A DNA stretch of 27,173 nucleotides, taken from a virus (Duplodnaviria; Caudoviricetes). Location: the IMG/VR virus record IMGVR_UViG_3300044453_000070, positions 1 to 27,173 of that record; one strand, 5' to 3'. The position numbers and the translations under genes are program-made. The notes beneath the pieces were generated by a model that worked only from the letters and a program-made list of their open reading frames with translations, made no database searches and was not told the origin of the DNA. Shown piece after piece: positions 1 to 27,173 of the stretch (positions within the stretch are counted from its first letter, which is position 1; the number at the start of each line of letters is the position of its first letter).

Positions 1-131
<131 letters not shown>

Positions 132-174
132 TCCGCCCCTCTCCAACCGCTGCCCAGGGCCGCGCAGGAAAGCG

Positions 175-762
175 ATGACCCCGCTCGTCTATTTCGTCAG
201 GCATGGACAGACCGACTGGAACGCCGAGCTGCGCTTCCAGGGCCAGCACGAGGTCGACATCAACGCCACCGGGCGCGCCCAGGCGGCGCGCAACGGCCGC
301 CGCCTGCGCGAGCTGCTCGACCGTCCCTACGCCTTCGACTTCGTCGCGAGCCCGATGCGCCGCACACGCGAGACCATGGAGATCGTCCGCGGCGAGCTTG
401 GCCTGCCGGCCGGCGGCTACCGCGTCGACCCGCGGCTGGTCGAGGTCCATTTCGGCGACTGGCAGGGGATGACGATCGAGGAGATCGAGCGCGTCTTCCC
501 CGGCGCGGGCGCCACGCGGGAGAAGGACAAGTGGGGCTTCCTGCCGCCCGGCGAGGCGGCCGAGAACTACGTCATGCTGTCGGAGCGCATCAGCCCCTGG
601 CTCTCTGCCCTCGACCGCGACACGGTCTGCGTCACCCATGGCGGCGTCGTGCGCGCCATCTTCCTGCTCACCGGCCACGTCACCCGCGCCGAGGCCGAGG
701 TCATGAACGTGCCGCAGGACCGCATCCTGCGCTTTTTCCAGGGCCGGCTCGACTGGCTCTGA
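175..762 (+). CDS. histidine phosphatase (phosphoglycerate mutase) family protein
   Basis: RHGQTDWN catalytic motif, SPMRR, E-x-x-FGDWQG, VTHGG; host-like high-GC codons. Confidence 0.9.
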   Translation: MTPLVYFVRHGQTDWNAELRFQGQHEVDINATGRAQAARNGRRLRELLDRPYAFDFVASPMRRTRETMEIVRGELGLPAGGYRVDPRLVEVHFGDWQGMTIEEIERVFPGAGATREKDKWGFLPPGEAAENYVMLSERISPWLSALDRDTVCVTHGGVVRAIFLLTGHVTRAEAEVMNVPQDRILRFFQGRLDWL

Positions 763-813
763 ACAGGCCGCGGCCGCGCCCTCCGCGGCGACGCGGCCCG
801 TTCTTGAACTGGC

Positions 814-1062
814 CTATTCGTAGACCACCATGTCGGTGATCTGGTTCACCTCGCCCACCTTGTCGAAGTTGATGACGATCTCCGCGCCCGGCTCGATGCC
901 CGCGAGGTCCACCTCGCCCGGCAGCTTGAAGCTCTTGCCGTCCTCCAGCGTGATGGTCAGCTTCTCCTCGTCGACGCTCTTGATGCGTCCTTCGGTCTGG
1001 TCCGCGAAGGCGGGCGCGGCGGCGAACAGGATCAAGGCCAGGGCCGGAAGCATGGTGCGCAT
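814..1062 (-). CDS. small exported protein, DUF1344-like
   Basis: ATG 1062 after AGAGGA; signal peptide MRTMLPALALILFAAAPAFA then EGRIKSVD..TITLEDGKSFKLP. Confidence 0.75.
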   Translation of the reverse strand: MRTMLPALALILFAAAPAFADQTEGRIKSVDEEKLTITLEDGKSFKLPGEVDLAGIEPGAEIVINFDKVGEVNQITDMVVYE

Positions 1063-1127
1063 GGGGTGTCCTCTGCTGGGGCGTCCGCTCTTCGGCGGAT
1101 CGGTTGAACGCGTCGATCGAGAGAACC

Positions 1128-1183
1128 AGTAACAGACGCATTGTGTCAAAACTAGCAACGGTTTGTTTAGGCATTGATTTAGC
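1128..1183. other. probable attachment junction region; core not resolvable
   Basis: AT-rich gap between host gene leader and integrase stop; second att copy is outside the window. Confidence 0.35.
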
Positions 1184-2260
1184 CTACTTTTCAGAACTCG
1201 ATTTCCGCGACTGTCCAAGGTGCGGCCTTGAGTTGTTTGCAATCCGCTCCGCCGCCGCCCGCGCCATGCGTGCCCGGTCGGCCGCCTTGGTGTAGACCTC
1301 GGCCATTGCGCTGCGTCGCCATCCGAACATCGCCATCAGTTCGTGGACAGTCGCTCCATTCTCTGCGGCAATGGTCGCGCCGGCCTTGCGCAGCCCGTGC
1401 GGTGTACATGCGGCCGGAAGACCGGCGTCCTTCACCTGTCGTGCAAACCAGACATAGAACGCCTGCCCTGTGGGGAATGGCTCCCCTTTGCGGTTGGTGA
1501 GAAAGATCAGGCTGCCGGTCTGCGTCGCTTCGATCGATGCCGCGAGTTCGGGGAAGATCGGTATGGTGATCAGTTCGCCATTCTTGCCGGCGCGGATTGA
1601 CAGGATGCCGTCGCGGACGTGCTGCTTGCCTACCTTCACCACGTCGCTACGACGCAGACCGGTAAAAAGTAGAAGGTCTAGCGCCAGCCTAGCCTTGCTG
1701 CCGACCGGGTGGTGAGCGCGGTACTGCTCGACCTCCTCCGGCGTCCATGAGTGGTGGCCGATAATCTTGGTGCGGTTCGGGTCGACTGTATCGCAGGGGT
1801 TCGCTTCGACGTGGCCGTTCTCCTTTGCCCAGCGGAACAGAACCGTCATAGCCACAAGGAAGTTGTTCGCCGAGTGCGGCGGGCGCCGGTCCATGGCGTC
1901 GATGATGTGCTTGCGGCTGATCTTGGCAAAGGGCTTATCCCCGGCTGCGCGGCAGATCGCCTCCATGATGTGGTCGCGGCTGACCTGCGTGCTCTTGGCC
2001 AGCGCCTTGTAGTGACCGCTTGCCTTGTAGCGGTCTACAAGCCAGCGCAACGAACTTTTGTCAGGGTTGCCCAGCGGCGCTGCAACAGGCATGCCGACCA
2101 GCGCACGGGCGTAGGCGGCAAGGTATTCCGGGGAGCCGTATGGCTCTGGCAAGCGGATGCGCGGGCCACCTGGCCGCCGGAAGTACCAGACGGTTTTCCC
2201 GTGCCGGGTGACTTCTCGGCGCTCAAAAAGGCGGCGTCTTCTGGGCATGACCTCGGTCAA
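1184..2260 (-). CDS. int: tyrosine recombinase / phage integrase
   Basis: TGLRRSD (R), K in RAGKNG, HGLRK (HxxR), MFGW, EVY catalytic Tyr; TTG start overlaps upstream stop (alternative ATG 2248). Confidence 0.95.
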   Translation of the reverse strand: MTEVMPRRRRLFERREVTRHGKTVWYFRRPGGPRIRLPEPYGSPEYLAAYARALVGMPVAAPLGNPDKSSLRWLVDRYKASGHYKALAKSTQVSRDHIMEAICRAAGDKPFAKISRKHIIDAMDRRPPHSANNFLVAMTVLFRWAKENGHVEANPCDTVDPNRTKIIGHHSWTPEEVEQYRAHHPVGSKARLALDLLLFTGLRRSDVVKVGKQHVRDGILSIRAGKNGELITIPIFPELAASIEATQTGSLIFLTNRKGEPFPTGQAFYVWFARQVKDAGLPAACTPHGLRKAGATIAAENGATVHELMAMFGWRRSAMAEVYTKAADRARMARAAAERIANNSRPHLGQSRKSSSEK

Positions 2261-2439
2261 AGCCGGATGTCCTCTTCCTCGTCAAGGCGACCAGCGCCCC
2301 GTGGACTGTCAGTGGGGATATCGGGGATAAGACGAACAACCGTCTTGCCAACTACGATTTCCGGTACAAAGCCCGCTTTGCGGGCGCCTTCGCAAATTGC
2401 CCTGATCTGGCGTTGTGACAGGTCAAGGGCGCGGCTCAT
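2257..2439 (-). CDS. small protein upstream of integrase (possible excisionase)
   Basis: 60 aa MSRALDLSQRQIRAICEG..; stop/start overlaps on both sides; role inferred from position only. Confidence 0.55.
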   Translation of the reverse strand: MSRALDLSQRQIRAICEGARKAGFVPEIVVGKTVVRLIPDIPTDSPRGAGRLDEEEDIRL

Positions 2440-2912
2440 GGCAGTTCCCGGATGAACTCGGCCAGTTCGCTCTCTAACCGAAACCACTCCCCCGTTGTAC
2501 GAAGAGCCGCAAACTTCCGGTGCAACTCGCGCTCAAGGGCGTGACCGTTGTCGTCGTAGACTGTCGCTAGCAATTCCAACGGCTCTGGATTGGCGGCCTG
2601 CAACGCGCGAAGCCTTTTCTCAACGTTGCCAGCCTTGCCGATCTTGACGAAATCGCCACGCCGAATGAAGTACACATAACATGCGCCCATCTTCGAGAGA
2701 GGCGCAGATTGCCTTGCCTCGTATTCTTCTAGCGCCTCCGCTGTAACGCGCCAAAGAGTTCCGATGCGAAACGCAGCGAGTTCGCCATCCTCAATCAACT
2801 TCACCACAAAGCGCGGCCTAACGTTCCAGCGCTCGGCGAGCATGGCTGGCGTCATCACGCGCGGTTCGCTCGCGCGGACTTGGCGCTCTGTGATGTCAAG
2901 GGCGGGGGTCAT
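2436..2912 (-). CDS. excisionase-type HTH fused to GIY-YIG-like (T5orf172/MUG113-type) nuclease
   Basis: MTPAMLAERWNV..GELAAFRIGTLWRV then YVYFIR..VKIGKA..RLRALQ..LERELHRKF..GEWF; RBS GGAGG. Confidence 0.8.
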   Translation of the reverse strand: MTPALDITERQVRASEPRVMTPAMLAERWNVRPRFVVKLIEDGELAAFRIGTLWRVTAEALEEYEARQSAPLSKMGACYVYFIRRGDFVKIGKAGNVEKRLRALQAANPEPLELLATVYDDNGHALERELHRKFAALRTTGEWFRLESELAEFIRELP

Positions 2913-3108
2913 CTGAGGCCTCCACACAAGTCTCGCCATCGGGGAAATGCAGAGGGCACGAGAGGTTGTAGACAAAGACCGTCTCGTCATTCTCATCCTT
3001 GACGCCACCGAGATAGCCGCGCCCTTGATAGTTATCGATGACAGGGCATTTGCATCCGAGCGTTCTAGCCCACGCGCTTCCGGGATTGGGTGTCTTAGCC
3101 GTGGTCAT
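2896..3108 (-). CDS. hypothetical phage protein (Cys/His motifs)
   Basis: 70 aa MTTAKTPNPGS..GCKCPVIDN..CPLH; RBS GGAGG. Confidence 0.65.
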   Translation of the reverse strand: MTTAKTPNPGSAWARTLGCKCPVIDNYQGRGYLGGVKDENDETVFVYNLSCPLHFPDGETCVEASDDPRP

Positions 3109-3283
3109 CTGCGGCCTCCAGTGCGGTCCACCGCCAGTACTTATTGCAGTGGCCCCAGCGCCGAACCTCGCAGATCGAGCCTTCCGGGCCTGTGTAAACA
3201 TACCGGCCTTCTTCTCGTTCGCACGCGGTCACAGGCAAAAGCATGGCGGCTGCCAGGATTGCTCTTGTCAGCTTGCCCATCAC
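3095..3283 (-). CDS. small putative lipoprotein
   Basis: MMGKLTRAILAAAMLLPVTA-C: basic N-region, hydrophobic stretch, lipobox-like VTAC. Confidence 0.6.
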   Translation of the reverse strand: MMGKLTRAILAAAMLLPVTACEREEGRYVYTGPEGSICEVRRWGHCNKYWRWTALEAADDHG

Positions 3284-3831
3284 GCGCCTCCCTTGATGGC
3301 GGCGCGGGCGTTGCGGAAATCGCCATGGTTTGCAAACGCGCCATGTAAGATAGTTCGATGCCGAGAAACGACATCAGCGGCATCATCAATGCTATCAAAC
3401 AGCCCCAAGTGGCGTTGCTTATTGTTGTGCGTTATGTACGCAACCCATTTGCCGGTGGCCTTGTGCCAACCGACACCCTTCACACCCGACTTGTTGTCTT
3501 TCCTAAGCCGATGGTTGCGGGTGTTTTCTTGATGAGTCGACAATCGAAGGTTTGCTATTCTATTGTCTGCCCGGTCTCCGTTTACGTGATCGATCTGCAT
3601 GCCGGGTGGAGGCATGGAGCCATACGTAAAAAGCCACGCTACGTGGTGCGCGCGGTATCTGGTCGAGCCAACCCAAAGAAAAACATACCCGTTGCCGGCT
3701 TCCGAGGCGGCAACGCCGCTTTTCCGCCGACCTGGTCCTCCATCTCTGGTCCAGTGGAACAAACCACTTCCAGCGTCGTATCGGAGGTCCAATCGTAGCT
3801 TGGCCAGCAATTTTCTATCTGTGTCTTTCAT
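3280..3831 (-). CDS. HNH endonuclease with AP2-like C-terminal domain
   Basis: YRAHHVAW..IDHVNGDRADNRIANLR and SGVKGVGW..KWVAYI..HLGLF; ATG at 3831. Confidence 0.9.
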   Translation of the reverse strand: MKDTDRKLLAKLRLDLRYDAGSGLFHWTRDGGPGRRKSGVAASEAGNGYVFLWVGSTRYRAHHVAWLFTYGSMPPPGMQIDHVNGDRADNRIANLRLSTHQENTRNHRLRKDNKSGVKGVGWHKATGKWVAYITHNNKQRHLGLFDSIDDAADVVSRHRTILHGAFANHGDFRNARAAIKGGA

Positions 3832-3832
3832 C

Positions 3833-4207
3833 TCAATTGCCCAGAGTCGTCTTAGCAATGCGCTTGTTGCGCTGTGGGTCCAAAGCGTTTTCAATGTCAT
3901 CGCTGTCGGCGATATTGCTCAGGGCCGCCTTCAACCGATCGATCTCTTCCATCGCCTCATCCCGTTCCGCCACAAGGGCGGCGAAAGTGGCGGGGTCGAT
4001 CAGTTTGTAGCCGCCCGCAAAACCGTGCTCCGATCCGTACTCCAATGCTGAGACGAAATAGTCTGCGGCCTTCTCTCTTTGCCCGCATCCGATCCCGCTT
4101 CGAGGGCAAAACCCCGCCTCATCGGCGCAGTCGCGACAACGCCCGCCGTACTTGACCAGAAAATCAATCAGCGCGTCTCTCGCCGGCTTCATCTCAATCT
4201 CGTTCAT
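3833..4207 (-). CDS. hypothetical phage protein
   Basis: MNEIEMKPARD.., CRDC..C..C cluster and coiled-coil tail; fits operon packing. Confidence 0.6.
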   Translation of the reverse strand: MNEIEMKPARDALIDFLVKYGGRCRDCADEAGFCPRSGIGCGQREKAADYFVSALEYGSEHGFAGGYKLIDPATFAALVAERDEAMEEIDRLKAALSNIADSDDIENALDPQRNKRIAKTTLGN

Positions 4208-4652
4208 TCGCGCGTTCCTCGCTATAGGTTGGCGGTGCGTAGACACTCCCGGCTGGGACATAGAATGACCGGCGGGGAGGCATGGGCTTGTCGGCTCGGG
4301 CGGGCTTCTCTCGCTTGGGGAAGCCTTTCGCTGCTATCTTCTGCTTGGGAGCGGTGATGCCCTTGTCCTTGGCGCTTTGACGCCTGGCCTTGGCTATCTT
4401 CTTGATGTCGTCGTTCGTCTTGCCATCCGGGCCGCGATGGCAGCAGAAGCCCAGAAGCTGGCCGTCCGCAAGGGTAAGCTTAACCTGCTTGTCGGCGTCG
4501 GGGCGAAGTGCTTCCGCAATGCGGTGGTCGATCTCATATGCGCCCTTCTTCAGGGCAAGGCCACACCGCTCACAGTGCACGACGCCATCAATCATGGCGC
4601 GCTCAACTATAGCCTCTTTCTGCGCCCTTGTGAACTCGCGGCGCTTGGTCAT
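4194..4652 (-). CDS. HNH-family endonuclease
   Basis: RREFT..CERCG..YEIDH..QLLGFCCH..KT pattern. Confidence 0.8.
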   Translation of the reverse strand: MTKRREFTRAQKEAIVERAMIDGVVHCERCGLALKKGAYEIDHRIAEALRPDADKQVKLTLADGQLLGFCCHRGPDGKTNDDIKKIAKARRQSAKDKGITAPKQKIAAKGFPKREKPARADKPMPPRRSFYVPAGSVYAPPTYSEERANERD

Positions 4653-4825
4653 GTCGATGTACCGCGCATCAGATCAAACTCGATTGCCGCTTGATATGCC
4701 ACACCAGCCACGACACCAATCGCCAACGGCAGCAAGTCGGCGCGGCCAGAGCTGATATACATGCCTATGGAGAACCACAGCCAAAGGCATAGAATGCGGT
4801 CAATGATGGTGAACCGAACCGTCAC
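4649..4825 (-). CDS. small membrane protein (58 aa, not in ORF track)
   Basis: GTG start after GAAGGAG; (M)TVRFTIIDRILCLWLWFSIGMYISSGRADLLPLAIGVVAGVAY..; overlaps both neighbours by 4 nt. Confidence 0.6.
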   Translation of the reverse strand: MTVRFTIIDRILCLWLWFSIGMYISSGRADLLPLAIGVVAGVAYQAAIEFDLMRGTST

Positions 4826-5001
4826 TGTCCCATCTCCTTCCTGTGCTCCTTCACAAACGCCGCAAGCGCCTTCTCCAGCGCCCGTTCCAACACTCTGGCC
4901 ACGATCTCAGGGCTTTGTGTTAGAACCGCGTGTGCGGGCGAAGGTACGACGCTAGGGGAGCGGCGGGTGTATGCGCGGACGTGCTGAAGCTTCTGAGTCA
5001 C
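4822..5001 (-). CDS. hypothetical phage protein
   Basis: GTG start overlapping ninB stop; (M)TQKLQHVRAYTRR.. Confidence 0.55.
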   Translation of the reverse strand: MTQKLQHVRAYTRRSPSVVPSPAHAVLTQSPEIVARVLERALEKALAAFVKEHRKEMGQ

Positions 5002-5408
5002 GCTGCCTTCTCCATGAATCCACCGCGCACGGTATCTGTCCACTCGACGCCATGACGCGCGCCATACTCGCTGATGCACTCCATCAGGTCCGACATCTGC
5101 CGAACCGTGAGGTTCGATGAGCGGAAGCCAAGCGGGAACGGGCCGGAGCCATCCAAGCCTTCACAGAACCGCACCTGATGGCCGAGAAGGTGCATGAACG
5201 CCGCTTTCCATGTCTCGGGTGTCCAGTGCCTTCCCTCGGGCTTGGCGTTGGCCACATCGGTCAGCATGGCCCATAGGCGCGCATTCTGATCCAGCGATCT
5301 CGTGCGGGGCTTGATCTCCACACGGTAATCGTCCGGCGCCTTCATGATCGCCTCACAGGCGCGAAGGCGTACGTTGTGGTTCACTAGGCAGAATGTGAGC
5401 TTGTCCAT
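4998..5408 (-). CDS. ninB: NinB/Orf-family recombination accessory protein
   Basis: VEIKPRTRSLDQNARLWAMLTDVA..WK..F..SS.LTVRQMSDLMECISEYGARHGVEW. Confidence 0.9.
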   Translation of the reverse strand: MDKLTFCLVNHNVRLRACEAIMKAPDDYRVEIKPRTRSLDQNARLWAMLTDVANAKPEGRHWTPETWKAAFMHLLGHQVRFCEGLDGSGPFPLGFRSSNLTVRQMSDLMECISEYGARHGVEWTDTVRGGFMEKAA

Positions 5409-5432
5409 GGTTCCCGCCTTGGATTGCGTATA

Positions 5433-5564
5433 TCAGCCAATATACAATGCAAGCGCCATAAATATGTGGTAGAAAACCCAAACGACGCCAACCACGAGCG
5501 AGACGGAAAGGAACAACCCTAATACTACCGAGTAGAACAGTGGAGGCTCTCGAAATCTGAACAT
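5433..5564 (-). CDS. small single-pass membrane protein
   Basis: 43 aa hydrophobic ORF after AAGGA. Confidence 0.45.
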   Translation of the reverse strand: MFRFREPPLFYSVVLGLFLSVSLVVGVVWVFYHIFMALALYIG

Positions 5565-5568
5565 ATCC

Positions 5569-5961
5569 TTATCTCCATTCCATGAGGAACGGGATTTCGT
5601 CCGAAAGCTCGTCCCGCTGCCCATACGACCCAGCCGGCTCCTGCCTGCGTGCGGGCGCGTCTGACTGAGGCTTGCCGCCCATCAGCGTCACGTCGTTTAC
5701 GCGCACCATGAGGTACGTCTTGCCGTCGTGCTCGCGCTTACCGAAATCGCCGGAGACGACAACCTGGGTGGCCTTCGTCAGGTGTTGCTCTAGAGCCTGG
5801 CCGCGAGTGCCGAACATCGAGCAGTCGAAGAACATGGCCTTCTTCGAGGCTCCATAGCCATCATCTACGGCGACGGAGAAGTTCATGACAGGCGTTCCAT
5901 CCTGTAGCCTGCGCAGTTCGGCGTCCTTGGTCAGTCGGCCTGCGATGGTAATTGCCTTCAT
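5569..5961 (-). CDS. ssb: single-stranded DNA-binding protein
   Basis: IAGRLTKDAELR..NFSVAV..; acidic DEIPF tail followed by a short extension. Confidence 0.93.
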   Translation of the reverse strand: MKAITIAGRLTKDAELRRLQDGTPVMNFSVAVDDGYGASKKAMFFDCSMFGTRGQALEQHLTKATQVVVSGDFGKREHDGKTYLMVRVNDVTLMGGKPQSDAPARRQEPAGSYGQRDELSDEIPFLMEWR

Positions 5962-5973
5962 GGTGTGGGTTCC

Positions 5974-6774
5974 TTATCCTGCGCTCACGTTCTGAGCGTA
6001 TGTGTTGGTACGGAGTTTGTTGATGACGCTGTCGGCGTTGACGCGGGACGGAGCATCTCCGGGGAAGCCGTCATCCTTGCCGAGTGTTTCGCGACGGCTG
6101 GCGAACTTGGGCTTGGCCATGTCGGTGTAGTCCTTCGTCCAGCCGTCCCGTTCCATGATCGCGGCCCAAATCTTGGCGCACTTGTTCACGTCAGCGACGC
6201 TGTGGCAGTCGGTCAGGTCGGCATCGATAGCCTCAAGCCCGCGCTTCATCTCGGCCGCGCTGACAGGCTTCTTCGGCTCTTCCTTCGGTGCATCCTGGCG
6301 CGGTGGCGCGCTCTGCTGCGCCTCGTTGGCCCGGAGTTCGGCGAGGTACTTGCTGTCGTCGTAGCGGCCCATGAAGATGTCACCGGCAAACCCTATCATC
6401 GAGAGCGCCTTGACCAGCGCATCCGTGACGGACTTCTTCGGCGCGTCTTCGTCGGTGAACGGCTTGCCACTCGACCGCAGACCTGAAAACTGCGTGCCTC
6501 CAACGTGCTCGACTTCGCCTCGTTCACCGCCCCACTTATACCACACTTTGACGCGGGCAATGTGGAGTTTTTCGCCGCCAGCGCCTTCTTCAATGCGCTC
6601 GTCTTCGATGGTGAAGCCCCAGCCAATACCGATGGGGCCGAACGTCTCCGTCGCCTTGTGGACGAGGTAATGCGGCTTCGGCGAATTGCCGCTGTACGAC
6701 TTGCCGACGATCTTCTTCGTCTGGTTCTCTGGCGTCCGCTCGACGCGGTTCCATAGTGCTAGGTTGTCACTCAT
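5974..6774 (-). CDS. probable Rad52/Sak-like single-strand annealing protein
   Basis: ATETFGPIGIGWG..DEDAPKKSVTDALVKALSMIGFAGDIFMG; adjacent to ssb and ninB. Confidence 0.75.
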   Translation of the reverse strand: MSDNLALWNRVERTPENQTKKIVGKSYSGNSPKPHYLVHKATETFGPIGIGWGFTIEDERIEEGAGGEKLHIARVKVWYKWGGERGEVEHVGGTQFSGLRSSGKPFTDEDAPKKSVTDALVKALSMIGFAGDIFMGRYDDSKYLAELRANEAQQSAPPRQDAPKEEPKKPVSAAEMKRGLEAIDADLTDCHSVADVNKCAKIWAAIMERDGWTKDYTDMAKPKFASRRETLGKDDGFPGDAPSRVNADSVINKLRTNTYAQNVSAG

Positions 6775-6991
6775 CGTCCTGTCCTTTAAGGGGCGTCCAC
6801 ATTGGGCAAAGACCCCCGTTAATGTGTACGCATCGCATGTGCGGCTCTTCCGATGCCCACACCTTCGGCGCTACGAACCCGCCGCCTTCAACGCGCGGGA
6901 ACTTGAGGCATACCCACGACGCAGGAGAACGCTTGCGGCTGTTGGGCTCTACGTTGTCGCAGTCTTCACAGTAGGTGTAGGCGCGGGTCAT
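6767..6991 (-). CDS. hypothetical Cys-rich protein
   Basis: CEDC..C..C..NGGLC; operon packing. Confidence 0.6.
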   Translation of the reverse strand: MTRAYTYCEDCDNVEPNSRKRSPASWVCLKFPRVEGGGFVAPKVWASEEPHMRCVHINGGLCPMWTPLKGQDDE

Positions 6992-7249
6992 CTACATGCT
7001 CCGCAGTCTGCGTATCTGCCTGATCGCAAACCGTGCCTTGTCTCGTTGATCTGCTGCATAGGCCATGTCGCCCTCACGCTGTGCCGCAATGGCTCGGGAA
7101 CGGCAGCCTGATGCGTGTCTGGCCCATTCGGTGATGACTGGTGCCAGGTTGCGCTCTCGCTCTGCACGGGCGGTTTCCCAGCCTCGACGGAAGTATGCCG
7201 AGAGAGCGGCTATCTGTGCGCGGTCGTGATTGAAGGGGGCGTTCATCAA
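6992..7249 (-). CDS. hypothetical phage protein
   Basis: 85 aa, abuts neighbours. Confidence 0.55.
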   Translation of the reverse strand: MMNAPFNHDRAQIAALSAYFRRGWETARAERERNLAPVITEWARHASGCRSRAIAAQREGDMAYAADQRDKARFAIRQIRRLRSM

Positions 7250-7662
7250 TCAACGCCCTTGATGACAAGGACAAAAGCGTCAGGTTCATCCACTGTTGAG
7301 ACGACCGCTCGACCGCTGTTGTTCCCATACTCGCTTACCCAAAGTGGCGTGCGGTGGTGCATGGTAAACTCACCACCCTTGTATCCATCGAAGATCGAAC
7401 CAAGGGCGGATTCGCATTCGGACAAGAACTGTCTCACCGTGACCGGTGCCGAAACAGGACTAAACGCCAAGTCCTCGTAGTACCCCCGATAGCTCCCGGC
7501 ATTACCGGGCGCTTGCGTGGTATCGTCGCTACAGACAACCTGCTTGCTAGGATGAGACGCACGCAGGGCGTCGATCATTTCGCCGAGCGTGACGTGATAG
7601 TTGGATCGCTCCGCAGCCATGCTTTTCGACATGGCGTCTATGATTTTCTGAATGTCCATCAT
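7246..7662 (-). CDS. hypothetical phage protein
   Basis: RBS AGGAGAG; TLGEMIDAL..SYRGYYEDLAF..FDGYKGGEFTM. Confidence 0.7.
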   Translation of the reverse strand: MMDIQKIIDAMSKSMAAERSNYHVTLGEMIDALRASHPSKQVVCSDDTTQAPGNAGSYRGYYEDLAFSPVSAPVTVRQFLSECESALGSIFDGYKGGEFTMHHRTPLWVSEYGNNSGRAVVSTVDEPDAFVLVIKGVD

Positions 7663-7669
7663 CTCTCTC

Positions 7670-7792
7670 CTACACAAACGCCCAAAAGGCGGCGACGAGC
7701 AGAACGGCCATCGTCACGATTGCGCTGACGACATCGCGAAGGGTGTGCGTGTCTTCGGGGGCGGGGAACATCTCGTGGAGTTCCATGGTCAT
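7670..7792 (-). CDS. 40-aa membrane peptide (not in ORF track)
   Basis: RBS GAGGAG; MTMELHEMFPAPEDTHTLRDVVSAIVTMAVLLVAAFWAFV. Confidence 0.5.
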   Translation of the reverse strand: MTMELHEMFPAPEDTHTLRDVVSAIVTMAVLLVAAFWAFV

Positions 7793-8085
7793 TCTCCTCT
7801 CAGTTTGGCGAGGGTGGCGCGGGCGCGGCGAAGGTCGCCGTAGGTCAGGTTGACGTCGTCAAAGCCCCACAGCGGCCGATCATCTGGCTTGGTGTCGTTC
7901 ATCACCCACCCGTCTTTATGAACATAGAAAACGGCATCGGCGAGCGCCCGAATGGGGGCCAATGCCTTCTCACACTCATCCAGAATGGCGGCAGCAGAGC
8001 GGAGCGACGGCTTGATGTCTGCGCCATAGGGGCCAAGGTCATGTTCGTTTGCGATGTCGCGCAGTTCGTCCGAATGCTTACTCAT
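7789..8085 (-). CDS. hypothetical phage protein
   Basis: MSKHSDELRDIA..LTYGDLRRARATLAK; overlapping neighbours. Confidence 0.6.
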   Translation of the reverse strand: MSKHSDELRDIANEHDLGPYGADIKPSLRSAAAILDECEKALAPIRALADAVFYVHKDGWVMNDTKPDDRPLWGFDDVNLTYGDLRRARATLAKLRGE

Positions 8086-8356
8086 CGCATCCCCCAATCC
8101 CACACGCGGTGTCATCGAACATGTAGTCGCGGACGGCAGGGCCAGCGCAGTCATGCACATTGATCGGCCGGACATTGGACAGCAGCCTGTCGAGCGTATA
8201 GCGCATGTTCTGTACCTGCCATGCGATGGTGTCGACGGCGTACTCATTGACGCCAGCGGATCGCTTGAGGATGGCGATGTTGGCGTCGATCACGGCCATA
8301 TGCCGGCGCATCATGTCGGCGTCGTGAGAGGCGCCAGTGAGGGTGTGAGCGTTCAT
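8078..8356 (-). CDS. hypothetical phage protein
   Basis: MNAHTLTG.. after GAGGA. Confidence 0.55.
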   Translation of the reverse strand: MNAHTLTGASHDADMMRRHMAVIDANIAILKRSAGVNEYAVDTIAWQVQNMRYTLDRLLSNVRPINVHDCAGPAVRDYMFDDTACGIGGCDE

Positions 8357-8357
8357 G

Positions 8358-8693
8358 TCAGGCGTCCTCGTTTTCAGGGTCAAACACCCACGTTTCTGAA
8401 CAAAGATCGCAGAAGTCAGACCAGAATGGCCATGAGTGGATGCTGCGGTCGTCGGGCGCGGCTAACCAGCAAAGATTGAACCAACGAGCCAAGCCTGCGT
8501 TATCCCGGTCGTCGCGCAATCGCGTCAGCATGGCGAGAAAGACCTGATCGTGATAGGTTGCATCCAAGCCGATGCCGTCGCTCCACCAGTGTTCACCAAG
8601 CGGCGCGCCTGCCCGGTCGAAGATATCTACGATCTTGTCCCAGTTCCTATCGACAAGAGTCCACCAGTCGTTAGCAGTCTTGATCGTCGCCAT
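8358..8693 (-). CDS. hypothetical Trp-rich phage protein
   Basis: RBS AGGAGGA; 111 aa. Confidence 0.65.
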   Translation of the reverse strand: MATIKTANDWWTLVDRNWDKIVDIFDRAGAPLGEHWWSDGIGLDATYHDQVFLAMLTRLRDDRDNAGLARWFNLCWLAAPDDRSIHSWPFWSDFCDLCSETWVFDPENEDA

Positions 8694-8702
8694 CTCGTCC
8701 TC

Positions 8703-8996
8703 CTATGCCCAAGCTACGCTAGACGTGCGTCGAAGCGTCGGGCGGATTTCATCCTCGATCAGTTCGTCAAGAACGCTGTCGTCGTCCTCGGCCATCTCGG
8801 CGACGAGCGATGACATCATGCGGCTCATCGGCAGACCATTGTCGAGGTTCTTGCCGTTGACATAGACGGCATTGACGGCCACGACAGGTTCGCCATCCTC
8901 GTATTCGAGGCTGCAGTCCATGACGACATCAAGGCCCTCGATGATGTTGGTTCCGAGCACGTCGTCGCGGATGTCGTACTGGCGGGAGATGCGCAT
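8703..8996 (-). CDS. hypothetical acidic phage protein
   Basis: RBS AAGGAG; strongly Asp/Glu-rich. Confidence 0.65.
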   Translation of the reverse strand: MRISRQYDIRDDVLGTNIIEGLDVVMDCSLEYEDGEPVVAVNAVYVNGKNLDNGLPMSRMMSSLVAEMAEDDDSVLDELIEDEIRPTLRRTSSVAWA

Positions 8997-8997
8997 G

Positions 8998-9192
8998 TCA
9001 GGACTCCTTTGCCTCTAGGCGTGACCGATGCACAACCCAACGTGCATGTTCATCGCCAGCTTTGGCCTCAATGACAATCTTGGCTGCTTGGCTGGGCGTA
9101 AAGCCACACTCCTTGAGGATACGGTAGTCATCGACCTGTACCCAAAGCGGGCTATGAACGCCGCCGCCTGCTTGCTCTTCGGCGTCCATCAC
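8998..9192 (-). CDS. hypothetical phage protein
   Basis: 64 aa, RBS AAGGAGG. Confidence 0.6.
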   Translation of the reverse strand: MMDAEEQAGGGVHSPLWVQVDDYRILKECGFTPSQAAKIVIEAKAGDEHARWVVHRSRLEAKES

Positions 9193-9731
9193 AGTGCCTC
9201 CTTGGCGCGGGCGATGAGGTCGCGGAGTTTGCGGATCACGTCCGTCTGCCCGTCCACAATGCGCCCCATTTCATCGTTGACGCGAGCGTACCGAACTAGA
9301 GTTGCAACAAGCGGGTCCATCTCCTTCACCAGCGCCTTAAGCGCGGCGTTCTCGGCGTCCGCATCGTTCGCTCGGCGGCGCTCATAGTTTGCTTGGTCGT
9401 TGCAATCGGCCTTTGCCCGGTATGCGGCAGCGAGGCGGTTCGAAAGGGTGCTGATATCCGCTTTAAGCGCGGCGTTTTCGGCAGCGAGGTCAACTGGCGC
9501 TGCGGGCACGCTCGGCGCGTCAGGCTCGAATACAACGGCGACAATCCGCTCATTGTCGTTCTGTTCCCAGCCGAGAACGCCGCCGCCGTCGACGGCCCAT
9601 CCACGGCCATCGCCAGACAGAACGATCATGGCCGGTACGTCAAACGTTCGGTCAGCCATCATCGGGCCGATCTCATCGCCACCAGCGGTTAGATAGATTC
9701 CACCGCTTACAAGGGTGATCTTGTCCATCAT
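9189..9731 (-). CDS. hypothetical protein with coiled-coil C-terminus
   Basis: RBS GAGGAG; AENAALKA occurs twice. Confidence 0.65.
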   Translation of the reverse strand: MMDKITLVSGGIYLTAGGDEIGPMMADRTFDVPAMIVLSGDGRGWAVDGGGVLGWEQNDNERIVAVVFEPDAPSVPAAPVDLAAENAALKADISTLSNRLAAAYRAKADCNDQANYERRRANDADAENAALKALVKEMDPLVATLVRYARVNDEMGRIVDGQTDVIRKLRDLIARAKEAL

Positions 9732-9756
9732 CCGTCTCCTCTAGTCCGTTGGGAAT

Positions 9757-9775
9757 GAGCCCCGCGTGGGGGCTC
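9757..9775. terminator. GC hairpin in leftward operon (terminator or processing site)
   Basis: GAGCCCC-gcgtg-GGGGCTC; no clear U-tract. Confidence 0.35.
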
Positions 9776-9787
9776 TAACCGAAGAGC

Positions 9788-9982
9788 CTAGGCGGGAACG
9801 ATCCGGCCGTTCTTGGCTTCACGGCGTTCGCGAGCACGGCGAACCTGTCGGCTCTCAATGATCGGTTCGATTGTCGGCTCCTGCTCGACATGCTCATTCG
9901 CCTCAGCGTCCTGCGCGCTGCTCGTGAGCGCGGCGGCATGCAGCAGCCCAGCGATGGCAAACATCCTGCTTGTTGAGATCAT
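9788..9982 (-). CDS. small protein with Arg-rich C-terminal motif
   Basis: RBS AGGAG; ..ESRQVRRARERREAKNGR. Confidence 0.6.
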   Translation of the reverse strand: MISTSRMFAIAGLLHAAALTSSAQDAEANEHVEQEPTIEPIIESRQVRRARERREAKNGRIVPA

Positions 9983-10017
9983 GTCGGTATCTCCTGTGTT
10001 CGATGGAATGGGACGGC

Positions 10018-10206
10018 TCAGAACTTCCAGCCGTGCTTGTAGTACTGCGTGCTGAGCCAATGGCCGGCGAGCAGATCGGCGGTGCGTGCGGGGAGCTTGG
10101 CGCGCTCGACCAGCAGCAAGGCGACGCCAGCGCGGTCCATGCGGCGCTTGGCCGTGAAGCGGTAGATGGCGGCGGTGCGGATTTCCTGAACGGTGAAGCG
10201 GCGCAT
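10018..10206 (-). CDS. first gene of leftward early operon, hypothetical
   Basis: RBS AGGAG; MRRFTVQEIRTAA.. Confidence 0.6.
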   Translation of the reverse strand: MRRFTVQEIRTAAIYRFTAKRRMDRAGVALLLVERAKLPARTADLLAGHWLSTQYYKHGWKF

Positions 10207-10232
10207 GGGTGTCTCCTGTGTTCGACTGGGAC

Positions 10233-10283
10233 ATCTATTGCATGAGATGCAGACCACGTCAACAGGAAAGTGCATGACATGCA
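10233..10283 (-). promoter_or_regulatory. leftward early promoter with two operators (OL-like)
   Basis: TGCATGAGATGCA 10239-10251 and TGCATGACATGCA 10271-10283 flank minus-strand TTGACG (10262-10257). Confidence 0.75.
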
Positions 10284-10308
10284 GGTTCCGGCGTGGTATG
10301 CCGGCGTC

Positions 10309-10650
10309 ATGGATTACGAAGCGATCTACAGCAGGAACCGCGTGACCTGGCTCTATGAGGCGGCGAGAAGCCCGAAGCTCTCGGCCTCGGCGGTGCGCGT
10401 CGGGCTGGTCTTTGCCACGTTCATGAACCCCTCGACGGGGCGCGAACGCGTGCGGCCGAAGTACGAATGGCTGATGAAGGCGGCGCACATGAGCCGCGCC
10501 ACGCTGGCGAAGTCGCTGAAGGAGTTGGAGGACGCTGGCTTTATCGAGGTCGTGCGCTACCGGCGGTCGGGTAACTACTACACGATGCCCTTCGACGGGA
10601 CCGCGCTCTGGCGTCCCGGAACTTTGAGTTCAGAAATTGAACTACCTTAG
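10309..10650 (+). CDS. winged-helix DNA-binding protein resembling phage replication-initiator N-terminal domain
   Basis: KLSASAVRVGLVFATFMN..RP....LMKAAHMSRATLAKSLKELEDAGFIEV..R..GNYY. Confidence 0.75.
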   Translation: MDYEAIYSRNRVTWLYEAARSPKLSASAVRVGLVFATFMNPSTGRERVRPKYEWLMKAAHMSRATLAKSLKELEDAGFIEVVRYRRSGNYYTMPFDGTALWRPGTLSSEIELP

Positions 10651-10730
10651 ATATATGGTCTTTCTACCTCTCTCTAGGAGTTAGATAGAGACCATATATC
10701 TAATAGGAGTTTAGAAATTGAACTCAAAGT
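10621..10730. repeat. 110-bp AT-rich nested inverted/direct repeat
   Basis: 12-bp perfect outer IR (10621-10632/10719-10730); 15-bp perfect inner IR (10647-10661/10689-10703); GAGTTYAGAAATTGAACT twice. Confidence 0.9.
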
Positions 10731-10739
10731 GCGGCGAGG

Positions 10740-11075
10740 CTAGTTGGCCTTCCGCATGACGAACTCGATGAACTCGGATATTTGCCGTCTCGTATCGGGA
10801 TCGGCAGCACGGAAAAGCCGCTCGGCATCGATCACGGCGCCCGCTCCCTGCGGATTGCGGTTGAGCAAATCCCACGGTTCGCAGGACAGGGCTTCGGCCG
10901 CCCTTTCAAGGAAGTCCTGATTGTAGGGCACGCGCCCGGCCTCGATGCGGCCCCAGGTCGTTGCCGACACGTCTAGCTGTTCGGCAGCCGCTTCCTGCGT
11001 CATGCCGCGAAACTCGCGCCATTCCTTGATGTAGTGCCGGCGTCTCTGCCGGGGCGGGCGCTTTACGGGTGGCAT
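10740..11075 (-). CDS. XRE-family HTH repressor (CI-like; no peptidase domain)
   Basis: IKEWREFRGMTQEAAAEQLDVSATTWGRIEAG; divergent from cro-like gene. Confidence 0.85.
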   Translation of the reverse strand: MPPVKRPPRQRRRHYIKEWREFRGMTQEAAAEQLDVSATTWGRIEAGRVPYNQDFLERAAEALSCEPWDLLNRNPQGAGAVIDAERLFRAADPDTRRQISEFIEFVMRKAN

Positions 11076-11111
11076 GGGGGAGATTCACCACACCCGGGTT
11101 TCAGAAGCCAG

Positions 11112-11161
11112 AACATCGCATGCAGAATGTGCTTGACATGCAGTCTGCATGAGATGCATAT
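11112..11161 (+). promoter_or_regulatory. rightward early promoter with three operators (OR-like)
   Basis: AACATCGCATGCA 11112-11124, TGCTTGACATGCA 11130-11142, TGCATGAGATGCA 11146-11158; TTGACA 11133 - N17 - GCATAT. Confidence 0.8.
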
Positions 11162-11168
11162 GGGCGCC

Positions 11169-11366
11169 ATGACATTCGATGAATTCCTCACGAAGAAGAA
11201 GATCACCAACGCGGAGGCGGCCATTCGCCTCGGTCGCGACCAGACGATCATCGGACGGTACAGGGCTCGGTCTGTGACGCCTTCGCCCGAGATCATTGCA
11301 GAGATCGTGGATTGGTCGCGCGGCAAGGTATCGCCCCGCGAGCTTTTGAAGGAGGCGGCAGAATGA
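11169..11366 (+). CDS. Cro-like HTH protein
   Basis: MTFDEFLTKKKITNAEAAIRLGRDQTIIGRY..PSPEII..S.GKVSPREL. Confidence 0.85.
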   Translation: MTFDEFLTKKKITNAEAAIRLGRDQTIIGRYRARSVTPSPEIIAEIVDWSRGKVSPRELLKEAAE

Positions 11367-11857
11367 CCGGCTACGTGTACGCCATAGAGTGCAATGGCCG
11401 CGTCAAGATTGGCTACTCCGCGCAGCCTGAGAAGCGGTTCTCCAAGGTCGCTTCGGATGCGCCGTTCCCATGCGTCTTGCTCGGCTATTGGCCTGGCGAT
11501 GTCTCGGACGAACTTGCTGTTCATGGGCGGTTCAACCCTATACGGGTTCACGGCGAATGGTTCGCGGCAACTCAAGAGCTGCTTGCGTTCATTGCGGATA
11601 ACGTTGTCCCGATGGAGAACAAGGCGATCCGCCCGGATGACTCTCCGCTGACCATGTGGCGCAAGAAGCAGCGTATGACACAGGCTGACTTCGCCGAGCG
11701 CATGAGCGTTTCCCCGAAGACGGTTATCCGGTGGGAAAGCGGCGAGCCACGTATCCCAGTCAAGAGGCTTCAGGACGCTGCGGATGTGCTTGGCGTTCAT
11801 CGCCACTTGCTGCGCCCCGACCTGTACGCAGGAATGAAGATGGAGAACGCACAATGA
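11363..11857 (+). CDS. GIY-YIG-like (T5orf172/MUG113-type) nuclease fused to XRE/Cro HTH
   Basis: GYVYAI..VKIGYS..E..VH.RF..GEWF then WRKKQRMTQADFAERMSVSPKTVIRWESG..LRPDLY. Confidence 0.8.
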   Translation: MTGYVYAIECNGRVKIGYSAQPEKRFSKVASDAPFPCVLLGYWPGDVSDELAVHGRFNPIRVHGEWFAATQELLAFIADNVVPMENKAIRPDDSPLTMWRKKQRMTQADFAERMSVSPKTVIRWESGEPRIPVKRLQDAADVLGVHRHLLRPDLYAGMKMENAQ

Positions 11858-12054
11858 GCGACGACGTGCGGGCGCTGGTTGAAGAGGCAATAGCGGCCGG
11901 TCGTCTGACACGAGTCGAAGTGGGAGCGCGCTCTAGGCCGGTTCGCAAGCTTGAAGAGAAGCCGGTGAGGTTCGCGCCCGAACTTTGCGGGAAGGGCGAC
12001 AAGGTATCGCGCCTCCCGCGCTTGGACGAACTCGATGGCGACTGGTGTGGGTGA
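11854..12054 (+). CDS. hypothetical phage protein
   Basis: MSDDVRALVEEAIAAGRLTRV; ATGA overlap. Confidence 0.55.
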   Translation: MSDDVRALVEEAIAAGRLTRVEVGARSRPVRKLEEKPVRFAPELCGKGDKVSRLPRLDELDGDWCG

Positions 12055-12056
12055 TG

Positions 12057-12335
12057 TCAGTGCATCGGCTCTTCCCTCGGCAGCATCCCAGCCTCTCCAA
12101 ACACGGACAGGCCAAACAGACCGGCAGCTTTGAATATAGCCGGTGGAATAGCCTGCTTCGGAAGAACGATGCGTGCGACGACTACCCTCTCTCTGCTCCC
12201 ATCGTGCGGGGAGATCATGTTGGCGCAATAGGTGATCCTGAAACAGTCTCCGCCGATGTCGTCTATGGCGTGAACCTCGGATGCAAACGTGTCGATGACG
12301 GCAAACGGCTCCGTGACATGAGCAAGATGGAACAT
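12057..12335 (-). CDS. hypothetical protein, opposite strand
   Basis: 92 aa after GAGGGGG; protein-like composition. Confidence 0.55.
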   Translation of the reverse strand: MFHLAHVTEPFAVIDTFASEVHAIDDIGGDCFRITYCANMISPHDGSRERVVVARIVLPKQAIPPAIFKAAGLFGLSVFGEAGMLPREEPMH

Positions 12336-12649
12336 GACTACCCCCTCGGTACTGGTCGGTCCCTACGGGGTGAATATCAGCACGGTCTAACTGAGTCGGC
12401 AAACGTTCAATCGCATAGGACCAAGGTCCGAACGTAGCGTGATCAACGGTTTGCGGTCGCCTATGGTGTGATCGCGCCATGACGTTAGGGAAGGTGAGAA
12501 GATGGACGGGCAGGCGAAGTTGAAGAAGGGCGATATCGTACGGCGCGTTAAGCCCAGTGCCAATCCCGCTGAGTTTGGCGAGTATGGGCAAACATACGAG
12601 GTTTTGGGCGTAAGTACGCTCGGCATCGTTGTCGTTGAGGGCGGGCCCA

Positions 12650-12862
12650 GTGACAGGTCGCCAGATATTGACCGTGGTAGACATCTACAAGCCGGGCAGG
12701 TTCCCCACTCGTGTTTTCTATACGATGAAGTGGGTGACGCCAGACGGCAAGGGCGGTCTGAAGATGACCACAGTCGATGCGTTTCGTCGCCGTGCCCTTG
12801 GGTTCATGCATGGTCAGTGGACGCTTCGTGAGCCGGAAGTGGCCGATCAAGGTTGTCATTAG
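12650..12862 (+). CDS. hypothetical phage protein
   Basis: GTG start; overlaps competing ORF 12502-12831, so the call is uncertain. Confidence 0.35.
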   Translation: MTGRQILTVVDIYKPGRFPTRVFYTMKWVTPDGKGGLKMTTVDAFRRRALGFMHGQWTLREPEVADQGCH

Positions 12863-12953
12863 CTGCTGGCCGGAGAGCATTGCGAGGACAGGATAGGCCC
12901 TCCGGCCAGCGTACCGGGCGGCGGGAATGCCCGGATAGGAAAGGACTGGTTCG

Positions 12954-13124
12954 ATGATCTGGATTGGCTTGTGCGTTTATCTGTATGTCGCTGGAGCGGT
13001 CGGTATTCTGATCCTGTTTAGCGACATTCTTCCCAGCTACCGACGCGGTATGCGGTTCTGGTTGATGCTGCTGGCTTGGCCGGTAGCGGTTCCATTGAGC
13101 CTCGTCATTGCCGCGTTGGATTGA
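12954..13124 (+). CDS. small two-helix membrane protein (56 aa, not in ORF track)
   Basis: RBS AAAGGA; MIWIGLCVYLYVAGAVGILILFSDILPSYRRGMRFWLMLLAWPVAVPLSLVIAALD. Confidence 0.6.
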   Translation: MIWIGLCVYLYVAGAVGILILFSDILPSYRRGMRFWLMLLAWPVAVPLSLVIAALD

Positions 13125-13277
13125 TTCTGCGGGGCCGTTTATACAGCGCCCCGGACTGTGGTTAAGCCGCGCGTCAAGTTCTTGCAGGAGCCGTGACGCG
13201 GCGCGTTCGATAGGTTCCAAACCTCCTGTGTGTGTCTCGATCTTCATGACCGAGAACGTAAGACAGGAGCCGAGTGT

Positions 13278-13664
13278 ATGTCTGACACGAGACGGGTCAC
13301 ATCCGACCCGAAGCGGGATGAGACGATGAGCGTAGCAGCACAAGAGGCGTTTGATTACCTGAACGCGTTGCAGAAGATGGAGTATCGCGGCTGGGGCGAC
13401 ACGGCCACCGCCGCGAGGGACAGGGCGGCAAGAAAGGCCGGGGTTACACCGGCTCAAGCTGAACGGGTGTGGAAGCGTTGGCAGTCGATGAAGACCGTGA
13501 ACGGGGACGTGTATCGCGCCCTTCGCAATCGGTACGAGGCGCTGTGTCAGCGGATTGAAAACGCCGCAGACGTGATCGACAAGCGGGCGGCAGAAATCGA
13601 GGCAAGAAATGCGGCTGTGGAGAAGCTTGGGGAAGCTGGCCAGAGCAATCGGACGGTGGATTAG
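13278..13664 (+). CDS. HTH-like regulator (CII-like position)
   Basis: RBS AGGAG; GDTATAARDRAARKAGVTPAQAERVW. Confidence 0.6.
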   Translation: MSDTRRVTSDPKRDETMSVAAQEAFDYLNALQKMEYRGWGDTATAARDRAARKAGVTPAQAERVWKRWQSMKTVNGDVYRALRNRYEALCQRIENAADVIDKRAAEIEARNAAVEKLGEAGQSNRTVD

Positions 13665-13685
13665 GGCAAAGGCGAAAAGGAAACG

Positions 13686-13904
13686 ATGATGACCGACTAT
13701 AGCGTGAATCTGAACCAGGCCGAATGCCTCAAGAGCATGTCGCACTTCGGTTACGAACGCATCCACAATGTCTGCAACGGCACCTTTGTGGACGTTCAGT
13801 GGGGGATTGGGGAGTGGGGAATAAACGCAATAATGGCGATTCTCCTAGTGGTGGTCGTCGTCGTGGCTGTTGGCATGGTCCGCCTGCTCTGGACCGATCT
13901 TTGA
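13686..13904 (+). CDS. small membrane protein
   Basis: RBS AAGGA; C-terminal TM helix. Confidence 0.6.
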   Translation: MMTDYSVNLNQAECLKSMSHFGYERIHNVCNGTFVDVQWGIGEWGINAIMAILLVVVVVVAVGMVRLLWTDL

Positions 13905-14070
13905 GGCAATAAGGCTCTGGCTAGAGAGGAAACGGAAATGACAGAAATGTGGGACTTGGCTCTCGTGCTTGGCGTGCTGGTCTTGGCCGCTGGGCTGGTG
14001 CGCTTCGCAATCGGTAAGTAACCGCGTCCCCCCCCACGGCGGGGCCAGCCGTATCAATCGGCGGGGATAA

Positions 14071-14493
14071 ATGGAACCGCTCTGGTACTTAACGAAGGAC
14101 GGCGATGCGACGTGTCTCAGCCTCTATGAGCGACACTACAGCTGCTACCGTTACAAAGACGGTAGAAAGCGACGCCTGTTCGTTGGCCCCGGAGAAAAAA
14201 TCGTACTTCGCACTGGAGATGGAGACGCCTTCTTTGTCTGGCGCAGGTTCATCGATGATTCAGGGCAGGAAGGCGTCAACTGCGCCGCCTTCAGGAATGA
14301 GAGCGGAATCAGGTCGTCCGACCTTATCAGACAGGCAGATGCAATCGCTGATCACGTCTGGCCTGGTGAGAGGCATTACACATACGTCGATCCGCAAGCA
14401 GTCAGGAGCCGCAATCCGGGATTCTGCTTTATGGCCGCTGGATGGCGGAAATGCGGATTAACCAAGGGCGGTTTGTTGGTGTTGGAGCGTTGA
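14071..14493 (+). CDS. putative Mom-like (GNAT-fold) protein
   Basis: RHYS near N-terminus, SSDLI, TYVDP..NPGFCFMAAGW; family call from motif recall. Confidence 0.55.
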   Translation: MEPLWYLTKDGDATCLSLYERHYSCYRYKDGRKRRLFVGPGEKIVLRTGDGDAFFVWRRFIDDSGQEGVNCAAFRNESGIRSSDLIRQADAIADHVWPGERHYTYVDPQAVRSRNPGFCFMAAGWRKCGLTKGGLLVLER

Positions 14494-14540
14494 GTGCCGG
14501 GCGGCTGGCGTGTGCCGTATCAATCAGCGGGGATACTCCC

Positions 14541-14987
14541 ATGCATGACGATGACTACGACGGATCGGCGGGGCCGTTCCATCCTGTGTTTGTGTTTGGC
14601 GGCGCGCTGGCGCTTGGGCTCGTGCTGGTTATGGGCTTGCTTGCGTTCTGGTTCACCATAGTGTCGCCGGCTGCGGCGCATGACGCCAAGCCGACAAGGC
14701 AGCAGCCTCTTGGTTGGACGTACCCGAGCAGGAGCTGCTGGTCTGCATCGAACGCGCCAGCCGGCCGTCTTGGTGACTGTGCTGATATCCCCAATCACGC
14801 CGTGAAGGTCGGTCCAGACGGCTACGTGGTGACGCTGGAACCCGGCGAACACCCAATGGTCACGGAGCGAATTTCATACGTCATACCCTACGCGGAGGCA
14901 GAGCAGTCTCCAGATGGCCGCTACCATCTTTGCATCAGTTCGACGTTGAAGCGGCGGTGCTTCTTCGCAGGCGCGAGGATGGGATGA
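14541..14987 (+). CDS. membrane-anchored or exported Cys-containing protein
   Basis: TM helix then AAAHDA..GWTYP..C..SPDGRYHLC..RCFF. Confidence 0.7.
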   Translation: MHDDDYDGSAGPFHPVFVFGGALALGLVLVMGLLAFWFTIVSPAAAHDAKPTRQQPLGWTYPSRSCWSASNAPAGRLGDCADIPNHAVKVGPDGYVVTLEPGEHPMVTERISYVIPYAEAEQSPDGRYHLCISSTLKRRCFFAGARMG

Positions 14988-15514
14988 TGCAGCAGTGCAG
15001 AGACAGGCGAGGCGACCGCTTCGGTTCGCTGGTGGCCTTCGAGGCAACGCATAGGGTGCTGTCGAGCGGGCGCAGGATGCCGGCATGGAAGCTCCGATGC
15101 GATTGCGGGAATACCGTCGTCGCCATGACGGTGAACCTGACGAAGGGAAAGCATCAGTCGTGCGGGTGCCAGAAGGCGAAACTCAACGCTTTGGCGAAGC
15201 CGGGCGACACGAAGAATCCAGAGTATCGCGTCTATCGCCAGATGCTGAATCGGTGCTCGTTGCCGACCGCGCCGAACTACCGCTACTACGGCGGCAAGGG
15301 CGTCGATGTCTGCGCAAGGTGGCGCTTTGGCGCCGAAGGGAAGACGGGGTTCCAGACGTTCTTGGCAGATATGGGGCCGCGCCCTGACGGCCTGACGCTG
15401 GATAGGATTGACCCGTTCGGAGATTACAAGCCGGATAATTGCCGATGGGCAACTTGGGCGACGCAATCGACCAACCGGCGCAAGAGCGCTCACAAGCCCG
15501 ATGCGGGGTTCTGA
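14984..15514 (+). CDS. HNH-type homing endonuclease-like protein
   Basis: RCDCG..SCGC..YYGGKGVDVCARW..FLADMGPRP..TLDRID..DYKPDNCRWAT. Confidence 0.85.
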   Translation: MMQQCRDRRGDRFGSLVAFEATHRVLSSGRRMPAWKLRCDCGNTVVAMTVNLTKGKHQSCGCQKAKLNALAKPGDTKNPEYRVYRQMLNRCSLPTAPNYRYYGGKGVDVCARWRFGAEGKTGFQTFLADMGPRPDGLTLDRIDPFGDYKPDNCRWATWATQSTNRRKSAHKPDAGF

Positions 15515-15771
15515 TGCGCCCGACATACGAAGAAACCCTATCCTACCTCACGGGTCTTGCGCCGCTCGGCGAGCCAATCGAAGTTCCCATTGAGTGGATC
15601 ATGGCCGATCTCGGCTTGCGCACGCGAGCGAACTGGTACGTGCGTCTAAATGGCTTGATCAATGAAGGCTGCGTGCGTCGCATAGCCTGCGGCGCGGGCA
15701 TGTCTACTGGCGTGCTCATGGTCACCAAGGCGCTGGAGCCGGGGCGAAAGCCGATGGAGCATGCCGCCTGA
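15514..15771 (+). CDS. hypothetical, possible winged-helix protein
   Basis: IMADLGLRTRANWYVRLNGLINEGCVRR; TGATG overlaps. Confidence 0.55.
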   Translation: MRPTYEETLSYLTGLAPLGEPIEVPIEWIMADLGLRTRANWYVRLNGLINEGCVRRIACGAGMSTGVLMVTKALEPGRKPMEHAA

Positions 15772-16085
15772 TGCCTCTCCCCCGCTATGCGGCCAAACGC
15801 GACATCTCCGAGCCCGAGATCGTGCGGGCTCTGGAGCAATGCGGCTTCTCGGTCGAGCGGATGGATACCCCGGTCGATTTGCTCGTGAGCTTTCGCCAGC
15901 ACTGTTGGCTAGTGGAATGCAAGACAGGCAAGGGCAAGTTGAACGCGAACCAGAAGGCATTCCTTGACCGCTGGAAAGGCCCTCCGGTCGTCGTCCTACG
16001 GGATGCGCAGGAGGCGATAGATTTCGCCGTCGAGATGGCGCAGCGCATTCAGGCGTGCCCATCAAATTGGCGAGTTGATAGGTAG
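15771..16085 (+). CDS. VRR-NUC / PD-(D/E)xK nuclease (possible resolvase)
   Basis: EPEIVRAL..PVDLLV..LVECKT.KGKLNANQ..F...W. Confidence 0.8.
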   Translation: MPLPRYAAKRDISEPEIVRALEQCGFSVERMDTPVDLLVSFRQHCWLVECKTGKGKLNANQKAFLDRWKGPPVVVLRDAQEAIDFAVEMAQRIQACPSNWRVDR

Positions 16086-16100
16086 GGTGGAGATAGAGAC

Positions 16101-16805
16101 GTGAGCAACCCCTGTCTAGAAGCCGTTGAGCAAGAGCTAGGCACGGCCGGCGTTCCCTACCGTGTCAGCATGGGCGGCAAGCACATCCACGTTCACTACG
16201 GCAACGAGCATGAAAACCTGCATGTGGTGGCCGCTACGCCGAGCGACTGGCGCGCTCCCCTAAACGAGCGTTCTCTGATCCGGCGCGAGTTGCGACGGCT
16301 TGGCTTGGTCGATGAAGACCAGACGCCAGCGAGGAACGCCGTGGTGGTTCTCCGGGATGGCAGCCCCACATGCACCAGCTACGACGTAGCCGAGAGCTTT
16401 TCCAAGGCGCACAAGGATGTGCTGCGCGCGATCGATCGCATTCGCGAGGAATGCGGGCCGGAATTCGACCGGCGCAATTTTGCGCCGATTGACTACAAGG
16501 ACGCTAAGGGCCGGACATATCGGGCTTTCAGCATGACGCGGGGCGGCTTTACGCTGGTCGTCATGAGCTTCACCGGCCGCGCCGCCACCGAATGGAAGGT
16601 CAAGTACATCGATGCGTTCAACGCTCTTGAGGCGGAGATCGCGCGGCTTTCAAACGGTGGCGAGATTGCCCAACTCCGCGCCGAGATGGACGCGCTCGTG
16701 TCTCTCATGGGTGAGGTAGAGACAAAGGCCATACCGCCGCCGCAGCGTGTCAGGAAAGCGCCATTCGTGCGCCCGTCGGTGCTGCGAAGGATGCGCCGAC
16801 GATGA
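16101..16805 (+). CDS. Rha-family regulator with extra N-terminal domain
   Basis: TSYDVAESFSKAHKDVLRAID..NF....YKD..GR..MTRGGFTLVVMSFTG..A..WK..YIDAFN. Confidence 0.88.
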   Translation: MSNPCLEAVEQELGTAGVPYRVSMGGKHIHVHYGNEHENLHVVAATPSDWRAPLNERSLIRRELRRLGLVDEDQTPARNAVVVLRDGSPTCTSYDVAESFSKAHKDVLRAIDRIREECGPEFDRRNFAPIDYKDAKGRTYRAFSMTRGGFTLVVMSFTGRAATEWKVKYIDAFNALEAEIARLSNGGEIAQLRAEMDALVSLMGEVETKAIPPPQRVRKAPFVRPSVLRRMRRR

Positions 16806-17026
16806 CTCGTGAGGAGTTCGCCCTAGAGTTAGACGCTCTCCGCGAGATCATCGCCGGCATGGCAAACGGCAAGCGGACATGGCTGGACACATTCTGTGAC
16901 GGCAACCCGCTTGACCGGCTGATCCCCGGCGAATGGTACATGACATTTCCGACCATGGCCCAGGCGGAACGCGTTGCCGACGCGCTCGTCAATGCCGTTC
17001 GGGAGGACACCAATGCGCAAGCCTGA
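16802..17026 (+). CDS. hypothetical phage protein
   Basis: ATGA overlap; 74 aa. Confidence 0.55.
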   Translation: MTREEFALELDALREIIAGMANGKRTWLDTFCDGNPLDRLIPGEWYMTFPTMAQAERVADALVNAVREDTNAQA

Positions 17027-17399
17027 GAACCAGCCGGAGGGTTTTGCTGAGTTTTGGGCATCATGGCTTCCCTTCAAACGGAAGAACGACGGGCCGGGCG
17101 ACACGCGCAAAACCTATGCTAAGCATATCGCGGCGGGTGCGGAACCGGCCGACATTCTCGACGGCGCTAGGGGCTATCTCCGGAGCCTCACGGCCGAGGA
17201 GAAGAAGTACATCCCGCTCGCATCGACCTGGCTCAATCGCGAGGCTTATGCTGATTGGTGCGAGCAGGAGCGCGCATACCAGGCCCGCCAAGCCGCGAGG
17301 GCAACGCAGGCGGATAACGTGGTGTCGATCAAGGGCAAGGTCCCTGAAACGCATTTCTCCCGACGCTGGGAGCGCGGTGAGATCAAGGTGGGTGAGTGA
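17013..17399 (+). CDS. stand-alone C-terminal-type domain of a phage replication initiator
   Basis: RBS GGAGG; FAEFW..W..K....ILDGARGY......KYIPLASTWLNREAYAD. Confidence 0.7.
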   Translation: MRKPENQPEGFAEFWASWLPFKRKNDGPGDTRKTYAKHIAAGAEPADILDGARGYLRSLTAEEKKYIPLASTWLNREAYADWCEQERAYQARQAARATQADNVVSIKGKVPETHFSRRWERGEIKVGE

Positions 17400-17400
17400 G

Positions 17401-17709
17401 ATGACTTGGAGCAAAATACCTTGGATGGGCTATCCGTCCAAGGCTGAAGCCGTGCGTGTGTTTCATGCGCGGGGAATGAACGCCATCCAGATTGCTAAGC
17501 ATACAGGCATCAGCCGAACGCGCGTGAATGGCTATCTTTCGGTCGACAGGCAGAAAACAGCGATGGTTCGCTTGACGCTGCGTGCTGACACGATTCAGAG
17601 GCTAAGGAGTGAGGCGGCCCAGCGCGGTATTGACGGGCCTGACCTGTGCCGGAAGATCATTGAAGTCGTCATAGCAGACAGCATGATTGATGCCGTGCTT
17701 GACGAGTAG
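17401..17709 (+). CDS. HTH DNA-binding protein
   Basis: GYPSKAEAV..GMNAIQIAKHTGISRTRV. Confidence 0.7.
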   Translation: MTWSKIPWMGYPSKAEAVRVFHARGMNAIQIAKHTGISRTRVNGYLSVDRQKTAMVRLTLRADTIQRLRSEAAQRGIDGPDLCRKIIEVVIADSMIDAVLDE

Positions 17710-17732
17710 CATGAGCGTGCGGGAGAGTTAGC

Positions 17733-18389
17733 ATGATTAGGAAATGGACAGAAGCCGACCACGACAAGGTGGCGGAACTCTTGACGGCGGGTAAGTTGGC
17801 AAGCGAGATCGGAGCAGTCATTGGTGTCTCGCGCAATGCCATCATTGGGATCGTCGGGAGAACTGAGAGGCTGAGGGCTATCGGGTTCGCCCGAACCCCC
17901 GGACATCCGGGATCACGGAAACCGCGCCCGAACCGTAAACAGCCAGTCGCCGGGTCGCATAGGAAGCGGCCACAGAAGCTGTTTGCGGCACCGAAGACGG
18001 CGACGAATCCGGCACACAACTATCGCGACTTCTCGCCCATGAGGACGGGCTTTGCGCTTCCATCGCAGCAGCGTCGTGATACAATAACGGTGCCGGTAAC
18101 TGATTTGAATTCGGCCATCGAACAGTGGATGGCTGCGAACAACGGGCCAAGACGTTTCGAGCGCGGGGACAGCGGCGATTTTTTCTCGGTACAGGAATAT
18201 CTCCGGGCTCGCGGGCACGATGTGCGCGGCTCTCCCATGTCGAAGGGCTTTACGGTCATCTCTGACGGCAAGAAACGCAGCATGGGATGGCATGGCATCC
18301 TGAGACTGGCGGATGAGTTTAGGGCCAGCGAGGGCCGACAGACAATCTTTTCGAGACATCAACATGAGGCAGAAAGGAACCAGACATGA
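17733..18389 (+). CDS. protein with GcrA-like N-terminal HTH
   Basis: WTEADHDKVAELLTAGKLASEIGAVIGVSRNAIIGIVGR. Confidence 0.75.
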   Translation: MIRKWTEADHDKVAELLTAGKLASEIGAVIGVSRNAIIGIVGRTERLRAIGFARTPGHPGSRKPRPNRKQPVAGSHRKRPQKLFAAPKTATNPAHNYRDFSPMRTGFALPSQQRRDTITVPVTDLNSAIEQWMAANNGPRRFERGDSGDFFSVQEYLRARGHDVRGSPMSKGFTVISDGKKRSMGWHGILRLADEFRASEGRQTIFSRHQHEAERNQT

Positions 18390-18628
18390 CTGAGCAGATG
18401 GCGACTGAGCATTACGTTAGCGAGTTCAATGTTCCCAGCGAACGCGCGATCCTGATGGAGTTCACCAAGGATGGGCAGCGCGGCGAGTTCGATATCGTGG
18501 ATGGCGAGTTCATCTACACTGGTGACTTGCCCGTTTCCGATGCAGCGCGGATGCTGTTCGAAACGCTGGCGGATAACCTTGGCGACTGGTGGATCGAGCG
18601 AGCGCGGCGCAAGACCACATCTTCCTAG
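18386..18628 (+). CDS. hypothetical phage protein
   Basis: RBS AAAGGA; ATGA overlap. Confidence 0.6.
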   Translation: MTEQMATEHYVSEFNVPSERAILMEFTKDGQRGEFDIVDGEFIYTGDLPVSDAARMLFETLADNLGDWWIERARRKTTSS

Positions 18629-18652
18629 CATTGCAACGAGGACAGGCGGGGC

Positions 18653-19186
18653 ATGACGTGGTACGCTTTGAGGACCAAACCTGGGGCACAGAAGCCCCAA
18701 CGGGAATACAAGGTCGAAGACACGAGTAGCCGCAAGGGCTATCGCATCGTTCCCAGCCTTGACGCTAACGTGTCCGCTATCGAGCGCGTGTTGACGCAGG
18801 CCGGCATACAGCACTACATGCCGGCCGAGAAGCGATTGATCCGCGATCGGCGCCACACAGACCTGTGGAAGCCTCGCCGGTTCGCTTTGCTAGTCGGCTA
18901 CGTGTTCATCAAAGGCCCGGTCGACTGGTGGCAACTGAGTGAGCTTCCCGGCGTTCATAGCGTGGTGGGAATCAACGGCAAGCCGCTGGAGATTGACTTG
19001 CTCGACATCATGCATTTGCGGAGCCAGGAAGCGGTCATTGAGGAAGAGTTCGACCGCGACGCTCGACGCGCCCGCAAGACGCTCAAGGCCAAGGCACGCG
19101 ACAAGCCATGGCTCAAGAAGCTGGCGGCAAAGCTAGACGCGGCAGACGAATTGACCATGGCGATTGAACTGGCGCGCGCAAGTTGA
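18653..19186 (+). CDS. NusG-family (NGN domain) late antiterminator
   Basis: WYALRTKPG..YMP..LLVGYVFI..LPGVHSVVG..P; occupies the Q position. Confidence 0.85.
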   Translation: MTWYALRTKPGAQKPQREYKVEDTSSRKGYRIVPSLDANVSAIERVLTQAGIQHYMPAEKRLIRDRRHTDLWKPRRFALLVGYVFIKGPVDWWQLSELPGVHSVVGINGKPLEIDLLDIMHLRSQEAVIEEEFDRDARRARKTLKAKARDKPWLKKLAAKLDAADELTMAIELARAS

Positions 19187-19211
19187 CATGGCGCGGCTCA
19201 TGCCGTATGTA
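19183..19211 (+). promoter_or_regulatory. candidate late promoter (PR'-like)
   Basis: TTGACA 19183-19188, N17, TATGTA, directly after the antiterminator gene. Confidence 0.6.
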
Positions 19212-19620
19212 TGAGCGAACGGGTGATTTGCAGCGACGGGGATTCGTCCCGGCTGCGTGCGTGGGTTCTCCGCCGCGCGTTGGCTGCATATTGCCTGACG
19301 TAATTCAGATTGGCGCTTAGCGCCAGCGAGTTGCGAGGTTGCTTGCCGAATTGGCCCCTGGGCCTGTCCAGTCTCCGAGAGATGGCTAGGCAAGACGGTT
19401 GCGGATTTCGCCCCTCGCATTCATTCCCTGCCGCTCCAAGAGTCCGATATCTTCGGGGAGCCACTCAAGGGGCGGCAGGGTTACAGTTGGGAGTATGCTG
19501 GCTCGTAAGATGTCCAGATAGCGAGAGTGCCGCGCCTGCTCTGGTGCGTCTCGCGTAACCACCGGGGCTGTAGCAGGCGCTGCCGGTGCTCCCATATAAA
19601 TCCGAAGAAGGAACACCGCG

Positions 19621-19743
19621 ATGAAGCGCCTAAGGATTAGGATTCTTTTTACCGTAGCCCATGTTCTCCGCGTCCCGATTGATGTCCACGGAAGCTTTTT
19701 TGGCTTCCACACGGAGCCATGCAAAACTTCTTCATGCGCTTAG
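19621..19743 (+). CDS. 40-aa peptide (not in ORF track)
   Basis: RBS GAAGGA; MKRLRIRILFTVAHVLRVPIDVHGSFFG.. Confidence 0.4.
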   Translation: MKRLRIRILFTVAHVLRVPIDVHGSFFGFHTEPCKTSSCA

Positions 19744-19990
19744 CGCCACGACGCATACTGTGCGGTAGGGCTCCGGGTTAGCCCTCTCGCGGCAAACCGC
19801 ACAGGCTTACGAGGCCCGGCTATGCGTCGGAACCGCAGCGGTCATCCGATTGGCGCTGCACAGAGCGGTCACTGCCAACGGTGGCCGCTCTATTCATTCA
19901 GGAGTCTCCCATGTCTGAAGACAGCGACCGTCTGGACATGCTCGCCATCGCGACCGCTGAGGCGCACACGCCCTAAATCAGGATTAGCAG

Positions 19991-20335
19991 ATGCCCTATC
20001 GCGATCCAGCCACCGTGGCGATTGAGAACCTGTACACGCTCCTGGCTCCTGGGGCATCAGGCACGACAACCGATCGATCCGGCTCCATAGCCTCAGGCGG
20101 GACCGCACAGACGCTTGCAGCGGCAAACGGCAACCGTCAGCGTCTCATCGGCCAGAACATCTCCAGCGAGCCTCTGTGGATCAACGAGTTGGGCGGCACG
20201 GCAACGGCAGATACTGTCGGTTCCTATCGCATCTCGTCCTATGCGGTATTCGAGGTACAAACGAAACTCGCGGTTTCCATCGTCGGCCCGACCACGGGTC
20301 AGGAGTGGACCGCGTTCGAACAGAGTAGCGTGTAA
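19991..20335 (+). CDS. beta-rich probable virion accessory protein
   Basis: Gly/Thr/Ala-rich, AQTLAAAN.NR..L..QN.S...LWIN; first long gene of the late region. Confidence 0.55.
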   Translation: MPYRDPATVAIENLYTLLAPGASGTTTDRSGSIASGGTAQTLAAANGNRQRLIGQNISSEPLWINELGGTATADTVGSYRISSYAVFEVQTKLAVSIVGPTTGQEWTAFEQSSV

Positions 20336-20350
20336 GGATGGGCTATCGGT

Positions 20351-20866
20351 ATGGCTGCCCCTGAAGGAAATGACTTCGCGGTTGGCAATCCCGGCGGGGG
20401 CCGCCCGTCTAGCTACAAGCCCGAGTTCGCCCCCATCGCGGAGAAGATGTGCGAGTTAGGCGCGACCGACACGGAGATTGCCGAGGCGTTCGGCGTGAGC
20501 GTCCGCACCATCCACTCGTGGAAGCATGAGTTTGATGAGTTTTCTGCATGCCTGAAGGCAGGTAAGGCGCTCGCTGACGAACGGGTTGAGCGCGGTCTGT
20601 ACCAGAAGGCTACCGGCTACGACTATACGGAAGAGCAGGCCATAAAGGTCAAGGTCGAGGCTCACAAGGAAGAGGTTGAGGTGGTAGAGGTCAAGCGCCA
20701 CGCGCCGGCCGAGACGACCGCCGCGATCTTCTGGCTCAAGAACCGACGCCGCGATCAGTGGCGCGACAAGCAGGAAGTCGACATGAACGTCAGCTATGCG
20801 GACATGTCGGAGGAGGAGTTGCGCGCGGCTGCGATGAAGCTGGCGCTAGAGATAAAGGGCGGCTAG
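20351..20866 (+). CDS. terS: terminase small subunit
   Basis: GRPSSY..GATDTEIAEAFGVS..W..VERGLYQKATGY..AAIFWLKNR..WRDKQE. Confidence 0.88.
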   Translation: MAAPEGNDFAVGNPGGGRPSSYKPEFAPIAEKMCELGATDTEIAEAFGVSVRTIHSWKHEFDEFSACLKAGKALADERVERGLYQKATGYDYTEEQAIKVKVEAHKEEVEVVEVKRHAPAETTAAIFWLKNRRRDQWRDKQEVDMNVSYADMSEEELRAAAMKLALEIKGG

Positions 20867-21051
20867 ACGGGCGTATGTAGCCCAATGCCTGACACCTGTA
20901 GCGCAGCGTACATGTAGACCGCAAACAGCAGCCCGCCTATCAGGTAGGTTGGTACGTAGATACGGGGCGATAAGCCGACCGCGTGCGCTACCAAACCGCT
21001 GAATACCGGCGCGAGAACCGCGACTAGAACCATTGCTTGCCAGTTTGTCAT
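20863..21051 (-). CDS. small two-TM membrane protein
   Basis: RBS AGGAG; hydrophobic 62 aa. Confidence 0.65.
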   Translation of the reverse strand: MTNWQAMVLVAVLAPVFSGLVAHAVGLSPRIYVPTYLIGGLLFAVYMYAALQVSGIGLHTPV

Positions 21052-21227
21052 GGGGTCTCCTAAATCGGGCTGGAACTGAGGTTAGTCTAACTATAGCGTA
21101 TGTGGAATGTGGGATGGTTAGGAGCCTAGCATTCCAACGTATTCACGCCACGGCATAACGTACGTCGTTGTGAGCCATAGCCGCCTGTGGTGGCAATACA
21201 GTGCAACATGGCTATCGTGCGGTTCGT

Positions 21228-21458
21228 TCACGGCCTCGTCTCCTTCAGCCTGTAGCTACGGATAGCGCAGTGTCGCTCGCGTCTGTTGCGGTCATTGGCG
21301 GCTTCCAGCATGATCTTGCGTGCGGTTCCTTCGTGGTTGGCCGCGCGCACTAGGAGATCAAGTTTAAGTTCCTCGCGTGCCCTTTTGGCCATCCGACGGT
21401 TGCTCTGTGCGGCTATCATGCCTAGCACGGAGGCTTGGAAGAGACTGGATAGGCTCAC
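21228..21458 (-). CDS. hypothetical basic protein
   Basis: RBS AGGAG, GTG start. Confidence 0.6.
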   Translation of the reverse strand: MSLSSLFQASVLGMIAAQSNRRMAKRAREELKLDLLVRAANHEGTARKIMLEAANDRNRRERHCAIRSYRLKETRP

Positions 21459-21479
21459 GGCTTGTGTCTCCTAAGGGTG

Positions 21480-21659
21480 TCATACTTTGATCTTGTGGGT
21501 GAACGAGCTTACTTCCAATTCGGCGAGGAAGCGGGCCAGCCCTTTCTCGGTGATGGCGGCCTCGATCTTGGCAACACGCTGTTCCATTTCGGCCTTCTCC
21601 TTCGCCTCCTGGCGGGCGAACTCTGCGTCAGATGTCATTTCAGAATAGTAGTGTCCCAT
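21480..21659 (-). CDS. 59-aa helical protein (not in ORF track)
   Basis: RBS AGGAG; MGHYYSEMTSDAEFARQEAKEKAEMEQRVAKIEAAITEKGLARFLAELEVSSFTHKIKV. Confidence 0.65.
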   Translation of the reverse strand: MGHYYSEMTSDAEFARQEAKEKAEMEQRVAKIEAAITEKGLARFLAELEVSSFTHKIKV

Positions 21660-21671
21660 TGGGGTCTCCTG

Positions 21672-22256
21672 TTACGGCCTGTGTTTGCGTAGCGTGTCAT
21701 TGATCCTCGCCTGCCATCCAGGGCCAGTAGCGCGGAATGCTTCGATGATGTCGGGGTCTAGGCCAACAGACTCGACAACGCTTATAGCATCGGTCCCCTT
21801 GCCCATGTTGCAGTCGCTGCAAAGGGTTATGAGGTTGCTGATGTCGTCTGAGCCGCCACGCGAAACGGGCAGCATGTGGTCGATGTGCAGCACGACCTTG
21901 TGTTCGTCGGCATTGCGACCGCACATCTGACACCTGTAGTCGTCGCGCGAGAAGACATTGAACCGTGTCTTCAGCGAGATAGATCGGGCTTGCTGCTGCC
22001 CGGACGCCACTCTATGGCTTTTGACGCGGCACCGGTCCGAACAAAACTTGGCGTGCCAAGCGCCATAGAACGCGCTGCCGCACCACGCACATTGATGCTC
22101 GTAAGCGCCGCTTGAACGGAGTTTGGCGGCCTCCTCGACGGGCAAGCAAAGCGATGGCGTCTGGACATCGTTGACCAACTTGGCAGGCTTGTTCTTGCAG
22201 GACCGGCCGCACCATCGCCACGAATTACAGACGCCACACTTGTTAAGAAGGTCCAT
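21672..22256 (-). CDS. HNH endonuclease with BrnA-antitoxin-like C-terminal motif
   Basis: RFNVFSRDDYRCQMCG..LHIDHMLPVSRGG..NL..LC..CN..KG then LDPDIIEAFRATGPGWQARINDTLR. Confidence 0.85.
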   Translation of the reverse strand: MDLLNKCGVCNSWRWCGRSCKNKPAKLVNDVQTPSLCLPVEEAAKLRSSGAYEHQCAWCGSAFYGAWHAKFCSDRCRVKSHRVASGQQQARSISLKTRFNVFSRDDYRCQMCGRNADEHKVVLHIDHMLPVSRGGSDDISNLITLCSDCNMGKGTDAISVVESVGLDPDIIEAFRATGPGWQARINDTLRKHRP

Positions 22257-22267
22257 CGCGTTCTCCG

Positions 22268-22312
22268 CCCGTTACAGGAGTGTATGATACGTTAGTGTAA
22301 CGGGGCATGCAA
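22268..22312 (-). promoter_or_regulatory. sigma70-type promoter with overlapping inverted repeat, driving the antisense cassette
   Basis: TTGCAT (22312-22307) N17 TATCAT (22289-22284); CCCGTTACA 22268-22276 / TGTAACGGG 22296-22304. Confidence 0.7.
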
Positions 22313-22350
22313 TGGGTATATGGCGAACAGTTAAGCAGTAAAGGCGCAAC

Positions 22351-24123
22351 GTGGAAGTTCACGATAATCCCGAACGCCTGAGCCTATTCGAGGGCCTGTC
22401 TGAGGCCGACATCGGCCGCATGACCCGCGACCAAGTCGCCCGCATGCTGGGCATCCTTGAGGCGCAGAAGAAGCGCGAAGGGCAACGGCTGTTCTGGCGC
22501 TACTTCCCGGACAAGGACACATCGTATCCGGGCGGCGTGATGTTCCACGCTCGCGAGAAGTACGCAAAGCATCTGGAGTTCTTCCGGGTCGGCGCTACGT
22601 TCCGCGAACGCTGCTTCATGGCGGCCAATCGCTGCATCACTCCGTGGACATGGCTTCAAACGCCGGCCGGTGAGGCCCTGAGCGCAGAAGTTTGGACTTC
22701 GGAAGATGCGACTGTTCTGGCGTGGGACGGTGAAGCAGAACGAACCGCTCAAGCGCAGCACGGAATTCTGAAGTGCATTGAGCCAGCGTTTCGTCTGGTG
22801 ATGGGCAGCGGTCGATTCTTTGACTGCACCCGTAAGCACCGGGTATTGTCGAACGAGGGGTGGCTTTCGCTCGACCAGATAGTGTCTCGTGCAAGTGGTC
22901 TGCGTTTGTGGCATAGACGCGAAGATTATCAGGCCAATTGTGTCGCGGGTGGCTATCTCGGTGGTCAACCACTTCGGTCGCTCGGAGGTATCGACCTAGC
23001 GTCACTTCGGCCACAAGGCGATGCTCAAGGACGCGCCCCGTTGATTTTCGCGCTTCCGGATGAAGCGGAGCAAACACTTCGACATATCCGTGCTTGTCAA
23101 GGACGCGACCGCCTTTCCAGCCAGGATGATCTGTACCGCTTCGCGGCCCTGTTCGCGATGTTTGCAGGTGCGTCGAGCGCGCAATCCTGTCTATCGCTGA
23201 GCGAGTGCACCCGAGACGTTCTGCGGTTTGTTCAAGCGTCAGTCGCTCAACTTCGACAAGATGGCGAACGGTATCGCGATCAATCCGACGCCTATGATCG
23301 CCTCGCTTCTGCCCTGAAGGGATGCCTCGGCGGATCATGTACGCGGACAGGGACGGATGCGATACGCCGATCTGGCGCGCTATGTCATGACGTCCAAGAC
23401 CTTGGCGGCTCAGTTCAAGAATGGTTTGATGGTGAGGGTCGCATAGCGATCTTTTACCCATACGGCCATGTTCCTTTGGTCGGCGGTGAGCACATAGCGG
23501 CAATCGTACCACTCGGTTTGCAGCCAATAATAGACGCAACCGTTCCGGAACACCAGAACTATAAGGCCGCTGGCGTCTACCACCACAACACTGGCAAGAC
23601 CGTAGCCGGCGCTTACGAGACGAGTTGCCATCTGACGGGGCTTTACCCGGATTGGTGGGAAGGTCGACGGTTTGACCGCCCCATCAGGGCATGGGCGGCC
23701 GGCAAGACCAACGAGACGACACGCGACATCGTGCAGGGCTCGCTGATGGGCGAGGTACAGCCTGGCGTCGCCCGCAAGGGGTTTACGGGCACAGGCCTCG
23801 TTCCCGGCGCATTGATCAAACAGGATTCGGTCGCATGGAAGCAGGGCGTTGCCGACCTGTGCGACACGGTGAAGGTGAAGCATGCTTCGGGCGGCTGGTC
23901 CCAGCTTGGCTTCAAAAGCTATCAGCAGGGGCGCGGTTCATTCGAGGGCACGGCGCAGCACGTCATTTGGCTTGATGAGGAGCCGCCGCTGGACGTTTAC
24001 GGCGAGTGCCTTATCCGCACCGCGACCACAAAGGGCATCATCCTCCTGACGTTCACGCCGCTTGAGGGCATGTCGGAAACCGTCATGCAGTTCATGCCGC
24101 AAGAGCACAAGACCGATGCCTGA
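22351..24123 (+). CDS. terL: terminase large subunit, N-terminal (ATPase) part, intein-containing; 271 aa after splicing
   Basis: Walker A MAANR|TGKT split by intein; FKSYQQGRGSFEG; Walker B IWLDEE; TFTPLEG. Confidence 0.93.
   Translation: MEVHDNPERLSLFEGLSEADIGRMTRDQVARMLGILEAQKKREGQRLFWRYFPDKDTSYPGGVMFHAREKYAKHLEFFRVGATFRERCFMAANRCITPWTWLQTPAGEALSAEVWTSEDATVLAWDGEAERTAQAQHGILKCIEPAFRLVMGSGRFFDCTRKHRVLSNEGWLSLDQIVSRASGLRLWHRREDYQANCVAGGYLGGQPLRSLGGIDLASLRPQGDAQGRAPLIFALPDEAEQTLRHIRACQGRDRLSSQDDLYRFAALFAMFAGASSAQSCLSLSECTRDVLRFVQASVAQLRQDGERYRDQSDAYDRLASALKGCLGGSCTRTGTDAIRRSGALCHDVQDLGGSVQEWFDGEGRIAIFYPYGHVPLVGGEHIAAIVPLGLQPIIDATVPEHQNYKAAGVYHHNTGKTVAGAYETSCHLTGLYPDWWEGRRFDRPIRAWAAGKTNETTRDIVQGSLMGEVQPGVARKGFTGTGLVPGALIKQDSVAWKQGVADLCDTVKVKHASGGWSQLGFKSYQQGRGSFEGTAQHVIWLDEEPPLDVYGECLIRTATTKGIILLTFTPLEGMSETVMQFMPQEHKTDA
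22633..23589 (+). mobile_element. intein 1 (319 aa) in TerL Walker A
   Basis: Block A CITPWT, block B CTRKHRVL, block F/G IIDATVPEHQNYKAAGVYHHN, +1 Thr. Confidence 0.92.
22637..23461 (-). CDS. HTH-HTH-HNH endonuclease encoded antisense inside intein 1 (274 aa)
   Basis: AAAGGA-N10-ATG; IARQIGVS and TAERLGC HTHs; HPGWKGG..GYV..GRVLEHRLVAE..LGR.L...EVVDHRD....NWPDNL. Confidence 0.88.
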   Translation of the reverse strand: MGKRSLCDPHHQTILELSRQGLGRHDIARQIGVSHPSLSAYMIRRGIPSGQKRGDHRRRIDRDTVRHLVEVERLTLEQTAERLGCTRSAIDRIARSTHLQTSRTGPRSGTDHPGWKGGRVLDKHGYVEVFAPLHPEARKSTGRVLEHRLVAEVTLGRYLRATEVVDHRDSHPRHNWPDNLRVYATNADHLHETLSGRAKATPRSTIPGAYGCSQRIDRCPSPDETLAQCTSEFRAALERFVLLHRPTPEQSHLPKSKLLRSGPHRPAFEAMSTE

Positions 24124-24691
24124 GAATAAGGTGACGCTATCGCGCGAGTGCTGGCACCGCGCCGACCGGCAGAAGAGGTGCGTGCGCTGCGGCGAGACGA
24201 AGCGTCTTGCGGATTTCTATTCGTATGGTTACGTCACGAACCAAGGGAAGCCAAGCACCAGGTATGAAAGCCGGTGCATCGACTGCAGTAAGGCTAGGAT
24301 GGCGGAGCAAAGGAAGGCGAAACCGCATCTCGTGGTTGAGCAGAACCGCCGAAGGTACGACCGCAATCCCAATTGGTCTCGTGAGCAGTCCAAGCGGTAT
24401 AGAAACACGGAGCATGGCCGTCTCAAGAAGGCTCTTTTGCAGCGCCAGCGAAAGGCGAGAATGCGCAGCAAGTCCGGCGACAATGCCGCTATTAAGGCAG
24501 TCTACGCATTGGCAATGGAGATAGAGCGTATCGTCGCTCAGTGCCCGGTGTTCGATATTCCGGAACTCGGCAAGAAGATGCACGTCGATCACATCATGCC
24601 CCTGTCGCGCGGCGGTCTGCATGAGGTTGAGAATCTGCAAATTCTGCCAATCGGGCTCAATATGCGAAAGGGCGCGTCGTGCCCGAGATAA
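24116..24691 (+). CDS. free-standing HNH endonuclease between the terL halves (191 aa)
   Basis: CVRC..CIDC zinc ribbon; MHVDHIMPLSRGGLHEVENLQILP...NMRKG; overlaps both terL ORFs. Confidence 0.9.
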   Translation: MPENKVTLSRECWHRADRQKRCVRCGETKRLADFYSYGYVTNQGKPSTRYESRCIDCSKARMAEQRKAKPHLVVEQNRRRYDRNPNWSREQSKRYRNTEHGRLKKALLQRQRKARMRSKSGDNAAIKAVYALAMEIERIVAQCPVFDIPELGKKMHVDHIMPLSRGGLHEVENLQILPIGLNMRKGASCPR

Positions 24692-26385
24692 CCTCGTCTC
24701 GGTACCTTGTCACGGCGGGCTGGAGCAATGTCCCGCACCTAGACGAGGACACCAAGCGCGAGCTGCTGAACTCGACGCCGCCGCACCTTCGGGATGCGCG
24801 CACCAAGGGCATCCCTTCGCTCGGTTCCGGTGCGATCTACCCGGTTGCATGGGAGGAAGTCGAGTGTAGGCCGTTCGCTATCCCGGCTTATTGGCCGAAG
24901 GCGTATGCGCTCGACGTGGGCTGGAACAAGACCGCTGCCCTGTGGGGCGCGAAAGACCCGTCCGATGGCGTGCTGTACATCTACGCCGAGCACTATCGAG
25001 GGCAGGAGTTGCCGCCGGTCCACGCCGAGGCGATCAAGGTTCGCGGGGCTTGGATCAAGGGCGCGATTGACCCTGCCGCTCGTGGCCGTGCCCAGCGCGA
25101 CGGCGAGCAACTGATGAGCCAGTATGTGTCGCTCGGGCTGAAGCTGACGCCAGCGAACAACGCGGTCGAGTCTGGCCTGTACGAGATATGGAAACTGCTT
25201 TCCATCGGGCGCATCCGGTTCTTTTCGACGCTGCAGAACACGAAGGCTGAGTATCGCATGTATCGCCGTGATGAGCGCGGCCGGGTGGTGAAAGAGTTCG
25301 ATCACCTGATGGATTGCTTCGTCGCCGACACGCCGGTTCACACCAGTGATGGCATTAAGCGAATTGGCGATATGGTAGGAACAACCGGTCTTGTGAGAAC
25401 GGTCGGCGGCGTGTTTGCTCCTTACCATTCCTGCCAAAAGTATGGCAGCGATCGGCAGGTGGTGACGCTGACATTCTCCGATGGCTCAGAGGTAACCTGT
25501 ACTCCTGATCATAGGTTCATGTCGGGCGGCAAATGGGTCCAAGCGATTGATATGGCAGGGCGCTTGTGCGATACTGCGGTATCGAATAGCGCAGGCTTTA
25601 GCAAATGCCGGTCACGGTCATCTCTGGAACCATTCAGGAATACAAAGGCGAGCGGTACTACCTCTGCGGCAAGTACTTCCAACGCGCGGGGCTGCGCCTT
25701 CACGTCGCTGTTTGGAAGGATGCGAATGGCTGTGATGTCCCAGATGGGCATCACGTCCATCACAAGGACCACGACAGGGCCAACAACCAGCCATGGAACC
25801 TGGAAGCGAAGCCTAAAGGGCTGCATATCTCCGATCACCAGCGCGGGCATGGGCGCGGCATTTCTAGCAATGCACTTGCCGCTGCGGCTGAATGGCATAG
25901 CTCGCCGAGCGGTGCGGAATGGCATCGAAGCCACTATGAGGCAACCAAGCATTTTCTGCATGAACCCGCAGATTTCGTTTGCGAGCATTGTGCCAAGCCG
26001 TTCACGAGCACAGCGAGGGGGCATGCTCGATTTTGCTCGAACAACTGCAAAACCAAGGCACGGAAACTTACTGGAGTTGACGACGAAAGCCGCTCCTGCG
26101 TCCGGTGTGGCTCATCGTTCATTGTCAACCGGTACTCGCGAACCGTCACTTGTAGCCGAAAGTGCGCAGGTGCGGTGTCTGGCGATAAGAGACGCCGGCC
26201 GCGCTGACGTTTACTGTCTGACCGTCCCAAGCACATCAGCTTTCGCCGTAGGCGAGGCAGGCATCATCGCGCACAATTGCCTACGCTACCTCGTCATGAC
26301 GTGGGACCAGATCGCAGCGGTACAGGCCCCGGAGCGCAGCCGCGCGACCGTCAACGCAATCTCTGACATGTACGCAGGTTACTGA
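24679..26385 (+). CDS. terL: terminase large subunit, C-terminal (lid + RNase H-like nuclease) part, intein-containing; 247 aa after splicing
   Basis: GAAAGGG before GTG; AGWSNVPHL..ARTKGIP; YALDVGW, IDPAA, DHLMD|CLRY. Confidence 0.92.
   Translation: MPEITSSRYLVTAGWSNVPHLDEDTKRELLNSTPPHLRDARTKGIPSLGSGAIYPVAWEEVECRPFAIPAYWPKAYALDVGWNKTAALWGAKDPSDGVLYIYAEHYRGQELPPVHAEAIKVRGAWIKGAIDPAARGRAQRDGEQLMSQYVSLGLKLTPANNAVESGLYEIWKLLSIGRIRFFSTLQNTKAEYRMYRRDERGRVVKEFDHLMDCFVADTPVHTSDGIKRIGDMVGTTGLVRTVGGVFAPYHSCQKYGSDRQVVTLTFSDGSEVTCTPDHRFMSGGKWVQAIDMAGRLCDTAVSNSAGFSKCRSRSSLEPFRNTKASGTTSAASTSNARGCAFTSLFGRMRMAVMSQMGITSITRTTTGPTTSHGTWKRSLKGCISPITSAGMGAAFLAMHLPLRLNGIARRAVRNGIEATMRQPSIFCMNPQISFASIVPSRSRAQRGGMLDFARTTAKPRHGNLLELTTKAAPASGVAHRSLSTGTREPSLVAESAQVRCLAIRDAGRADVYCLTVPSTSAFAVGEAGIIAHNCLRYLVMTWDQIAAVQAPERSRATVNAISDMYAGY
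25547..25575 (+). promoter_or_regulatory. candidate internal promoter for the nested HNH gene
   Basis: TTGATA N17 GATACT with extended -10 TG, ending 30 nt before ATG 25605. Confidence 0.6.
25605..26207 (+). CDS. HNH endonuclease in a shifted frame inside intein 2 (200 aa)
   Basis: RLHVAVW....DVPDGHHVHHKDHDRANNQPWNL; C-terminal CEHC..FCSNNC and CVRC..TCSRKC zinc ribbons. Confidence 0.9.
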   Translation: MPVTVISGTIQEYKGERYYLCGKYFQRAGLRLHVAVWKDANGCDVPDGHHVHHKDHDRANNQPWNLEAKPKGLHISDHQRGHGRGISSNALAAAAEWHSSPSGAEWHRSHYEATKHFLHEPADFVCEHCAKPFTSTARGHARFCSNNCKTKARKLTGVDDESRSCVRCGSSFIVNRYSRTVTCSRKCAGAVSGDKRRRPR

Positions 26386-27173
26386 TGGCAGAAATGGCAG
26401 AGATGGCGCCGGAGGCGGTCAACCCCGAAGACGCGCAGCGCAAGTTGCTGGACGCACTGAAGGGCATCGTCGGCCGTCTGGAATCCGAGGCGACGGATCG
26501 TGTCGGCAAGCGCCAGTCGCTTGAGCGACGCTGGATCGAAGACCTTGAGCAGTACCACGGGCGTTACGACACCGAGACGGAAAAGGCGCTGCGGAACGGC
26601 GACAAGTCCAAGCTGTTCATCAACCTGACGCGTCCGAAGACCGACGCGATGGAAGCGCGGTTGACGGACCTTCTGTTCCCGACCGACGACAAGAATTGGG
26701 GCATCGGCCCGACGCCTGTCCCCAGCCTGACCAAGGGCGCAAAGGATGCCGTCGCGCAGGCCCGCCAGAAGGCCGAGGAAGCGAAGGCGGCTGCGGCGGG
26801 TGGCGATCCCGCAATGGCGCAGGCTGCGGCTCAGGAAGCCAACCTGGCCCAGCAGAAGGCCAACGAGCTAAACACGGTTATCGAGGAAGCGTCTCGCCGC
26901 GCCGAACTGATGGCGCAGGAGATAGACGACCAACTGAAGCAGTCCAACTATCACGCGGCCATGCGCGACGTGATCGGTGATGCGGCCAAGCTCGGAACCG
27001 GCGTGTGCAAGGGGCCGGTCACTGGCGACAAGGTGCGCAAGGGTTGGAAGAAGGTCGACGTTGCCGATGGCAACGGGAATGTGTCGAGCCAGTATCAGTT
27101 GCAGATGGCCACGGGCGATCACCCGTCCATGCGCTACGTCGACATCTGGTCGTTCTTCCCCGATATGGACGCT
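26385..27173 (+). CDS. portal protein, 5' part (runs off window)
   Basis: ATG overlaps terL stop; MAEMAEMAPE..W..DLEQY.G..SKLFINLTRPK..LFP..NWGIGPTP; position after terL. Confidence 0.85.
   Translation, partial: MAEMAEMAPEAVNPEDAQRKLLDALKGIVGRLESEATDRVGKRQSLERRWIEDLEQYHGRYDTETEKALRNGDKSKLFINLTRPKTDAMEARLTDLLFPTDDKNWGIGPTPVPSLTKGAKDAVAQARQKAEEAKAAAAGGDPAMAQAAAQEANLAQQKANELNTVIEEASRRAELMAQEIDDQLKQSNYHAAMRDVIGDAAKLGTGVCKGPVTGDKVRKGWKKVDVADGNGNVSSQYQLQMATGDHPSMRYVDIWSFFPDMDA

Follow-up and report, generated by a model that had tools for sequence, protein, structure and literature searches.

How can a contiguous intein in a phage terminase gene house an intact HNH nuclease gene in a reading frame other than its own, and what would such a gene do there? 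The question is raised by the terL locus of a virus of the Caudoviricetes (IMG/VR record IMGVR_UViG_3300044453_000070, positions 1 to 27,173; this whole 27,173-nt stretch is called the window; Table 1). We consider it quite probable that each of the two inserts found there is an intein with an intact HNH gene in another frame under selection, forming a two-gene homing element. Support comes from the presence of both ORFs, the catalytic residues of the inteins, nuclease frames that evolve under purifying selection, intein frames that avoid stops, dual constraint where an antisense tail overlaps a splicing block, and an empty allele.

Table 1. Features of the terminase locus, in window positions
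Feature	Coordinates	Strand	Description	Profile matches
Terminase small subunit (context)	20351..20866	+		phrog_309 E 8e-52
Fourth HNH gene (context)	21672..22256	-	between terS and terL	Pfam HNH E 4e-14
TerL ATPase-half gene	22351..24123	+	590 aa precursor holding intein 1	Pfam Terminase_6N E 2.9e-12
Intein 1	22633..23589	+	319 aa, class-1 motifs, Cys...His-Asn, Thr at +1	
Dual-coded stretch	22637..22872	both	+ encodes the N-terminal splicing blocks of the intein; - encodes the HNH1 tail	
HNH1	22637..23461	-	274 aa, antisense in intein 1	PHROG HNH E 2.5e-20; Pfam HNH_3 E 6e-4 (below cut-off)
Possible HNH1 -10 box	23527..23532	-	encoded by two Ile codons of intein block F	
Middle (third) HNH gene	24116..24691	+	free-standing, endonuclease VII-like, between terL halves	Pfam HNH E 3e-4; phrog_1035 E 4e-20
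TerL nuclease-half gene	24679..26385	+	568 aa precursor holding intein 2	Pfam Terminase_6C E 3e-4; phrog_5653 E 4e-14
Intein 2	25315..26277	+	321 aa, class-1 motifs, Cys...His-Asn, Cys at +1	
Sigma-70-like promoter match, extended -10	25547..25575	+	inside intein 2, 29 nt 5' of HNH2	
HNH2	25605..26207	+	+2 frame, 200 aa	Pfam HNH_3 E 8e-10; phrog_15471 E 9e-44

The preliminary description of this DNA had placed two complete inteins at TerL motifs, and both were recovered there, intein 1 in Walker A (AANR / T-GKT) and intein 2 after a DHLMD motif; what it had taken for one terminase is, however, two separate ORFs, an ATPase half and a nuclease half, with a further HNH gene between them. Measured against the class 1 requirements (Cys or Ser at position 1, a block B His, a block F Asp, a His-Asn end and Cys, Ser or Thr at +1), both inteins possess Cys1, the block B His, the block F Asp, the terminal His-Asn and a suitable +1 residue. 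The corresponding residues of intein 1 (C1, H69, D301, H318 and N319) are invariant across 39 aligned copies. Intein 1 gave no Pfam intein match, and its AlphaFold model matched HINT folds (18 Foldseek matches at E<=0.001, best E 4.9e-6, the top ones all inteins), with a pLDDT of about 90 in both splicing blocks and a low pLDDT in the centre. Intein 2 scored above cut-off with TIGR01445 and TIGR01443 and matched Pfam Intein_splicing at E 2.6e-7. As had been proposed, no in-frame endonuclease was found in either host ORF with Pfam, NCBIfam or PHROGs, and each intein encloses an intact HNH gene, one antisense and one on the same strand in a shifted frame. These inteins are not of the canonical type with an endonuclease in frame, and the centre of intein 1 has a dN/dS above 1 in the intein frame; both are contiguous, i.e., not arranged as the split inteins of fractured genes, and with a complete nuclease ORF inside each in a different frame, they fall among the non-canonical inteins. 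An assembly or sequencing artefact was rejected because contigs of runs X2, X5, X6 and X7 show no substitutions or indels relative to the window; run X2, a possible source of the window, covers it in one piece, and the other three are not marked as possible sources.

HNH1 comprises two predicted HTH domains (residues about 1-100), an I-HmuI-like catalytic domain (109-197) and a tail (about 197-274). A modest structural match (Z 4.8, rmsd 3.2, 76 aligned residues) marks its core as I-HmuI-like, in comparisons covering the HTH and catalytic parts, and its model gave no Foldseek match at E<=0.001. HNH2 joins a catalytic domain to CxxC zinc-ribbon motifs. Both nucleases are predicted to combine a beta-beta-alpha-metal motif with a DNA-binding domain, as HNH homing endonucleases do. 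They have the catalytic core alone in common, and no relatedness between the two inteins is detectable by BLASTP (E 0.044), in agreement with the independent origins suggested earlier. The most likely start of HNH1 is the ATG at 23461 (274 aa), because the starts of homologues coincide there and several carry stops just upstream; the TTG at 23539 was rejected on the same grounds.

Selection on the nested frames was examined in homologues. Among 68 distinct HNH1 loci, 43, including the window's copy, could be read end to end (the other 25 are cut or too distant), and all 43 keep a stop-free intein frame and a single antisense register; a scan of GTDB using the HNH1 alignment recovered one locus. 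Over these loci the intein frame contains 0 stops against 239 expected, and its openness is not due to chance since synonymous shuffles of HNH1 give a mean of 5.0 intein-frame stops, with a probability of 0.0005 for none. Across 20 pairs drawn from 28 sequences, the HNH1 core gives a dN/dS of 0.19 when read in the HNH frame and of 1.71 in the intein frame, whereas in the intein C block the relation is reversed (2.25 versus 0.13); in its own frame HNH1 ranges from 0.14 to 0.19. The frame-specific comparison proposed earlier thus came out as purifying selection on the nuclease. For HNH2, the +2 host frame is open in a contiguous intein at 49 of 69 loci, 14 others having the split-intein form. 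Its dN/dS is based on two close pairs only, and selection was read from codon-position conservation, which reveals a position-3 wobble (27 copies). The absence of host-frame stops in these 27 loci is circular, as they were picked as stop-free, and was not counted; shuffles of HNH2 give a mean of 0.95 stops and a probability of 0.29 for none, a weak test for this gene alone. One frameshifted homologue, with merged frames, was excluded from the HNH2 tree.

The preliminary description had also proposed that the nucleases are expressed separately, and this idea is supported by conserved starts and promoter-like boxes; among 17 sequencing runs, none is listed as an RNA data set carrying the locus. 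At the two Ile sites encoding the possible -10 box of HNH1, the rare codon ATA accounts for 35 of 54 Ile codons versus 49 of 360 in exteins; the -35 box is weak, the consensus sigma-70 scan found no HNH1 promoter, and the start and promoter-like signals are conserved among homologues. The sigma-70 scan gave two matches versus 1.5 expected by chance, which says little alone; scores of at least 10 occur in the upstream windows of 22 of 70 HNH2 homologues versus 4 of 267 controls, and SD-like signals in 51 of 70.

The antisense ORF also crosses the N-terminal splicing block of intein 1, a feature overlooked in the earlier reading. About 78 codons of the HNH1 tail overlap this block, and HNH1 ends 4 nt from the 5' end of the intein (4-25 nt in most of the clade). 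The overlap has no wobble position, with identities of 0.65/0.63/0.60 versus 0.65/0.69/0.40 in the non-overlapped C block, and contains one stop versus 46 expected (36 copies). Sequence comparison thus shows constraint in both frames, and the overlap offers a small natural example of opposite strands encoding two proteins that are each under selection. A bolder proposal, which we put forward tentatively and would not yet favour, is that the C-terminal ~78 residues of HNH1 are a new domain that arose when the strand opposite the splicing block was overprinted and that is now selected in both frames, interlocking nuclease and intein. If so, the nuclease could not be deleted cleanly, the intein's own sequence would be bent, and decay, a usual step in the homing cycle, would be blocked; together with this tail, the contiguous, split and free-standing members of a single HNH family would then represent stages of the way in which inteins have been proposed to acquire nucleases.

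An empty allele is provided by a 58,290-nt contig of run X12, which skips both inteins at their exact boundaries and differs from the window at 73 of 1,752 extein bases (96% identical). Its +1 residues differ as well, with Val instead of Thr for intein 1 and Ala instead of Cys for intein 2, and none of the three terL HNH genes is present. Many further relatives are empty, and most close terL relatives lack these HNHs; runs X8, X9 and X16 yielded fragments only. With homologues, frame-specific selection and stop avoidance, this exact empty allele agrees with the earlier picture of a free HNH gene inside a mini-intein whose host frame is kept open. In the two-gene homing reading, each intein would splice out of its terminase half, the nuclease would be made separately, transcribed antisense (HNH1) or sense (HNH2) from a promoter within the intein, and terL alleles that lack the intein would be nicked or cut by it, leading to copying of the insert, the +1 codon being presumably co-converted; free HNH genes would have invaded mini-inteins twice, independently. 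The 96%-identical empty allele would be a natural target for all three terL nucleases and renders the locus unusually testable.

How far homing still operates is where the main alternative lies, namely that the nested nucleases no longer home and serve the phage in some other way, for example by promoting recombination or by cleaving the DNA of competing phages, the inteins being mostly inherited vertically. Purifying selection demonstrates function, not homing. Carriers of intein 1 form one clade in 0 of 200 bootstrap trees, which imply three changes, but the AU test leaves a single carrier clade unrejected (p 0.32; run on 20 of the 59 empty rows, after removal of 11 carrier rows that were duplicates or had long branches), and a larger extein tree groups 26 of 30 carriers together (the extein tree of 90 rows was built by a quick method); much of the spread of intein 1 may therefore be vertical. 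The X12 allele could also reflect loss by gene conversion and not the ancestor. Against a loss of homing, the window's extein nests among empty alleles and has a 96%-identical empty relative, and the intein 1 family also occupies divergent terL types; we regard this alternative as unlikely. For HNH2, a -1 ribosomal frameshift could fuse the nuclease to the N-terminal part of the intein with no initiation of its own, and the +2 register, kept in 49 of 49 contiguous copies, corresponds to such a shift. This register may, however, simply be the easiest for stop avoidance (mean 0.95 expected). The window's HNH2 ATG is preceded by an in-frame stop at a distance of 3 nt, most homologues have such a stop within 45 nt, the upstream regions are enriched in SD-like and promoter-like signals, and the frameshift explanation is inapplicable to antisense HNH1; it appears very improbable.

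In phage HK97, the HNH protein gp74 is a packaging cofactor of the terminase, and the HNHs described here lie inside terL. A cofactor role was raised for Brucella phages (PMC4422536). It was rejected for this locus and is given hardly any weight, as the near-identical X12 phage contig and most close terL relatives do without these genes, and the HNHs have their own HTH or zinc-ribbon DNA-binding parts. Antisense ORFs are common in GC-rich DNA (many occur in the window), and the nested ORFs might be mere shadows of the intein frame or relics in decay, but homologues are closer to one another when compared in the HNH frame (e.g., 63%) than when the intein frame is used (39%), the catalytic His and Asn are invariant, and nested-frame dN/dS values of 0.14-0.24 refute this explanation, to which we attach practically no credence.

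Nested nuclease genes of this kind have precedents, and the third architecture proposed in the preliminary description is already known. In Brucella phages Tb and Pr, a terL intein holds a same-strand, out-of-frame HNH gene (JN939331 ORF07/ORF08; PMC4422536, 2015), but at the Walker B region and in the +1 register, and it resembles HNH2 only weakly (BLASTP E 0.014; profile E 7e-10); the available part of that paper presents neither an antisense case nor a selection analysis. For actinobacteriophages, Gosselin, Arsenault and Gogarten (bioRxiv 10.1101/2025.01.02.630785) described contiguous inteins, many in terL, with antisense (LAGLIDADG, Vsr-like) or frame-3 (endonuclease VII-like) nucleases, and their preprint anticipates the invasion model as well as the caution over annotation pipelines. 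In its accessible part, the HNH inteins are in frame, antisense HNH is not listed, and a position outside the splicing domain is given as typical of the second ORF; HNH2 conforms to this, whereas HNH1 crosses the domain. A cyanobacterial dnaX intein (bioRxiv 10.64898/2026.09.14.751524, which cites Gorbalenya 1998) likewise shows purifying selection in the nuclease frame, raised host-frame dN/dS and coexisting empty alleles, but is a single element with an out-of-frame LAGLIDADG nuclease in a bacterial gene. For the ShiLan hidden HNH of mycobacteriophage methylases, likewise out of frame, the host frame is also kept open; the host there is a methylase gene, on the same strand and with no intein (PMC11855218), and the sequence link of this HNH to HNH1 is weak (tblastn E 8e-6). 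The split inteins of fractured genes, with a free endonuclease between the halves (Dassa et al., PMC2677866), have the layout of the 14 split HNH2 homologues; the window's inteins are contiguous, and the nucleases in the part of that study available are GIY-YIG or Vsr-like, HNH being predicted only.

What we did not find in print is an antisense HNH in an intein, the dual-coded tail, and one HNH family in both contiguous (49) and split (14) form; the literature search covered few subscription papers, and preprint supplements may list HNH cases. The locus adds an antisense-HNH type to the non-canonical inteins, and through the HNH2 family contiguous inteins are connected with the fractured-gene model. 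Elements of this sort are common among uncultured phages and escape annotation, as intein 1 does with Pfam; in phages TJE1 and Ymer the nested ORFs are present and unannotated. Carriers in culture include Tetrasphaera phage TJE1, with HNH2 in its contiguous form, and Lactobacillus phage CL2, with the split one.

The division of terL itself is native to the clade (two genes in 52 of 56 loci), the post-intein part of the ATPase half being 64-75% identical in relatives. The middle HNH gene takes the old TerL-C start and overlaps the new one by 13 nt, as in the model of Dassa et al. (PMC2677866); it is missing from the X12 allele, and a homologue sits at the same junction in another locus (L042). 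A group I intron at the split was rejected, as the insert-free allele still has two ORFs and an Rfam scan of 19000-27173 gave no intron match at E<=5, nor any other RNA of relevance. No published account of two-gene terL in such phages was found in our search, which included few subscription papers, and its clade-wide occurrence constitutes a separate lead on packaging motors. Finally, the fourth HNH gene ends in a BrnA-antitoxin-like stretch (Pfam BrnA_antitoxin E 1.3e-11).

The window, which has integrase, antirepressor and portal-like genes besides terS and terL, belongs to a temperate tailed phage. Its layout is real and under selection: each of two inteins encloses an intact HNH gene in another frame, as the preliminary description had it, and this is borne out by the ORFs, by profile matches and by identical contigs in four sequencing runs, three of which are not flagged as possible sources. 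The inteins do lie at terL motifs, but not in one TerL chain as had been supposed, since terL consists of two genes with one intein per half.

Features of the terL region
Feature	Coordinates	Strand/frame	Length	Remarks
ATPase-half terL ORF	22351-24123			holds intein 1
Intein 1	22633-23589		319 aa	Cys...His-Asn, +1 Thr; in the Walker A motif
HNH1	23461-22637	-, antisense in intein 1	274 aa	
Middle HNH	24116-24691			third HNH gene, fills gap between terL halves
Nuclease-half terL ORF	24679-26385			holds intein 2
Intein 2	25315-26277		321 aa	Cys...His-Asn, +1 Cys; after the DHLMD motif
HNH2	25605-26207	+, +2 frame in intein 2	200 aa	

Among 64 distinct relatives, 56 have both halves visible, and terL is split at the ATPase/nuclease junction in 52 of these and fused in 4, with a gap ranging from overlap up to 3.7 kb; no intron was found between the halves in the window. 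The middle HNH reuses old start codons at the junction and overlaps the new start, and a distant terL has a 39%-identical homologue at this junction too (L042:4514-5056). The halves are often translationally coupled in related loci (window 24123-24679; L002-L080). Between terS and terL, an HNH gene (21672-22256, minus strand) ends in a fused stretch, the ~30 C-terminal residues of a BrnA-like antitoxin.

Intein 2 passes both TIGR01445 and TIGR01443. Intein 1 has no intein match in Pfam; its catalytic residues are invariant across 39 aligned copies and its predicted fold resembles HINT structures (best E 4.9e-6). Neither intein frame gives a nuclease match. At L008:904-1995, the Walker A site used by intein 1 is taken by another intein, with in-frame motifs that look LAGLIDADG-like by eye. 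The window is not alone in carrying both inteins: other phages (L096/L184, L247) have the two in their terL halves as well.

HNH1 most likely starts at a conserved ATG (23461) preceded by an SD-like stretch, and a TTG at 23539 was rejected. Scans (three of collections, one direct) turned up 68 distinct HNH1-like loci, 43 of them, including the window's, with the intein readable end to end; in all 43 the antisense register is the same and the intein frame is stop-free, where synonymous HNH shuffles predict 239 stops. A protein search added 54 TerL proteins with this intein type. Selection is frame-specific: in 20 close pairs (28 sequences), dN/dS in the HNH1 core is 0.19 for the HNH frame and 1.71 for the intein frame, and in the non-overlapped C block (the C-terminal splicing region) it is 2.25 and 0.13, respectively. 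In the predicted HNH1 model, two HTH domains are accompanied by a catalytic domain aligning weakly with I-HmuI (Z 4.8, rmsd 3.2, 76 residues). The possible -10-like box of the HNH1 gene is spelled by rare ATA codons (35/54 vs 49/360 in exteins) and the -35 box is weak. The cultured Pectobacterium phage Ymer (L287) has a distant, unannotated antisense HNH in a terL intein.

Because the HNH1 stop lies 4 nt from the 5' end of intein 1 (4-25 nt in most of the clade, 133-193 nt in five distant copies), its tail is opposite the N-terminal splicing blocks. Identities by codon position in this overlap are 0.65/0.63/0.60, leaving no position free (interval for position 2 minus 3, -0.05 to 0.10); the C block has 0.65/0.69/0.40, and the N block (N-terminal splicing region) of intein 2 has 0.52/0.60/0.31. 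Fourfold-site conservation is 0.58 vs 0.34 and 0.26 elsewhere, these controls differing in divergence. Both frames of the overlap have dN/dS values below 1 (0.46, 0.66), and 36 copies hold 1 stop where 46 are expected. The simplest reading is a selected HNH1 protein tail, though such constraint may act on DNA or RNA instead.

The HNH2 family is large (at least 461 confirmed stretches, the best 80 of which were retrieved). Across 69 distinct loci, a set leaving out one frameshifted locus, HNH2 lies in an open +2 host frame at 49 (27 with both intein ends scored), between a stopped intein N piece and a separate C piece at 14, and is otherwise placed or free-standing at 6. On a quick tree this split-form label changes 5 times, and strong branches force at least 3 of the changes. 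Selection in the nuclease frame is indicated here too, the free codon position being the HNH wobble across the 27 contiguous copies; dN/dS covered 2 pairs only. Promoter-like boxes precede HNH2 homologues in 22/70 upstream regions vs 4/267 controls. The cultured Tetrasphaera phage TJE1 (L284) has the contiguous form, unannotated, and Lactobacillus phage CL2 (L285), also cultured, the split form with its C piece unannotated. At L086:1705-2665, a one-base shift joins the intein 2 frame to the second half of HNH2, through an assembly error, a pseudogene or a step towards in-frame fusion.

An empty site is seen in the 58,290-nt contig of run X12, which lacks both inteins and the middle HNH, differs from the window at 73 of 1,752 extein (host-protein) bases and diverges upstream of 22346. 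Its terL is already two overlapping ORFs, so the split is older than the middle HNH. Its +1 residues are Val and Ala instead of Thr and Cys, which suggests that the inserts likely bring their own nucleophile along; at empty site 1, Val or Ile is the rule among relatives. In extein trees the window's extein clusters with empty alleles, yet a single clade of intein-1 carriers is not rejected (AU test, p 0.32), so that gain is favoured but not proven.

Both inserts are very probably homing elements: splicing of each predicted intein would restore its terL half, internal promoters would drive nuclease production, and the nucleases would nick or cut terL alleles that lack the insert, which would then be copied in by repair. 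The preliminary description took a nested out-of-frame nuclease for an undescribed architecture, and this must be withdrawn. Brucella phages carry an out-of-frame intein-encoded HNH in terL (PMC4422536), differing from ours in insertion site, register and HNH; a 2025 preprint (bioRxiv 10.1101/2025.01.02.630785) describes antisense LAGLIDADG, antisense Vsr-like and frame-3 endonuclease VII-like types under the same model; a 2026 dnaX preprint (bioRxiv 10.64898/2026.09.14.751524) shows frame-specific selection; and the split form of Dassa et al. (PMC2677866) is the layout of the 14 split HNH2 loci. Out-of-frame intein nucleases are thus a known kind. The antisense HNH intein, the nuclease gene overlapping a splicing block and the two-gene terL of such phages did not turn up in the literature searched, whose coverage was limited.

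Intein 1 and intein 2 have no likeness detectable by sequence comparison and HNH1 and HNH2 are alike in the core only, so the two elements are likely of independent origin, in agreement with the repeated origin proposed earlier. Free HNH2 relatives lie directly 3' of intein-free terL in Pseudomonas phage FBPa53 (L286) and at L159, L165 and L176; free-standing genes of this kind are a possible source pool.

Follow-up and report, generated by a model that had tools for sequence, protein, structure and literature searches.

Inteins carrying an anti-sense homing endonuclease of the LAGLIDADG or VSR-like type have been published (Gosselin, Arsenault, Gogarten, bioRxiv 10.1101/2025.01.02.630785, citing Gorbalenya 1998), in a report whose main text does not use the words promoter or conversion. 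The available part of a second preprint describes selection on a hidden, out-of-frame LAGLIDADG within a cyanobacterial DnaX intein (bioRxiv 10.64898/2026.09.14.751524), and HNH nucleases with the ShiLan domain, hidden on the same strand within mycobacteriophage methylases, are described as homing in the accessible sections of Arsenault et al. (PMC11855218). According to the portions available of each source, I-PfoP3I, in a class related to the I-HmuI type, nicks 4 nt from the insertion site (PMC3428280), the empty alleles of the haloarchaeal MCM-d intein mostly lack a +1 nucleophile, which is co-converted on invasion (PMC10643990), and nuclease ends overlap split-intein halves by 6–69 bp (Dassa et al., PMC2677866). 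Neither an antisense HNH nuclease within an intein nor a selected overlap on a splicing domain was found in the literature searched, which took in few subscription journals and left the supplements of both bioRxiv preprints outside.

The window, that is, the whole stretch of DNA analysed here, is a 27,173-base virus record (IMG/VR IMGVR_UViG_3300044453_000070), about 34% complete, whose gene content (integrase, an anti-repressor-like protein, small terminase subunit and several HNH genes) is likely that of a temperate tailed phage. Its large terminase is split over two ORFs, an ATPase half at 22351–24123 (+; Terminase_6N, E = 3e-12) and a nuclease half at 24679–26385, with one intein in each. 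The ATPase-half ORF has 590 aa counted from the first GTG, and its true start may lie downstream. The split itself appears to be common: among 79 relatives the terminase was fused in 4, split with a short gap in 27, split with a gap of at least 150 nt in 27 (a class resting on a rough motif call) and unclear in 21. Here the halves are separated by an HNH/endonuclease VII-like gene (24116–24691, +) that overlaps each by a few bases and has the look of a fractured gene. At least six HNH-type genes lie within the 27 kb, including those at 3280–3900 and 14930–15514; an HNH gene at 21672–22256 (−), divergent from the terminase, has a last 30 residues that match the BrnA antitoxin family above its cut-off. 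The 321-aa intein 2 (25315–26277, +; C...HN|C), in the nuclease half, contains a hidden ORF on the same strand but in a different frame (25605–26207, +), which encodes a second HNH with zinc-ribbon motifs (Pfam HNH_3, E = 8e-10). Both frames are open, and a relative is found beneath the terL annotation of Tetrasphaera phage TJE1.

Intein 1 (22633–23589, +) interrupts the Walker A motif of the terminase. Its frame of 319 aa contains no stop, starts with CITPW, ends with HHN and is flanked by AANR and by T-G-K-T, the +1 Thr and the G-K-T of Walker A occupying 23590–23601. Splicing residues of the class 1 type are in place (Cys1, block B His69, block F Asp301 and His318-Asn319), and all of these were invariant in 40/40 related inteins (selected as given below), with Ser (17), Cys (13) or Thr (10) at +1. 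A sense-frame profile built from the 40 matched solved DnaB and RecA inteins (best E = 2e-17, to DnaB), and these matches were confined to the splicing stretches, positions 1–86 and 277–313; Pfam Intein_splicing was matched by 13/40 members, intein 1 not among them. The N-terminal splicing region (blocks A–B, about residues 1–86) spans 22633–22890 and the C-terminal one (blocks F–G) 23470–23589. The in-frame insertion is absent from 79/79 of the nearest other terminases, in which AANR is joined straight to V/I-GK. From its residues and its open frame within an essential gene, this class 1 intein is predicted to splice. A canonical intein with an in-frame HNH was considered and rejected, as the nuclease domain is absent from the intein's own frame, for which Pfam, PHROGs and NCBIfam yielded no match to a nuclease.

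The nuclease lies on the other strand. A first-pass annotation made from the letters of the window had claimed that intein 1 hides, wholly within its boundaries, an antisense HTH-HTH-HNH gene, and the profile check of both frames bore this out, with an HNH match in the antisense frame only. The gene (22637–23461, −) encodes 274 aa, contains the HNH motifs quoted in that annotation, and ends at a TGA (22637–22639) 4 nt within the 5′ end of the intein. Its product matched PHROGs HNH families with E values of 3e-20, 4e-20 and 4e-17 and exceeded the cut-offs of Pfam HTH_31 and HTH_23, whereas Pfam HNH_3 (E = 6e-4, 19.8 bits) stayed under its cut-off of 24.8. By these family matches the protein is of the HNH and HTH type only, and not LAGLIDADG or VSR-like. 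Helix-turn-helix 1 (residues 8–45; 23327–23440, −) and helix-turn-helix 2 (residues 62–96; 23174–23278, −), both seen by Pfam and in the predicted fold, precede the HNH core (residues 109–197; 22871–23137, −), in which N179 and H189 were invariant and H167 was kept in at least 90% of 118 sequences. A C-terminal tail (residues 198–274; 22640–22870, −) then runs over intein blocks A–B. The first HTH domain is missing from some relatives, among them the long-tail members L011, L035, L036, L038, L072 and L093, and one HTH therefore seems sufficient.

The structure of the antisense protein was modelled from the 118 sequences (pLDDT 89, pTM 0.65). The model contains two three-helix domains, the HNH core and a helical tail, the blocks of the tail having pLDDT values of 81–97 up to residue 270. 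The HNH core aligned to I-HmuI (1u3e, residues 23–105) over 80 residues with 25% identity, an rmsd of 3.6 and a middling Z of 5.0; I-HmuI is a nicking enzyme. Against a viral structure library the model gave 21 matches at E ≤ 0.001 (best about 1e-8), the named ones being mostly HNH. Foldseek against the PDB gave no match at E ≤ 0.001, I-HmuI appearing at E = 0.99; a PDB sequence search with the protein returned HTH proteins only, and the match list of a wide structural search was likewise dominated by HTH domains.

A protein search with the antisense protein found 390 database relatives, the best 120 of which are nearly all 260–280 aa long. Loci L001–L093 reduce to 59 distinct matches, and in 58 of these an ORF on the opposite strand spans the match, in one phase throughout. 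A frameshift or sequencing error, which the first-pass annotation had already held unable to explain the orientation, was accordingly rejected as the source of the antisense ORF, which is on the opposite strand and in the same phase in 58 loci. The remaining locus (L046) is the sole free-standing nuclease among the 59 and ends soon after the HNH. Both intein ends could be called in 45/58 loci, and 40 remained after dropping those more than 90% identical (L089, whose intein start was mis-called, was excluded before counting). Long forms, in which the antisense stop falls in intein nt 1–30 or slightly outside the intein (mostly at nt 5 or 20), account for 32 of the 40, and short forms, with the stop at intein nt 134–197, for the other 8. 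These relatives are related by descent, so that counts across them are not independent trials.

The search that started from the intein yielded 33 loci: 32 belong to the antisense-HNH intein family and 1 is unrelated. Of the 32, 20 were on contigs already in the set; among the other 12, which were inspected, 11 keep the HNH (one cut by the contig end). One locus, L206:1501–2244, is a decayed member whose antisense nuclease has lost segments in frame and is interrupted by a stop, while the sense frame stays open. Hosts of antisense-HNH inteins are mostly terminases; judged by their motifs, the hosts of L048 and L051 presumably resemble a clamp loader and SbcC, the insertion again being at Walker A. 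Inteins L003 and L059 are about 83% identical over their first 630 nt and 99–100% identical over their last 270 nt, a step that may be a sign of recombination inside the intein. A separate locus, L207:760–3009, encodes an actin-like phage protein with an intein whose in-frame HNH was labelled by eye.

The two frames constrain each other, since in the family's phase the wobble position of either frame coincides with the second codon position of the other. Selection on each frame was measured as third-base identity at four-fold sites across the 32 relatives, given here as sense/antisense. Outside the overlap, wobble sites are near saturation: the N-extein gave 0.30/0.63 and the C-extein 0.33/0.77, and the C-splicing block, which as protein is single-coded, gave 0.36/0.82. 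The relation reverses over the HNH core (0.76/0.40) and the HTH part (0.74/0.38), while over the tail both values are high (0.61/0.63). These identities imply that the antisense frame rules the HTH and HNH parts, the sense frame the C-splicing block, and both frames the tail. The middle of the intein over HTH and HNH is thus an unselected, stop-free linker in the sense frame, in keeping with the earlier description of it as an open shadow of the antisense gene. Synonymous recoding with the antisense protein held fixed predicted about 175 sense-frame stops over the 40 relatives and 0 were seen; these relatives had been chosen with an open sense frame, yet 58/59 of the antisense-side loci have one.

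Over blocks A–B, the 70-codon tail is under selection in both frames, which upholds the claim that it is double-coded with the splicing blocks. Antisense stops were found in 1/2204 tail codons and 0/6012 codons of the HNH and HTH parts of the 32 relatives, against 69/1370 in the C-splicing block and 115/3049 in the exteins. Conserved intein residues (R54, G60, D64, C65, H69 and G76) are interleaved with conserved residues of the tail. The main alternative at this point is that the nuclease gene is real and the tail is no protein domain, its read-through being kept open and conserved because the 5′ part of the intein is constrained as DNA or RNA. The eight relatives with stops at nt 134–197, which contain 1–5 antisense stops over intein codons 8–80, and the free-standing nuclease that ends soon after its HNH favour such a view and show that the tail is not required by all; moreover, no relatives of the tail were found among proteins of 30–149 aa, and there was no usable Atlas match. 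Nevertheless, we consider this alternative unlikely. Stops are avoided in exactly the antisense frame; recoding of codons 8–80 predicts 0.9–3.5 antisense stops per sequence whereas 30/32 long forms have zero; single tail residues (G, H, L, T, P) are held at 88–100% pairwise identity where the intein residue varies; and the predicted structure is of high confidence.

Of the two overlapping layers the tail is likely the newer, because the N-splicing region shares homology with DnaB inteins and a tail of this kind is lacking in the free-standing relative. A tree of the HNH core placed 31 long-tail rows on one side with a support of only 46, so that a single origin of the long tail is not established.

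The codons of the C-terminal splicing region likely carry the promoter and the ribosome site of the antisense gene. The start ATG is conserved (as M-G followed by K or R), its complement coding for intein F-Y-P, with CCA in 29/32 relatives. A Shine-Dalgarno-like AAGGA lies 10 nt before the ATG (23472–23476, −), and matches of at least 4 bases were found in 23/32 relatives, compared with a mean of 7.2 and a maximum of 15 after recoding. The hexamer TATTAT on the Ile299-Ile300 codons (23527–23532, −) is a possible −10 element. TATAAT-like hexamers scoring at least 5 are present in 30/32 relatives (recoded mean 16.2, maximum 24) and alternate between two sites, Ile288-289 and Ile299-300. Use of ATA for Ile in columns 289, 299 and 300 was 12/13, 19/29 and 13/15, as against 7/41 in three neighbouring Ile columns and 17/112 in the exteins. 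The promoter is regarded as a lead, because no match to a −35 box was found for the antisense gene and a consensus promoter scan of the window's copy gave no minus-strand promoter.

Comparison of the relatives points to continued horizontal spread, with recent homing visible. Inteins L007 and L056 differ at 4/954 nt, while the first five 30-nt windows of their flanks are 63–93% identical. Likewise, inteins L019 and L060 differ at 1/954 nt, with an identical tract continuing about 47 nt downstream and mostly 67–93% identity thereafter. Between intein-bearing genes and close empty ones, the differences concentrate at the junction: L020, which has Cys at +1, differs from the empty L291, which has Leu, by 7 mismatches in the first 21 nt and 22 in the next 1179, and, over the empty L290, L291, L293 and L294, by 7 in the first 21 nt and 22–52 in the next 1179. 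L004 and the empty L225 show 5 mismatches in the first 21 nt followed by 29–30 of 30 identical bases for 11 windows, and L003 differs from the empty L210 mainly around the junction. The conversion tracts thus delimited extend from roughly −10 to at least +18 and, in L020 and L003, include a change of Leu or Val to Cys at +1. None of the recent-invasion pairs found involves the window's own copy. Ordinary phage recombination, or a different nuclease working in trans, could also have left such tracts; the phage has several HNH genes.

The first-pass annotation had further proposed that the nuclease targets the intein-free Walker A sequence, with the codons of AANR joined to those of TGKT. Conversion tracts with the junction at their centre favour this site, though indirectly. 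The sequence did not hold: the nearest other terminases (73 loci with 56 distinct sites, and 6 more) have Val or Ile at +1 in 79/79, so that joining 22632 to 23590 does not reproduce the natural allele common in the clade. With these residues in empty alleles, invasion likely imports the Cys, Ser or Thr at +1. Distinct empty sites around L020 have Cys, Ser or Thr at +1 in 0/56 cases and those around L003 in 8/54 (L249, which resembles the end of another intein, was excluded from the empty-site count). L101, a close terminase, has Val at +1 and a different intein three codons on, after G-K, which starts with Ala and has an apparent in-frame LAGLIDADG, labelled by eye. HNH and C-extein identities correlate (Spearman 0.71 over 703 pairs), and much of the history is for this reason attributed to shared descent or to spread among close kin. 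An extein tree needed only 2 label changes, but this quick tree had long branches, drew its empty alleles all from around the window's terminase and was given no weight.

We conclude that intein 1 is very probably a mobile intein in the ATP-binding loop of the terminase, homing by means of a separately expressed antisense HNH nuclease. The terminase would be translated through the intein, with the middle as an unselected stop-free linker, and the intein would splice out using Cys1, His69, His318-Asn319 and the +1 Thr. The nuclease would be made from its own antisense RNA, starting within the C-terminal splicing codons, with its own Shine-Dalgarno sequence and ATG. During co-infection, or when a prophage is resident, it would bind the intein-free Walker A DNA and nick or cut it near the insertion point. 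Repair from the intein-bearing gene would then copy the intein together with about 10–40 flanking bases, exchanging the recipient's Val, Ile or Leu at +1 for the Cys, Ser or Thr needed by splicing. In the likely history, a free-standing HTH-HNH gene entered an intein backwards, and in the long-tail clade the nuclease frame later grew over blocks A–B and came under selection.

Two other accounts of what the nuclease does were weighed against homing to the empty host site. The HNH gene might be a parasite of the intein itself, targeting intein DNA in a mini-intein allele, as its probable entry as a free-standing gene (L046; model in Gosselin et al., 10.1101/2025.01.02.630785) could suggest; this is highly improbable, given that no mini-inteins of the antisense-HNH family occurred among the 33 intein-side loci, that whole inteins move and that conversion tracts lie in the exteins. 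We give still less credence to the idea that the phage has co-opted the protein to help packaging or to regulate transcription and that homing has been lost. HNH genes beside terminases can aid packaging, according to the accessible sections of PMC11855218, and the antisense protein has two HTH domains, but the intein is absent from the 79 nearest terminases, near-identical phages differ by its presence, relatives occupy other ATPases and L206 has decayed. That the antisense ORF merely mirrors the sense gene by chance has a negligible probability: GC-rich phage DNA is rich in long shadow ORFs (132 of at least 80 aa in this window), but the profile matches at E of 1e-20, the 390 relatives with their near-uniform length among the best 120 and a codon-position conservation that tracks the antisense frame refute it.

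Cultured phages carry similar arrangements. No GenBank phage covered 80% of the antisense query, but an intein with an HTH-HNH ORF on its antisense strand occurs in the terminase of eight Pectobacterium/Dickeya phages (the Ymer group) and of the marine Pseudoalteromonas phage PHS3; in Ymer this ORF ends at intein nt 41. Their long tail is a different one (L369:41–2167 and 1300–2019; L174:1319–2182); the antisense tails of Ymer and PHS3 are similar by eye, and that of Ymer showed no similarity to the tail of the window's clade (probability 0.1%), which suggests a second overprinting. GenBank annotation at these loci is one-stranded, the long ORF of Ymer being ‘hypothetical’ and PHS3 being given an HNH and a cut-down terminase, and the main text of the Ymer paper does not use the words intein or HNH (PMC11445585). 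A common phage intein type has thus been overlooked by annotation.

We give roughly even odds to a bolder reading, in which overprinting of the catalytic half of its carrier intein provided the nuclease with a new folded domain, at least twice (in this clade and in the Ymer/PHS3 lineage), so that two parasites share DNA that is read in both directions and neither can be lost or swapped alone, the C-terminal codons of the intein serving as the nuclease's promoter and ribosome-binding site. The family offers a large natural series for the stepwise growth of an antisense overlap, from free-standing nuclease through short antisense form to the long form over the catalytic domain, and de novo birth of a domain by overprinting becomes testable through silent changes in either frame. 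Moreover, invasion by the intein here would rewrite a Walker A residue of the host, and the arrangement leads one to ask how a late packaging gene tolerates head-on transcription within it.

Set against the systems described, the antisense-HNH inteins are closest to those of Gosselin et al., with which they share a contiguous intein, a nuclease encoded as a separate ORF on the other strand, a sense frame that is open without a fold, terminases among the hosts and signs of continued invasion; the nuclease here is an HNH, whereas HNH nucleases are listed there only in frame. With the DnaX intein, as far as the available part of that preprint extends (10.64898/2026.09.14.751524), they share selection on the hidden frame, a lowering of synonymous change in the host frame by the overlap and a proposed secondary invasion, but the DnaX nuclease is a LAGLIDADG in a +2 ORF, its host is bacterial and mini-inteins are common, while none was seen here. 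The ShiLan HNH, weakly related to the antisense protein (35–37% over residues 76–218, E about 1e-6), also lies in another frame under a host frame that is kept open; in the accessible text (PMC11855218) it differs in being on the same strand, without a splicing domain and with zinc fingers instead of two HTH domains. The core resembles phage HNH homing endonucleases of the I-HmuI type in its alignment to 1u3e, but those are intron-encoded, whereas the antisense protein has two HTH domains N-terminal to the core and a new tail C-terminal to it. As with the MCM-d intein, the +1 nucleophile would have to come by co-conversion; in the portion of that paper available (PMC10643990) MCM-d is canonical and co-conversion is rare, whereas most of the empty alleles sampled here would need it. 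The antisense-HNH inteins thus work like the published anti-sense-nuclease inteins and differ in membership only by nuclease class. Beyond what has been published, they add a selected double coding of the splicing domain, C-terminal splicing codons that likely also hold a promoter and ribosome site, and direct snapshots of invasion with replacement of the +1 residue.

Follow-up and report, generated by a model that had tools for sequence, protein, structure and literature searches.

The terminase of the window (the whole 27,173-nt stretch of phage DNA analysed here) appears from its sequence to be interrupted by an intein, intein 2, which carries a complete HNH endonuclease gene in the +2 frame at its central insertion point, and the intein and the gene probably form a single homing element (Table 1). 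Comparison with relatives reveals dual coding, selection that is specific to the reading frame, and scatter of the element among related terminase genes.

Table 1. Features of the packaging region, intein 2 and the gene nested within it
Feature	Position	Strand	Details
terS	20351-20866
Terminase ATPase gene	22351-24123	+	bears intein 1
Intein 1	22633-23589	+	319 aa, at AANR/TGKT of the terminase ATPase gene (slash, insertion point)
Antisense HTH-HNH_3 gene	22637-23539	-	nested in intein 1
Free-standing HNH/EndoVII-like gene	24116-24691	+	between the two terminase genes; phrog_1035, endonuclease VII-like/HNH
Terminase large subunit nuclease-domain gene	24679-26385	+	host of intein 2; Terminase_6C, E 3e-4 (below cut-off); phrog_5653
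N-extein end	25297-25314	+	FDHLMD, with the D-H-x-x-D motif that is conserved toward the end of the terminase's nuclease domain
Intein 2	25315-26277	+	321 aa; Cys1, block B TPDH (25501-25512), block F DVYC, terminal His-Asn
Predicted sigma70-type promoter	25547-25575	+	TTGATA-17-GATACT, extended TG; consensus scan
TAG in the HNH frame	25599-25601	+	two codons 5' of the ATG
Intein-frame shadow loop	25603-26202	+	about 200 codons, stop-free, otherwise near-neutral
Nested HNH endonuclease gene	25605-26207	+	200 aa, +2 to the intein frame; HNH_3, phrog_15471
HNH catalytic core	25698-25838	+	residues 32-78
Two C4 zinc-finger units	25980-26165	+	C126/129/144/148 and C165/168/183/187; predicted DNA-binding part
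Cys+1 of the C-extein	26278-26280	+	CLRY
Large structural gene	starts 26385

Open reading frames and profile matches identify the window as a phage packaging region, in which the nuclease-domain terminase gene is an ORF separate from the ATPase half, as it is in close relatives. The gene with the phrog_1035 match represents a third nuclease, and both of its ends overlap the flanking terminase genes. Since the terminase halves are separate in 11/11 relatives inspected, mostly with unrelated genes in between, the split is not due to this nuclease gene. Seven relatives of intein 1 were found; all six that were examined share the A[AG]NR site and have an open intein frame there, and one of the six has a stop within the HNH match. 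An antisense HNH is absent from the intein types given in the accessible text of Gosselin [bioRxiv 10.1101/2025.01.02.630785]. A minus-strand ORF between terS and terL (21672-22256) combines an HNH and a CxxC finger with a C-terminal match resembling the BrnA antitoxin, and is the fourth HNH within 5 kb.

Intein 2 is supported as a class 1 intein by its profiles, by its insertion, and by its splicing residues. Its translation is free of stops, running CFVADT...TPDH...DVYC...IIAHN between FDHLMD and CLRYLVMT, and both intein end models score above their NCBIfam cut-offs (TIGR01445, 31.9 bits vs 24.5; TIGR01443, 19.4 vs 15.6). In 34/34 terminase relatives that reach the site, a number that provides no estimate of frequency as the same search missed known intein-bearing relatives, the DHxxD motif is uninterrupted and leads straight into the C-extein, so that intein 2 is an in-frame insertion; some of these empty relatives share the exact DHLMD-CLRY junction. 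Across the family, Cys1 together with TxxH, the terminal Asn, and Cys, Ser, or Thr at +1 are each present in 55/55. A fractured (split) intein was considered for the window and rejected, given that intein 2 is one open frame.

The sequence-only reading had placed a 200-aa ORF at +2 between the end of block B and about the start of block F, bounded by its own TAG and TGA, and translation bears out each of these points. The TGA of the HNH gene (26205-26207) overlaps the codons for Ala-Asp in block F and lies 24 codons short of the intein's end. The intein frame opposite the gene had been described as a Ser/Thr/Arg/Ala-rich shadow that stays open for some 200 codons; the peptide quoted is present, and the 200 residues include 25 Ala, 24 Ser, 23 Arg, and 21 Thr. 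A single-sequence fold of the whole of intein 2 gives a pLDDT of 33 throughout, with the splicing domain included, and the model is consequently silent on disorder of the loop. It is equally uninformative about a Hint fold, which draws some support from the profile matches. For the window taken by itself, an open shadow frame is expected by chance with P = 0.29 under within-gene synonymous permutation, P = 0.028 under the window's codon usage, and P = 0.001 under a third model. Thus, in a gene of 57% GC, the open frame alone is weak evidence, and the case rests on the relatives.

The nested ORF matches Pfam HNH_3 (E 8e-10) and, over residues 1-197, phrog_15471 (E 9e-44). H52, H53, D55, N61, N65, and H74 are invariant in 102/102 nested sequences, as are the first four cysteines of the finger region; the second finger is absent in about 13/102. 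The predicted structure has a pLDDT of 93.4 (30-sequence alignment). There is a profile match to I-HmuI (E 0.0016), an intron-encoded enzyme. When the first 83 residues are compared with the structure of I-HmuI (PDB 1U3E), 75 residues align with Z 7.9 and an rmsd of 2.7. In a Foldseek search of the PDB, nothing was found at E <= 0.001, the best match being again I-HmuI (E 0.057), and a structure search of BFVD gave only partial matches to the HNH and the fingers. By profile and structural model, then, the nested protein is an I-HmuI-like HNH of the HNH_3 type whose core is intact, and a homing endonuclease role is predicted for it. Of the earlier label "HNH/zinc-ribbon," the first half stands, and the second needs refinement: the zinc fingers are CxxC...CSxxC units with a weak resemblance to FCS/YacG fingers.

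So odd a layout might reflect an assembly error or an in-frame HNH intein that has decayed, and a search with the splicing domain did recover related in-frame HNH inteins (L150, L161, and L204) from a terL site close by. However, assembly contigs from 4/4 sequencing runs contain no letter differences or indels relative to the window, although one full-stretch contig may be the window's source; another contig (25169-26328) spans the whole intein. Compensating indels that would place the HNH in the intein frame, which the sequence-only reading had named as refuting it, are therefore not seen in these contigs. With the catalytic residues invariant and the same offset present in 99 loci, error or decay has a negligible probability and was already ruled out by the family survey.

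That survey used the HNH as query and yielded 99 loci, which with the window gave 100 rows; four duplicates, one unrelated sequence, and one truncated sequence were removed, and 94 loci were classified, seven of them having been assigned by hand. The HNH gene is nested at +2 in an open terminase intein in 58 of the 94, counting the window, and at +1 in four, lies between the halves of a split intein in 17, is free-standing in 14, and is frameshifted in one. A second set of 95 loci, from which 14 weak partial matches (L314-L327) stand outside the classification, comprises 78 non-duplicates: 41 nested at +2, 18 split (two of them doubtful, being stop-free), 11 free, and eight at a contig edge. 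Both sets together give the 99 loci with the +2 offset. Four of the nested genes are in cultured phages, TJE1, Highwayman, phiCDHM19, and LS06-2018-MD07, whose records list terL alone at that place. In the one frameshifted locus (L006, 3060-4782), a one-base frame change in mid-HNH fuses the intein and HNH frames; from its sequence, this is taken to reflect either an error in sequencing or an allele that is dead.

The position of the insertion varies along the motif (DH/C, DHx/C, DHxxD/C, DHxxDx/C or T, the slash marking the junction), and three of these positions occur within the single four-member HNH clade (95% support) to which the window belongs. Among the 25 free rows, about 11 lie directly downstream of a complete terL end with a DHxxD-type motif, and three are convergent with terL. 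A search with the splicing domain added four further +1 loci, an intein whose HNH has an internal deletion (L172), and, again at this motif, the mini-inteins L141, L143, L155, and L218. When the whole intein was compared with cultured phages, one record matched, a mini-intein. Longer fused forms are represented by one protein of 395 aa among 1664 candidates, which is weak evidence. Several individual loci deserve mention. In L073 (2627-3712), the HNH stands behind a complete terL end and is itself followed by the terL end once more (CDAMRY...), this time in an overlapping frame that is open and has no detected splicing domain. L096 (Vibrio phage 1.238.A) has the split form in its record with the HNH unannotated. 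In L069 and L087 the same HNH family is found at +2 in inteins away from the DHxxD motif, the site in L087 being like Walker B. Finally, a single bacterial chromosome record holds the nested element twice (L299 and L300), at a distance of 52 kb, the copies probably lying in a repeated prophage region.

The HNH frame is under purifying selection; the intein frame opposite it is near neutral and yet is kept free of stops. Nucleotide identity to L002 is 0.71, 0.73, and 0.35 at the first, second, and third HNH codon positions, respectively, and amino acid identity is 62% in the HNH frame vs 26% in the intein frame, so that relatives keep the HNH frame rather than the loop, the reverse of what the sequence-only reading had named as refuting it. 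In 1652/1653 pairs it is the HNH frame that shows the greater conservation, with the proviso that loci gathered with the HNH as query are biased toward HNH conservation. For 18 close pairs, 14 of which come from one clade, dN/dS is 0.08-0.24 in the HNH frame (15 pairs computable) and 0.93-1.61 in the intein frame (16 computable). In members whose loop does not have to stay open, the equivalent frame contains a mean of 9.4 stops (split) or 6.6 stops (free) and the other frame about 21; the equivalent frame is open in 1/31 split and free members. A stop in the intein frame is unavoidable wherever Met precedes Ile, Met, Thr, Asn, or Lys, and such pairs occur 39 times in 6276 unconstrained residues vs 0 times in 11488 nested residues. 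The absence of stops and of these Met pairs from nested loci follows from how the class is defined; it shows the cost of the arrangement rather than independent proof of it. Because the unconstrained genes of the family hold fewer stops in the frame concerned (about 8 vs about 21), the +2 offset was likely favored. The accessible part of an earlier study [Sabath 2008, PMC2542354] reports no general difference in stop codons between phases, and the argument from phase is consequently specific to the HNH family data presented here.

How might a gene hidden in this way be expressed? The predicted promoter of the window sits among the codons for the N-terminal splicing region and is 29 nt 5' of the HNH ATG. 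The consensus scan, which covered 22300-26500, gave two promoter-like sites vs 1.3 expected, and the site in question has p = 0.025 against synonymous resampling. Under a scoring scheme that is our own, a score of at least 11 within 60 nt of the start is found in 44/58 nested loci vs 15.7% of control windows. Since synonymous resampling of the intein codons still leaves 22.0 of the 58 expected, part of the signal is due to the protein sequence itself; 23/58 loci reach p <= 0.05. High scores are also found in 14/14 free members and 12/16 split members. In ten loci (L043, L046, L052, L056, L061, L069, L074, L090, L092, and L093) the -10 element ends exactly 6 nt 5' of the start codon and there is no Shine-Dalgarno sequence, which suggests that these are candidates for leaderless transcripts. 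These -10 elements mostly have an extended TG and often encode Gly-Asp-Ile. A Shine-Dalgarno sequence of -4 kcal/mol or lower is present in 32/58 nested loci vs 20% of controls. In the window, a palindrome and candidate hairpin, CGATAC-TGCG-GTATCG (25568-25583), overlaps the predicted -10 and does not reach the ATG; it may be an operator for self-repression. A similar sequence of the type GC[CG]GTA[TA]CG is found 3' of the -10 in L013, L014, L026, and L031.

Alternatively, the HNH might lack a start of its own and be joined to the intein's N-terminal portion by a programmed -1 ribosomal frameshift. The +2 offset is what a -1 shift would require, the Shine-Dalgarno sequence of the window is weak (-2.6 kcal/mol), and the one-base frame change in L006 fuses the two frames. 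Yet slippery heptamers number zero in the window and are present in 6/58 nested loci, a start codon is found near the HNH start in 58/58, the Shine-Dalgarno and promoter signals are enriched, and the +1 offset recurs in four loci of the first set and in the four more recovered through the splicing domain. A frameshift origin for the protein is accordingly very unlikely, and the earlier proposal of a self-contained gene rather than a frameshift fusion is supported by the start codons, the promoter-like site, and the lack of a slippery heptamer in the window.

As homing predicts, intein-bearing and empty alleles are intermixed in a patchy fashion on the tree of the host gene. Among 33 exteins, 10 intein-bearing and 23 empty, nine changes of intein state are needed vs 8.7 with shuffled labels, and L101, the extein that is sister to that of the window, lacks an intein; however, this tree is short, poorly resolved, and unrooted, and patchiness could also be explained by loss. 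A full intein at +1 (L140) and a mini-intein (L141) have flanks that are 92-98% identical. On the HNH tree, a quick and weak unrooted tree with 40/89 forks open, the four states need 17 changes vs 31.7 when shuffled, with at least four forced for the +2 state. Distances between HNH sequences and between splicing domains are weakly correlated (Spearman 0.23). L060, a split intein, falls inside a well-supported nested clade (98%), which implies that the states interconvert. Given that the trees are short, unrooted, and poorly resolved, no order of events from free to split to nested is claimed.

A different function for the HNH has also been considered. The protein could be a helper of the terminase in DNA packaging, similar to HK97 gp74, and could reside in terL for the sake of co-expression rather than homing. 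Nearly all members are indeed in or beside terL, this idea is raised in the accessible part of the brucellaphage paper [PMC4422536], and homing and packaging roles have been stated not to be mutually exclusive [PMC10448857]. Still, the 34/34 close terminase relatives do without the intein and nested HNH at this site, the distribution is patchy, the HNH is lost by deletion among near-identical phages (L140 vs L141, in a +1 clade), and the architecture is like that of I-HmuI. A packaging role in place of homing is thus improbable.

The homing element that we favor would work as follows. Terminase mRNA would be read straight through to yield a precursor with a 200-residue passenger loop, which would be spliced out with the intein to restore DHLMD-CLRY. 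The HNH would be made separately, from its own ATG and the promoter in the N-terminal coding sequence of the intein, and, like I-HmuI, would nick or cut the DHxxD codons of a co-infecting phage whose allele is empty. Repair of the cut allele would then copy the whole cassette, and intein and HNH would spread together. As to origin, a free-standing HNH gene just downstream of terL may have ended up inside an intein that occupies the gene's own target; the split-intein forms would represent states that neighbor the nested arrangement.

One could suppose instead that no splicing precursor ever contains the loop, either because the loop is removed as an RNA intron or because translation of the intein's C-terminal half begins internally and splicing takes place in trans. 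That 17/94 relatives are split inteins does suggest that halves can work in trans. This supposition, though, would provide no reason for the roughly 200 stop-free codons in 62/94 loci, and an Rfam search of 19000-27173, in which divergent cores can be missed, gave no match at E <= 1. With no self-splicing RNA core around the ORF at that threshold, a group I or group II intron encoding the HNH was rejected. There is only a slight chance that the loop is absent from the precursor.

The general design, a gene hidden out of frame in an intein, is already published, and the elements that appear new are the family, the site, the series of forms, and the promoter. What follows is drawn from the accessible parts of the reports cited. 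The terminase intein of brucellaphages Tb and Pr, reported in 2015 [PMC4422536; record JN939331, ORF07/ORF08], likewise stays open in its own frame while an HNH/zinc-finger gene is nested in it on the same strand, out of frame. In brucellaphage Tb, however, the site is in the ATPase domain (GNRAD/CVIIDD), the offset is +1, and the fingers precede the HNH, whereas here the site is in the nuclease domain, the offset is +2, and the HNH comes first. The two HNH proteins have weak local similarity (BLASTP E 0.014; profile E 4e-8). Membership in the brucellaphage family was rejected, as site, offset, and domain order all differ. Inteins of actinophages with an endonuclease VII-like nuclease in frame 3 [bioRxiv 10.1101/2025.01.02.630785] share with intein 2 the offset, the slot, and the proposed origin, in which a free-standing nuclease invades an intein; they differ in the class of nuclease, EndoVII-like there and HNH_3 here. 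The window was set apart from this class by description, since its nested ORF matches HNH_3 and HNH PHROGs and no EndoVII family. The words "promoter," "zinc," "TJE1," and "nuclease domain" do not occur in the main text of that preprint, whose supplements may list more cases.

A cyanobacterial dnaX intein with a LAGLIDADG ORF at +2 [bioRxiv 10.64898/2026.09.14.751524] has, in the accessible text, similar frame-dependent dN/dS and coexisting empty, mini, and full alleles; it differs in its chromosomal dnaX host and its nuclease, and no split or free relatives are identified there. In the fractured genes of Dassa et al. [2009, PMC2677866], a nuclease gene lies between an N-half and a C-half, a layout shared by the 17/94 split relatives; those nucleases, as far as the accessible portion describes them, belong to GIY-YIG or Vsr-like types and two ORFs make up the intein, whereas that of the window is contiguous. 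The ShiLan element [PMC11855218], as described in the accessible part of its report, has an HNH of about 200 codons that occupies the third frame of its host gene, the host frame itself being open. It shares the hidden HNH with the window and differs in having a methylase host and no splicing domain. Compared with I-HmuI (PDB 1U3E), the N-terminal catalytic domain is alike, and the C-terminal part here consists of two C4 fingers. Mycobacteriophage terminase inteins are located in the ATPase domain only, according to the part of Kelley [2016, PMC5050341] that is accessible. A literature search, with subscription journals mostly outside its coverage and preprint supplements that may bear on the matter, produced no account of this HNH family, of the nuclease-domain site, of a free, split, nested, and mini series, or of an embedded promoter.

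A broader hypothesis, to which about even credence is given, holds jointly that an HNH family targeting DHxxD displays all stages (free, split-flanked, nested at +2 or +1, deleted, and mini), that its promoter is embedded in splicing-domain codons, with leaderless expression in about ten loci, and that the cassette moves among at least four codon positions around the Asp. The value of the system lies in the family series and a testable internal promoter rather than in the nesting itself. The family constitutes a large natural series for testing the nuclease-acquisition model of Dassa and Gosselin, which so far has been drawn from scattered cases, and the difference between about 8 and about 21 stops offers a simple reason why one offset is favored in same-strand cases. 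The predicted internal promoter bears on how hidden nucleases are expressed, and unannotated genes are flagged in cultured phages, namely TJE1, Highwayman, phiCDHM19, and LS06-2018-MD07. If the broader hypothesis is true, nested out-of-frame nucleases would be a stable and common intein design, rather than a rare transition, that has been overlooked in phage annotations.
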